From Dehalococcoidia bacterium (GTDB taxonomy: Bacteria; Chloroflexota; Dehalococcoidia; Bin125): a DNA stretch of 64,000 bases. The stretch is from NCBI GenBank assembly GCA_963662615.2, contig CAXXSR010000002.1, forward strand, positions 288,001-352,000, read 5' to 3'. Positions 1-64,000 of this stretch are shown one piece after another (positions within the stretch are counted from its first letter, which is position 1; each line of letters opens with the position of its first letter). Both the position numbers and the translations under genes were made by a program. The notes under the pieces were generated by a model that made no database searches, was not told the DNA's origin, and saw only the letters and a program-made list of their open reading frames with translations.

Positions 1-1
1 C

Positions 2-1261
2 AACGACGCGGCGGCGCCGGCGACCGACCAGCGCGGCTTCCCCCGCCTCGGCACCAGCGACATCGGCGCGTTCGAGTCCCAGAGCACCGACCTGGACGGC
101 GATGGCTTCGATGACATCGCGGCGGGGGGGACCGATTGCGATGACACCGATGCCAGCATCTTCCCCGGCGCCACGGAGATCCCCGACGACGGCATTGACC
201 AGGACTGCGACGGCAGCGACCTCAGCATCGACGCCGACGGCGACGGGATTGCCGACGACATCGACACCGACCCGACGACCTTCTTGGACGCGTTCGACGA
301 CGGCGCCGGCAACTTCGGAACCATCACGGACCGGGACGGCCTCACCGTCACCGTGACGGATTTTCCGGGCGACGTTGTTATCATCCAGGTGGCCGGCGGC
401 GGCGGCACGGCCACGGTCAGCATCTGCGGTGCTTTCCAGTTCAACCTCACCGCCGGCGACGAGCTCGGGTTCAGCTGTAGCTCCGTCACCGTCACGGTCA
501 CGGTGGGACCGGTTGAGCTCCCTCTTCCCGACGGGGTGAGCGTCGTCTCGATTGACAGCGGCGGCATCGCGACCGTCAGCGACAACGGCGACGGCACCTA
601 CACGGTGGCCAACGAGCCCGACAGCAGCGCCGACGTCACGGTTACCGCCGACGAGACGGAGTCGGTGCTCGCTCCCGGCGAGAGCACGACGTTCGAGGTC
701 GTTGTGACCACGGTGACCTTCTCGCTGGTGGGCGGCTTCAACGCCGTCGTCTTCCCCGGCGCGCATGCCACGCCCATCGAGGAGGTGGCCGCCGCCGTTG
801 GCCCGGCGCTGGACGCCGTCTTCCAGTTCGATGAGGGCACGCAAGTATGGTTAGTCCACCGTCCCGGCGTGGCCATCCCCGGCCTGAACACGCTCCTCAG
901 CGTGAATCAAGGGGATGTCCTGTTCATGCGCGTGCCGGCGGACGCAGCTGCCACTTTGATGTGGGATGACGTGCTGGCGGCGGGGCCGGTCAATGTGGAT
1001 CTATCGCCGGGATTCACGTACGTCGGCTTCACCGGCGCGGACGGCACGACGCTCGCGGATCTCCTGGCCGGTCTCCCTGCGGGCGTCAGCGCGACGTTCC
1101 GCTACGGCGCCCAATCGCAAGGGTACGACGTCTTCCGTCCGGGCCAGCCGAGCTTCCTCAACACCTTTGACGCCGCCAACCGGCTCGACGGTCTGTTCAT
1201 TCTGAATGCGACGGACAACACGGCCACGCTGTCGTGGGAGCAGGTGGGCGCCGACGGCTGA
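2..1261 (+). CDS. Secreted/surface protein, 5'-partial (choice-of-anchor Q tail, Asp-rich Ca/Cu-binding motifs, duplicated C-terminal domain)
   Basis: Frame is open from base 2: ATDQRGFPRLGTSDIGAFE, then DLDGDG and DCDDTDASIFPGATEIPDDGIDQDCDG (MopE-like motif). It continues into ORF 284..1261. Confidence 0.8.
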   Translation, partial: NDAAAPATDQRGFPRLGTSDIGAFESQSTDLDGDGFDDIAAGGTDCDDTDASIFPGATEIPDDGIDQDCDGSDLSIDADGDGIADDIDTDPTTFLDAFDDGAGNFGTITDRDGLTVTVTDFPGDVVIIQVAGGGGTATVSICGAFQFNLTAGDELGFSCSSVTVTVTVGPVELPLPDGVSVVSIDSGGIATVSDNGDGTYTVANEPDSSADVTVTADETESVLAPGESTTFEVVVTTVTFSLVGGFNAVVFPGAHATPIEEVAAAVGPALDAVFQFDEGTQVWLVHRPGVAIPGLNTLLSVNQGDVLFMRVPADAAATLMWDDVLAAGPVNVDLSPGFTYVGFTGADGTTLADLLAGLPAGVSATFRYGAQSQGYDVFRPGQPSFLNTFDAANRLDGLFILNATDNTATLSWEQVGADG

Positions 1262-1331
1262 TCGGCGTCGCGGGCGAGGCGGGGCGCAATCCCGCAGTGG
1301 CGCCGGGGCGGCGCTGAGGAGGAGGACGACC

Positions 1332-2504
1332 GTGGTGCGCTACGCAATCTCGGCGGATTCGCACGTGGTGGAGCCGCCGGAGGTGTTCGCCGGGCTGGCG
1401 GAGCGCTTCGGGGATGAAGCGCCGCGCATGGTGCGCACGGCGGAGGCGGGCGACACGCTGGTGATCCCGGCTCGCGGCGCCACGGGCCGTCCCGCCGGAC
1501 GCGTGAGCCTGGCCGGGCAGCGGCTCGATCCTGGACGAGAGCGCGCCAGGAAAGAGGGGCACAAGCCCGCAGCCGAGGATGAGGCCGATCCCGAGGTGCA
1601 GCGGATCATCGCGGGAGGCTACGCCGACATTCGCAAGGGCATTCTTGACCCTGCCGAGCGGCCCGGCGACCAAGAGCTCGACGGCGTCAAGGCCGAGTTC
1701 CTCTACCCCACGCTCATGTTTGACGTCTTTGGGCTCGAGAACACGGAGATCATCGACGCGAGCTTCCGCAACTACAACGACTGGCTGGCAAGCTACTGCG
1801 CCGAGGCGCCCGATCGGCTCCTTGGCCTCCCATTGATTCCCCTCCAGGACCCGGAGGCGGGGGCCGCGGAGTTGGAACGCGTGATCAATCTGGGCTTTCG
1901 TGGGGGCTGCATCCCCTGCTCCGCACCGGCCACCCGTCTCTACGGCGATCCGCGCTACGACCGGATCTGGGCGATCGCTGAGGAGGCGGGATTTCCGCTG
2001 AGCCTGCACGTGGGCACCGACGCCCATGGCGGCGCCTCCCGCCCGAGCGGCAATCCCATTGGCGACTACGCGAGCGTGTTCAGCACGATCCAACGGTCGA
2101 TTGCCGATCTCATCTGCTACGGCGTGGCGCACCGCTTCCCGCGGCTGCGCTTTGTCTGCACGGAGTTCAACGCCGGTTGGATCGGGATCTGGCTGGACCG
2201 GCTGGACCAGGGCTACGAGCGGCAGTCGACGGCCGCGGCGCCCTATCTTGACCTGCTCCCCAGCGAGTACTGGGCGCGGCAGTTCTCGGCCACCTTTGAG
2301 GATGATCGGGCGGCGGTCCTGACGCGGGAGCTGGTGGGCGTGCGGAATCTGATGTGGGGGAACGACTACCCGCACCGGGATTCGACCTGGCCGCACTCCG
2401 CGCAGGTCCTGGACGAGATCTTCCGTGGCGTGCCGGACGCGGACCGCGGCGCCATGACCGTGGACAACGTCGCGACGCTCTACAGGCTGCCGCCTCCCGC
2501 CTGA
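1332..2504 (+). CDS. Amidohydrolase family protein (Amidohydro_2)
   Basis: ISADSH metal motif, LHVG, MWGNDYPH; GGAGGAGG RBS before GTG at 1332/1335. Confidence 0.9.
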   Translation: MVRYAISADSHVVEPPEVFAGLAERFGDEAPRMVRTAEAGDTLVIPARGATGRPAGRVSLAGQRLDPGRERARKEGHKPAAEDEADPEVQRIIAGGYADIRKGILDPAERPGDQELDGVKAEFLYPTLMFDVFGLENTEIIDASFRNYNDWLASYCAEAPDRLLGLPLIPLQDPEAGAAELERVINLGFRGGCIPCSAPATRLYGDPRYDRIWAIAEEAGFPLSLHVGTDAHGGASRPSGNPIGDYASVFSTIQRSIADLICYGVAHRFPRLRFVCTEFNAGWIGIWLDRLDQGYERQSTAAAPYLDLLPSEYWARQFSATFEDDRAAVLTRELVGVRNLMWGNDYPHRDSTWPHSAQVLDEIFRGVPDADRGAMTVDNVATLYRLPPPA

Positions 2505-2564
2505 CCCGGCCACGGGCTCAGCGCCGGTGCCGGCCGTGCGCCCGGTTCGACGCGGCGAGCGCCC

Positions 2565-4874
2565 TCAGCTCCTCACGACCGCGTTCTCCAACGCCTCCAA
2601 GATCGCTCCGGGGCTCATGGGCAAGGCCGTGAGACGGACGCCCGTGGCGTCATGGATGGCGTTCGCCAGGGCCGCGAGGGTGGGCACGATGGGCACTTCG
2701 CCGACACCGCGCAGGCCCAACGGATGGCGCGGGTTGGGCACCTCGATGATCACGGTCTCGATCATCGGTACGTCAAGCGCCGTGGGCATGCGATAGTCCA
2801 GCAGGCTCGCGTTGCGCAGCGTGCCCTGATCGTCGTAGGAGTACTCCTCGTTGAGCGCCCAGCCGATGGCTTGGACGGTGCCGCCCTGGAGCTGCCCTTC
2901 CACGTAGTCGGGATAGACCGAGCGCCCGGCATCCATGAAGGCCGTAAAGCGGAGGATCTCAACCTTGCCGGTCTCGGGGTCAACCTCCACATCGACGATG
3001 TTGCCGGCGAAGATAGGCCCCACGCCCAGGTTGCGATTCGTGGCCGAGCAGGTGATCGGTCCGCCGGTGCTGAGGAGTTTGCCGACGAGCTGCTTGAACG
3101 TCAGCCGCTGATCCGGGTTGGTGGCGCAGACAAAGACGCCGTCGTGGAACTCTACGTCGTCGGCCTCCGCCTCCCACAACAAGGCGGCGCGGGCCGCCAT
3201 CTGCTTCTTCACGTCCTCGGCGGCGGCGATGGCGGCGAGGCCGGTATCGAAGGTGACGCGGCTGCCGGCGGTGGCGCCCGTCCAGCCCACCGAGTCGGTA
3301 TCAACGACGATCGGCCTCACGTCCTCCACCTGGAGATGAAGCGCCTCGGCGGCGTGCATGGCGACGGAGGTCCTGGTCCCGCCGATATCAACGGCGCCGG
3401 TGATGAGGTTGATGGTGCCGTCCGCGTTGACGTTGATGGTGGCGGACGAGACGCCACCGGCGTTGAAGCGATAGCCCATCGAGACGCCGCGGCCGCGGTT
3501 GGGGCCTTCGATGGGAGCGTTGAAATGCGGGTGGGCCACCATGGCCTCTTCAAGCTCGCGACAGCCGATGCGCGGAAACTGGATGCCGTTGGCCATGCGG
3601 TCGCCCTCTTCGGCGACGTTCTTAAGCCGAAACTGCATGGGCTCGATGCCCAGTTTTTCGGCGAGCTCGTCAATGACACATTCCACGGCGTAGGCGGCTT
3701 GGGGTTGCCCGGGGGCGCGATAGGACTGCACCTTGGGCTTGTTGCAGACGACGTCGTAGCCGTCGACGAGGAAGTCGTCGATCTTGTAGGGCCCCAGGCC
3801 GCACATCGCGCCGCCGCCCACAGGCGAGCCGGGAAAGGCTCCCGCCTCGAAGGCCAAGTAGAGCTGCGCGGCCGTAATGCGGCCGTCCTTGGTGGCCCCA
3901 ATCTTGCAACGCATGTGCGTCCCGGAGGTGGGCCCGGTGGCTTCCAAGACCTCTTTGCGGGACATGATCATCTTGACGGGCCGGCCGCTCTGGCGAGACA
4001 GCACGGCGGCGACGGGGTCCAGATAGGTGATGATCTTGCCGCCAAAGCCGCCGCCGATCTCCAGAGGGACGACGGTCACCTTGGATTCGGGCAGGCCGAC
4101 CATGGCGGAGGTCAGCGAGCGAATGCCAAAGGTGGACTGGGTGCTGGTCCAGATGGTGAGGTGGCCGTCGGCCGCCCAGAAGGCGGTGGAGGCGTGGGGC
4201 TCAATGTAGCCCTGGTGGACCATGCGCGTGGTGAACTCGCGCTCGACGATGACGTGCGCCTCCCGAAAGCCGCGCTCAGGGTCCCCGCGCTGGTGCTGGA
4301 TGTGCCCGGCGACGTTGCTGCGCCGGCCGGAGTCCTCGCCGCGCTCAAACCGCTCAGCGCGGATCCGGGTGGTCATCCCGTCGTGCAGGAGGGGGGCGTC
4401 GTCCCGCATTGCGTCCTGGACGTTGAGGACGGCGGGCAGCACCTCGTAGTCCACCTCGATCAGCTCCAGCGCATCTTCAGCGATGTGGGGGCTGGTCGCC
4501 GCGACGGCCGCGACCGCGTGTCCGCTGTAGAGCACCTTTTCACGGGCGAGGACGTTCTCCGCAAGCATCCGCGCGTTCGCCTGCAGCACCGCGAAATCAA
4601 TGACTGCGTCCTCCAGGATGGGGAGATCGGCGGCGGTAATAACGGCCTTCACGCCGGGGAGGGCCTGCGCCCTGGTGGTGTCAATGGAGCGGATGCGCGC
4701 ATGGGCGTGGGGGCTGCGGAGGATCTTGCCGTGGAGCATGCCGGTTATTTGGACATCAGCGCCGTACTTGGCGCGACCGGTGACCTTGTCCAGGCCGTCG
4801 TGGCGAATGGGATTGGTGCCGATGACGTTGAACTCTGCCGTCGTTTCAGCCGCTGGTTTAACTTCAGTAGTCAT
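2565..4874 (-). CDS. Xanthine dehydrogenase/CoxL-family molybdopterin-binding subunit
   Basis: KVTGRAKYGAD, RSPHAHARI, GGGFGGK, YRAPG, GVGE motifs; no form-I CODH AYRCSFR motif. Confidence 0.9.
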   Translation of the reverse strand: MTTEVKPAAETTAEFNVIGTNPIRHDGLDKVTGRAKYGADVQITGMLHGKILRSPHAHARIRSIDTTRAQALPGVKAVITAADLPILEDAVIDFAVLQANARMLAENVLAREKVLYSGHAVAAVAATSPHIAEDALELIEVDYEVLPAVLNVQDAMRDDAPLLHDGMTTRIRAERFERGEDSGRRSNVAGHIQHQRGDPERGFREAHVIVEREFTTRMVHQGYIEPHASTAFWAADGHLTIWTSTQSTFGIRSLTSAMVGLPESKVTVVPLEIGGGFGGKIITYLDPVAAVLSRQSGRPVKMIMSRKEVLEATGPTSGTHMRCKIGATKDGRITAAQLYLAFEAGAFPGSPVGGGAMCGLGPYKIDDFLVDGYDVVCNKPKVQSYRAPGQPQAAYAVECVIDELAEKLGIEPMQFRLKNVAEEGDRMANGIQFPRIGCRELEEAMVAHPHFNAPIEGPNRGRGVSMGYRFNAGGVSSATINVNADGTINLITGAVDIGGTRTSVAMHAAEALHLQVEDVRPIVVDTDSVGWTGATAGSRVTFDTGLAAIAAAEDVKKQMAARAALLWEAEADDVEFHDGVFVCATNPDQRLTFKQLVGKLLSTGGPITCSATNRNLGVGPIFAGNIVDVEVDPETGKVEILRFTAFMDAGRSVYPDYVEGQLQGGTVQAIGWALNEEYSYDDQGTLRNASLLDYRMPTALDVPMIETVIIEVPNPRHPLGLRGVGEVPIVPTLAALANAIHDATGVRLTALPMSPGAILEALENAVVRS

Positions 4875-5091
4875 GCTGTTCTCTCCGCGCCGCCCTGACA
4901 TGGCCGCTGTGATAGGGCTCCCGCGCCGGCGCACGATGGCGCCGGATGCTCCGCCTGATAGTACCGTCCGCAGTCCTGTTCGGGGAGATCGGGTGAGCCG
5001 AGGAGGCTTGTGTCGGTGCGCCTCCTCTCCCCGCAGGGTAGCCGCCGGCGGCGGTTGCGGACCTTGCTCGTCCCGCCTATAGCCTGATGGC

Positions 5092-5559
5092 ATGGAGCAC
5101 GTTGTTGAGGTCAGGCGATCCATCCGTGCCTCGCGGGAGGCCGTTTGGGCGGCGCTGGCAGAGCTGCCGCAGTGGCACAGTTGGGACCCGTATATTGCGT
5201 CGGTGCGGCGCGTCGATGGAGGAGGCGCCGGTGCGGGCCCCCACTGGTCGCCGGGCGCTCGCTGGGTGGAACGGGTGCGACGGGGTCCGTTCCGGCCGAC
5301 GTTCCAGCTCACGGTGACGGCGGTCTGCGCCGGCGCTTCCTGTGAGTGGCAAACCCGGTACCTCTGGGTTACGGTGGTGCATCGCTGGACCGTTCAGGAC
5401 CATGCCGCCGGCTGCGAGGTCGTCAGCCGCGAGCGCTTTCAAGGGCCGGCGCCCGTCATCGGCATCGCCAAGGGGCTGTTCCGCGCGTTCGGTGTGGAGC
5501 GCATGACGCGGCGCTCGCTGGCGGCGCTGGCGGATCATGTTGAGCGGGACGACGGCTGA
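5092..5559 (+). CDS. SRPBCC/polyketide cyclase family protein
   Basis: N-terminal IRASREAVWAALAELPQWHSWDP pattern and C-terminal helix. Confidence 0.75.
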   Translation: MEHVVEVRRSIRASREAVWAALAELPQWHSWDPYIASVRRVDGGGAGAGPHWSPGARWVERVRRGPFRPTFQLTVTAVCAGASCEWQTRYLWVTVVHRWTVQDHAAGCEVVSRERFQGPAPVIGIAKGLFRAFGVERMTRRSLAALADHVERDDG

Positions 5560-5721
5560 GTGAGCGGGCGCGGTCCGCGATGATCGTGGGGCCGTCAATC
5601 ATCGCGAGGAGCCGGCCGGTGGCGGTCAACTCACCCGTCGCCGGTTCCGTGGCGGAACGAGGACGTGGGAGCGGTGGGGTCGAATCACGCCAGCCACCGC
5701 GAGACCCTGGAGGTTGAGCCA

Positions 5722-6192
5722 ATGGACGACGGTCCCGAAGTGCGTGCAGTCGGCGATTTCGAGCCCCGCGAGGTCCGGGGGAGTTGCGAGGCGGACTCGC
5801 TCCGCGTCGATCTCGAGCATGGTCACCATCGCTGGAGCCTGGATGAGCCGGCCGCAGCGGGTGGCAGCGACCAGGGTCCGACCCCCGTTGAGGCCTTCCT
5901 GGGCGGACTCCTCGCTTGCATGGTCTTGACCTACCGCATCTTAGGTCCGTACCAGAAGGTCGCCATCCACCGGATTGAAGGGCGCGTCCGCGCGACGCCG
6001 CAGCGCCACGTGAAGGAGATCGCGTTGGAGCTGGAGGTGTGGAGCCCGGCGCCGGCGGAGGAGATTGAGGCGATGCTTCCCCGCGTCAAGCGCAACTGCT
6101 ATGTCAGTGCGGTGCTGAAGCCCGAGATCGCCTTCCGCGTTGACGTGCGTGTTCGGCCATCACAGCAAGTTGAGGGTGAACAGCAGCCTTAA
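5722..6192 (+). CDS. OsmC family protein
   Basis: DEPxxxGGSDQGPTPVE..LLAC and second Cys in NCYVS; start uncertain (5665 or 5722). Confidence 0.85.
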   Translation: MDDGPEVRAVGDFEPREVRGSCEADSLRVDLEHGHHRWSLDEPAAAGGSDQGPTPVEAFLGGLLACMVLTYRILGPYQKVAIHRIEGRVRATPQRHVKEIALELEVWSPAPAEEIEAMLPRVKRNCYVSAVLKPEIAFRVDVRVRPSQQVEGEQQP

Positions 6193-6197
6193 TTCGT
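6114..6197 (+). repeat. 84-bp direct repeat, copy 1 (3' end of osmC-like gene)
   Basis: 78/84 identical to 11513-11596 by manual alignment. Confidence 0.9.
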
Positions 6198-6390
6198 CCC
6201 CGCGCGCGGGGACGGACTTGCCAACATGGAGGCCGCCCGCCGCGCGGCAGAGCAACCAGGATTGGCGCACATTGGCGTCCTGCAGGGACGAATCAGGCGG
6301 ATACGATCCGCGTCGGATCGCCGGCAGGTGGCGGCGTTCCGCTACAATGGGCGTCGTGACAGGGATGATCCCGGAGGAGGGAGCACGCGC

Positions 6391-7311
6391 GTGCTGCACA
6401 CCGTCTTGTTGGCTGAGCCGCGGGGCTACTGCGCCGGCGTTGTGCGCGCCATTGAAGCGCTCGATGGCATCCTGACGCGAGAGCCGCCGCCCGTGTACGT
6501 CTTCCACGAAATCGTGCACAACCGCTATGTCGTGGAAGGCTTCGAACGGCGCGGGGCACGATTCGTGGACTCCCTGGAGCAGGTGCCCGAGGCCGCGCTG
6601 GTGGTTATCAGCGCGCACGGCATCTCGCCGCGCGCGTTGGCCACGGCGCGCCAGCGACGACTCCGCGTGATTGACGCGACCTGCCCGCTCGTCACGCGCG
6701 TCCACCTGGAATCGACCAAAGCAGCCAAGGATGGCTATCACATCCTGCTCGTCGGCCACGAGGGACACGACGAGGTTGCGGGGACGAAGGGCGTGGCGCC
6801 CGAGGTGACGACAGTCGTGGACACGCCGGGGGACGTGGCCGGATTAGCCGCGAGCACCGCGCCCGTCTTCGTGGTGACGCAGACGACGCTCTCGGTCGAG
6901 GACACGGCGGAAACCGTGGCGGCGATTCGGCAGCGATTCGGTGACGCCGAGATCCGCAACGACATCTGCTACGCCACGACCAACCGGCAAGCGGCGGTTC
7001 GGGCGATCGCGAAGCGGGCCGGGCTGGTGATCGTCGTCGGCTCGAAAAACTCGAGTAACACCGTCCGGCTCGTCGAGGTGGCGCGCCGCAGTGGGACCAC
7101 GGCGTTCCGCGTCGATGGGATTAATGACATCGATCCTGCGTGGTACGAGGGCGTAGAGATCGTGGGGCTCACGTCCGGCGCCTCCGCCCCGGAGGCGTTG
7201 CTCGAGCCAATCATCGAAGACCTGCGACGGCGCGGAGCCACGAATATTGAGCCGGTCATCGTCGCGGAGGAGTCCATCGAGTTCAACCCGGCCGAGGAAC
7301 TCAAGATCTAA
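6391..7311 (+). CDS. ispH: 4-hydroxy-3-methylbut-2-enyl diphosphate reductase
   Basis: PRGYCAGV, EIVHN, DATCPLV, ICYATTNRQ, SSN, SGASAPE; GGAGGAGG RBS. Confidence 0.95.
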   Translation: MLHTVLLAEPRGYCAGVVRAIEALDGILTREPPPVYVFHEIVHNRYVVEGFERRGARFVDSLEQVPEAALVVISAHGISPRALATARQRRLRVIDATCPLVTRVHLESTKAAKDGYHILLVGHEGHDEVAGTKGVAPEVTTVVDTPGDVAGLAASTAPVFVVTQTTLSVEDTAETVAAIRQRFGDAEIRNDICYATTNRQAAVRAIAKRAGLVIVVGSKNSSNTVRLVEVARRSGTTAFRVDGINDIDPAWYEGVEIVGLTSGASAPEALLEPIIEDLRRRGATNIEPVIVAEESIEFNPAEELKI

Positions 7312-7656
7312 GGGTCGCGGTGGTACCCGTGCTTCTGGGCTACCTCCGCGTCCACCTTCCCCAGTGGATGTGCCACCGAGCCGTGGGAATTCGATGCGGC
7401 CGCGCCGGGCAGACAGGCTCGACTCCCGCTGCGCAGCCAACAGCGGCGCAGAACCTGCAGGTGGCCCGTCCCAGGGCGGCGACGGCGACGGCAGCATGCG
7501 GACTTGGTCGGTGCGCATCCCGGGCTCCTGCCGGTGATGCTCGCGAGTCGAGGCGCGGCGAACTGGGCCGGAAGGTAGCGCCAGCTCCAAGCCATGCGTT
7601 ATCCTCGCCGCGCTGCGTAACTTGGCACGCCTGCGGCTGCTCTGTGAGGGACCGCC

Positions 7657-8844
7657 ATGAAGGTGATTGAGGTCGAGACGTTCGTCGTGGACGGGGGACG
7701 GCGCCCCTGGTTCTACAGCGCCGTCCGCACCGACGAGGGGCTGACCGGCTACGGCGAGTTCGGCTCCTGGGAGTTCCCTCGCGGCCTCCCCGCGCTCGTG
7801 CAAGACCTCGCCGAGTTCGTGATCGGGCGCGATCCAACCGCTGTCGATAAGATCTGGCTCGACATGTACCGGGCGACGCGCCAGGCCCCCTACGGGGCGA
7901 CGACGATGGCGATGGCCGGCATTGAGCTGGCGCTGTGGGACCTGAAGGGCAAGAGCTTGGGCGTCCCCGTCCATCAGCTGCTGGGCGGGCCGTTCCGCGA
8001 GCGGCAGCGTGTGTACTGGTCGCACTTGGGGTCGTACCGGGCGGCGAACCCGGAACTGTACGGCGCGAAGCCGTTGCGCAGCATGGCGGACCTCGCCGCG
8101 TGTGCCGTGGAGGCCGTGGAGGCCGGCTACACGGCGTTCAAGACGAACCTCATCTTCCCCGGCGAGCCGGCGCGCCTGATCAGCCAGGGGTTCCTGGGGC
8201 CCGAGCACGACCAGGAGCTCTCGACGGAGCTGATCCGCCATGCGGTGACGCAGATCGGCGCGATGCGCGACGCCGTCGGCCCCGAGATCGACATCTGCCT
8301 CGACATCAACTTCAACTTCAAGCCGCAGGCCGCGATCCCGCTGGCTCGCGCGCTGGAGCCGTTCGGCCTCTACTGGCTCGAGATCGATAGCCAAGATCCG
8401 CACGCGCTGGCGCAGCTGCGGGCCTCGACGCCGACGCCCATCTGTAGCGGCGAGCAGCTCGAGACGGTGCGCCAGTACCGACCCTACTTCGAGCTGCACG
8501 CGATGGACACCGTGAAGGTAGACGTCCAGTACCAGGGCTTTATGGCGGCGAAGCGGGTGGCGGACCTGGCGGAGCTGTACGAGCTGAACATCGCACCGCA
8601 CAACTTTAACGGCCATCTCGCCACGTATCAGAGTCTGAACCTCACGGCGGCGGCGTCGAACGTGCGCATCATGGAGGCCGACCACGACGCCGCCCCCTGG
8701 CGCGATGAGCTGGTCTCGGCGCCTCCCACCGTCGAGGGCGGCTACATCGCCATTCCGACGGCCCCCGGCTGGGGCACCGACCTCAACGAGGAGATCGCCC
8801 GACGCCACGCCTGGGGCGGACAGTCAGGCCACTGGAATCGATAG
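7657..8844 (+). CDS. Mandelate racemase/muconate lactonizing enzyme family (galactonate dehydratase-like)
   Basis: GLTGYGE, ALWDLKGK..GVPV..LLGG, D/E/E metal ligands, APHN, PGWG. Confidence 0.9.
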   Translation: MKVIEVETFVVDGGRRPWFYSAVRTDEGLTGYGEFGSWEFPRGLPALVQDLAEFVIGRDPTAVDKIWLDMYRATRQAPYGATTMAMAGIELALWDLKGKSLGVPVHQLLGGPFRERQRVYWSHLGSYRAANPELYGAKPLRSMADLAACAVEAVEAGYTAFKTNLIFPGEPARLISQGFLGPEHDQELSTELIRHAVTQIGAMRDAVGPEIDICLDINFNFKPQAAIPLARALEPFGLYWLEIDSQDPHALAQLRASTPTPICSGEQLETVRQYRPYFELHAMDTVKVDVQYQGFMAAKRVADLAELYELNIAPHNFNGHLATYQSLNLTAAASNVRIMEADHDAAPWRDELVSAPPTVEGGYIAIPTAPGWGTDLNEEIARRHAWGGQSGHWNR

Positions 8845-9113
8845 CGTTTCCAAGCGGCCGCGATCCTGCGAGCACACCTCTGAAGTCGCCGCCGTGCGGT
8901 TCGCCCGGTGCGCGATGCCGGCATCGACGCTCATTCTGCTCCAGCGTCGTCATGCAGACGGCTGAAGTTCGATTCGCAGGCACGCGTCGCCGTCACGATG
9001 ACCCGATCGTGCAACTTTCTCCCGCTCCTTCGCGTGAAGAAGTGCGAGAGGCGCTACGGGGGCGCACCGTTCTCTTCCGGGACGTGGCCGGCCGCCTGCT
9101 GCGGGGGTCGGTC

Positions 9114-9989
9114 CTAGCCCTGGCGCACGAATTTATCCACGCCACCCAGGTCGTTCAGTCCCACGTAGATATCGCCGCGCGAGTCGACCCAGCTGCCATG
9201 GCCACCACGGCAGGCAAAGCGGGCCTGCACCTCGCCTGCGGTGGTGAGGACGGAGAGGCGCGGCCCCGAGCCCTCCACCGGGCCCTCGCTGACGTACAAG
9301 AGCCCTTCGGCGTCCACGGAGATGTCCATCGGCCGCTGGATGTCCGTCCAGGTCGTGAGATGTTGCCCGTCCCTGCCAAAGAGCTGCAGGCGGTGATTCT
9401 CTCGGTCGCACACATAGACGCGGCCGTCATGCACCAGCAGGCTGTGGGGCAGGTGGAACTGGTTGGGGCCACTCTTCCCGGGCTCGCCCCAGGAGAGCTT
9501 CAGTTCGCCGGCAGGCGAGAAGCGGTGCACGCGCGCGTTGCGATAGCCGTCGGCGACATAGAGGTCGCCCGCGGGGTCAACCACCAGTTCGGCGGGGTAG
9601 TTAAACGGCCCCGCCGCTCTAGGCACCAGCTCTCCCGGTTGCTCACACCCCGTGTCCGAGTGCACGCCATGGCGGCCCAGCATCTGAATGGGCTTGCCAT
9701 CGAGGGTGAACAGGAGACACACGGAGCTGTCGCGATCCGTCAGATAGACGACGTCGTTCGTGATCGAGATGGTATGGGCGAAGAGGAAGGCCCCGTTCCC
9801 CCAGGAGCTGACGTAGGTGCCTTCCGAGTCGAAAATCACGATCGGCGGGCCTTTGCGCTGGAACGCGTAGACCCGGTCTTGGGAGTCGGTGGCCACGGCG
9901 CTGACAAAGCCGAAGGTCTCGCCCGGGGGGAGCTTGGCCCAGTCCTGAATCAGAACGTAGGTATATTTACCGGCGCCCACTGTCGTCAT
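9114..9989 (-). CDS. NHL-repeat beta-propeller (peptidyl-alpha-hydroxyglycine lyase-like)
   Basis: FNYP, YVADGYRNARVH, FHLPH, VCDRENHRLQ repeats. Confidence 0.85.
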   Translation of the reverse strand: MTTVGAGKYTYVLIQDWAKLPPGETFGFVSAVATDSQDRVYAFQRKGPPIVIFDSEGTYVSSWGNGAFLFAHTISITNDVVYLTDRDSSVCLLFTLDGKPIQMLGRHGVHSDTGCEQPGELVPRAAGPFNYPAELVVDPAGDLYVADGYRNARVHRFSPAGELKLSWGEPGKSGPNQFHLPHSLLVHDGRVYVCDRENHRLQLFGRDGQHLTTWTDIQRPMDISVDAEGLLYVSEGPVEGSGPRLSVLTTAGEVQARFACRGGHGSWVDSRGDIYVGLNDLGGVDKFVRQG

Positions 9990-10464
9990 GGGAGTGCCCT
10001 CCTATCTACGGCCCCCTCCCGCGGGCGGCCCGCTTCAGGCAAGGTAACGCCTCTCCGCCCGCGAACCCAACGCACCAGCTGAGGTGCTGCCGATTCTTTT
10101 TGTCCTGCGCGATGTTCCCCTGACCGTACTCGCGCGACTCCTCCAGTGTCAGCGACGCCCCCTCGCGCTGTCGCACTCACGCGCAGAGCACTGCGCCCAG
10201 ACGGCGCCGCTCCGCCGCGGAAGGCCGCTGGGTTTCGCTCTGACCAGGTCGGAGCGCTGCACGGACGCGAGCGTCGCGCGCGCTCGGGGTGTGGCGCCCT
10301 CGCGCGGGGACGAGCGCTACGCGCTACAGCGGCCGCCATCCGTGCCATGACGTTCGGCGAGCCTCGGAGGCCTCTCGGCGATCACCGCTTCGGAATCACG
10401 CGAGTTCGATGTCGTTGGCGTTCTCAGGGACGTTTCGTAGCGTCAGTGGGACAGGGGCGCGGCA

Positions 10465-11301
10465 CTACTCGTAGACGTGATTGGGCAGGAACTCGATCGC
10501 CCGCACGGCCATCTGCCCACCCGTGTACTGGATGCCGGTTTCGTCGTGTCCGGGAAAGATGAAGCCGTCCGTCTCTTTGGCGATGCTCTCAATCTTTGCG
10601 CCCGAGGCGGCGTGGCTCTCGGCGCTGGAGTTCACGAACTGGGGAACCGGCGGCGGGCCGTAGGCTTCGTGCGTGGCGATGGCGTCGCCGGTGAGGATTG
10701 CCCAGCCTGTCTGGTTGAGGCGGGTCACGATGCCCATGGAGCCGGGTGTATGACCCGGCAGGCTGATCGTCCAGAGGTCTTTGAGGATCTCCTGATCGTC
10801 GTACAGGAGGGTGGGACGCTTGCGCGCCAAGAAGCCCCAGTCCGCCCGGCTGAAGAAGTTGTCCGCTTCCCTGATCTTGCTCACAAACCGATGCTCGTCT
10901 TCGTGGACCAGGATCTCGGCGCCCGCCTCCTCGAAGAGGCGCAGACCGCCCGCATGGTCCGCGTGGAGATGACTGACGATGACGTAGCGGAAGTCCTCCG
11001 GTCCCAGGCCGACGCGCTTCAGACCGCTCTCCAGGAGGACTTCCGGCGTCATCTCACTGAGGTCGCTCATCCCTTGCCACTCGGCCGGCCACTCCGCCTT
11101 GAAGTTCGCGGACATCCCCGTGTCGAAGAGGACCCGGCCCTCCGGGTGCTCGATGATGAACGCGATCGAGGGGCAGCGATACCAGCGCCGCGACGCCTCA
11201 CTACGCCCCGGCAGCAGCAGATCGCTGGGATTGGGGAATCCCAGGAGGGCGTAATCCATGCCCCAGTAACCCAGGTTGAGCCCCTTCAGCTTGATGCCCA
11301 T
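10465..11301 (-). CDS. Metallo-beta-lactamase fold N-acyl homoserine lactonase family protein
   Basis: LFDTG, SHLHADHAGG, PGHTPG, GD, PGHD motifs. Confidence 0.85.
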   Translation of the reverse strand: MGIKLKGLNLGYWGMDYALLGFPNPSDLLLPGRSEASRRWYRCPSIAFIIEHPEGRVLFDTGMSANFKAEWPAEWQGMSDLSEMTPEVLLESGLKRVGLGPEDFRYVIVSHLHADHAGGLRLFEEAGAEILVHEDEHRFVSKIREADNFFSRADWGFLARKRPTLLYDDQEILKDLWTISLPGHTPGSMGIVTRLNQTGWAILTGDAIATHEAYGPPPVPQFVNSSAESHAASGAKIESIAKETDGFIFPGHDETGIQYTGGQMAVRAIEFLPNHVYE

Positions 11302-11512
11302 CGTAAACTCCATTCCCTGCGCGGAACCGCCCGCGGGACCTACGCCGCGCCATCGCCCCTCCCGGCGCGGATCGGCTGCGCGGGAGGGAGACGCGTACCG
11401 ACTGCGGATACTCGGGCAGGGATAACAGGTTTCCGTCAGCGCTGCCAGGCGTCGATCCCACACGCTCACACGAGCGAGTGCCAGCAGCGAGTGCTGGGCA
11501 CGGCACAGCAGC

Positions 11513-11596
11513 GCTGAAGCCCGAGATCGCCTTCCGCGTCGATGTGCGAGTTCGGCCATCACAGCAAGTTGAGGGTGAACGGCAGCCTTCACTCGT
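11513..11596 (+). repeat. 84-bp direct repeat, copy 2 (orphan osmC 3' remnant)
   Basis: Encodes LKPEIAFRVDVRVRPSQQVEGE, as at the end of 5722..6192. Confidence 0.9.
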
Positions 11597-11679
11597 GGCC
11601 GTGCACGAGGACGGTAATGCCAAGATGACGACGGGCCGCCCACGCATCGCCCCGTTGGGCGGCTGCCAAGAGGTTCGGG

Positions 11680-12051
11680 CTACTTTGAGGGGACAAACTT
11701 CATCGACAGCGAGTTGACGCAGTGGCGCGTGCTTTTCGCCGTGAGCCTCTCGCCAAGGAACACGTGGCCGAGGTGGCCGCCGCAGTTCGCGCACTCAATC
11801 TCGATGCGCTGGCCGTCCGGGTCGGACAGACGCTTCACGGCACCGGCGACCTCGTCATCGAAGGCCGGCCACCCGCAGTGGGCGTCGAACTTGTCCTCGG
11901 AGCGGTAGAGCTGGGCGTTGCAGCGTCGGCAAACGTAGGCGCCGGCTTCGTAGAAGTCATCGTACTCGCCGGTGAAGGGCGGTTCGGTGTGTTTGGCCTC
12001 GATGACGTACCTCTCGCGCGGCGTGAGCTCGTTGTAGTTCGTGCCTTCCAT
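11680..12051 (-). CDS. msrB: Methionine-R-sulfoxide reductase
   Basis: TEPPFTGEY, CxxC pairs, CGWPAF, HLGHVF, RHCVNS. Confidence 0.95.
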   Translation of the reverse strand: MEGTNYNELTPRERYVIEAKHTEPPFTGEYDDFYEAGAYVCRRCNAQLYRSEDKFDAHCGWPAFDDEVAGAVKRLSDPDGQRIEIECANCGGHLGHVFLGERLTAKSTRHCVNSLSMKFVPSK

Positions 12052-12376
12052 GGTTGGAGCGACCGCCTCTCTGAAGCACGTGGTCAGCAGTCTACAGGGA
12101 CCGAGCGGTGCGGTTCTGTCAGATCTCAGACCACGAGTCCTCTGCTCGCGTCGCGCTGACCCGCGACCTGGAGAGGACTTGCCGGTGGACGGTCCGCACT
12201 GTGCCTCCGGAGCGACTAGCCGCCGGGGGCGGCGAAGCTCCCTCGGGTGCCGCACGTTCGCCTGCGGGGCCGCCTTGGCTGAAGGTTGGCAGGCCGAGGT
12301 CGCCTTCTGCTCCACTTTGACCCCGTAACGTTTGCATTCCTCCGCTGTCTACAGATGGACGATCAGGAGGGCGATC

Positions 12377-12757
12377 GTGCGTGGGACCCTCGGCACAGCC
12401 ATGACCGCGAGTGTCGTGCTGATCGCGGCCGCTCTGGCGGCGGCCGGCGGATCGCTGCGTGCTGACAGCCCTGCGGGCGAGGAAGTCTCTGTAATTGAAG
12501 ATCTGACCGCGCCGCTCGACGGGGAAGCGCTCGCGGCCGTCGAGGATCTCACGGCCGCCGCCACCGGCGCGGGTGTTCCGGCGGTTGAACGCCTTGATGA
12601 ACGTTCATCAGGCGAGGCGCAACCGGCCAGCGGTGAGCCACTCCCAGAGGCAGCCGGCGTGGCGCATGACGCAGCTCCGTCCGCATTGCCGGGACCCGTT
12701 GCGCTTCCGAACACCGGCTCTGGGGGGCTCGCAGCTTCTCCACCCGGGTGGTCGTGA
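12377..12757 (+). CDS. Hypothetical secreted acidic protein ending in LPNTG motif (possibly truncated)
   Basis: AGGAGG RBS, hydrophobic N-terminus, ALPNTGSGGLA near C-terminus with no following TM helix. Confidence 0.5.
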   Translation: MRGTLGTAMTASVVLIAAALAAAGGSLRADSPAGEEVSVIEDLTAPLDGEALAAVEDLTAAATGAGVPAVERLDERSSGEAQPASGEPLPEAAGVAHDAAPSALPGPVALPNTGSGGLAASPPGWS

Positions 12758-12930
12758 TACGCATTCGAGGATGCGCACGCTGAGATCCCAGCGGTGAAGT
12801 GGGGCCAGCGCGCACCTTGTTTGTGTCCCAATCCTTATTCGGCCAGGCCTATACGCCTTTCATTGCGACATTGCGCCGAAACCACACGGAGAGAGCTGTC
12901 CGTTCCGGGGGTCGCGTCCTGCATCAGTAC

Positions 12931-12978
12931 TGCCTTGAATTGAACTTTCCGTCGGAGAGGTCTGTCCGACCTAGGGTC
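12931..12978. repeat. GTCGGA-N8-TCCGAC palindromic repeat, copy A
   Basis: TGCCTTGAATTGAACTTTCCGTCGGAGAGGTCTGTCCGAC, 33/40 identical to 18744-18783. Confidence 0.8.
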
Positions 12979-13194
12979 CAAATCAGGGGCCGAGACTACC
13001 CCCGTCCTGTGCTGCATGGATACGGCCACGGGGACGATTGGGTCGGTCGGACGCTGTCACAGACACATTTATCCGGCATAGAGTCGAGCGTGGGATCCGC
13101 CGCCGGATAGTGGTCAAATCTGGAGTGTCTGCCTGACAACCCAATCTTTTCACGCCGGAGAAGAAGCGAATTTCGGACTGCGCACACCGGCGCG

Positions 13195-14634
<1,440 letters not shown>

Positions 14635-14995
14635 CGGGACCCCGCTTCCTGACACTCGCTCGGGCGTCGGCAGTCTAACTCCGACGGCCGGGAGATCGCT
14701 GGTGATCTCCGCCCGCACGACGCCGACGGTTGCTACGCTGCGGTGAAGAGGCAATATTCATGAGGGATTCTGAGCACGTACGCAGACTGATTCTCGGCGT
14801 TGGTTGTGCTTGCGATTTTGGTTGGGCACGATCGAGATCTCCCCACAAAGTCCGACACTATGACGGGCGTGATGTGGACAGGGAGGCTGCCAGCAGAGCG
14901 CGGTGCATGCCCGACTCTAGGTGGCGGCCTGATCGGGAGCTTCGACCCGCCTCCGCGGGTCGTTGACAAAGAGAGCGAGCGATCAAGGAGGAGAG

Positions 14996-15523
14996 ATGAC
15001 CACCATCGACTACATCCAGGGCACTCTGGACTTCGTGCATCGCGCTCTGGTCGACGCCCGCGAGGGGACGGACGAGCAATTGCACTTTGTCCCAGATCAT
15101 GGGAGCCACTCGATCGCTTGGTGCCTCTGGCACACAGCCCGCGTTGAGGACCTCATCGTGAACGCTCGCATTCGCGGCGAGTCACCGATCTGGAACGAGC
15201 GGTGGGCGGAACAGACTGGTCTCCCGGCCGACGGATTTGGCACTGGGCAGTCCGACGAGGAGGCACAGCAGGTCCACATTGCCTCGATGGAGGCACTCGC
15301 CGAGTACCAGGGGGCGGTGTGGGCGCAGACCGCCGAGTACCTCGACGGTGCGACCGATGCGGACCTCGAGCGTGAAGTGCCGGCCCGCCAGGGGACTGAG
15401 ACGGTCGGCCAGGCCATCTCCCTGCACATGCTGGGGCACTTCAACGGCCACCGCGGCGAGATCAACACGCTGCGCGGCATACAGGGCATGCCGACCGTGA
15501 TGGCGGCACAAGGAACCCACTAA
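14996..15523 (+). CDS. DinB family protein
   Basis: SIAWCLWH..ED and HxxGHRGEI metal-binding pattern; AAGGAGG RBS. Confidence 0.85.
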   Translation: MTTIDYIQGTLDFVHRALVDAREGTDEQLHFVPDHGSHSIAWCLWHTARVEDLIVNARIRGESPIWNERWAEQTGLPADGFGTGQSDEEAQQVHIASMEALAEYQGAVWAQTAEYLDGATDADLEREVPARQGTETVGQAISLHMLGHFNGHRGEINTLRGIQGMPTVMAAQGTH

Positions 15524-15865
15524 GGCGTCCAGGGAGCACCCCGACCCTGCAGGAGCAGGCGGCGCTCCGCTCTGCGGTTGCTGATGTTGGCGGCCGCGGC
15601 AACCTTCCCTGCCCAAAACGCCCTATCTCCGCGTCGTCTTCAAGTCCGGTCAACCTTGTCTTTCTCGAAGTGGCAGGGAACGGGCCGCGCGTGGTGGTCG
15701 TCGGCGTCATCAGCTCCGAGGGAACGATCGGGTTCCTTGAAGTCCCCGCCAACGACTCCCCGTGAGGATCAGCAGGCCAGCCTCCGGCCCTGTACCGAAC
15801 TCTATGTCGGACAGGTCGGTCATCCTGTGGAACCGCGCCCGTGTCCTGCAACAGGGAGCGGGTCG

Positions 15866-16879
15866 CTAATTGCTTGCCCGGCGCCACTTGCGCAGGCTGA
15901 CCACCTCCCGGGGCGGCTTCATGCGGCTGCCCACTTCGACGTAGGACACCTCCGCGACGTAGATGTCGCCGCGCGAATCGGTCGCGATGGAGTGGGGCCA
16001 GAGAAACCGCTCAGGCGATTCCCCAGGCAACGAGGCGCCGATCCGTGTGACGAGCTCCCCTTCAGGGGTGTAGATCGAGACCCGGTGCCCCAAGTTGGGC
16101 ACGCCCAACTGAACCGGCGGCGGGCCCTGTTCGGCGATATAGAGGTGGTCGTCATCACCGCGACCGCGAGTGACCGCGACGGCGTGATGCACGTGCCATG
16201 CGCGCACGAACTCGCCTTCGACCGTGAATTGCTGGACGCGGTGGTTCTCCCGATCGCAGACGATGACGTGGGAATCGTCGACCATGGCGATGTTGTGGGG
16301 CAGGCTGAATTGACCGTGGTCGGAGCCGGGCTCGCCCCAGGAAAGAATGTGCTGGCCGTCGGCGGCGTAGCGATGGACGCGGGAGTTGCCGTAGCCGTCG
16401 CTGACGAAGATGTCGCCGTTGGCCTGGGAGATGGCGAGGTCAGTGGGCTTGTTGAAGGGGTCGCCGCTCTGGGGTGGCGCCGGGTCGCCGCTGCCGAGCG
16501 TCATCACCGGCGTGCCCGAGCGGTCGGTTTTGGTCAGTTTGTGCATGTGTACGTCGACGAGCCAGAGGTAATCGTCGGGGTCGACGCGCACGGAGTGGGG
16601 CCAGCCGAAGCGGACACCGCGCCAGACCAGGCGGGTGACGCCATAGGGGTCGACGATCTCGTCCATGTCGCCGTGCGGCGTGTCGTTGCCCCAGTGGTCG
16701 ATCATGTGGCCGTCGGCGTCGAATACCAGCATGGGCATGTTGCCCCGGTTGAAAACGTAGACGCGGTCCTGGGAGTCCACGGCGACCGAGGTAGCCTCGC
16801 GGAGCCAGAAGCCGTGTGGGATCTTGGCCCAGCCCGGTACCGGTTCGTAGGTCGTGGCGGTGGTGGGGGGTCCCGGCAT
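15866..16879 (-). CDS. NHL-repeat beta-propeller (PAL-like), paralog of 9114..9989
   Basis: FNKPTD, VSDGYGNSRVH, FSLPH, VCDRENHRVQ. Confidence 0.85.
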   Translation of the reverse strand: MPGPPTTATTYEPVPGWAKIPHGFWLREATSVAVDSQDRVYVFNRGNMPMLVFDADGHMIDHWGNDTPHGDMDEIVDPYGVTRLVWRGVRFGWPHSVRVDPDDYLWLVDVHMHKLTKTDRSGTPVMTLGSGDPAPPQSGDPFNKPTDLAISQANGDIFVSDGYGNSRVHRYAADGQHILSWGEPGSDHGQFSLPHNIAMVDDSHVIVCDRENHRVQQFTVEGEFVRAWHVHHAVAVTRGRGDDDHLYIAEQGPPPVQLGVPNLGHRVSIYTPEGELVTRIGASLPGESPERFLWPHSIATDSRGDIYVAEVSYVEVGSRMKPPREVVSLRKWRRASN

Positions 16880-17115
16880 GGTTCTCGTCCTCCCTGCTTG
16901 GTGGGCGCGCCCGTCGGTGGATCCGACGCCCGACTCTTTTTGGTCGCGCGCCCGGCGGTTGGCTGCTCATGTGGAATCGTGAGGGCAAATCAGGATCGCT
17001 TTCCGGCGGGCACCAAGCGATCGGGCCGGCAGGGCCATTAGGCTTCGTTCATTCGTCTTATCCTTTTGGTTGATCCAATGGGCCCGCAGTGGAGCGCGCC
17101 TCCCGAATCGCCGCG

Positions 17116-17245
17116 TCGAGATCAGCGCAAAGTCCGATTCTACGTCGGACAGGTCTATCCGACTTAGCACCGGATGTTGGAAGATCAGGACCTAAGTCGG
17201 ACTCTATGTCGGATAGACCTGTCCGAGATAGAAATCGATTCTCGT
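17116..17245. repeat. Inverted pair of GTCGGA-N8-TCCGAC palindromic repeats
   Basis: Perfect 19-bp inverted repeat 17145-17163/17208-17226, plus a nested 10-bp IR 17158-17167/17192-17201. Confidence 0.85.
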
Positions 17246-17320
17246 CCTAACTGGGTCGATTGTAACCAACCGCTGTTCGAGGTGCGGTGGGAAGCCTCAC
17301 GGCATGAGGAGGGGACCGGC

Positions 17321-17809
17321 ATGACCGAGCTTGTTTCGATGGCCCAGACGATCGGCGCCCTCTTGAAGGAACGGGGCGAAACGGTGGCGGTGTCGGAATC
17401 GTCCTCGGGGGGGCTGGTCTCGGCGGCCCTGTTGGCGGTACCAGGCGCGTCGGCGTATTTCGTGGGCGGCGGCGTCATCTATACCCAGACCGCGCGCCAC
17501 GTCCTGCTGGCTCTCGATCTCAAGGATCATCCGGGGGTGCGCTCCAGCAGCGAAGCCTACGCGCGATTGGCGGCGTCGGCGCTGCGCGGTCGCCTCGGGA
17601 CGACATGGGGGCTCAGCGAAACCGGTGCCGCTGGCCCCGCGGGAAATCGCTATGGCGATGCGGCCGGCCATACCTGCATCGCCGTCGCCGGCGCGGCCGA
17701 ACATTCCGAAACCCTCGAGACCGGCGTGGCGGACCGCGAAGAGAACATGTGGTTGTTCGCTCAGAAAACCCTCGAGGTGTTCGAGCAAGTCGTTCGTGGC
17801 GCTGGCTGA
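17321..17809 (+). CDS. CinA C-terminal domain protein (NMN deamidase PncC-like)
   Basis: AVSESSSGGL, GASAYF.GG, ETGAAGP. Confidence 0.85.
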   Translation: MTELVSMAQTIGALLKERGETVAVSESSSGGLVSAALLAVPGASAYFVGGGVIYTQTARHVLLALDLKDHPGVRSSSEAYARLAASALRGRLGTTWGLSETGAAGPAGNRYGDAAGHTCIAVAGAAEHSETLETGVADREENMWLFAQKTLEVFEQVVRGAG

Positions 17810-18081
17810 TGCTGGTGCTGGCTGATGCGATCGCGAGTCTTGCATGGGGGTTTCGACGCCATGACCGGCGAGTACAGCGTCCCCGGGTGACGGTGCGTGC
17901 GGCCGCGGGTTTGGGCACCTGCTTGGGCAGCAGGGGCTCCTTCGCACGCCGAGGACCCACGCGCGCCGCCGACGTATCAAGTGCTCAGACGACTATGGAG
18001 AGGGGTCCGGCCAGCTGGGCACGTCCTCTGGTAGGATCGTGCCGGACAGGGACGCTCCCTCCACGAAGAGTGAGGCCACGC

Positions 18082-18390
18082 ATGTGGGGAATGATCGCGC
18101 GCATGCAGGTCAGAGCGGATGTCCCCGAAGCGTATCTGCTGGCGCAGGTGAACGCGTTCAGCAGCAACCGCATGAACGGCATGGTGAGCGTCACCTTCTA
18201 CCGTTCCGATGGCGACCCGCGCGAGCTCTGGATGGTCGCGATGTTCGAGAGTCAGGAAGCGTACCGAAAGAACGCGGAGAGCCCAGCTCAGCACTCGGTG
18301 TATCTGACCCTTCGGGCGTGCCTCGAGCGCGACATCGAGTGGCACGACGTGGATGCGATCGGGTCAATGGGCAGGGCCCAGCCGAAATAG
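18082..18390 (+). CDS. Small ABM-like (dimeric alpha/beta barrel) protein
   Basis: MWGMIARMQV...FESQEAYRKNAESPAQ...EWHD pattern; 3' part of ORF 17605..18390. Confidence 0.6.
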   Translation: MWGMIARMQVRADVPEAYLLAQVNAFSSNRMNGMVSVTFYRSDGDPRELWMVAMFESQEAYRKNAESPAQHSVYLTLRACLERDIEWHDVDAIGSMGRAQPK

Positions 18391-18743
18391 TCCGTCCCGG
18401 AAACCGCCGGGGCACAGAGACGGCGCGTCAATGATGGCCGCAGTGTAGGCGGTCTCGAGAGCATCGGTCGCTCGTCGACTGTCCTCAGCACACATAGCGG
18501 AGTCAACTAGCGCAGCACGCGTGGCAAGCCGTGCCGCGGGGCTGCAAGCGGCATGCGCGGCGGCCGCCTTGGCCGCATCGTAGGTCGCCGAGTCCCGCTG
18601 CACCATCGCCGCCGTGCTGGGCCTGGGTCAGGCAGCGATTCGCTTCGTGACGCGGACCTAGCTCGACTCAACGGCCTGCTTCAGTATCCGCACCGTGTTG
18701 GGCGCCTCCTTGCGGAAGTTTCGCTCGGTGCGTCTCTGTGCCG

Positions 18744-18790
18744 TGCCTTGAATCGAACTCGACGTCGGACAGTACTGTCCGACAGAGAGT
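18744..18790. repeat. GTCGGA-N8-TCCGAC palindromic repeat, copy C
   Basis: Perfect 20-bp palindrome GTCGGACAGTACTGTCCGAC at 18764-18783. Confidence 0.85.
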
Positions 18791-18971
18791 TACTCGGCCT
18801 TGTCGCTCCGCCGCAGCGACGATTGCCTCCAGGGGATATGTACGAATACATCGGGGCGGCGTGAACGGCGATGCGGGCGACCTCCGCGCCGTCATTGATC
18901 CCGGACGCCCGCGATTGACCCTTCCGCCCGTCGCCCTTGCGCGCACCCCACCTGGTTGCCGAATCAGGCGG

Positions 18972-19420
18972 TCAGCGGATGGCCGCGCCGGCGGGCTGAA
19001 ACTCCGGCATCACCGCGCTCGCGGACCACTGCAGCTGCTCGATGATCACCTGCTGCGGCGTGGCCATACTCGCCTGGACGTTGACCATTTCGAGGCCCGG
19101 CGCGGCGTCACCCAGTGCATGCAGGTACTCGATGAATCCCTGGGGCGGACCGCAATACCAGCTGCGGTTCTCGCAGGCCTCGTCGAGGGCCGGGATGCCC
19201 GCCGCGGCCCAGCCGCCGCGCTGTGCGACCGCGTCGAGTTGCTCGTCGCTGAGGCCGCGGAAGAAGCCGATCGGGGCGAACATCTTGATGTGTTCCTCGT
19301 AGAACGGGGTCGCTTCCTTGATCGCCTGTGCCTTGGTGTCGGCGAGGTGGAAGTTGACCCCGACGGCGAGCCCTTCGCCGAGCTTGGCCTCGATGCCGGC
19401 GCGACCGAGCGCGCCGGCCC
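18972..19420 (-). pseudogene. LLM-class flavin-dependent oxidoreductase, C-terminal fragment
   Basis: FHLADTK..A, WYCGPP, EQL....VMPEF are typical of the luciferase-like C-terminus; N-terminus absent. Confidence 0.7.
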
Positions 19421-20122
19421 TGGGCGCAACGCTGAGGCAAGCGCATCGCACTCAGGGCGAGGTGTTGCACTGGGTTCATCAGGCGCCGAAACCCAAACCG
19501 CGGCGCCTGGTCTTCCTCTGCGACATCTCCGGCTCCATGAACCAGTACTCGCGGGCGACGTTATTGTTCCTGCACACGGCCGTGCGCTCACGCCGCAATG
19601 TGGAGGCGTTCTGCTTCGGAACGCGGCTTACTCAAAGTCACACGAGAACTGGGCAGCGGATCGCCCGAGGACGCCCTGCAGCGCGCCGCCGCGACCGTCG
19701 TTGATTGGTCCGAAGGGACACGCCTGGGCCAGTGTCTACAGGCGTTCTGCGCTCGCTGGGGGCAGCCGGGCCTGGCCCGCGGGGCGGTGGTCGTGATCAT
19801 GTCCGACGGCTGGGACCGCGGGGACCCGGCGTTGCTGGCCGAACAGATGGCGCGCTTGCGCCGCCTGACCCATCGCATTATCTGGGTGAACCCGTGCAAG
19901 GGCTCGGCGGAGTACGAACCGTTGGCGCTGGGGATGTCGACGGCGCTGCCCTACGTCGACGAGTTTCTGGCGGGCCACAACCTGGCCAGCCTAGAATCCC
20001 TGGCTGTGGTCATCGGCGACGCGCTAGGGCGGCGCCCGCCGGGCAGGTGGCGACCTTTCAAAAATGCGCCAGTCGCGTTCACCGATTTACCGGTGCGAGG
20101 GCTGACAGGACCAGTCCGCTAG
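19420..20122 (+). pseudogene. CoxE-like VWA domain protein, 5'-truncated and frameshifted
   Basis: LCDISGSM, FGTRLT, then +1 frameshift at caaa (~19635), WSEGTRLG, SDGWDRGD, IIWVNP. Confidence 0.8.
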
Positions 20123-20227
20123 CCGTGGGAGGGCAAGACCCCATCGCTATCTGGTACGCAATGTCTGAATCCGACGCGGATGGAGTTTTAAGCCACCACA
20201 GGTTTGAGGCCGGCACAACCACAAGAT

Positions 20228-20983
20228 CTATGAATGACCCGCGTCGCACCGCCCCCGCCAGGCGCCGCACGATCCTGCGGGAGCCAGTGGAGGCCGCGTG
20301 GCCGCTCGGAGCCGGCTAGACATCGGCGGGATGGCGTTGAGGTGCTGCTCCCGAAGATCGTCACGCGTCGGTCCAGGGAGCGGGAGCTCACCCGCCAAAA
20401 TATCGTAGGCAATAACACCAAAGGCGTAGACATCCGTCGCGGAGGCGGGCCGCCCCGGGCGCCACTGTTCCGGCGCCGCCTACGGCGCGGTCATGGCGAG
20501 TCTCTTCGTATCAGGTCTCGTGGTCTCCTCAGCCTACCTGGAAATGCCGAGATCGGTGAGGCACCATTCGCCACCGAGGAGGAGGACGTTCTCTGGTTTG
20601 ACGTCGCGGTGGACGACGCCGAGGTCGTCGAGCGTAAGCACAGCCTCCGCCACATTAGACAAGATTGCTACCGCGGTGTCTGGCTGTGACCGCTGCCGCT
20701 CCAGCTCATCTCGAAGCAACCGATCGGCCCTCGGCATCGCGAGAACCCACTCGTCACGCGTCTCGACCCAGTCGATGATCGGAACGACGTTGGGAGCGTC
20801 GTGCAGGGACTCTGAATCGGCGAACAGGAGCTCCCGCTCGGCGGATGGATCTTTCAGGACTAACTTCAGCGCGCCTGGCTGCCCGTCTGGGCCAGCCGCG
20901 GCATGGACCCGGCCAAAGCCACCTCGGCCGATGACGTCATGAACCTCCCACGTACCGCGTTCAAGCTGAACCGTCATTGCCAT
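20228..20983 (-). pseudogene. Hanks-type Ser/Thr protein kinase with two in-frame TAG codons
   Basis: GRGGFG, HRDVKPEN, DLGISR*AE...AP*AAPEQW, DVYAFGVIAY all in one frame; 3' end approximate. Confidence 0.8.
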
Positions 20984-21230
20984 TCGTTCGGCTTACGCGG
21001 CCAGAGCAACCATCGACGGTCTGAGTTTACCCACCATGCCACGTCCCGTAGCAGTCGGCCCGTAGCACACACAGCGAGGAGACTGCCGACGACCTTCGCT
21101 CCGCGGCGGCTGACCTGGAACGGCCGATGCCGGCGCAAGAGCGAGGACAGGCTCCTCTGTGCGGTCAACTCTCTCGACTATCCGGCGGCACACTATGGCA
21201 ATGTGGTCATGGCTCTGAAAGGAGGCGCCC

Positions 21231-21440
21231 ATGACGACCGCCTGCGCCATCCCCGCTCAGTTCGGCAATTCCGCCGCCGGCTGGGAGCGTGCCCTTGACG
21301 CCTTCCTCGCCGAGAAGGAGCGCCGCTCCGGCTCCCGCCGCATCGTGGAAAGCTACTCCCGGATGCTGCAGCACTTCTTCGGTCAGCTGGGGAAGCCGCC
21401 GGAGCAGGTCCGTCCGCCTGAGGTCTTGGCCTGGGCCGTA
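21231..21440 (+). pseudogene. Tyrosine recombinase/integrase N-terminal (SAM-like) fragment
   Basis: WERALDAFLAEKERRSGSRRIVESYSRMLQHFFGQLGK..V resembles the integrase core-binding domain; no catalytic domain; next to a tRNA 3' end; AAAGGAGG RBS. Confidence 0.65.
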
Positions 21441-21605
21441 GGGGAGGCACGTTCCTCGTGCGTCCTCGCTCGTGTCGCCTCGTGCTGCCTTACATCACCC
21501 CGTTGGGCGCCAGATGGGCGGCAAATCGTGGTCGGGCCGGTCCTGCGTGGGACGGTCGGGTTGCGGCGACGGTGCTGTTCGACCGTCGCCAGCAGATAGG
21601 AAAGG

Positions 21606-21703
21606 TGGCGGGAGCGCATGGGAGTCGAACCCACCCAGGACAGCGCGAGCTGCCCCGCAACGGTTTTGAAGACCGCGAGGACCACCAGGCCCCTTCCGCT
21701 CCC
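21606..21703 (-). tRNA. selC: tRNA-Sec (anticodon UCA)
   Basis: GGGAGCGG..., 6-bp D stem with UGGU loop, CU-UCA-AA anticodon loop, long variable arm, GUGGG-UUCGACU-CCCAU, GCCA end. Confidence 0.95.
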
Positions 21704-21899
21704 GCGAATGGGCGGAGTCGCGGCCGACGGTAGCACACGCGTGGCCGGCGGCGGGCAGCAGGGAAGGACGATCGCCCGCTCAGGGGGAGCCGGCGCCGAG
21801 CCGCTTCTGCTCTCACGGGCTGCAGGGACTGGCTTCAGGGACTGGGAGCCGGCGTCGCCCCGACTCTCCAGCGAGGCGTGTCCCGCCGGGCAGGGACGT

Positions 21900-22226
21900 T
21901 TAGTTGAGCGCTTCGTCGAGCCGCTTCTTGAGGTCGCCCTTGGGGCGGAAGCCGACGATCTGTCCGACCGGCTCGCCGCCTTTGAAGACCAGCAAGGTAG
22001 GGATGCTGCGGATCCCGTACGTGGTCGCAACGCGGGGATTGTCATCCGTGTTGAGTTTGTAAAAGGCGACCCGGCCCGCGTACTCGTCGGCTAACTCTTC
22101 CACGACCGGCGCAACCATGCGGCAGGGGCCGCACCACGGCGCCCAGAAGTCCACGAGCACGGGAACGTTGTTCTCAAGGACTTCGCTCTGGAAGGTGTCG
22201 TCGGTGACGTCGGTGGGTTTCGCCAT
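21900..22226 (-). CDS. trxA: Thioredoxin
   Basis: VDFWAPWCGPC, SIPTL. Confidence 0.95.
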   Translation of the reverse strand: MAKPTDVTDDTFQSEVLENNVPVLVDFWAPWCGPCRMVAPVVEELADEYAGRVAFYKLNTDDNPRVATTYGIRSIPTLLVFKGGEPVGQIVGFRPKGDLKKRLDEALN

Positions 22227-22338
22227 AGTCTCTGCCCTTCGCGCAGCGCCGTGTGGATGGTGCCACATGTCATTTTACTGGCCGCCGGCCCTTGCCGGCT
22301 CTTTGACAGTAGGAGCGCTGCCGCCTAGGATCATATTG

Positions 22339-22357
22339 TATACCCATACCTGGTATA
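22339..22357. promoter_or_regulatory. Putative CsoR-family operator TATACC-N7-GGTATA
   Basis: AT-rich palindrome between divergent trxA and csoR-like gene; matches the ATACC-N7-GGTAT CsoR operator architecture. Confidence 0.65.
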
Positions 22358-22428
22358 TGCATATGGCTGGTTGATGGGTCTGCATCTGTCGCGCGTGGAA
22401 CAGAGGCGCCGTGGAACGAGCATCGGAG

Positions 22429-22695
22429 ATGGACACCAGCGCACAGGTCCACGCACGCCTGCGCCGTGTGGAGGGCCAGGTTCAGGGCGTCCAGCGAATG
22501 CTCCATGAGGGCCGCCGCTGTGAGGATGTGCTGACACAGCTGCTGGCGATCCGCGCCGCCGTGGAGCAGGCCTTCTTCGTGATGACAGAGCAGCACATCC
22601 GGGATTGCATCCTGGGCGACGAGCTTGAACGTGACGATCCGCGGGTGCAACAGATCGTGGACGCGCTGAAATTGCTGGCCCGGTCAGGCGCCTAG
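22429..22695 (+). CDS. CsoR/RcnR-family metal-sensitive repressor
   Basis: RLRRVEGQVQGVQRM, C..VLTQL.A, HxxxC (C-H-C fingerprint). Confidence 0.9.
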   Translation: MDTSAQVHARLRRVEGQVQGVQRMLHEGRRCEDVLTQLLAIRAAVEQAFFVMTEQHIRDCILGDELERDDPRVQQIVDALKLLARSGA

Positions 22696-22702
22696 CCTTC
22701 GA

Positions 22703-23785
22703 CTAGCCTTCACCATCGGGGTTGACGGCGCTCTCGGCGGGCTCGGTCAGCCCCTCGGACGGGGCGCCGGCCCGGCTCCGAGGTCCCACCGGGGGAGAGT
22801 CCGGTGGGCGCAGCGCCTCCCGGATGGCGAGCACGAACCGCGATTCGGCCACGTTGCGCGCCAGGCGGACGCCGCTAGTCACGGCTTGCGCCTCCGCGCG
22901 ACCGTGGCCGATGATGACCGCCCCGTTCACGCCGAACAAGGGAGCCCCACCCACTCGCCGATAGTCCATGCTCTCGCGGAGTGCGGCGAAGGCGCCGCGA
23001 ATGAACCAGGCGCCCGCGACGTAGCGGGGTTTGCTCCGAATCCCACGCCGGAGCTGACCGGCCAGGAAGGCGGCGACGCCCTCCGCCACCTTCACGGCGA
23101 TGTTCCCGTTGAAGCCGTCCGTCACGACGACGTCGGCGTGGCCGTCGAGGAGTGCGTTGCCCTCAATGTTGCCCACAAAGTTGGGTTCGGTCCGCCGCAG
23201 CAGGGCATAGGCCTCCCGCGCCAACAGATTGCCCTTCGACTCCTCTTCGCCGACGTTGAGGAGCCCCACGGTGGGGTCAGGCTGCCGGAGCACCCGCTCA
23301 AAATACGCCTTCCCCATGGTGGCGAACTGCGCGAGGTAGGCTGGGCGGCAGTCCACGCTGGCGCCGACGTCCAGCAGCAGAGTGTTGGAGCCGCGCGCGC
23401 TGTGAAACACCGCGCCCAGGGCCGGCCGATCGACGCCGGGGATGCGGCCCAAGGTGATCAGGCTGGCGGCCATGATGGCGCCGGTGTTGCCGAACGAGAC
23501 GAAGGCTCCGGCATCGCCGCGTTGGAGCAGCTCCAAACCAACCATGATCGACGAGCGCCGCTTCTGCCGGATCGTAGCGGCCGGCTGGTCGGCCATGTCC
23601 ACGACGTCGGCGGCGTCCTGCAGGCGGACGTTGGAGGGAGCCCGTGACAGGAGCGGAACCAGGTTCGCCGTGCGCCCAACGAGCACGACCTCCAAACCGG
23701 GGTCGCGGGCGGCGGCCAGAGCGCCCTCTACGACAGCCCGAGGCGCGTGGTCCCCACCCATGGCGTCGATGGCCACGACGGTCAT
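22703..23785 (-). CDS. plsX: Phosphate acyltransferase
   Basis: IDAMGGDHAP, GNTGA, RPAL, LLNVGEE.SKGN, GAPLFGV, HG. Confidence 0.95.
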   Translation of the reverse strand: MTVVAIDAMGGDHAPRAVVEGALAAARDPGLEVVLVGRTANLVPLLSRAPSNVRLQDAADVVDMADQPAATIRQKRRSSIMVGLELLQRGDAGAFVSFGNTGAIMAASLITLGRIPGVDRPALGAVFHSARGSNTLLLDVGASVDCRPAYLAQFATMGKAYFERVLRQPDPTVGLLNVGEEESKGNLLAREAYALLRRTEPNFVGNIEGNALLDGHADVVVTDGFNGNIAVKVAEGVAAFLAGQLRRGIRSKPRYVAGAWFIRGAFAALRESMDYRRVGGAPLFGVNGAVIIGHGRAEAQAVTSGVRLARNVAESRFVLAIREALRPPDSPPVGPRSRAGAPSEGLTEPAESAVNPDGEG

Positions 23786-23842
23786 GCGCTCCTCCAAAAT
23801 TCTTGCCTGCGCACGGCCACGCCTCCCGGGGGGCCGGTGTGA

Positions 23843-25129
23843 TTACGACGAGGCGCAGCGAAAGGCATCAAGGCTCGGTTGCGCCTGGGCCCGCGCATCT
23901 TCGGCGCTAAAGGACTCAAGGACGAAGGAGCGACCGCTGGAGCGGCAGTACCAGACAAAGACGGCCACCTCGCTGGAGACGCCCTCCGCGTCGGTTAAGG
24001 TCGCGATGGCGAAGCGGCCGGTGATGTCCTCCCCAGCGGTCAGATCGCTCCGCTCCCGCTCCTCGATCTGGGCGTCCGGCGGCGGTGCGAGCGCCTCGGT
24101 CAGGGCGGCCTCGGGATCGAAGACATCTTCGCTGACGGTGTCCCAGGCCAGGACGAGTTCGGTCTGGCCCGTGCCGGCCTGCTGGAAGAAGAGGCCGGCT
24201 TCGAAGGAAGGGAGGCGACCGAGGTTGCCCAGTTCGCCGTTGAAGGAGTCCAGGTTGTAGGGGTAGACGAACTCCCACTTGCTGTAGAGCCCGGGCACAC
24301 TGGCAGGGTTGCGGCGCGCCAGGAACGAATCCAGAGACTGCTGGAAGAACGGCTCCACTTCCGCGAACGACTCGGCAATAGAGCCCGTGTTGACGAAGTA
24401 GGCAATGGGACCCACCTGTACGATTAGGCTGCGCCAACGCTCCTGGACGCCCCCTGCGGACGTCCGGTCAAACTCCCAATCCAGGATCAGCGCGGGGCTC
24501 ACGCCATCCGCGGCCAACACGATCTCCTGTCGCTCCAGGATGGCGAACGACTCGTCGAGTTCCCGCTCACGCCGCCAGATCTCCTCCAGCTCGGCCAGGG
24601 CGGGCGGATTCTCCTCGTCGGCGGCGCGCACGGCGATGGTGATCAAGGCCCGGATGGTGTCGGAGCGGAAGCCCACCTGGTCAATGCCGGCGGAATTGAC
24701 GTTGCAGAACGGCTCGCAAATCAGTTCCAGGATATAGCCGTAGGTAGCGTTCTGGTAGCGCCGGACGATGTCATCCGCCAAGTCAATTTCATCCGGGTCC
24801 AGGGGGGGTTCGGAATCCGCCGGTGCGGCGTCGGCGCCCGTGGCCGGCTCCTCGTCAGCAGGGGGCGCCTCGTCGGCAGGAGGCGCCGCGGCCTCCGGCT
24901 GGTCGTCCGGCTGGTCCGCCTCCGGCGCGGCCGGCTGGTCCGTGGGCTCGGGAGCTTCGGAGGGGGCCGCTTCCGCCGGGACCACGTCCGCTGGGGCTGA
25001 GGGCGCTTCCCGGAGGAACTCGTCGACCTCGACGTCATCGTTGGGGTTGCCACCGCAGGCCGCGATCAGCGCCGCCGCCGCGATGGCCGCGACGCCGAGC
25101 CAGATCCCTCTGCGATGGCGGAGGATCAT
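23843..25129 (-). CDS. Putative lipoprotein with Pro/Ala/Glu linker and PsbP-like domain(s)
   Basis: Lipobox LIAAC, acidic linker, Y.N.TYGY start of a PsbP-like fold; GGAGG RBS. Confidence 0.65.
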   Translation of the reverse strand: MILRHRRGIWLGVAAIAAAALIAACGGNPNDDVEVDEFLREAPSAPADVVPAEAAPSEAPEPTDQPAAPEADQPDDQPEAAAPPADEAPPADEEPATGADAAPADSEPPLDPDEIDLADDIVRRYQNATYGYILELICEPFCNVNSAGIDQVGFRSDTIRALITIAVRAADEENPPALAELEEIWRRERELDESFAILERQEIVLAADGVSPALILDWEFDRTSAGGVQERWRSLIVQVGPIAYFVNTGSIAESFAEVEPFFQQSLDSFLARRNPASVPGLYSKWEFVYPYNLDSFNGELGNLGRLPSFEAGLFFQQAGTGQTELVLAWDTVSEDVFDPEAALTEALAPPPDAQIEERERSDLTAGEDITGRFAIATLTDAEGVSSEVAVFVWYCRSSGRSFVLESFSAEDARAQAQPSLDAFRCASS

Positions 25130-25623
25130 TCGGCCTCCTCCCCCTGCGGCCGGGGCGCGGCCACGACCATGTGGCGGTCGCCGGCCCCTAGGGGATGGAG
25201 GTCGTACGAGCCGTAGCACTACTGCACCGCCAACCCGGCTGTTCTGAGCACGGGTTCCATGCCATGGCCATTTCATGGCGACTTCGAAATCATGACGGAA
25301 GGCGCGACGGAGAGGAGATCGTGCGATCGTCCCTTCGACGCGGCCGCTGTCGCGAGGCTCATAATACATGGACGTGACGGACTGAGTTTGCGAGGCCGGC
25401 TCCGCCTCCCCCGTGGCGAATGCGATCACGGTGGCGCCGGTCTCCGGGCGGCGGCGCATCCATGCCAGCAGAGGGGGCATTCCTGGAGAGGGGGCGCGGT
25501 CCGAGGCGCCAGTCGTCGGCGATGCAGGGTAGGAGGCCGCCTGCGGCGGCCGGAGCCGTCGTTTGACGCCGGCCGGAGCCAGTTCTTAGGCTGAGCGCCG
25601 ACCGGAAGGCGGATGCGGTGAGC

Positions 25624-26136
25624 ATGGACCTGCGCGCGCTGATCCGCGAGATCCCGGACTTTCCAGAACCGAACATTCTCTTCCGCGACATCACGCCGCT
25701 GCTGGGCAACGCGGCGGCGTACCGCCAGGCGATTGACTGGTTCGCCTCCTGCTGCGCAGACGAACGCATTGACGCAGTGGTCGGCATTGAATCACGGGGG
25801 TTCATCTTCGGCGCGCCGCTGGCCGAGCGGCTGGGGGCAGGCTTCGTCCCGGTGCGCAAACCGGGCAGGCTGCCGGCGGATCGACACCGGGAAGAGTATC
25901 GGCTGGAATACGGCTCCAACGTGCTGGAGATCCACCAGGATGCGTTGCAACCCGGCCAGCGCGCCGTGATCGTGGACGATCTCCTCGCCACGGGTGGAAC
26001 GGCACTGGCGACGGTGAAACTGGTGGAGCGGACCGGCGCGGCGATCCACTCTCTGGCCTTTCTCATTGAACTTTCTGAGCTCAAAGGGCGGGACCGACTG
26101 GCGCACTACCGTGTTCAATCGATGATGACGTTTTGA
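25624..26136 (+). CDS. apt: Adenine phosphoribosyltransferase
   Basis: PDFP..I.FRDITPLL, ESRGF, VDDLLATGGT. Confidence 0.95.
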   Translation: MDLRALIREIPDFPEPNILFRDITPLLGNAAAYRQAIDWFASCCADERIDAVVGIESRGFIFGAPLAERLGAGFVPVRKPGRLPADRHREEYRLEYGSNVLEIHQDALQPGQRAVIVDDLLATGGTALATVKLVERTGAAIHSLAFLIELSELKGRDRLAHYRVQSMMTF

Positions 26137-26237
26137 ATCGCCAGAGTGGAGGGCGAGCGCGCGTCGCCGGTCCGCAATCCCGAAACGCGCGCGTCGCTTG
26201 ACGCTCTTCTGAGCGCGTGCCTACGCTGCCAAAGCGC

Positions 26238-26358
26238 AACTCTTATTGAGAGTGGTGGAGGGACCGGCCCGACGAAGTCCGGCAAGCGGTCGCAGCGCGA
26301 CTCGGTGCCTAATGCGGCCGGCGGATTCCCATTGCGCGTGGGGCTGCCATGGGGCGTT
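26238..26358 (+). promoter_or_regulatory. SAM-I (S-box) riboswitch, divergent
   Basis: CTCTTATT-GAGAG-TGGTGGAGGGACCGGCCCGACGAAG-CGGCAA...GGTGCC core; lies upstream of mtnP/ahcY/metK. Confidence 0.7.
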
Positions 26359-26606
26359 CCCGCCTTCTGACGGGCGCCTGCCACGTTGTGGTACTGCGAT
26401 GGTGTCTCATCCGGCCGAGCACCGCGCCGGCGTCGTCCGGCACGGTTACACGGCTGCGGGCGTGCCTTCTTTCGAGCGGCGCGGGGAGAACGTAGTGGGT
26501 GTGTCGATGGAGTGGCGAAGCGTGAGCCGATCGATCGTGGTCACGGCCGTGGCGCGCAGCGCCCGCGAGGGCCGGAGGGGACCGGGGACGCGAACGGATC
26601 CGCCCG

Positions 26607-27479
26607 GTGCCTGAGCCCGAGGCGCAGATCGCCGTGATTGGCGGCTCCGGGTTTTACGCAATGGAGGGGTTGGCGGGGCTGACGACGTGGAACCCGCAGA
26701 CGCCCTTCGGCCACCCCAGCGACGCGATCACCGCGGGTACGCTCCAGGGCACGCGCGTTGCCTTTCTGCCTCGGCACGGCGCGGGGCACGCTCTCCTGCC
26801 GCAAGAGATCCCGGTGAAAGCGAACGTGTGGGCCCTGAAGACGTTGGGCGTTCAAGGGATCATTGCCGTGAGCGCGGTAGGCTCCCTGCGCCAGGAGATC
26901 GCGCCGCTGCACATGGTCGTGCCGGATCAGATCGTCGATCGCACGCACCACACGCGCCCCACGACGTTTTTCGGCGAGGGGATCGTGGCGCACGTGGGAT
27001 TCGCCGACCCGTTCTGTCCAGATCTTAGCGTGCGGCTGGTGGCGTCGGGGCGGGCCCTGGGCAAGACGATGCACGCCGGGGGCGCCTATGTCTGTGTGGA
27101 GGGGCCCCTCTTCTCGACGCGGGCGGAGACGCAGATCTATCGGTCGTGGGGCGCGTCGATCATTGGCATGACCGCGCTGCCAGAGGCGCAACTGGCGCGC
27201 GAAGCGGAGATCTCCTACGCCATGCTGGCGACCGCAACCGACTACGACGTCTGGCACGAGTCGGAGGAAGATGTATCGGCGGAGCTGGTGGTGCAACGAA
27301 TGAGGGAGAATGTGGCAGCGGCGCAGGCGATCGTGTCGCACCTGCTGGGCGACTTGCCAGCGGGCTGGGTCAGCACGGCCCAAGGCGCGCTGAAGGATGC
27401 GATTGTGACGGACCCGGCGCGGATTCCCGCCAAGGTGAAAGAGGAACTCGCCCCGATCGTTGGAGCGTACTTGTCATGA
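26607..27479 (+). CDS. mtnP: S-methyl-5'-thioadenosine phosphorylase
   Basis: IGGSG, PRHG, SAVGSL, EGP.FSTRAE, GMT..PE, TDYD. Confidence 0.9.
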   Translation: MPEPEAQIAVIGGSGFYAMEGLAGLTTWNPQTPFGHPSDAITAGTLQGTRVAFLPRHGAGHALLPQEIPVKANVWALKTLGVQGIIAVSAVGSLRQEIAPLHMVVPDQIVDRTHHTRPTTFFGEGIVAHVGFADPFCPDLSVRLVASGRALGKTMHAGGAYVCVEGPLFSTRAETQIYRSWGASIIGMTALPEAQLAREAEISYAMLATATDYDVWHESEEDVSAELVVQRMRENVAAAQAIVSHLLGDLPAGWVSTAQGALKDAIVTDPARIPAKVKEELAPIVGAYLS

Positions 27480-27528
27480 GCTGCGCCGCGGTGGGGGAAG
27501 TCACGATCGACGACGTTGAGACGCCGAC

Positions 27529-29719
<2,191 letters not shown>

Positions 29720-29726
29720 GGGATCT

Positions 29727-30935
29727 ATGTCAACGACCTTCTCTCAAGCGCCGAGCCTGCCGCTGACGTCGGAGTCGGTCACGGAGGGGCACCCGGACAA
29801 ACTTTGCGACCAGATCTCGGACGCGGTGCTGGACGCATGCCTGGAAGGGGACCGGAGTTCACGGGTGGCCTGCGAGACGGCCGTGACCACCGGGCTCGTG
29901 CTGGTTTTCGGCGAGATTACGACGGCCACGTACGTGGACATTGAGAGTCTGGTGCGCGACGTCATCCGCGATGTCGGCTACACGCATTCGGATCATGGCT
30001 TCGACGCGGATACGGCCGGCGTGCTCGTTTCCCTCAAAGAGCAGTCGCCGGACATTGCGGACGGGGTGCGCCGCTCCTGGGAAGTGCGGGAGGAGGCAGC
30101 GGCGGACCGGCACGATGAGCAGGGCGCCGGCGATCAGGGCATGGTGGTGGGATTCGCCTGTAACGAGACGGCGGAATACATGCCGCTCTCCATTGCGCTG
30201 GCGCATCAGTTGACGCGCCGTCTGGCGGCGGTCCGCCGATCCGCCTCCATCCCCTATCTGCTCCCGGACGGGAAGTCGCAGGTCACGGTGGAGTACGCCT
30301 ACGGTAAGCCGCGCCGGATCGCCGCCGTGGTGCTTTCCACGCAGCACGAGGATGGGGTGAGCCAGGAGCAGATCAAGCAGGACCTGCAAGAGCAGGTGAT
30401 CGACCAGGAACTCCCGCACCAACTGATGGACGAGGGGACTCGAATCTACGTCAACCCCTCCGGACGGTTCGTTGTGGGGGGACCCAAGGGCGATGCGGGT
30501 CTGACCGGTCGCAAGATCATCGTGGACACGTATGGGGGCGTGGCGCGCCACGGCGGCGGGGCGTTCTCCGGCAAGGACCCCTCGAAAGTTGACCGCTCCG
30601 GCGCCTACGCCGCTCGCTGGGTGGCGAAGAACGTTGTCGCCGCGGGCTTGGCCGAGCGGGTGGAGATGCAGGTGTCGTATGCGATCGGCGTCGCCAAGCC
30701 GATGTCCATCTCCATTGAGACATTCGGCACGGCCGTGGTGCCGGAAGAGGATATCGAGCGAATCGTGGCTGAGCACTTCGACCTGCGCCCGTCCGCCATT
30801 TTGGAAGCGTTGGGGCTGCAGCGACCGATTTACCGGCAGACGGCGGCGTACGGCCACTTCGGCCGGCCGGACATTGATCTGCCCTGGGAAAGCACGGCGA
30901 TGGCGGAGTCATTGCGTCGGGCGGCGGGACTCTAG
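29727..30935 (+). CDS. metK: S-adenosylmethionine synthetase
   Basis: [26 protein letters not shown]. Confidence 0.97.
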
Positions 30936-31023
30936 CCACACCGCTCCCGTGGATCCACGGCGCGACGCGACGCGGCAGCGCTGGGCGGAGGCCCGGAGGC
31001 GCTCCCGCCGCCCCGTGTCGCCC

Positions 31024-31428
31024 TTACCGCTTGGTGTACTGGGGCGCCTTGCGCGCGCGCTTGAGGCCGGGCTTTTTGCGCTCTTTGATGCGAGCGTCCC
31101 GAGTGAGAAGGCCGGCCTGTCGGAGGGGCTTGCGCAAGGTCTCGTCGGCTTCGACCAGCGCCCGGGCGACGCCCAACTGGATAGCGCCCGCCCAGCCGCT
31201 GACGCCCCCGCCCACGCACTTCACTTGGATGTTGAACTGGCCCTGCGCGTTGGCGACGACGAGGGGCTCTTCGATCTCCCGTCGGTGGATGGGGCGATGA
31301 AAGAGCTCGTCGATCTGCTTGCCGTTGATGACGATCGCGCCGTTGCCTGGATAGAGACGGACGCGGGCCACCGCCGTTTTGCGCCGGCCGGTGCCGTAGA
31401 AGTAGTGCCCCGCTGTAGCCGTGGTCAT
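31024..31428 (-). CDS. rpsI: 30S ribosomal protein S9
   Basis: [15 protein letters not shown]. Confidence 0.97.
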
Positions 31429-31874
31429 GAGCGAGCCTCTGTCACCAACGCGGTCTCCGCCATCTGTCCGGCGTGAGGATGGTCCGGTCCCGCGTACACG
31501 CGCAAGCGTCGGAACTGTTGCCGCGCGAGCCGGTTCTTGGGCAGCATCCCGCGCACGGCCTTCTCCACCGGGCGCTCCGGGTAGCGAGCAAGCATGTCCT
31601 TGAGCACCATCTGCCGCAGTCCTCCCGGATAGCCGGAGTGGCTGTAGTAGGTTTTGTTTTCCAGCTTCCGCCCCGTGACGGCGACCTTGGCGGCATTGAT
31701 CACGATCACGTAGTCGCCCACGTCCATGGCCGGGGAGAAGCTGGGCTTGTGCTTGCCACGGAGCAGCGTGGCCACCTGCGTTGCCAGGCGCCCGAGGATC
31801 ACGTCGGCGGCGTCCAGGACGTGCCAGGCGCGCTGGACCTCACCTTTCCGGACCGCGTACGTCTTCATCGTCAT
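31425..31874 (-). CDS. rplM: 50S ribosomal protein L13
   Basis: LGRLA, GKHKP, HSGYPGG. Confidence 0.97.
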
Positions 31875-32643
31875 GATCCCACTCCTGCAGCTCCGCCAGA
31901 GCATAGCGTACGTGGACGAGCACCAGCCCCTGGGGAGGGGCCGCCGGGCCCGCCGCGCCGCAGCGCGGCTCCGCCAGCAAGCGCGCGACCACGGTGGGCT
32001 CTGCCGCACCCCGGCCAATGCGCACCACTTGACCCACTGTACGACGCACTTGCTGTGGCAGAAAGCTCTGGGCCCGCAAATGGAAGCGGAAGGTGGGCGC
32101 GCTGGCATGGAGCCGCGCCTCGTCCACGGTCCGCACGGTGCCGGAGGGCGGCGACCGGGAGGCAAAGGAGGCGAAGTCGTGCTCTCCTTCGAGCGGCGCG
32201 AGAGCCGCCTCCATACGCGAGACGTCCAGCGGCGCGGTCAGGACCCAGGCACGCGATTCCCAAAGCGGCTGCCGGACGGGGCTGACCCGAAGGTGGTAGG
32301 CATACGTGCGGGCCGTCGCCCAGCGGCGGGGGTTGAATTCCAACGGCACCTCTCGCGCGGCCTGCACGGCAACGGCGGGAGGGAGGAAATGGTTCAGGCC
32401 GCCCACCCAGCGGGTGAGCGCCAAGGTGGAGGTGGTGGTAACAGCAGCGACCTGCCCGGTGGCATGCACGCCCGCGTCGGTGCGGCTGGCGAAGTCCGCC
32501 CGATGCGGCGCGCCGCTGAGCGCCAGACAGGCGTCTTCCAGGGCCGCCTGGACCGTGGGGCGCCCGCGCTGCAGCTGAGAGCCGGCGAAAGCGGCGCCGT
32601 CATACTGCAGGCGCAGCGCGATCCGGCGCGGGGACGGGGGCAC
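31840..32643 (-). CDS. truA: tRNA pseudouridine(38-40) synthase
   Basis: [24 protein letters not shown]. Confidence 0.95.
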
Positions 32644-32649
32644 AGTGGG

Positions 32650-33084
32650 CTAGTCGTTCCGCTCGGCGTCGTCGGCGCCAGCCGAGTCGGCGGGGGCCGC
32701 GGCGCTCTCCAAGATGGCCCCGGCGGGCGCATCCTGCACCAGTTCAATCTGCGCCATGCGGGCGCCGTCACCCAGCCGGGGGCCCAGCTTGATAATGCGG
32801 GTGTAGCCGCCCGGCCGCTCACGGAAGCGAGGCGCGATTTCGCTGAAGAGGTGACGCAGGACCGCGCGATCGGTCAGAGCCGCTGAGGCCAGACGCCGGG
32901 CATGGAGGTCGCCGCGTTTGCCCAGCGTGATCACTTTCTCCGCGGCGGGGCGGATCTCCTTGGCCTTGGCCTCGGTGGTGACGAGCCGACCGTGCCGCAG
33001 CAACTCCGTCACCTGATTGCGAATGAGGGCCTTGCGATGGGAGGAGGTGCGCCCCAGCGCGCGGCCGGCAATTCGGTGTCGCAT
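32650..33084 (-). CDS. rplQ: 50S ribosomal protein L17
   Basis: [12 protein letters not shown]. Confidence 0.97.
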
Positions 33085-33096
33085 GACGCGCTCCGC

Positions 33097-34215
33097 TTAG
33101 CGGGGCTCCTCCGGTTCCTCGCCCGCTTCCCGCAGCGCCTCCAAAAGCGCCGTCCCCAGCGAACTGATCTCCTCGTCGGCTTCTTCCAAGGAAAACTCAT
33201 CGGGTCGCGGCGCGGGCGGCGTCGGCGCCGGCTCGGCGGCCAGTTCGACGATTTTGCCCTCTGCGCCGCGGCGGCCGCGGGGGTCGTCGTCATCAAGGAA
33301 GCCCATCTCGCGGAGCCGGTCGATCAACTCGTAGTAGGACTTCTCGCCGAAGTTCCGCAGCCCGAGCAGCTCCTCTTCACTCTTTTCAAGAATCTGCCCC
33401 AAGGTCATCAGCCCGCTGCGCTTGAGGCAGTTATAGGCGCGGACGGAGAGGGAGAGGTCCTCAATGGACGTGTTATAGCGCTCCGGGGTGAGGCCCAGGG
33501 CCTCCCCCGGCTGGGGCTCCGCGGACGGCGGCGGCGTGCCCAGGTGGACGAAGAGGCTCAGCTCTCGTTGGAGGATCTCCGCCGCGGCGCGAATGGCGCT
33601 GGTGCCGTCGATGGTGCCATCCGTCCAGACTTCCAAGATCAAGCGGTCCAGGTCGCTTTCTCGTCCGACACGGGTCGGCTGCACGGAGTAATTGACCTTG
33701 CGGACGGGGGTGAAGATCGCGTCTAGGGGGATGACGCCAATGGGCATGCCGTCTGTCTGGGAGGCGGGTGTGTAGCCGCGGCCCCATTCGACGTCGAGCG
33801 TGGCGGTCAGCCGGGCCTCGGAGGAATCCAAGGTGGCGAGGTGCAGATCGTGGTTGACGATGGAGTAATCGCCGGGGACCTCCAGATCCGCGGCGGTCAC
33901 GACGCGTTCTCCGGACACGTCCAAGAAGAGCTTGGCCGGCCGATCCGAGAGGCCGCGCAGACGGATCCCCCGCATGTTGAGGAGGATCTCGGTGGTGTCC
34001 TCCTTGACGTGGGGGATGGCGGAGAACTCGTGCTGGACCTGATCGATGCGCACGGAGACGACGGCGGCGCCGGGCAGGGCGCTGAGCAAGACGCGTCGCA
34101 GCGCGTTGCCAATAGTGGTCCCGAAGCCCTGCGCGAGCGGCTCCACCACCGCCCGAGCGTAGCTCTCGGTGTTGTCCTCAATCTCCAGGTGCGGGAGTTC
34201 TTGCTCCGTGATCAC
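33097..34215 (-). CDS. rpoA: RNA polymerase alpha subunit
   Basis: GTTIGNALRR.LL, LSVRAYNCLKR, RNFGEKS. Confidence 0.97.
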   Translation of the reverse strand: MITEQELPHLEIEDNTESYARAVVEPLAQGFGTTIGNALRRVLLSALPGAAVVSVRIDQVQHEFSAIPHVKEDTTEILLNMRGIRLRGLSDRPAKLFLDVSGERVVTAADLEVPGDYSIVNHDLHLATLDSSEARLTATLDVEWGRGYTPASQTDGMPIGVIPLDAIFTPVRKVNYSVQPTRVGRESDLDRLILEVWTDGTIDGTSAIRAAAEILQRELSLFVHLGTPPPSAEPQPGEALGLTPERYNTSIEDLSLSVRAYNCLKRSGLMTLGQILEKSEEELLGLRNFGEKSYYELIDRLREMGFLDDDDPRGRRGAEGKIVELAAEPAPTPPAPRPDEFSLEEADEEISSLGTALLEALREAGEEPEEPR

Positions 34216-34255
34216 GTGGCTGCGTTCCTCCCAGGAAGCAGTGCGACAGTGCCGT

Positions 34256-34882
34256 CTAGCGCGAGTAATACTCGACGATGGCCTTTTCGTCGAAACGCAC
34301 GTCAATGTCAATGCGGACGGGGAGCGCGGTCACCTCCCCCTCTAAGGTGGCGGGCTCCACCCGCAGCCAGCCCGGCACCTCACGGCCCCCCTGCCACTCT
34401 CGCACCATCTTGAAAAACGTGCTGCGGCGACCGCGCTCCGACCACCCGATCTTATCGCCCACCCGCAGTTCAATGGAGGGGATGGCTGATTTGCGGCTGT
34501 TGAGGAGGATGTGGCCGTGCAGGACGATCTGGCGCGCCTGGGCGCGGGATTCCGCCAGGCCGAGCCGGTAGACGATGTTATCCAGGCGCAGTTCCAGGAG
34601 CTGGAGGAGGACCTCTCCGGTGGCGCCGGGGCGGCGGATCGCTTCTTTATAGAGGCGGCGGAATTGCCGCTCCAGCACGCCGTAGGACTGCCGCGCCTTC
34701 TGCTTTTCGCGCAGCTGCAGGCCGCGGTCGGAGATTTTGCGCCGGCGCTGCGGCCGCGGGCCCGGTGGGGTGGGGCGGCGCTCCACGGCGCACTTGGGAG
34801 TGAAACAGCGGTCGCCCTTGAGGAAGAGCTTTTCGCCGTTGCGCCGGCAGAGCCGACAGACCGGACCGACGTATCGCGCCAT
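34256..34882 (-). CDS. rpsD: 30S ribosomal protein S4 (Zn-type)
   Basis: CRLCRR, LREKQK, RLDN, VEYYSR. Confidence 0.97.
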   Translation of the reverse strand: MARYVGPVCRLCRRNGEKLFLKGDRCFTPKCAVERRPTPPGPRPQRRRKISDRGLQLREKQKARQSYGVLERQFRRLYKEAIRRPGATGEVLLQLLELRLDNIVYRLGLAESRAQARQIVLHGHILLNSRKSAIPSIELRVGDKIGWSERGRRSTFFKMVREWQGGREVPGWLRVEPATLEGEVTALPVRIDIDVRFDEKAIVEYYSR

Positions 34883-34893
34883 GTCGCTACTTT

Positions 34894-35286
34894 CTAGACC
34901 CGACGCCGCTTGCGCGGGCGGCAGCCGTTATGCGGAATTGGGGTCAGATCGCGGATGCTGAGCAGGGTGAGTCCCGAGGCCTGGAGGGCGCGCACCGCCG
35001 CTTCGCGGCCACTTCCGGGCCCCTTCACGTAGACGTCCACCTCCCGCATGCCGTGATCCATGGCCCGGCGAGCGGCCGTCTCTCCGGCGATCTGCGCCGC
35101 GTAGGGGGTGCTCTTGCGGGATCCCTTCACGCCGGTGGAGCCGCCGCTGCTCCAGGCCACGGTGTTTCCTTGCGAATCCGTGAGCGTGATGATGGTGTTA
35201 TTGAAGGTGGACTGAATGTAGGCGCGACCGCGGGGGACATTCTTGCGCTCTCGTCTGCGGCCTCGTCTGGGTTCTTGCGTGACCAT
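34894..35286 (-). CDS. rpsK: 30S ribosomal protein S11
   Basis: STFNNT, PHNGCRP. Confidence 0.97.
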
Positions 35287-35298
35287 GGGCGCCGTTCC

Positions 35299-35679
35299 TT
35301 ACTTTCTCACGGCGCGGCGCCGACCCGCCACCGTCTTGCGCGCGCCCCGGCGGGTGCGGGCGTTGGTACGGGTTCGCTGGCCGCGGAGCGGGAGGTTGCG
35401 TCGGTGGCGCTGCCCGCGGTAGCTGTTGATGTCGATCAAGCGCTGAATGCTCTGCCGAACCTCTCGGCGCAGGTCGCCCTCTACTAGGTAGTCGCGCTCA
35501 ATGATCTCGCGCACCCGCGTGATCTCGGATTCCGACAGTTCCCGCACGCGCCGCTCGGGGTCGATCTGGGACTTACGGACGATCTCCCGCGCGCGTGTGC
35601 CGCCCACCCCGTAGACGTAGCGCAGGGCGAAGGGCAGTTTCTTGTTGTCGGGGATGTCCACGCCGGCGATGCGCGCCAT
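35299..35679 (-). CDS. rpsM: 30S ribosomal protein S13
   Basis: MARIAGV, GQRTRTNARTR. Confidence 0.97.
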   Translation of the reverse strand: MARIAGVDIPDNKKLPFALRYVYGVGGTRAREIVRKSQIDPERRVRELSESEITRVREIIERDYLVEGDLRREVRQSIQRLIDINSYRGQRHRRNLPLRGQRTRTNARTRRGARKTVAGRRRAVRK

Positions 35680-35689
35680 GCGGCTCTCC

Positions 35690-35965
35690 TTAGTTCTTGA
35701 AGCGGTAGGTAATGCGGCCGCGGGTGAGGTCGTATTCGCTGAGTTCAACCAGGACGCGGTCGCCCAAGAGGATCTTAATGTAATGCATTCGCATCTTGCC
35801 GGAGGTGTGGGCCAGCACCTCGTGCTCGTTGGCCAGCCCTACGCGGAACACGGCGTTGGGCAGCGATTCTTTGACCACGCCTTCGACTTCAATCTTATCC
35901 GTCTTGGGCCCGGGCTGGCCCCGCGCCGGCGCGCGTCTGCTGCGACTGTACGATCGTCGAGCCAA
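35690..35965 (-). CDS. infA: Translation initiation factor IF-1 (basic N-terminal extension)
   Basis: IEVEG, LPNA.F, SGKMR, GRITYR; GGAGG RBS before TTG. Confidence 0.95.
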
Positions 35966-35978
35966 GCGTACCTCCCAA

Positions 35979-36752
35979 TCAATCGCAGCGGGTGAGCACG
36001 TCAGCCGGCTGCGCCAGCCGCAGGGCCATGGTGTGCTCGAAGTGGGCTGCGAGTGTGCCATCTTTCGTGACCACCGTCCAGCCATCGCCGAGCTGCGTCG
36101 TCTCCGCGCTCCCGATGGTGGCCATGGGCTCGAGGGCGACGACCATGCCCTTGCGCATGATCATGCCACTGCCCCGCTTGCCGAAGTTGGGCATGCTGGG
36201 AGGCTCGTGCATCTCACGTCCGACGCCGTGTCCGACGTATTCGCGCACGACGCCGTAGCCCGCCCCTTCCAGCACCGCCTGAATGGCCGCGCCGATGTCC
36301 CCTTTGCGGACGCCCACGCGGGCGGTGTCAATCCCCACCTCCAGGGCCTCACGGGTGGCGTCCAGAAGGCGCTGGGCCTCAGGACTGACCCGGCCCACGC
36401 CCACGGTCACGGCGGCGTCGGCGACCCAGCCGTCGACGGTGGCGCCGAGGTCGATGGAGAACAGGTCGCCCTCCTCCAGGATACGATCGGTGGGGAATCC
36501 GTGGACGATCTGTTCGTTCACGGAGGCGCAGATGGTGTAGGGATAGCCCTGGTAGCCCTTGAAGGTGGGGACCACGCCCAAGCGCTCGTACTTCTGCTGC
36601 ACGTGCTGATCCAGCTCGGCGAGGCGGCGACCGGGGCGCACCATAGCCACCAGCTCCTGGAGCGTCTGGGCGACGAGGCGCCCGGAAACGCGCATCAGCT
36701 CCACTTGCGCGTCCGTCTTGAGGATAATCTGGCCGGCCCGGCTCTCTAGCAC
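35979..36752 (-). CDS. map: Methionine aminopeptidase type I
   Basis: SVNE..VHG, GHGVG..MHE, EPM, HFEHT. Confidence 0.97.
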
Positions 36753-37405
36753 GAGGGCTGCACCCTCTCTACGGCCGCCAGCAGGTCCCGCCGGACCCGC
36801 TGGGGCGGCAGCGCGCCGTTGATGCGGACCAGCTTGCCGGCCTGGTCGTAGTAGCGGATGAGCGGCGCCGTCTGCTCCTCGTAGACCTGCAGGCGCCGGA
36901 TGATCGCCTGGGGCTGGTCATCCTCCCGCTGGACCAGGCGGTCGCCACAGCGATCGCAGCGGCCGGGCGCCCGCGGTGGATCGTTTTTCTCGTGGTAGAT
37001 GGAGCCGTCCCGCGGGCAGCTCCAGCGCCCGCCCAGACGCGCCTGCAGTGCCTCCAGGGGCACTTCCAGAAGCAGGACCGCGTCCACCTGCTGTGATCGC
37101 CGCGCGAGGGCGCGGTCCAGCGCTCGAGCCTGCTTCAGCGTGCGCGGGAAGCCGTCCAGCGTGGCGCCAGCGGCCGCATCCGGCCGATCCAGGCGTTCCA
37201 GGAGCATGCGGATGGCCACGTCGTCGGGGACCAATTCGCCTTCGTTGAGGGACTGTTTGATCAGCGTGCCCAGGTCTGTCTCGTCTCGCACGTGTTCGCG
37301 GAAGAACTCTCCGGTCGAAATCAGAGCAAGCCCCTTCGCCTTCGCGAGATGCGCGGCCTGCGTGCCTTTGCCGGCACCGGGCGGGCCGAGCAGGATCAGG
37401 TGCAT
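36746..37405 (-). CDS. adk: Adenylate kinase
   Basis: GPPGAGKGTQ, DGFPR, QREDD. Confidence 0.97.
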   Translation of the reverse strand: MHLILLGPPGAGKGTQAAHLAKAKGLALISTGEFFREHVRDETDLGTLIKQSLNEGELVPDDVAIRMLLERLDRPDAAAGATLDGFPRTLKQARALDRALARRSQQVDAVLLLEVPLEALQARLGGRWSCPRDGSIYHEKNDPPRAPGRCDRCGDRLVQREDDQPQAIIRRLQVYEEQTAPLIRYYDQAGKLVRINGALPPQRVRRDLLAAVERVQPSC

Positions 37406-37408
37406 AGC

Positions 37409-39163
37409 TTAACGGATGAATCCCTCATAGTGCCGCATGAGCAGCTGCGCCTCCACCTGCTTCATAGTGTCCAGCGCGACGCCCACCACGATCAATAAGC
37501 CCACGCTGGAGAGGGTCAACGAGCGGCTGTCCGGGATGAACTCCGTGGTCAGAAACGGGACGATGGCGACGAAGCCCAGGAACAGGGCGCCGGCGAAGGT
37601 AATACGGAAGAGGACGCGGTTGATGTAGTCCTGCGTGGGCCGCCCCGGCCGGATGCCGGGGACGAACCCGCCCTGCTTCTGCAGATTCTCCGCCAGATTC
37701 TGCTGCTGGAAGGTGATCAGCGTGTAGAAGAAGGTGAAGATCACGACCAGGAGGAAGGAGAGCGCCCAGTAGAGCGGGCGGCCGGGCGAAAAGTTGGTCT
37801 GCACCCAGTTCGCGGCGCGGGCGATCCAGGCCGGCCGCTCGCCCACTGTTTGTCCTTCCACTTCGGGCGTGAAGGCGCTGTCGGGCTCATCGAGATGGGT
37901 AGGCACCCGGGTGGCGGCGATGAAGGTCCCCTCAAGATCTTCGAGCTGGATGAGCTTCGATCCGAGATCGTTGTTCTCCACGGTCCAGGTGGGGAGGAAT
38001 TCGCCGGTGGTCGCGTCCAGGCGGGTCTCGACGAACGTCAAGACGTCGGCGTCGCTGTCGCCGTTGATGCGATCGAGCACGTCGCCGAAGGTGTCGTCCG
38101 CGGCGGCATAGCTGATCTCCGCGTCGTTGACGCGGAAGCGGCCCTCCGGGCTGATCGCGGGGAACGCGTCGACGAGGAGGATGTCCTCGGTCTCATCCTC
38201 GGCGAAGGGGACTTCGACCAACGCCTTGGTGCTGGCGTCGTCGCCGCCGGCCACGGCGCCCTCAATATAGCCGGCAATGACGGAGGGGAAGATGATGATG
38301 GAGAAGGCGAATATCAGCGGGATCATACCGGCGCTGTTGACGCGCAAGGGGATATAGCTCTGTCCGCTCTGGCGATACATGCGCCCACCGCGAAAGACAC
38401 TGCGGGCGTACTGGACGGGGATGCGGCGCTGGGCCTCCTGGAAGAAGACGATGAGAGCGATCAAGGCGACGGCGATGAAGAGGACGATGGCCACGCCGCC
38501 GGCGCCGGTGTCGCTGAGGCGAATGGAGTTAAAGAGGGTAGGGAAGCTGGCCAAGATGCCGCCGAAGATGATGAGGGAGATGCCGTTGCCGATCCCCTTC
38601 TCCGTGATCAACTCGCCCAGCCAGATCAAGAACATGGTGCCGGCCGTCAGGGAGATGATGGCGGAAACGGTGGGGAGGGCGTCGGATCCGCTGAAGCCAA
38701 TGCCGGTGATCGCGTTGGCGTTCTCCAGGAGCAGGAGCTGGCCGTATCCCTGCACGACGGCCATGGGGACGGCGGCCCAGTAGGTGTAGAGCTGGATGCG
38801 GTTGCGCCCCTGCTCCCCCTCGCGGGCGAGCGCTTGCAGCCGCGGCACCATGGGCGTGAGCAGCTGCATGACGATGGAGGCGGTGATGTAGGGATAGACG
38901 CCTAGGGCGACGATGCTGAGGTTCTCCAAGCCACCGCCGCTGAAGAGGTTGAGGAAGCCGAGCACCGGGTTGTTGTCCAGGGCGCTGTCCAGCTGCGCCA
39001 ACTGCACGTTGGGTACCGGGATGTGCGCCACGAAGCGAAAGATGATCAGCATGGCCAGGGTGAAGGCGAGCTTGAGCCGGACGTCTGGCTGACGCCAGGC
39101 GTCCACCATCGCTTGGAGCAAGCGTGGTCTAGTGGGACTCTGCGCTGCTTGCGCGCGCTGCAT
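37409..39163 (-). CDS. secY: Preprotein translocase SecY with large insertion
   Basis: LGVYPYITASI, GIGNGISLII, GMIPLIFA, PGIRPG, LLIVVGV; ~584 aa. Confidence 0.95.
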   Translation of the reverse strand: MQRAQAAQSPTRPRLLQAMVDAWRQPDVRLKLAFTLAMLIIFRFVAHIPVPNVQLAQLDSALDNNPVLGFLNLFSGGGLENLSIVALGVYPYITASIVMQLLTPMVPRLQALAREGEQGRNRIQLYTYWAAVPMAVVQGYGQLLLLENANAITGIGFSGSDALPTVSAIISLTAGTMFLIWLGELITEKGIGNGISLIIFGGILASFPTLFNSIRLSDTGAGGVAIVLFIAVALIALIVFFQEAQRRIPVQYARSVFRGGRMYRQSGQSYIPLRVNSAGMIPLIFAFSIIIFPSVIAGYIEGAVAGGDDASTKALVEVPFAEDETEDILLVDAFPAISPEGRFRVNDAEISYAAADDTFGDVLDRINGDSDADVLTFVETRLDATTGEFLPTWTVENNDLGSKLIQLEDLEGTFIAATRVPTHLDEPDSAFTPEVEGQTVGERPAWIARAANWVQTNFSPGRPLYWALSFLLVVIFTFFYTLITFQQQNLAENLQKQGGFVPGIRPGRPTQDYINRVLFRITFAGALFLGFVAIVPFLTTEFIPDSRSLTLSSVGLLIVVGVALDTMKQVEAQLLMRHYEGFIR

Positions 39164-39614
39164 CCAACTCCTTGACGGAGCCGCCGGCGGCTTCGATCTT
39201 GGCCCGCGCGGCCGCAGAGACCTTGGGCGCCTGCACCGCGAGGGGGTGATCGAGTTCGCCGCCGGCAAGCACTTTGAACGGCTCTTCGGCGCTCTTGAGG
39301 AGGCCGGCCTGCACCAGGGATTCGGCGGTCACCTCAGCACCGGCGGGGAAGCGACGATTGAGCGCGATCAGGTTAATGGGCGTGTACTCCACTCGTCGCG
39401 CGTTGGTGAAGCCGCGCCGGTGCGGCATCTTGCGAATGAGGGGCATTTGGCCCCCCTCGAAGCCCACGCGGAGATCCTTGCCGGAACGCGACTTTTGGCC
39501 CTTGAGGCCACGACCGGAATAGGTCCCGGTGCCGGAGGCGTTGCCGCGCCCGATTCGCTTGCGAGGCCGTTGGGCGCCCGTCGGCGAACGGAGATTGTTC
39601 TGGCGTAGCGGCAT
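39129..39614 (-). CDS. rplO: 50S ribosomal protein L15
   Basis: GRG..SG, GQKSRSG, FEGGQMP. Confidence 0.97.
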   Translation of the reverse strand: MPLRQNNLRSPTGAQRPRKRIGRGNASGTGTYSGRGLKGQKSRSGKDLRVGFEGGQMPLIRKMPHRRGFTNARRVEYTPINLIALNRRFPAGAEVTAESLVQAGLLKSAEEPFKVLAGGELDHPLAVQAPKVSAAARAKIEAAGGSVKELDAARASSAESH

Positions 39615-39616
39615 TC

Positions 39617-39802
39617 TCAGTCCTCGATCTCGCTCACCGCCACCAGATGGGAAACCTTGTGGATCATACCACGCACATCGCGAGTGTCGGGCTGCTCCAC
39701 GGTCTGGCCCAGCCGGCGCAAGCCGAGCGATCGCACGGTGTGGCCCTGGTCGGCCTTATAGCCGATCCAGCTCTTGACGTAGGTAATGCGCAGTGTGCCC
39801 AT
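39617..39802 (-). CDS. rpmD: 50S ribosomal protein L30
   Basis: LRIT..KS.IG, LGLRR, GMI.KV.HLV. Confidence 0.95.
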
Positions 39803-39837
39803 TGGGTCGCGCCTCTCCATTGCGCGGGCGGCTCAGG

Positions 39838-40527
39838 CTAGGCAGGCGAGTTCGGCCCCGTGTCCGCCACGGCCTGCTGGGCGGGCGCCGTCTCCGCAGC
39901 GGGTGCGGGCGGGGCGCTCTCCGCGGGGGGCGGGGCGCCTTCCCCCGCGGCGCCGGCGGTCGCCGCTGCCGTGGGGGTCTGCTCCGGGGCCGCAGGGGGT
40001 GGTGCCGGCAGGCGACCGGCGAGGCGCAGCCGTTCCAGCCGCGCCTCTCGTGGGTCGCGCATTTGACTCAGCCCCACCATGGTGGCCTGCACCACGTTGA
40101 TGACGTTGTTCGAGCCCAGGGATTTGGTGAGCACGTTGCGGACGCCGGCGGCCTCCAGGATGGCGCGCACGCCCCCGCCGGCGATGACCCCGGTGCCGGG
40201 CGCGGCCGGCTTCAGGAGGACGCGCGCGGCCCCGAAGTCCGCGGTGAGGACGTGCGGGATGGTGCCATTGCGCATGGGGACGCGGATCATGTTGCGTCTG
40301 GCGATGGTGGAGCCTTTGCGGATGGCTTCCGGCACTTCGTTGGCGCGGCCCAGGCCCACGCCGACCTGCCCTTTGCCGTCTCCGACGACAACCACGGCCG
40401 TGAAGGAGAAGCGGCGGCCGCCCTTGACCACCTTGGCCACCCGGTTGATGGCGACCACTTTCTCGGTCATGTCGTCGCGCGGGCGATCATCTCGCCCCGG
40501 GCGACCTCGGTCGTACCCTCTGACCAC
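39838..40527 (-). CDS. rpsE: 30S ribosomal protein S5 (Pro/Ala C-terminal tail)
   Basis: [15 protein letters not shown]. Confidence 0.97.
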
Positions 40528-40539
40528 AGTTGCCCCTCC

Positions 40540-40914
40540 CTAGAAGGTGAGCCCGCCCTTACGGGCCGCCTCAGCGAGCGCCTTGACGCGGCCATGGTAG
40601 CGGTAGCCGCCGCGGTCAAAGACGACTTGGTTTACGCCCAGCGCCAACGCTCGCTGCGCGACGCGGGCGCCCACGCTGTCGGCGCGCGCGGTCTTGCCGC
40701 CGTTTTGCGCGGGCCGCAGGTCGGCTTCCGCGTCGGAGGCCGCGGCCAGCGTGCTCTGCGCGTCGTCATCGACGAGTTGGCAGTAGATGTGGTTGTGGGA
40801 GCGAAAGACGGTGAGGCGGGGCCGCGCGGCGGTGCCGCGGACTTTCTTGGCCACGCGCGCATGCCGGCGCAGGCGCGCCGCCCGAGGGGTCCGCCGTCGG
40901 CGGCGAGTGCCCAT
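40540..40914 (-). CDS. rplR: 50S ribosomal protein L18
   Basis: [20 protein letters not shown]. Confidence 0.97.
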
Positions 40915-40927
40915 GGGCCGCTCCTCT

Positions 40928-41464
40928 CTAGACCACGCCGCCCTTGCCGGTCTTGCGGCGCACCCACTCGCCCTGGTAGCGAATGCCCTTGCCCTTGTAC
41001 GGCTCCGGGGGGCGGACGCGGCGGATCTCGGCGGCCTGCTGGCCGACGGCCTGCTTGTCGATCCCGCGGACGTGAACCAGGTTCCCCTCCACGGCGAGTT
41101 CAACGCCTGGGTTCGGTTCAATGGGAACCGGGTGCGAGAAGCCGACGCGTAAAACGAGCGTGCTGCCGTTCATCTCGGCGCGATAGCCGGTCCCCTGCAT
41201 CTCCAAGGTCTTGGAAAATCCTTCCGAGACGCCCTGCACCATGTTGTTGATGAGGGCGCGGGTGAGGCCGTGCTGGGCGCGATGCGCGCGCCGATCGCTG
41301 GGGCGGGTCACCAGGACGGTGGCATCCGCCACGGTCACGCGCAGATCCGGCGGATGCTCCCACGCCAGCTCGCCCTTGGGCCCGTGAACGTGCACCGCGG
41401 CGCCCTCAACGGAGACGCTGACGCCGCTGGGGAGCGGAATGGGGAGGCGGCCAATGCGGCTCAT
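40928..41464 (-). CDS. rplF: 50S ribosomal protein L6
   Basis: [13 protein letters not shown]. Confidence 0.97.
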
Positions 41465-41468
41465 GGTG

Positions 41469-41873
41469 TCACCAGACGTAGCACAGGACCTCGCCGCCCA
41501 CATTTTCGCTGCGGGCGCGATGGCCCGTCATGACGCCCCGCGGCGTGGAGAGGATGGCGACCCCCAGCCCCCCAAAGACGCGGGGGATCTCGCGTCGCTG
41601 CACGTAGACGCGCAGCCCCGGACGGCTGACGCGTTGAATCCCGGTCAAGATGGAGCCGCCCGCCTCACGGTAGAGCAGCTCAATGTCGATCTCCGGCAGC
41701 GGTTCGGCGCCGCTTTCTCGGACTTCATAGTCACGGATGAAGCCCTCCGTGGCCAGCACGTCCGCTATGGCGATCTTGAGCTTGGAGGCGGGAATGCGCA
41801 CGCGCTCGTGGCGCGCGGCGACGGCGTTGCGAATGCGCGTGAGCATGTCCGCGACGGGATCGGTGACGGGCAT
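41469..41873 (-). CDS. rpsH: 30S ribosomal protein S8
   Basis: [27 protein letters not shown]. Confidence 0.97.
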
Positions 41874-41888
41874 ACGGCGCTCCCTCTT

Positions 41889-42440
41889 CTAATTGGTCCG
41901 TGCGAACGGCATGCCCAGGAGCTCCAGGAGCCGCCGGCCCTCTTCGTCCGTGGCCGCGGTGGTGACGATATTGACTTGGAGCCCGCGAATGCGGTCCACG
42001 CTGCCGTAATCGATCTCGGGGAAGACGATCTGCTCGCGCAGGCCCAGGCTGAAGTTGCCTCGGCCGTCGAAGGCGGTGCGCGAGACGCCGTGGAAGTCAC
42101 GGATGCGGGGGAGGGTGGCGTTGATGGTACGGTCGAGGAACTCCCACATGCGGATGCCGCGAATAGTGCAGGTCAAGCCGATGGCGTTGCCGGCGCGGAG
42201 CTTGAAGTTGGCGACGGATTTCGTGGCCCGGGTGACGACCGGGCGCTGGCCCGTGATGGCCGCGAAGTCGGTGGCGGCAGTGTCCAGGGCGCGGGCGTTG
42301 GTGAGCGCCTCGCCGATGCCGGCGTTCACGACCACCTTGGTGACCGTAGGCACCTCCATGGTGTTGCCGTAGCGGAATTCGGTGCGCAGCTGCGGCACCA
42401 CCTCATCGCGATAGCGTTGCTGCAGGCGGGGGGCGTCCAT
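41889..42440 (-). CDS. rplE: 50S ribosomal protein L5
   Basis: ITGQRP, LPRIRDF, FDGRGN. Confidence 0.97.
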   Translation of the reverse strand: MDAPRLQQRYRDEVVPQLRTEFRYGNTMEVPTVTKVVVNAGIGEALTNARALDTAATDFAAITGQRPVVTRATKSVANFKLRAGNAIGLTCTIRGIRMWEFLDRTINATLPRIRDFHGVSRTAFDGRGNFSLGLREQIVFPEIDYGSVDRIRGLQVNIVTTAATDEEGRRLLELLGMPFARTN

Positions 42441-42754
42441 CAGTCCAGGTCCTCTTCGCAGCGCCGGCAATAGCGCACCTTCTGGCCGTTGGGGCGGAAG
42501 CGAAAGCCCATCCGGATGGCGCGGTCGCAGTCCGGGCAGACCACGGCCACGTTGCTCCAGTGCAGGGGCGCTTCGATCTCAATGATGCCCGCCTGGGTGC
42601 CCATGGCGCGGGCCTTCATGTGTTTTTTGACCAGGTTCACCCCCTGCACCCGCACCCGCTCTTGGCGCGGCAAGACCTCGCGGACCTGGCCCCGTTTGCC
42701 ACGATCCTTGCCGCTGAGCACTTCCACGAGGTCATCCTGGCGAATCCGACGCAC
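42440..42754 (-). CDS. rplX: 50S ribosomal protein L24
   Basis: GKDRGK.G, EAPLH.SNV. Confidence 0.97.
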   Translation of the reverse strand: MRRIRQDDLVEVLSGKDRGKRGQVREVLPRQERVRVQGVNLVKKHMKARAMGTQAGIIEIEAPLHWSNVAVVCPDCDRAIRMGFRFRPNGQKVRYCRRCEEDLD

Positions 42755-42756
42755 GG

Positions 42757-43125
42757 CTACACCACCTCCGGCGCCAGCGACACGATCTTCATGTAGTTCT
42801 TCTCGCGCAGCTCGCGGGCGACGGGGCCGAAGATGCGCGTGCCGCGCGGGTTATAGGAGTCCGAGAGCAGGACGGCGGCGTTGTCGTCGAAGCGAATGTA
42901 GGAGCCGTCGTCTCGGCGGAACTGCTTGGCCGTCCGCACGATCACGGCACGCACCACATCGCCCTTTTTGACCTCACGGCCGGGATCCGCTTGCTTGACC
43001 GTGGCCACGATGACGTCCCCCACGCCGGCATAGCGGCGGCCCGTGCCGCCGAGCACGCGGATGCACTTGATCACACGGGCGCCGGAGTTGTCCGCCACGC
43101 GCATGGCGCTCTCTTGCTGGATCAT
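42757..43125 (-). CDS. rplN: 50S ribosomal protein L14
   Basis: [20 protein letters not shown]. Confidence 0.97.
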
Positions 43126-43523
43126 GGCTGGTCCTCCGCGGCGGCGGGGGGCTCCTCCGCGGGGCCAGCGGACGCAGGCGTGGGGACGGGCGCGGCCGCC
43201 GCGGGTTCGGACGGCTGGTCGGCGGGTGGCTCCTCCTCCAGGCTGGGTGCGGCGATCTCGCGTGGTTGCACGTCCGCCACTTCATGGCGTTCCAGGATTC
43301 GCACCACGCGCCAGTGCTTGCGCTTGGAGAGGGGGCGGCACTCCTCAATCAGGACCGTATCCCCTCTGAGGCAGTCGTTACGCTCGTCGTGCGCCTGGTA
43401 GCGCTTGCGGCGACGCAGCACTTTCCGGTAGAGCGGATGCGAAACGGTCCGCTCCACCAGGATCACCACGGTCTTATCCATCTTGTCGCTGACGACCACC
43501 CCGGTGCGACGTTTGCGGACCAC
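43122..43523 (-). CDS. rpsQ: 30S ribosomal protein S17 (acidic C-terminal tail)
   Basis: [15 protein letters not shown]. Confidence 0.97.
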
Positions 43524-43526
43524 CGT

Positions 43527-44078
43527 TTACTCCCTCCGTTCCTGCTCAGCCGCAGCCTCGTTGCTGGGCTCGTCGTCAGGGCCGGACTCGTCGGCAGGGG
43601 CCGGCTTATCTTTGGGCTCGTCCACGTCTTCGCCTGCCACGGCGGCCGGCGCCGCCTCCGGGGCCATGTCGTCGTCTGCTTCGTCCGCGGCCTCCGGCGC
43701 AACGGGCTCCGCGGCGGCCTCGTCGGTGGCGGCCTCGTCGGTGGCGGCCTCGTCGGTGGCGGCCTCGTCGGTGGCGGCCTGCTCTCGGGCCGCCCGCTCC
43801 TCCTGGGCCCTCCGTTTCTGCGGCGAGAGCACCGCTGCGGGCGGCTCGGCCAGCGGGGCAATGGGCGCGCCCGCCACGGCAGCGATCTGCCGTTCCCGCT
43901 GTATGGTCCGCAGCCGAGCGGTCTGGCGGCGGGCGCGGCGGATCGTCGTGGGATCCTGGAGTTGGCGCGTGCCCTTCTGAAACTGCAGGTTGAAGAGTTC
44001 GCGGTAGGCCTCGTTGACGGCCTGCGCCAGTTCGTGGTCGCTAAGCGCCCGGGCTTCGTCGGCGGCGGGGTGCGACAC
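43527..44078 (-). CDS. rpmC: 50S ribosomal protein L29 with ~115-aa acidic extension
   Basis: ELFNLQFQ..T.QL, IRR.RR..AR..T; operon position. Confidence 0.9.
   Translation of the reverse strand: MSHPAADEARALSDHELAQAVNEAYRELFNLQFQKGTRQLQDPTTIRRARRQTARLRTIQRERQIAAVAGAPIAPLAEPPAAVLSPQKRRAQEERAAREQAATDEAATDEAATDEAATDEAAAEPVAPEAADEADDDMAPEAAPAAVAGEDVDEPKDKPAPADESGPDDEPSNEAAAEQERRE
43713..43780. repeat. 15-bp tandem repeat x4 (encodes TDEAA) in rpmC tail
   Basis: GGCGGCCTCGTCGGT, four perfect copies. Confidence 0.95.
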
Positions 44079-44080
44079 GG

Positions 44081-44500
44081 TCAGCCTACCTCGCTCTCGC
44101 GCTGCACGAAGCGGGTGTGCAACGGCAGCTTGTGGGAGGCAAGGCGCAAGGCGGCGCGGGCGTCGACCTCCGTCACCCCAGCGATCTCGAAGATGACGCG
44201 GCCGGGCTTGACCACGGCGACCCACTTCTCGGGCGCGCCCTTGCCCTTGCCCATCCGCGTCTCGGCCGGCTTTTGGGTCACGGATTTGTCCGGGAAGACG
44301 CGAATCCAGACCTTTCCGCCACGGCGCACGTAGTGGGTGATGGCGCGCCGGGCCGCTTCGATCTGACGCCCGTCGACCCAGGCGGCGTCCAGCGCCTGCA
44401 GCCCGAAGTCACCGAAGGCGACGGAGTTGCCGGACATGGCGAGGCCGCGGCGGTGGCCGCGGTGGTGCTTCCTCCATTTGACCCGGCGCGGTTGCAGCAT
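44081..44500 (-). CDS. rplP: 50S ribosomal protein L16
   Basis: QIEAAR, RMGKGKG. Confidence 0.97.
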
Positions 44501-45238
44501 CTATGCCGACTCGCCTCCGGCCTCCACAGGCTGGGCCAAGGGGGAGGAGGCCGGGGGCGGGACCGCGCGGGCAGGCCCGGTCACCTCCTCCTCCGTCGCT
44601 TTGGCCTGCGCCTGCGGCAGGATTTCGCCTTTGTAGATCCAGACTTTCACGCCGATCTGCCCAAAGAGCGTGCGCGCCTCCACGAAGCCGTAGTCAATGT
44701 CGGCGCGCAGGGTGTGCAGGGGCACGCGCCCGTCCATCTCCCCGGCCCGACGCGACATCTCGGTGCCTCCCAAGCGCCCGCTGATGATGATCTTGGCGCC
44801 CTCCGCCCCTCGCTGACGTGTGCGCTGCACGGCCTGCTTGATGGCGCGCCGGAAAGCCACGCGGCGCTGGAGTTGCTCCGCCACGTTGCGGGCCACGAGA
44901 TACGCGTCCAATTCGGGCACGCGAATCTCCTGAATGTTGACGCGAATGCGCCGCCCGGTCAGCTGCTCGAGCTGGGCGCGCATCTCATCAACCTTCTGCC
45001 CGCCCCGACCGATCACGATGCCGGGCTTGGCCGTATGGATGGTCACTGAGGCCTGATTGGCGTTGCGTTCAATTTCGACGCGGGAGACGCCGGCCTCCTG
45101 CAAGCTCTGCTCAATGGTCCGGCGGATCTTGAGGTCCTCCTGAAGGAGGTCACGGTAGCCTTTGTCGGCGTACCATTGGCTGCCCCAGGTGTAGATGATG
45201 CCAATGCGAAAGCTGGTGGGGTGGACTTTATGCCCCAT
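44501..45238 (-). CDS. rpsC: 30S ribosomal protein S3
   Basis: [24 protein letters not shown]. Confidence 0.97.
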
Positions 45239-45241
45239 TCG

Positions 45242-45580
45242 CTACTCCTTCTGATCCGAGACCACCACCGTGAGGTGGCAGGTGCGTCTGGCGATGGGAT
45301 GGGCGCGGCCACGCGCGACCGGGCGGAAGCGGCGCAAGATGCGGGCGTCGCCGGCGTAGATGGATTCAATGTGCAACATCTGGCGGGCCAGGTTGAAATT
45401 ATTCTCCGCGTTCGCCGCGGCCGACTCCACGACTTTGGCTACGGCTTTGGCCCCCGGCCTGGGGGTGAAGCGCAGGATGGTGAGGGCGTCGTCCACGGAC
45501 TTGCCGCGCAGTCCTTGGAGGATCATCCGCGCTTTGCGGGGGGAGAGATGGAGATAGCGGCTGGTCGCTTGCACACGCAT
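45242..45580 (-). CDS. rplV: 50S ribosomal protein L22
   Basis: SPRKAR, SAAANA, RGRA. Confidence 0.97.
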   Translation of the reverse strand: MRVQATSRYLHLSPRKARMILQGLRGKSVDDALTILRFTPRPGAKAVAKVVESAAANAENNFNLARQMLHIESIYAGDARILRRFRPVARGRAHPIARRTCHLTVVVSDQKE

Positions 45581-45582
45581 AG

Positions 45583-45867
45583 CTATTGGACTCGGGTGCT
45601 CCTGTCGGATCGGCCTACGTGCCCGCGGAAGGTGCGGGTGGCGGAGAACTCACCAAGCTTGTGGCCCACCATATTTTCGGTGATAAAGACCGGCACGTGG
45701 CGGCGGCCGTCGTGGACCCCGATGGTAAGGCCGACCATCTCCGGCACGATCGTGCAGGCGCGAGACCAGGTCCGGATGACGGTGCGCTGGCCGGATGCGC
45801 GCACCAGCTGCACCTTTTTGAGCAGCTTGTGGTCCACGTACGGGCCTTTCTTTGTGGATCGCGACAT
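45583..45867 (-). CDS. rpsS: 30S ribosomal protein S19
   Basis: [13 protein letters not shown]. Confidence 0.97.
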
Positions 45868-45884
45868 TGTTCCCTGCTCCCGCC

Positions 45885-46724
45885 CTAGGCGCGCTTGCGG
45901 CCGCGGCGCCGGACGACGTATTTATCCGAGGGCTTTTTGCCACGCGTGCGGTAGCCGAGCGCCGGTTTGCCCCACGGTGTCTTGGGGCCGGGAAGGCCAA
46001 CGGGCGCCTTGCCCTCCCCACCGCCGTGCGGATGGTCCACCGGGTTCATGGCGGCCCCGCGCACGGTAGGGCGTCGGCCGCGATGCCGCGAGCGACCCGC
46101 CTTGCCGAGCTTGATCGTGCCATGCTCCAGGTTGCCAACTTGGCCAATAGTAGCGAAACAGAGTTCCCGCACCTGGCGCATTTCGCCGGATGGCAGGCGG
46201 AGAAGGCAATAGCCGCGCTCTTTGGCCATGATCTGGGCGGCGGCGCCGGCGCTGCGCACCATTTGCGCGCCGCGTCCCTCAATGAGCTCCACGCAGTGGA
46301 CCATGGTGCCGTTGGGGATCTTCTGGAGCGGTAAGGCGTTGCCCACGTGCAGCGGCGCCTCCGGGCCGGCGGCAATGCGGTCCCCAACGCTCAGGCTCTG
46401 CGGCGCCAGGATGTAGCGCTTCTCGCCGTCCGCGTAGGCCACCAGCGCGATCCGCGCCGTGCGGTTGGGGTCGTACTCGATCGCCGTCACTTTTCCTTCC
46501 TGGCCAACGCGGTCGCGGCGCTTCCAATCGATTATGCGGTAGCGGCGCTTGTGACCCCCGCCTCGATGGCGCACGGTCACCCGTCCCTGGTTGTTGCGAC
46601 CGCCCTTTTTCCGCAACGGCGCCAGCAGGCTCTTTTCGGGCTTCTTCTTGGTGATCTCCTCGAAAGTGGAGCCGGAGGCACCGCGGCGGCCGGGCGAGGT
46701 GGGCTTGAACTGCTTGACGGGCAC
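45885..46724 (-). CDS. rplB: 50S ribosomal protein L2
   Basis: [19 protein letters not shown]. Confidence 0.97.
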
Positions 46725-46725
46725 G

Positions 46726-47022
46726 CTAGACCCCCTCGAAGAGCTTGATCTCGTAGCCTTCGGCCAGGGTGACCACGGCTTTCTTCCAGTTCCGCTCACG
46801 GCCCACGTTGCGCCCGAAGCGACGCATCTTGCCGTGCACCGTCATGACATTCACCTTACGCACCACCACGTTGAACGCGATCTCCACCGCTTCTCTGATC
46901 TGCAGCTTGTTGGCGCGCGGATTCACCTCGAAGACGTACTTGTGGATTTCGGAGAGTTCCGTGCTCTTCTCGGTGAGGATGGGCTGGCGCAGCACCGCGT
47001 AGGGGTGGATCTCTTTCGGCAT
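46726..47022 (-). CDS. rplW: 50S ribosomal protein L23
   Basis: [13 protein letters not shown]. Confidence 0.97.
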
Positions 47023-47024
47023 GG

Positions 47025-47693
47025 CTAGGCGCCTTCGGGCGCGGGCACGGGCGCACGCCGGTGGAGGGCACGCGCGCCACCCCAGAGCGCCTCGGCTCGG
47101 CGCAGGGCTGGTTCGGTCATGATCAGGTGATCGTGGTCCAAGAGCGCGCGGACGTTGAGCGTGTCCGTTGGGCAGGCGTGCATGTGCGGCAAGTTGCGGA
47201 TCCCGCGGCGGAGGTGCGCGTCCGGTTCCGCCGTCACCAGGAGGCCGCTGCGGCTCACGCCGAGCGCGACGAGGAGATCCCGGACCGCTTTGGTGCGAGG
47301 CTCAAGATCGGCGGTAGCGAGGACGATCAGTCCGCCCTCCGCCGCCCGCTGCGAGAGCATGGAACGGATCGCCAGCCGGCGCATGCGCTTGGGCAGGGCC
47401 TGGCGGTAGGAGCGTGGATGCGGCCCATGGGCGACGGCGCCGCCGCGCCGCACCGGGGAGGAGGCGCCGCCGAGGCGGGCCCGGCCGGTGCCTTTCTGGC
47501 GACGGGTCTTGGCGCCGCCCGCCGAATGCGCGGAGCGGGTGAGAGTGGAGGCGGTGCCGCGCCGACGGTTGGCGAGCTGCGCCAGGAGGGCCTGGTGCAC
47601 CACGGCGAGATTCGGCTCGATGCCGAAGACGGCGTCGTCCACTTCGATCCGGCGCACCTCTGCGCCCTCAGCATCGACGACAGGCAAGTTCAC
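47025..47693 (-). CDS. rplD: 50S ribosomal protein L4
   Basis: QKGTGRAR.G, HGP.PR. Confidence 0.97.
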   Translation of the reverse strand: MNLPVVDAEGAEVRRIEVDDAVFGIEPNLAVVHQALLAQLANRRRGTASTLTRSAHSAGGAKTRRQKGTGRARLGGASSPVRRGGAVAHGPHPRSYRQALPKRMRRLAIRSMLSQRAAEGGLIVLATADLEPRTKAVRDLLVALGVSRSGLLVTAEPDAHLRRGIRNLPHMHACPTDTLNVRALLDHDHLIMTEPALRRAEALWGGARALHRRAPVPAPEGA

Positions 47694-47709
47694 GCCAGTC
47701 CTCTCCCGC

Positions 47710-48351
47710 TTACCCACGCCTCTTGGTTTGGCGAATCTTGACGATGCCGTTGGTGGCCCCTGGAACGGAGCCATTGACGAAGAGCAGCCCGCGCTCCGGC
47801 TGGATCTTCATGATCTCCAAATTGAGTGAGGAGGCGGTCTTGCCCCCCATGCGGCCGGCCATGCGCGTTCCCTTGAGGACGCGCCCGGGGGTCGTCCCGG
47901 CGCCCACCGAACCGGGGGCGCGGTGGCGGTCGCTCTGGCCGTGGGTGCGAGGGCCGCCGTGAAAGTGGTGGCGCTTGACGGTGCCCGCGAAGCCCTTACC
48001 TTTGCCCACGCCCCGCACGTCCACGCGGTCGCCGACCTGGAACGTTTCGGAGGCGGTGATCGTTTGTCCCACCGCCAGGGATTCGTAGTCGCCTTCGTCA
48101 GCGTCGAACTCCAGGAGGTGCCGGAGGGGACCGTTGTTGCCGGTATGCCCTCGTTCCGGCTGCGTCACCTTCCGCTCCGGGACGCGCTCAAAGCCCAACT
48201 GCACGGCCTGATAGCCGTCCCGTTCGGCCGTCTTGATCTGGGTGACGGCGCAGGGGCCCGCTTCCAGGACCGTGCAGCCGGCCACGCGGCCGTCCTCTTG
48301 GATAAGTTGGACCATGCCGAGCTTCTTGCCAATGAGACCTTGGACTGCCAC
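47710..48351 (-). CDS. rplC: 50S ribosomal protein L3
   Basis: GKKLGM, GKGFAG, HR.PGS, G.MG. Confidence 0.97.
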
Positions 48352-48385
48352 CGCTCCTCCGCGCTTCCGGGCGCGTGCCCCGTCC

Positions 48386-48694
<309 letters not shown>

Positions 48695-48702
48695 GGCCGG
48701 GC

Positions 48703-49902
<1,200 letters not shown>

Positions 49903-49944
49903 GGCTCCTCCGCCTCTTGCAACGGGTTGCCCGTCGCTCAGCGA

Positions 49945-52008
<2,064 letters not shown>

Positions 52009-52077
52009 CCGCTACCCGATCTCTCTTCTCGTGCCGTCCGGCCGGCCGCCGTCAGCGAGCGTCGCTCGCGGGGGGGG

Positions 52078-52548
52078 CTACCAGCGATAGTGAACGAAGG
52101 CGCGGTTCGCCTCCGCCATGCGATGGGTGTCTTCGCGTCGCTTGACGGCGGCGCCGGTGTTCTGGAACGCGTCCGCCAGCTCCGCGGCCAGCCGTTCCGC
52201 CATGGATCGGCCGCTGCGAGAACGGGCGGCGCGCAGCATCCAACGGACGGCAAGGGCGTTGCGGCGAGCGGGCTGGACTTCCACGGGCACCTGATACGTA
52301 GCCCCGCCCACACGCCGTGGCCGCACCTCCATCTGGGGCATGACGTTGCGGAGGGCCTGCTGGAAGACGTCCACGGGGTCCTGCCTCGTCCGCTCAGCTA
52401 CCTGGTCCAGCGCGCCATACATGGTGCGCTCTGCCACGCCCCTCTTGCCGCCCATCATGATCTTGTTGATGAACTGCTGGACGGCAATGCTGTTGTAGCG
52501 CGGATCCGGCTTGGTGACGCGCCGTTCCGGTCGGTTGCGCCGTGGCAT
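52078..52548 (-). CDS. rpsG: 30S ribosomal protein S7
   Basis: [22 protein letters not shown]. Confidence 0.97.
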
Positions 52549-52670
52549 CGGCTGGTTCTCCTGATCCGCCTGCTCGCCGCCAAACCGGCACGGCGCCGCG
52601 GGCGCCGCTGCGGTCGGGTTCACGGTTCGCGGAAGCTCGTCTCCGGAGCGCGCCCGGCGGCGCGCTCGCG

Positions 52671-53108
52671 CTACGCTGTCGTGGCGGCCTGCGTCGCGCC
52701 GGATTTGCGCGTGCCGTACTTCGAGCGGCTCCGCTTCCGATCCCCTACCCCTTGTGCGTCCAGCGCGCCACGGATGACGTGATAGCGCACTCCCGGGAGG
52801 TCCTTCACGCGACCACCGCGAATCAGGACCACCGAATGCTCCTGCAGGGTGTGGCCTTCGCCGGGGATATAGGCGGTGACCTCAATCCCGTTCGTCAGCC
52901 GGACCCGGCAGACCTTGCGCAAGGCGGAGTTGGGCTTCTTGGGTGTGATTGTCCGGACCGACGTACAGACGCCGCGCTTCTGCGGCGAGCCCGGGCCCTG
53001 GCGCGTGCGGTTGGTCAGCGAGTTGTGAATAAATCGCAGCGCCGGCGCCTTGGTCTTCTTCGTCACCGGCCGGCGGCGTTTACGGACGAGTTGGTTGATC
53101 GTTGGCAC
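52671..53108 (-). CDS. rpsL: 30S ribosomal protein S12
   Basis: [24 protein letters not shown]. Confidence 0.97.
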
Positions 53109-53354
53109 GGTGCTCCCTCGCCCTACATTCCGGCGGTCGCGCGCCACAGCAAAGAAGGTCAAAGCCGCCCGCGGAACCGCTCCGATACGCCACGTATCGG
53201 CGGTGGTCCACGAGTGTCGGCTTCGACCTACACGAGGGCACGCAAACGCGCGCGGACAGGGATTCAGGTTAGGGACGCGGCGAAGCCAGTGTCAAGCGAC
53301 GACGAGAAGGCGCCCGAAGGCCGTGCCGGCCCCCCCGGACGATCGATCGCCGGG

Positions 53355-54287
53355 CTAGACACCCGCGTAAGAGTGGAGCCCGCTGACCCAGAGGTTCACG
53401 CCCAAGTACGTAAAGAGGACGGCGAGAAATCCGAGGACGACGACCCACGAGCCGCGTGCGCCTCTGAGCTGGCGGACCCCGCGCGTGTGGAGGTAGACGG
53501 CGAAGATGAGCCAAGTCACCAGCGCCGCCGTCTCCTTTGGATCCCACCCCCAATAGCGTCCCCAGGCATCATTGGCCCAGAGCGCACCCAGGGCGACACC
53601 CCCCGCCAAGATGGGGAAGCCCACGAGCACGGCGCGGTACGTCAACTCGTCGCAGCGCTGGGCGGGCGGAAGCCATGTGTGGCGGCGGCCCGCGTTGCCC
53701 TGGACGAGGTGCATGACGGCGGCGCCGAACGCCACGGCGAGCGCCCCATAGGCCAGGATCATGGTGGCCACGTGGATGGAGAGCAGCGTGGGGTTTTGGA
53801 GAGCGGGCACCAGCACCTGTTGCCCGTCGCTGGGGAAGGCGAGGGCGCTGGCGTAGAGGCCGAACGAGACCGGCATCACGAACGCGCCCAGCACCTTGGC
53901 GCGGGTCCGCAGCTCGAAGAGGACGTAGACGAGGGCGATGGAGAATCCGAAGGCCATGGAGAACTCAAAGAGGTTGCTGAAGGGGGCATGATCCAGCGCC
54001 ACGGTGCGAAAGATCAGCCCGAGCCCGCCGAAGGCGACCGAACTCCAGGCGGCGAGACTCGCGGCGCCGCCCAACGTTGGCGAGCGCCGGGCGGGCCGGG
54101 GCTGCCCCGTCCCGGCGGCGATGGTGAGCGTGTCAGCGGAGGCGCTGGCCCCAGTTGCGGCCATCCGGATCGGCCGTAGAGCCAAGAAGGCAAAGCGTGG
54201 CTGGAGCAGGTAGGCGCCATAGCCGACACTGGCGACCCCGGCCGCCACGAACCCCGACCAGAGGAAGTAGAGGGCCAGCTCTTCCAT
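53355..54287 (-). CDS. ccsA: Cytochrome c biogenesis protein CcsA/ResC (system II)
   Basis: WWD domain WANDAWGRYWGWDPKET; C-terminal GLHSY. Confidence 0.9.
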   Translation of the reverse strand: MEELALYFLWSGFVAAGVASVGYGAYLLQPRFAFLALRPIRMAATGASASADTLTIAAGTGQPRPARRSPTLGGAASLAAWSSVAFGGLGLIFRTVALDHAPFSNLFEFSMAFGFSIALVYVLFELRTRAKVLGAFVMPVSFGLYASALAFPSDGQQVLVPALQNPTLLSIHVATMILAYGALAVAFGAAVMHLVQGNAGRRHTWLPPAQRCDELTYRAVLVGFPILAGGVALGALWANDAWGRYWGWDPKETAALVTWLIFAVYLHTRGVRQLRGARGSWVVVLGFLAVLFTYLGVNLWVSGLHSYAGV

Positions 54288-55091
54288 CTACGTCGCTGTC
54301 TCCCGGGCGGCCAGGAGGGCGGTCCGCCGTGGCGCCGACTGCTGCCCGAAGAAGAGCCGCCGGAACCCTTCCGCCCACGGGACTCGTCCCTTTGTGATAG
54401 CGTCCGCCGCCCTGCGCTGGAGCCGCTGCGCCAATTCGTCGCGGGTGGTGGCCTTCACCTGACTCACGTGACAGCGCAGGGCGTCGATGCGGCGGTCCAG
54501 TTGGCGGCTCACGTCCACAAAATAGTCAGGCTCGCGGCTGCCCGCCAGCCAGACCGTGTTGACGCGATGGGGCTCCAGGCCCCGCGCAGCCTGCTCTGGA
54601 AAATAGTGGGGACTGCGGGCCAGCGGGTAGGCCGCATCCAGCGCGGCGATGCCGACCGCGCGGTGGTCGCGATGGTTGAAGCCGCGGTAGCCGTCCCACG
54701 TGATCAGGAGCGACGGGCGCTCCTGTCGGATCACGCCAACGAGGGTTTCGCGCAGCTCCGCGCTCTCCTCCACGAAGCCGTCGGGCCAGCGCAAGAAGAG
54801 GCAACGCGCCACGCCCAGCAGCGCCGCCGCCGCTCCCTGCTCGGCCTCCCGGAGCGCGGCCAGATTCGCCGGGGCGACGCGCACATCCTTGCCCCCTTTG
54901 TCGCCGCTGGTCACCAGGCAGAAGCTGACCTCCCAGCCGTCGTCGGTTAGTTTGGCCACAGAGCCGCCGCAGCTGAACTCAATATCGTCAGGGTGCGCCA
55001 TGATGACGAGCGCTCGCATGGGCTCGGGGGAGGGAGAGGGTGCTGCCGTCTGATCCGGGGCGTCCCGGCTGGATATCCTATCCCCAGTCAC
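54288..55091 (-). CDS. PIG-L family deacetylase (MshB/BshB/Mca-like)
   Basis: AHPDD, HRDH, H.SQ; start could be 55019. Confidence 0.85.
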   Translation of the reverse strand: MTGDRISSRDAPDQTAAPSPSPEPMRALVIMAHPDDIEFSCGGSVAKLTDDGWEVSFCLVTSGDKGGKDVRVAPANLAALREAEQGAAAALLGVARCLFLRWPDGFVEESAELRETLVGVIRQERPSLLITWDGYRGFNHRDHRAVGIAALDAAYPLARSPHYFPEQAARGLEPHRVNTVWLAGSREPDYFVDVSRQLDRRIDALRCHVSQVKATTRDELAQRLQRRAADAITKGRVPWAEGFRRLFFGQQSAPRRTALLAARETAT

Positions 55092-55140
55092 ATCGCGTCC
55101 CCAGTCACAGTGCGTCCCCAGTCACAGCGCGTCCCCAATC
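55081..55140. repeat. 17-bp tandem repeat x3.5
   Basis: TCCCCAGTCACA(TC/GT/GC)GCG units between the mshA-like stop and the PIG-L start. Confidence 0.9.
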
Positions 55141-55149
55141 TAGCGAAGG

Positions 55150-56400
55150 CTAGCTGGCGTGACAGCCGGCGCCGACACCGGCCGCGTGACGTTGGAGCAG
55201 CTCCTCGTAGACGCCGGCGATCCGGCCGGCCACGGTCGCCCAGGCGTAGGGGAGAGCCGAGTCACGGGCGGCGCGGCCGAAGCGGGCACGGAGGTCGGCG
55301 CTCTCGAGGAGGGTCTCGATCCGCTCGGCGAACGGTTCCGGACAGCGCCAGGAGATGAGGTACCCGGTCTGCCCGTCGCGGACGGTGTGCTGGAGGCCGC
55401 CCACGCGGGTGGCGATCACGGGCGTGCCCGTCGCCAGCGCCTCTACAGCGACCAGGCCAAAGCTCTCATAAAACGAGGGCACGACACAGACATCGGCGGC
55501 CTGGTAGTAGCGGGGCAGCTGGCGGCGGTTGACCGCGTCGCGGAACTGCACACGCGGGGCAATGTCCAACTCCGCGCTCAACTTGCGCAGGGAGTCCCGC
55601 AAAGGGCCGTCCTGGCCGTCCCCGCCAACCACGAGGACGTAGAGCGGCTGCGCCAGGTCGGCCGCGGCCGCCGCCCGAATGAGGATATCCACGCCCTTGA
55701 GCGGCAGCAGTCGCCCCACGAACAGCGCCAGGGGTCCGTTGGGCAGGCCCAGCCCGCGCCGAGCGGCCGCGCGGTCGCCGGGGCGGAAGTGCTCCAGGTC
55801 CACACCGCCGGGGACCACGCTGACGCATTCCGGATGGGCGCCGTAGAGCTGCACAAGAAAGTCGCGCTCGTGCGGGGTGGCGCAGATGAGACGGTCGGCG
55901 CGGCGGACGATGGTCCGTTCCGCCTCAATGCGGACGGAGGGCTCGCGCTCGGCGCGGGGCGCGCGGTTTTTCACCTCTCCCAGGGTGTGAAACATGACCA
56001 CGTGGGGACAGCGCCACTCGTCCGCCAAGGCCAGGCCGGTCAGCGCCGAGAGCCAGTAGTGGGAGTGGATCAGGTCGTAGCGGCGGCCGTGGTCTCGCGC
56101 CCAGGCCCTGACGCGGTCCGTGAATTCGGGCAGGATCGGGCGCACCTGCAGGGGAGCGAGGCGCCGTGGCGGCCCAGCGGGGATGTGGACCACACGAACG
56201 TTTGGCGACAGCTCCACGGATTCCGGGAGATCGGGGTGGTCGCGGCGCGTAAAGATATCGACGGTGCGGCCCAACCGCCCCAACTGCCGCGTCAACTCAG
56301 CGATGTAGACGTTCATTCCCCCCGCCTTGGTCGTGCCGGGCTGGGCCAGCGGGGACGAGTGCGCGCTGATGAAGGCGAGGCTGTGGAGATGGTGTGACAT
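55150..56400 (-). CDS. GT4 glycosyltransferase, MshA-like
   Basis: HSSPLAQPG...GGMNVY, HSHYWLS, ESFGLVA.EA. Confidence 0.85.
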   Translation of the reverse strand: MSHHLHSLAFISAHSSPLAQPGTTKAGGMNVYIAELTRQLGRLGRTVDIFTRRDHPDLPESVELSPNVRVVHIPAGPPRRLAPLQVRPILPEFTDRVRAWARDHGRRYDLIHSHYWLSALTGLALADEWRCPHVVMFHTLGEVKNRAPRAEREPSVRIEAERTIVRRADRLICATPHERDFLVQLYGAHPECVSVVPGGVDLEHFRPGDRAAARRGLGLPNGPLALFVGRLLPLKGVDILIRAAAAADLAQPLYVLVVGGDGQDGPLRDSLRKLSAELDIAPRVQFRDAVNRRQLPRYYQAADVCVVPSFYESFGLVAVEALATGTPVIATRVGGLQHTVRDGQTGYLISWRCPEPFAERIETLLESADLRARFGRAARDSALPYAWATVAGRIAGVYEELLQRHAAGVGAGCHAS

Positions 56401-56409
56401 GGCGGGGCC

Positions 56410-57393
56410 CTAGCGGCTCAAGAGCAGACGAGTGACCGCCGAGGGCCGGGCGCCCAGCTGAAATTTGTACTCTTCGGCGCCGCGGAGGAAGTTGAGGGAG
56501 GACAGCCCTCGCTCAATGGAGTCACGCACCAGGAAGACCTTGGAGGCGATGCCGACGGCAAGGCTGCGGTAGGCGGGGTCGTAGCCGCTGTTGTAGAGGA
56601 GTACGGCGCCGTCCTGGAGCAAGCCCAAGTCCGCGGCCACACGCTTGCCGTCGATCTGCAGGAAATAGAGCCGCAGCAGCCGCTCCGGGGCCAAGCGACT
56701 GACGAGTTTGCGGAAGAAGGTGTCCATCTGCTCCGTCATGAAGGCGGCCTTGTCGCCGCGGGAGTCCGTCATGAGGCGGACGAAGTCGGGGAGCCGCTCC
56801 AGGAGTTCAGAGGGCTCCTCCACTACCTCCAGGGCGATGGTGGCGCCGCCGTCGAGCAGATTCCGCAGCTTGCGCCGGACCTCATGCCGGTACTTCGTGC
56901 GCAGGCGATCCAAGTAGCTGTCCCAGTCCGCAGCCAGCGGCACCACGGGGCAGATCGCTTCCTGCTCCGCCTGAACGGTCCAGCCGCGCGTCCGTGCGGC
57001 CGGCGGCAACACGGTGAGCGTGGGCGACCCTTCCGGCAGGCCGCGCAGATCCGCGCGCCGGGCGCCGCTCTCCTCCAGATGCTCCAGGAAGGCCCCGATA
57101 ACATCGTCCACACGTCCAGGCGCGGCCACGAGATCCATGTAGTCGCAGATCTCCGGGTCGCCGATGAAGGCCACGTCGCCGTCGCGACGCGCCAAGGGCA
57201 GGACGCCGATGAACTCGCCTTCGTCGCGGACCGCGTGGAGGTCGAGCTCCAGACCGGCGCCAAAGACATCCCACCAGGTGGACTGGAACTGCGGAGAGAC
57301 GAAGGGACCGGCCGCCGGGCGGCTGTGGCGCAGGAGCGCGGTCCAGGGCCGCGTCAACGTCTGCCAGTCCTCACGCTGGAGTTGGGCCGTCAT
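56410..57393 (-). CDS. GNAT acetyltransferase, CelD/BcsL-like
   Basis: WW..FG, DY.DL, YNSGYDP, FLRG.E.YK. Confidence 0.8.
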   Translation of the reverse strand: MTAQLQREDWQTLTRPWTALLRHSRPAAGPFVSPQFQSTWWDVFGAGLELDLHAVRDEGEFIGVLPLARRDGDVAFIGDPEICDYMDLVAAPGRVDDVIGAFLEHLEESGARRADLRGLPEGSPTLTVLPPAARTRGWTVQAEQEAICPVVPLAADWDSYLDRLRTKYRHEVRRKLRNLLDGGATIALEVVEEPSELLERLPDFVRLMTDSRGDKAAFMTEQMDTFFRKLVSRLAPERLLRLYFLQIDGKRVAADLGLLQDGAVLLYNSGYDPAYRSLAVGIASKVFLVRDSIERGLSSLNFLRGAEEYKFQLGARPSAVTRLLLSR

Positions 57394-57983
57394 CGGCGCT
57401 CGGGCCGGACGAGCGCGAGGAACTCCGCGCGCGTCTCCTGTTGGGACTGGAAGGTGCCACGCATGGCGGAACTGACCATGCGGCTGCCGGGCTTCTTGAT
57501 GCCGCGCATGGTCATGCAGAGATGCTCGGCCTCTACCATCACGCCCACGCCGTCCGGCTCCAGCGCCTCCGAGAGGGTGTCGGCGATGTCGGCTGTGAGA
57601 CGCTCTTGCATCTGGGGTCGCCGTGCGACGGCCTCCACGAGGCGGGCGATCTTGCTGATCCCCACCACGCGCCCGCGGGGCACGTAGGCGACATGCGCCA
57701 GGCCGTGAAACGGAAGGAGGTGGTGCTCGCACATGGAGAAGAAAGGGATGTCGCGCAGGACCACCATCTCATCGTGGCCCTCCTCAAACTCCACCCGCAG
57801 CAGCGCCTCGGGCTCAATGGCAAGGCCGCTGAACACCTCCGCATAGGCGTCGGCGACGCGGCGGGGGGTGGCGCGCAGCCCTTCGCGGTCCGGGTTCTCG
57901 CCAATCGCCAGGAGGATCTCGCGCACGGCGGCCTCGATCCGGGCCTTGTCCACGGTGGCGGCCGCATTGGCGTTGGCGATCAT
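57390..57983 (-). CDS. folE: GTP cyclohydrolase I
   Basis: TP.RVA, CEHHLLPF, QERLT, HLCMTMRG. Confidence 0.97.
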   Translation of the reverse strand: MIANANAAATVDKARIEAAVREILLAIGENPDREGLRATPRRVADAYAEVFSGLAIEPEALLRVEFEEGHDEMVVLRDIPFFSMCEHHLLPFHGLAHVAYVPRGRVVGISKIARLVEAVARRPQMQERLTADIADTLSEALEPDGVGVMVEAEHLCMTMRGIKKPGSRMVSSAMRGTFQSQQETRAEFLALVRPERR

Positions 57984-58897
57984 TCCAGGCGTACCTCCTT
58001 CGCCAGGACCGAGAGCGCTCCGGCGCTCACCCAGAACTCAGCCGGAGTCTCGCTGACATATTCACCGTCGAGCGCCACCGGCTGCGCCGGCACGGGCTCC
58101 ACCCGCAGCCGCTTGGTCGTACCGTAGCGCACGCCTCGCTGGTGGATGTGCGACCCGCGATATACGCGGAGCAACGGGTTGAGCAGGCGCCATCGGCTCT
58201 GGTCCAGCGTGATCAGCGCTTCCAGCCGTCCATCTTGGGGGTTCGCGCCCGGCGCCAGGTACATGCCGCCACCTGCCCAGGGCACGTTCAGCACCTGCAG
58301 GTCGACGATGGAGAGGCGCTCGGTTGCACCGTCCAGCGTGGCGACCGTCTGCACCCCCTGGGCCGACCACCACTCCGTCAGCGCTACTAGGAAGTACGTG
58401 AGGGAGCGTCCCAGCGGCTTCCAGCCCGCGGCGCGGCGGACAACGCGAGCGCTGAGGCCGACGCAGCCGATGATGAGGAACGCTCTGCGCTCGCGACCTT
58501 CGGGCCCCTGATACTCGAACCAGCCAACGTCGAGGGAGAGCGGGAAAGCTTGGGCCAGCAATCGGGCCTGCGCCGCGACGCCGCGGGGCAGCTGGAGCAC
58601 GCGTGACAGGTCGCTGCCGGTCCCGGTCTGGATCAGCCCCAAGGGTGGCGGCTGCGGTTGCCGCAGGAGTCCGTTGGCGACTTCGTGGGCGGTGCCGTCG
58701 CCGCCCACGGCGACGACGAGATCAACGCCGTCCCGCGCCGCTTCCTGGGCCAGCGCCGTGGCCTGAGAGGGACGCTCGGTGAGGACGAAATCTGGGTCCA
58801 GCCCCGCTTCGCGGAGCGCCACGATGGCGTCCGGCCAGGCGTGGGCGCTGCGGCCCGAGCCGGCGGCAGGGTTGATGATCACACGTGCCCGACGCAT
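57980..58897 (-). CDS. Diacylglycerol kinase family lipid kinase (YegS-like)
   Basis: NPAAG, GGDGT..EV.NG, GTG.D, DGE. Confidence 0.9.
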   Translation of the reverse strand: MRRARVIINPAAGSGRSAHAWPDAIVALREAGLDPDFVLTERPSQATALAQEAARDGVDLVVAVGGDGTAHEVANGLLRQPQPPPLGLIQTGTGSDLSRVLQLPRGVAAQARLLAQAFPLSLDVGWFEYQGPEGRERRAFLIIGCVGLSARVVRRAAGWKPLGRSLTYFLVALTEWWSAQGVQTVATLDGATERLSIVDLQVLNVPWAGGGMYLAPGANPQDGRLEALITLDQSRWRLLNPLLRVYRGSHIHQRGVRYGTTKRLRVEPVPAQPVALDGEYVSETPAEFWVSAGALSVLAKEVRLE

Positions 58898-58899
58898 GG

Positions 58900-59976
58900 C
58901 TAGGTCAGCGCCGCCTCCACCGCGGCGAGGTCGTTGGGGACTTCCCTGCGGTCGGCCTCGATTGTGCCGGCGGTCTCAGGATCCTTGAGGCCGCAGCCGG
59001 TGATCACGCAGACGACGGATTGCCCGCTGAAGTCCCTGCCATTCTGGGCGAGGGCGAGGAGGCCGGCCACGGAAGCCGCGGAGGCGGGCTCGCAAAAGAC
59101 GCCCTCGCGCTGAGCGAGGTGCGTATAGGCGGCCAGGATGTGCTCGTCCGTGACCGCCTCAATGGCGCCGTGCGACTCATCGCGCGCGGCGATGGCGCCC
59201 TGCCACGAGGCCGGATTGCCGATGCGGATGGCGGTCGCGACGGTCTCGGGATGCGGCACCGGTTCGCCGCGGACCAGCGGCGCCGCCCCGGCCGCCTGGA
59301 AGCCGAACATTCGCGGCAGCCTGTGGGCGCGCCCGTCGCGCAGATACTCGTTATACCCCTGCCAGTACGCCGTGATGTTTCCTGCGTTTCCCACGGGGAT
59401 GCAGTGGATGTCCGGTGCGTCTCCCAACTCGTCGACGATCTCCATGGCCGCCGTCTTCTGCCCCGCGATGCGGTGGGGGTTGACGGAATTAACCAGGGCG
59501 ATGGGGTGGCGATCGGTCACCGCCCGGGCCAGCCGCAGCGCGTCGTCGAAGGAGCCATCGACGGCGAGGATGCGGGCGCCGTGGACCATGGCCTGCGCCA
59601 GCTTCCCGTGGGCGACGGAGCCGCGAGGAACCAAGACCACGACGCGCAGGCCGTGTCGGACGGCGTAGGCCGCGGCGGAGGCGCTGGTGTTGCCGGTGGA
59701 GGCGCACAACACGGTGGTGTGGCCGGCCTCCATGGCTTTGGCCACAGCCACCACCATGCCGCGGTCCTTGAATGAGCCTGTGGGATTGCACATTTCCAGC
59801 TTGAGGTAGACCGCGGCCGCCCCGGTCATGGCCTCCAGCGACGGCGCTCGCACCAGGGGGGTGTCGCCTTCGCCCAGGGTGATGCGCGGCGTCGCCTCGG
59901 TCAGCGGCAGGTAGGCCGCGTAGCGAGCCAGCACGCCGCCGCCGGGGGCATGCTGGGTGGAAGAGCGGCTAGGCAT
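58900..59976 (-). CDS. thrC: Threonine synthase
   Basis: [24 protein letters not shown]. Confidence 0.95.
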
Positions 59977-60982
59977 GAGACTGCTGCCGGCCCTGCCCCT
60001 TGATCTCGCGGATTTCCTGCTCTAGATCGGCGATCTGGCGGCGGCGCATCTTCTCCTGGAAGGAGAGGAGCCGCTCATTGTCGCGGGTGATTTGGTCGCG
60101 CGCGTCGGCGAGCGCCGAGCGTAGTTCCGCCATCGCGCGGTCCTGCTGGGTGGCGCGCGTGCGCCCCCGTTCCAGGCCGCGCTCCAGTTCGGTCAGGCGG
60201 CCCTCCAGCGCTTCGCGATCGCGCTCCATGGTGCCAGCCCGCTCGCCCATCTCCGCGGTCGCCTGGCGCATCGTGTCCGCGCCTTCACGAATGGCCTCGA
60301 ACTCCGCCTCCATCTCCTCAGAGCGGCGGACGTTCTCCTCAAGACTGCGCTGCGTTTCTTGGAGGCGATCGAGCCGCTCACCGAGGTCGCCGAGGGCGCG
60401 GTCGTGCCGATCGATTTCGGCGGCGGTGTTGCGCCCGTCGGAGTGGGCTCGGCGGATGGACTCGGCGTTGGCGGCGATGCGCGACTCGATCCCGGCCATG
60501 TTGATCTCGAACTGCTCCGAGCGCTGCTGTTGGAGGGCGAGATCATCGCCGACGCGCCGGGTGACCTCTTCGGTCCCAGCCAGCTTTTCCTGCGCGCTCA
60601 GGGCGGCTTGCTCGGAGAACTCGGTGCGGCGGCGCAACTCACCGCGCTCGTCTCGCTCGGCCTGCATCTCGGCGCGCAGCTGCCGGCTGATCAGCTCCAT
60701 TTGCTCCTGATCCCGGCCGAGCATGCCCTGGAAGCGCTCCAGGCGCTCGCGCAGGGTGCGCACGTCGTCCGCCAAGCCGCTGAGGACGTTGATCTGCGCC
60801 GCCATGTTGGAGGCCCCAGCATCCGCGCGCTGCACTTGGTCGATCACGTCCCAGACCTGGGTGCGGGCCTGCTGGACCTCTTCGGCGTGATCAGCGACCT
60901 GCGCCTTGACCTGCCGCAGCTCGCCCTCCAGCCAGTCGAGCATGCTCTGGAAGGTCCCGGGTTCGTTGCGAGGGGCGGTCAC
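59969..60982 (-). CDS. Hypothetical long coiled-coil protein
   Basis: E/R/Q/L-rich heptads over ~330 aa; overlaps hom stop and thrC start. Confidence 0.75.
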
Positions 60983-62295
60983 GACAGCGGGGTCTCCATG
61001 CGAATACGAATGCCGACCTCAAGCACGGACTCTAGGCGCTCCGCGCCGTCAAGAAAGCAGTCCAGGTCCGCCTCACGGGCCTCATGGGTGGTGATGACGA
61101 TCTCGGCGGTGTTCGCCACTGCGTCCGCTTCGACCTGTAGCAAGGAAGCAACGCTGATCTGATTTTCCGCGAACAGCTGTCCCAATTCCGCCAGGACCCC
61201 CGCCCGATCGCGAACCAGGATACGCAGATAGTAACGCATGCGGAGATCGCCCATGGGCCGGACGCGGGGCTGCGGATCGGCCGGGGGGAGGGGTCGCGGC
61301 GGCCGGGCGGCGGAGAGTTGGTGGACGACATCAAGAAGATCGGCGATGACGGCGCTGGTGGTGGGCCGCGGGCCGGCGCCCTCGCCTTGGAAGAGGGCGC
61401 GGCCGAGCAGATCGCCTTCCACGGTGACGGCGTTGAGCACGCCGTCAACGCGCGCGAGAGGGTCGCCGGACGGCAGCAAGGTGGGGTGGACGCGGACGTC
61501 GAGGCCAGTGTCGCTGCGGCGCGCCGAAGCGACCAGACGGATCACGTAGCCCAGGTCAGCGGCGTACTTGAAGTCGCGGTCCTGCAGGGCGGTGATGCCT
61601 TCGCGGTAGATGTCATCCGGATGCACGATGGTGTGAAAGGCGAGGCTCGCCAGGATGGCGAGCTTGTAGGCGGCGTCCACGCTCTCGACGTCGTTGGTGG
61701 GGTCCGCTTCCGCGTAGCCGCGCCGCTGCGCCTCCGCCAGAGCGGCCTGGTACGACATGCGATCCCGCGCCATGGCGGTGAGGATGAAGTTCGTGGTGCC
61801 GTTAATGATCGCCTGGAGACGCTGGATCTCGTTGGCCTGCAAATCCCGTTTGAGGGGAGCGATGATGGGGATGCCGCCCCCCACGCTGGCCTCGTAGAGG
61901 AGCTGCAGGCCGCGTTCCTGGGCGAGGGCGAGCAGCGCCGGGCCGTGCTTCGCCATGACCTCCTTGTTGGCGGTGACGACATGCTTGCCGGCGTGAAGCG
62001 CGGCACGGATGGAGGCGGTCGCGGGCTCTTCGCCGCCCATCACCTCCACCACGACGGCGACATTGTCCGCTGTGGCGGCGGCGATCGGGTCGTTGCTCAG
62101 GAGGGCGCGATCAACGGCGAGGGAGCGGGGCCGATGGGGGTCCCGCACGGCGATGCGCCGGACTTCCAGGCGTCGCCCGCTGCGCCGCGCGTACGTGTCG
62201 GCGCCGGCCAGGAGCGCTTGGTGGACCCCGGCGCCGACGACGCCGAGCCCCAACAAGGCAACGCCGATCGCCGGCGCAGCGCTCCGCTCTGCCAT
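60979..62295 (-). CDS. hom: Homoserine dehydrogenase (with ACT domain)
   Basis: LGLGVVG, VVTANK, EASVGGGIP, GYAEADP, GAG. Confidence 0.95.
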   Translation of the reverse strand: MAERSAAPAIGVALLGLGVVGAGVHQALLAGADTYARRSGRRLEVRRIAVRDPHRPRSLAVDRALLSNDPIAAATADNVAVVVEVMGGEEPATASIRAALHAGKHVVTANKEVMAKHGPALLALAQERGLQLLYEASVGGGIPIIAPLKRDLQANEIQRLQAIINGTTNFILTAMARDRMSYQAALAEAQRRGYAEADPTNDVESVDAAYKLAILASLAFHTIVHPDDIYREGITALQDRDFKYAADLGYVIRLVASARRSDTGLDVRVHPTLLPSGDPLARVDGVLNAVTVEGDLLGRALFQGEGAGPRPTTSAVIADLLDVVHQLSAARPPRPLPPADPQPRVRPMGDLRMRYYLRILVRDRAGVLAELGQLFAENQISVASLLQVEADAVANTAEIVITTHEAREADLDCFLDGAERLESVLEVGIRIRMETPLS

Positions 62296-62298
62296 TGG

Positions 62299-63348
62299 CT
62301 AGGGAGGGCTCTCCTTGGGCTCCACGTCCGCCGCACCGTCCGGCTCGACCGCCGCTTCCGCAGTGGACGCGGTCGCAGCTTCGGGGCCGGAGGCGTCGTC
62401 GCCGTTGGAGGCTGCAACTGCCTCGTCTGGCACATCACCGGCGTCGCCTTGGTCCTCGACTCCCGGATCGGCTGGGGCCATCGCCGGCGTCTCGGCGACC
62501 GGCGCCTCCTCTCGGATTTCGGCGCCGTTGATGGGCGCTTCAGGGGAGAGAGCGGCTTCGGCTTCGGGGGCGGCTTCGGCTTCGGGGGCGGCTTCGGGAG
62601 CGCGATCGGGCCCTTCCGCAAGCGGCGTGGAGGCGGCCGCCACGTCCGCCGGCTCCGGCGCTTGCGCCGGCGTGGGCACCGCGGTCACTTTATCCTCCTG
62701 AGGGGCAGGAGCCGGCGCAGCGGGAGGCGGCGCTTCCCGTGCACGAGCGGCCGCCCGCGCGGCCTGACGGTATTCGCTCGTGGCGCGCATGTGCGCAGCC
62801 GTATGAGGGAGCAGCGCGACATGCCGCGCCCGTTTGATCTCGCGGGCGAGCTTGCGCTGGTCCTTCGCCAACAGGCCGGTCTTGCGACGGGGCTCCATCT
62901 TGCCACGGTCCGAAAGTAGGCGACGCAGCCTATCCACATCCTTGTAGTCGATCCGCTCGACCTCCTGCGGAGTGAAGAGCGGCGGGCGACGGCCGCCGCG
63001 GCGACGGCCGCGCGGCCGCCCGCGGGCGCCGGCCGCCGCGGCGCCTCTGTCGCGCTCGGGAGCTGCGGGGGCCGTGCGTCCTTCGGCCACCGGCGCTGGC
63101 GCAGTCTCGGGAGCTGCGGGGGCCGTGCGTCCTTCGTCCACCGGCGCTGGCGCAGTCTCGGGAGCTGCGGGGACCGCGCGTTCTTCGGCCACTGGCGCTG
63201 GCGCAGTCTCGGGAGCTGCGGGGACCGCGCGTTCTTCGGCCACCGGCGCTGGTGGCGTCTCGGGAGCTGCGGGGGCAGGCTCCTCGCCGGCCGGCGGCGG
63301 CTCTGGAGGCGGTGAAGGGATCTGCGCTGCGTCGGCGTCGGCGGTCAT
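62299..63348 (-). CDS. rpsR: 30S ribosomal protein S18 (Cys-less) within long low-complexity extensions
   Basis: IDYKD..L..., GK..PRR.TG, QR.LA..IKRAR..ALLP; follows rpsF-ssb. Confidence 0.9.
63056..63275. repeat. 51-bp tandem repeat x4+ ([17 protein letters not shown]-like) in rpsR N-terminal extension
   Basis: TCGGGAGCTGCGGGG recurs every 51 bp. Confidence 0.95.
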
Positions 63349-63400
63349 GTGGCGACTTTCTCCGGTGGCATCGGACGGCTCCTGGGCTTTTCTTGCGCCG

Positions 63401-63814
63401 CTATTCGAAGGGCAGATCGTCGGGATCGACGTCGCCACCTTCAGCCCGCGCGGCCGTGGGCTGCTCTTCGAAGGGGACGCTCTCGGCGCGATCGAGGAAC
63501 TGCACGTCTTGGGCAACGACTTCGGTGGTGTAGCGGCGTTGCCCTTCTTTATCATCCCACTGCCGTGTCTGCAAACGCCCCTCCACATAGACCTGCCGGC
63601 CCTTCGTCAGGTACTGGCTGACAAGCTCCGCCAGGCGCGCCCATGCAACCACGCGAACCCACTCCGTCTCTTCGTGGCGCTCACCGTCTTGGGTGGTATA
63701 GCGCCGGTTGACCGCTACGTTGAAGGTGCTCACCGCACGGCCGTTCGCCGTGAATCGCATCTCTGGGTCTTGCCCCAGGTTGCCGATGATCTGGACTTTG
63801 TTGAGGCTGGCCAT
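63401..63814 (-). CDS. ssb: Single-stranded DNA-binding protein
   Basis: LNKV..IGNLG.DPE, KG..VYVEGRL, DDLPF tail. Confidence 0.97.
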
Positions 63815-63826
63815 GCTGGCCTCCGT

Positions 63827-64000
63827 CTAGGCGTCGCGACGCACGATCAGATGGCGAAGCACGGACTCATCAATGTTCAGAGCCCGCTCCACTTCGTGAT
63901 TGCCTTCGCCAATGGCCGAGGTAAAGTGCGTGATGACGTAATGCCCCTCAAACTGCTGCTTGATGGGATACGCGAGGCGGCGGCGGCCCCAATCCGTGAC
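63827..64000 (-). CDS. rpsF: 30S ribosomal protein S6, 5'-partial
   Basis: Reading from the window end: WGRRRLAYPIK..EGHY...VLRHLIVR. Confidence 0.95.
   Translation of the reverse strand, partial: VTDWGRRRLAYPIKQQFEGHYVITHFTSAIGEGNHEVERALNIDESVLRHLIVRRDA

Follow-up and report, generated by a model that had tools for sequence, protein, structure and literature searches.

Few membrane proteins are as conserved as SecY and Sec61, and SecY normally has a length of ~430–450 amino acids. The SecY of the Dehalococcoidia bacterium studied here (Chloroflexota; Bin125; assembly GCA_963662615.2, contig CAXXSR010000002.1) counts 584, which raises the questions of what the additional sequence is, whether it truly belongs to the protein and, if so, where it came from and what it may do. 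The DNA analysed, hereafter the window, is a stretch of 64,000 nt (positions 288,001–352,000 of the forward strand of the contig). The original prediction for this locus was that an acidic segment of ~143 amino acids is inserted in frame between TM7 and TM8, that it resembles the IN motif of flagellin and FliD and that it forms a folded domain at the exit of the translocon.

The minus-strand open reading frame 37409..39268 codes for SecY. Based on the list of open reading frames, the translation, Pfam and a structure alignment, the coding sequence itself occupies 37409..39163 (minus strand; 584 amino acids and a TAA stop). It starts with the ATG at 39163, a start (MQRAQ) that is kept in all 22 full-length relatives, in line with the length of ~584 amino acids predicted originally, and a ribosome-binding site (AAGGAG; 39168..39173, minus strand), recognized by direct reading of the sequence, lies 4 nt ahead of it. 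The Pfam family SecY (PF00344) matches with 328.7 bits (cut-off, 32.2), one stretch lying on each side of the insert. Likewise, a phmmer search against solved SecY structures (E 5.8e-92) aligned residues 22–300 with residues 8–285 of chain 5eul_Y and residues 452–584 with residues 292–424, i.e., both halves of the 10-TM core of canonical SecY (Geobacillus, PDB 5EUL/6ITC) align with the SecY of the window. The gene order is S5-L15-secY-adk-map-infA, in which S5, L15, ADK, the M24 peptidase and IF-1 were identified by Pfam. The rplO gene (L15; 39129..39614, minus strand; Ribosomal_L27A, 1.9e-17) is located directly upstream, with its stop falling 35 nt within secY, and adk (36746..37405, minus strand; ADK, 3.4e-45) directly downstream. 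A profile search of the genome yielded a single SecY match, so that this is the sole copy, and both operon position and copy number are those of canonical bacterial SecY. The secY of the window is the single housekeeping SecY of the cell in its usual ribosomal-operon context. The pI of the SecY core is 10.1. The long plus-strand open reading frames across the insert (37850..38905 and others) were dismissed as genes; they are antisense frames in a conserved gene in GC-rich DNA.

Alignment with six insert-free SecY proteins places the whole insert at 37832..38260 (minus strand; residues 302–444), a stretch that translates in frame and without stops to 143 amino acids and at which the structure alignment breaks. 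It is preceded by a helix at 38267..38329 (minus strand; residues 279–299), whose alignment with 5eul_Y extends to chain residue 285 and which, from the general topology of SecY, we take to be TM7, a helix of the lateral gate. It is followed by a pre-TM8 surface segment (37778..37831, minus strand; residues 445–462), which is shared with insert-free SecY and matches 5eul_Y from residue 292, and by TM8 as placed by the structure alignment (37715..37777, minus strand; residues 463–483). The two helices named in the original prediction thus indeed flank the insert. Where TM7 and TM8 of canonical SecY (5EUL) are joined by ~6 residues on the trans side, the SecY of the window has ~145–150, and all solved bacterial structures that were matched have short loops on that side. 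The insert, taken as a cut of 149 amino acids, contains 34 D+E vs. 8 K+R and no Cys, and hydrophobic stretches were not found in it (maximum Kyte-Doolittle mean over 19 amino acids, 0.54). Its GC content of 0.63–0.67 is the same as that of the flanks. We conclude that the insert is a clean in-frame, extracytoplasmic acidic addition between TM7 and TM8.

Within the insert, three parts can be distinguished. The N-terminal flank (38159..38260, minus strand; residues 302–335), delimited by alignment and with a near-invariant V-P-F, varies most and is where indels mainly occur (8 of 36 columns at least 90% conserved; gap fraction 0.08). Then follows a FliD-head-like module (37907..38158, minus strand; residues 336–419), recognized by hhalign, per-domain hmmsearch matches and Pfam applied to the matched proteins. 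The IN motif proper (G-x-F-x-V-N ... D-T-F ... I-N) is located in this module at 38060..38143 (minus strand; residues 341–368), where the motif pointed out originally (GRFRVND...DRING) is found. The C-terminal tail (37832..37906, minus strand; residues 420–444; T-H ... D ... T-P ... E-G-Q-T-x-G-E-R-P) is the most conserved part and lies mostly beyond the match with FliD; E137, G138, Q139, and G142 are invariant, and 10 of the 29 columns of segment 420–448 are at least 90% conserved.

An unusual length may simply be an error of assembly, and since SecY normally has ~430–450 amino acids we considered whether the insert is an artefact, such as a misassembly or a chimeric contig, or else an intein or a mobile element that is spliced out or disrupts the gene. 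No support for this was found. Contigs from three other studies cover 37715–38308 or 37658–38308 with 0–1 differences and span both junctions. Because of these independent contigs, and because relatives from the same order carry the insert (see below), it is not an assembly error. Some single low-depth metagenome contigs, mostly from one run (90% likeness), do have joints that skip 541–679 nt around the insert. Their sides of 35–42 nt fall in conserved SecY blocks with unknown letters between them, and the skips are not multiples of three. Such contigs probably stem from the secY genes of other organisms present in the metagenomes and not from an insert-free form of the gene studied here. One run from an RNA library contains a single contig of 172 nt (37802–37973, 0 differences), which is too little to claim transcription; such a library may also contain DNA. 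Inteins begin with Cys, Ser, or Ala, end with His-Asn followed by Cys, Ser, or Thr, and contain a Hint domain. The junctions here (...YIEG|AVAGG... and ...GERP|AWIA...) lack intein-type residues and no Hint or intein family was matched, so that an intein was rejected, as had been expected from the absence of intein termini; insertion of a mobile element was dismissed together with it on the basis of the junction residues and Pfam searches. With, in addition, a frame that is open throughout, an even GC content, the agreement between the genomes of the order and no second SecY in the genome, the probability that the insert is an artefact or removable is negligible.

The distribution of the insert was mapped over the Dehalococcoidia. 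Among 65 genomes of the same GTDB order (10 genera of one family), the insert was detected in 64, with E-values of 6e-51 to 1e-72, and the sole genome without a match is a 79%-complete assembly without any SecY match. Full-length matches were absent from all 375 other Dehalococcoidia genomes, and in the other families of the class the two SecY halves are 0–27 nt apart (16 of 16). A scan of the phylum included 120 other Chloroflexota genomes; in all 31 with both SecY pieces among the matches listed these were at most 72 nt apart, while in 88 not both pieces were among the matches listed, so that a different insert is possible there. The insert is an order-wide and not a class-wide trait, and the concern that it might not be conserved in any relative can be laid to rest.

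Where, then, does the insert derive from? Pfam searches with the insert of the window and with 24 inserts matched no family. A profile built from the 24 inserts (A1) was searched against 1.84 billion proteins. It retrieved 144 proteins at E ≤ 1e-3, including FliD proteins down to a whole-library E-value of 1e-9. Among the 64 matches with a length of 440–691 amino acids, Pfam recognized FliD_C in 55, FliD_N in 51, and Flagellin_IN in 20; of the long matches, three of the four checked have 7–9 stretches of Flagellin_IN. The best single-domain matches outside SecY are to the module directly before FliD_C. Using hhalign, the insert matched one FliD with 95.3% probability (E 2.4e-8) and an alignment of FliD proteins (A2) with 98.4% (E 6.4e-15), although A2 was selected from the A1 matches and the latter E-value is, therefore, not independent of the A1 search. 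Since the profile retrieves FliD and Flagellin_IN proteins and hhalign gives 95–98%, the motif likeness noted originally reflects real homology.

The details of the motif agree with this. The signature of Flagellin_IN is G-x-F-x-[VI]-N-G, with I-N at the motif centre. The corresponding residues of the insert (G42, V46, N47, F60, and N68 invariant in A1; I67 at least 90%) align to the same positions in FliD. The FliD head module and Flagellin_IN have the same order of elements as the insert (G-x-F-x-[VI]-N, D-[ST]-[FL] ... I-N) and, like the insert, continue with 3–4 strand-like segments ending in D-x-x-G-N-F-[IL]. One of the matches (P0037) links the module with chain residues ~102–175 of E. 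coli FliD (5h5v), which we take to be the D3 head domain. It might be argued that the likeness is due to convergence or composition and that the insert is an unrelated, lineage-specific invention: the Pfam model Flagellin_IN (PF07196) gave no match at E ≤ 1 with any of the 24 inserts, its gathering score not being reached, FliD modules are far less acidic, and the single-domain scores of the insert against FliD are modest (26–42 bits). We consider this very unlikely in view of FliD matches at E 1e-9 in a calibrated search of 1.84 billion proteins, the predominance of FliD among the mid-length matches, and the ~85–100 matched columns in which motif and strand order are the same. Moreover, the only other match of the insert profile in the organism's own genome is its FliD (E 6.4e-7). 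Against PDB sequences the insert profile gave chance-level matches only (best E 0.67), and the FliD of the genome gave nothing at E ≤ 0.01. The comparison of sequences thus indicates that the core of the insert is homologous to the IN-motif module of the FliD head.

The insert is, however, a borrowed module and not a FliD. No match to the helical leg domains of FliD (FliD_N and FliD_C) was found by Pfam in SecY or in the insert, which also differs from FliD in its much stronger acidity and in remaining below the Flagellin_IN threshold. Its own invariant residues (a Trp, ANVLT, and the TH...EGQ tail) are specific to it. Unlike FliD it is located in a membrane channel and not at a filament tip, and it is retained in genomes without a FliD match. 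The D2/D3 head of FliD is reported to be beta-rich, with D3 itself a loop insertion of D2 (PMC8533109), a head-type domain that would, therefore, be suited to grafting into a loop. As the homologous FliD heads are beta-rich, 20 of 147 columns of the insert (A1) are invariant, and its length is confined to 142–152 amino acids in 66 unique sequences, the insert is likely a folded domain. The predicted folded domain at the translocon exit is thus partly substantiated: its position is extracytoplasmic and its fold likely.

Over 253 pairs the median dN/dS was 0.425 for the insert vs. 0.135 for the SecY core. The insert is under purifying selection, though the constraint on it is roughly threefold weaker than that on the core, and this ratio fits a merely tolerated domain as well. 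On balance, we favor the reading that a FliD-type graft in the SecY of the ancestor of the order has become a selected platform at the exit side, with a putative role in gating or docking. The same identity and origin could, however, go without any specific function, the domain being tolerated in a permissive loop and kept by entrenchment in SecY folding or membrane insertion. Besides the higher dN/dS, the indels in the N-terminal flank and in some loops are in accordance with this, as is the report that the head domains are dispensable even in FliD (PMC8533109). Mere entrenchment sits less easily with the retention of the insert in all 10 genera without a decayed copy being seen, with its constant length and a dN/dS well under 1, with 20 invariant columns that include the tail motif outside the FliD match, and with a net charge that stays strongly negative (-18 to -29) in all 24 inserts despite their sequence variation. 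We regard a functionless insert as the less likely alternative.

Under the favored reading of a selected exit-side platform, the SecY of the order's common ancestor would have gained a soluble domain of ~145 amino acids in its extracytoplasmic TM7-TM8 loop. The core of this domain (~85–100 amino acids) would stem from the beta-rich IN-motif head module of FliD or of some non-flagellar surface proteins. As both FliD modules and non-flagellar Flagellin_IN repeats match the insert, both are candidate donors; a captured fragment of a fliD-like gene seems the most likely origin, donor and event being inferred. Later, the surface of the domain would have become strongly acidic, and a new, highly conserved tail (TH...EGQTxGERP) would have arisen at its C-terminus, linking it to the pre-TM8 segment. 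Purifying selection would then have maintained the domain, also in members without a detected FliD: FliD_C was found in 2 of 25 sampled genomes of the insert-bearing family vs. 7 of 16 sister families. The idea that the insert works with the flagellum was, therefore, rejected, since it is kept where FliD_C was not found.

The domain would be situated on the outer face of the single membrane, next to the plug, the exit of the channel and the lateral gate at its outer end. Its probable role there is that of a platform built into the exit side, which could affect gating and retain chains as they emerge. A chaperone-like activity cannot be transferred to it from FliD, as the D2/D3 head is reported not to be needed for filament assembly in Pseudomonas (PMC8533109). 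The domain may also dock extracytoplasmic partners such as SecDF, the SecD of which likewise carries an acidic segment peculiar to the order. This segment (SecD residues ~73–131) is present in the family and missing in all five sister families with both pieces among the matches listed. A second SecD segment (~197–252) was not retained as order-specific, as two sister families (G025 and G034) match contiguously through it, nor was an order-specific enlargement of SecF, as three sister families (G033, G035, and G036) match nearly the whole query contiguously. Replacement of SecDF by the insert was rejected because all 41 genomes examined, whether they belong to the order or not, contain SecD_SecF_C.

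The FliD cap serves another export channel, at the distal end of which it takes up unfolded subunits. In a more far-reaching scenario, the whole order would have rebuilt the outer face of Sec, the SecY graft and a co-acquired acidic segment of SecD together forming an extracytoplasmic vestibule that catches, retains or helps to fold chains and tunes the plug and lateral gate; this we consider improbable. Even less probable, in our opinion, is that the insert is a tether or adhesion module that binds the wall, S-layer or glycans and fixes translocons at sites of envelope growth, by way of the binding role that has been suggested for FliD heads in certain bacteria. The module family does occur as 7–9 repeats in very long, surface-like proteins with TadE-like and VWA domains, one of the FliD matches also has an F5/8 type C domain, and FliD heads have been linked to adhesion (PMC8533109). 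Furthermore, Omp85 was not found in the organism's own genome, which fits a single-membrane envelope in which the loop would directly face the wall zone. However, a membrane-anchored domain of ~145 amino acids reaches a few nanometres only, no carbohydrate-binding family was matched by Pfam, and the invariant residues mostly belong to the fold-defining motif or to the tail next to TM8, with no obvious binding loop.

To our knowledge, a folded domain in the TM7-TM8 loop has not been described for any SecY, and full-text searches on SecY insertions, the TM7-TM8 loop, Chloroflexi and Dehalococcoidia did not reveal a published SecY with a comparable insert. The nearest counterparts differ in kind. 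Loop 7 of Sec61 alpha is the TM7-TM8 loop (PMC3897919) and, according to two studies, the site of BiP and required for transverse gating (PMC3897919; PMC8147068). This lumenal loop occupies the same topological site as the insert, at the trans side by the lateral gate. It is, however, a short loop with a mini-helix and not an imported beta-rich domain, and a relation in sequence is not to be expected, so that the parallel is one of position alone. In Mycoplasma pneumoniae an extracellular dome over the trans side of SecYEG-SecDF is proposed to couple export with folding (bioRxiv 10.1101/2025.04.25.650208). In this case, too, a single-membrane bacterium covers the trans side of Sec with protein, as we propose for the insert. 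The dome, however, consists of separate PrsA-like lipoproteins, whereas the insert is fused into SecY and is not PrsA-like.

The insert provides a sharp molecular marker of one uncultured order of the Dehalococcoidia, present in nearly all genomes inside it (64 of 65) and in none of the 375 class genomes outside. It would bear on how an essential channel tolerates the graft of a domain and on how single-membrane bacteria without a periplasm handle emerging unfolded chains. If its origin is as we propose, it would be a clean example of a domain of the flagellar system captured into the general secretion system. Should the vestibule scenario be true, the SecY of this order would be the counterpart, in a single polypeptide, of Sec61 loop 7 plus BiP, or of the Mycoplasma Sec dome. 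A folded, selected domain at the channel exit by the lateral gate would represent a natural experiment on feedback on gating from the far side of the membrane.

The secY gene lies on the minus strand (open reading frame 37409-39268) and its product, read from the ATG at 39163, is 584 aa long. The start was set there because the same methionine (MQRAQ...) opens SecY in 22 out of 22 full-length relatives, several of which have a stop codon just upstream; the sequence AAGGAG stands 4 nt before this ATG on the minus strand. The rplO (L15) frame passes the secY start codon by 35 nt (overlap at window positions 39129-39163, minus strand), the ribosome-binding site of secY being located within the end of rplO. 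According to the original prediction, this SecY of ca. 584 aa carries an in-frame insert of ca. 143 aa between TM7 and TM8, and this is confirmed as written: positions 37832-38260 translate without a stop into residues 302-444 (143 aa), between the strings of TM7 (38267-38329, minus strand) and TM8 (37715-37777, minus strand), and the Pfam SecY match (328.7 bits) falls into two stretches. In a comparison with proteins of solved structure, SecY residues 22-300 match residues 8-285 of Geobacillus 5eul_Y, and residues 452-584 match 292-424 (E 5.8e-92); approximately 150 SecY residues, therefore, replace about six of the solved protein. The insert-bearing protein remains a SecY. It is the only SecY match in its own genome, its neighbors are S5, L15, adenylate kinase, methionine aminopeptidase and IF-1, and the GC content is even over the region of secY and the insert. 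The neighboring ribosomal protein S5 (window 39838-40527, minus strand; 229 aa) has its Pfam S5 domains stop at residue 164, and its C-terminal tail of ca. 60 aa is Ala/Pro-rich and of low complexity, with a local GC content of up to 78%.

In line with the suggested check, sequence across both junctions of the insert is provided by contigs from sequencing runs of three other studies, i.e., X3 (37715-38308, 0 differences), X5 (37715-38308, 1 difference) and X7 (37658-38308, 0 differences). An assembly artefact or an intein has a negligible probability, and we are highly confident of the identity part of our explanation. Run X5 also holds single low-depth contigs at window 37738-38418 in which 541-679 nt on and around the insert are jumped at a joint; these match just 35-42 nt per side, the letters in between being unread, and they probably represent secY of other organisms in that metagenome. 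The sole trace at the expression or protein level is one short contig of an RNA library over the secY region.

Within the GTDB family of this bacterium, which is the only family of its order, whole-genome searches revealed the insert in 23 of the 24 other genomes. In 22 of these the match was contiguous over residues 1-584 (71-79% identity), and in the remaining one (G001) the SecY match, insert included, is split across two contig ends. The sole miss (G016) is a 79% complete genome without any SecY match. The original prediction had proposed mapping the insert across Dehalococcoidia, and it proved to be order-wide: a full-length match to the insert profile was obtained for 64 out of 65 genomes of the order, from 10 genera (E 6e-51 to 1e-72; related genomes are not independent samples). 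A sample of 401 genomes from 88 families of the class gave a full-length match in 26/26 genomes of the family and 0/375 elsewhere, and in all 16 families of the class that were compared outside this one, the SecY halves are 0-27 nt apart and the insert is absent. Of 120 genomes sampled from the rest of the Chloroflexota, none gave a contiguous match, and the gap in SecY was at most 72 nt in the 31 published genomes of other Chloroflexota with both pieces among the matches listed. Scanning a single genome from every species added 52 loci, each from a record titled as a Dehalococcoidia or Chloroflexota MAG. The insert is a trait of the whole order, and all organisms concerned are uncultured.

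The original prediction also noted a resemblance to the FliD/flagellin IN motif (here 28 residues, 341-368), and this turned out to be real homology over about 85-100 residues. None of 24 inserts matched Pfam at E≤1. A profile of these 24 aligned inserts (59% mean column identity, 20 invariant columns), run against 1.84 billion representative proteins, gave 144 matches at E≤1e-3: insert-bearing SecY and fragments thereof, very long proteins (6-13 stretches) and many proteins of FliD length (2-3 stretches). The 64 matches of 440-691 aa contained FliD_C in 55, FliD_N in 51 and Flagellin_IN in 20 cases, and the best non-SecY single-domain matches (26-42 bits) all fell on the module immediately before FliD_C. 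Hhalign gave 95.3% (E 2.4e-8) against FliD of a class relative and 98.4% (E 6.4e-15; insert-alignment columns 18-119) against the alignment of the 64 FliD-length proteins, which was drawn from the profile's own matches and is not independent of that search. In the own genome, FliD is the only other match to the profile (E 6.4e-7). Together these matches argue for homology; convergence, in spite of the Pfam result, is very improbable. Via the library protein P0037 the module maps to chain residues ~102-175 of E. coli FliD 5h5v, which we take to be the D3 head domain. As described in PMC8533109, FliD D2 and D3 are beta-rich head domains, D3 being inserted in a D2 loop; its two ends should therefore be close together, and such ends would let a FliD-type head domain be grafted into a loop of another protein. 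We consider FliD-type descent of the insert quite probable.

Seven to nine Flagellin_IN stretches were present in three of the four long proteins checked (P0014, 2452 aa; P0017, 1515 aa; P0018, 2024 aa), one of which has a TadE-like segment at its N terminus and a VWA domain at its C terminus; the module thus also serves in apparently non-flagellar surface proteins. In the FliD P0050 (723 aa), the C-terminal part harbors an inserted F5/8 type C (discoidin-like) domain, which makes it an example of a cap protein with a likely carbohydrate-binding module. The own genome (93.6% complete) yielded no Omp85, the control being positive in seven double-membrane bacteria, and the insert-bearing loop therefore probably points into the wall zone of a cell with one membrane. 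A role of the domain in envelope tethering or adhesion is nevertheless improbable.

A tie of the insert to the flagellum is ruled out, since FliD_C was found in only 2 of the 25 sampled family genomes (the own genome and G009), versus 7 out of 16 sister families. Most of the order thus seems to lack a flagellum through loss. Probably, the module was captured in an ancestor with a flagellum, which the majority of its descendants then dropped while keeping the insert, the order of events being inferred. The own FliD (675 aa, FliD_N and FliD_C; G000 contig C2:~244898-246925, locus L033:742-2769, plus strand) is encoded beyond the window on the contig that carries secY, at a distance of ca. 80 kb upstream of this gene.

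Among the traits that the insert would have gained after its capture, the acidic nature was borne out in all 24 sequences (net charge -18 to -29, median -23). These lack both Cys and hydrophobic stretches, and the pI of the SecY core is 10.1. Insert length is 142-152 aa (66 unique sequences). In a sample dominated by one genus, the most conserved segment is the C-terminal tail TH...D...TP..EGQTxGERP (10/29 columns at least 90% conserved), compared to 21/84 columns in the FliD-like module and 8/36 in the N-terminal flank; this tail lies mostly beyond the FliD match and adjoins the segment leading into TM8. Median dN/dS was 0.425 for the insert versus 0.135 for the core (253 pairs, 23 genes) and 0.48 versus 0.16 for the closer 184 pairs, with synonymous sites partly saturated. 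This indicates that the insert is under purifying selection, which is looser by a factor of about three than that acting on the channel. The main rival explanation, in which the domain would be a passenger that is tolerated and has become entrenched, we regard as possible but doubtful.

A role as substitute for SecDF is ruled out, because SecDF was present in 41/41 genomes inside and outside the order. SecD itself (G000 contig C1:1252290-1254035, locus L093:1988-3736, minus strand, outside the window) has in this order an extra acidic segment of ~58 aa in its extracytoplasmic domain (own residues ~73-131). It is present in the contiguous matches of the family and missing in five out of five sister families with both flanks among the matches listed (target gaps 6-18 nt), and co-evolution with the SecY insert is possible. 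Order specificity was not borne out for a second segment of SecD, nor for the size of SecF.

The insert is situated where TM7 ends on the trans side, near the resting place of the plug; TM7 is one of the two helices of the lateral gate. The same loop in eukaryotic Sec61, loop 7, is the one lumenal portion of any size in that channel. It binds BiP and is required for transverse gating of soluble substrates (PMC3897919; PMC8147068). In Mycoplasma, separate PrsA-like lipoproteins build a dome over the Sec translocon, according to a preprint (bioRxiv 10.1101/2025.04.25.650208), whereas the domain of this order is fused in SecY. By analogy, the fused domain could form an exit-side platform that would affect gating and/or hold emerging chains or dock partners, e.g., the co-modified SecD. 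This kind of function is put forward tentatively; the explanation as a whole, comprising identity, FliD-type descent and exit-side platform, is one we favor by a small measure. A full-text literature search confined to main texts turned up no SecY described as carrying such an insert. The interest of the insert lies in the high conservation of SecY, the mechanistically sensitive site and the probable donor, a flagellar cap module.
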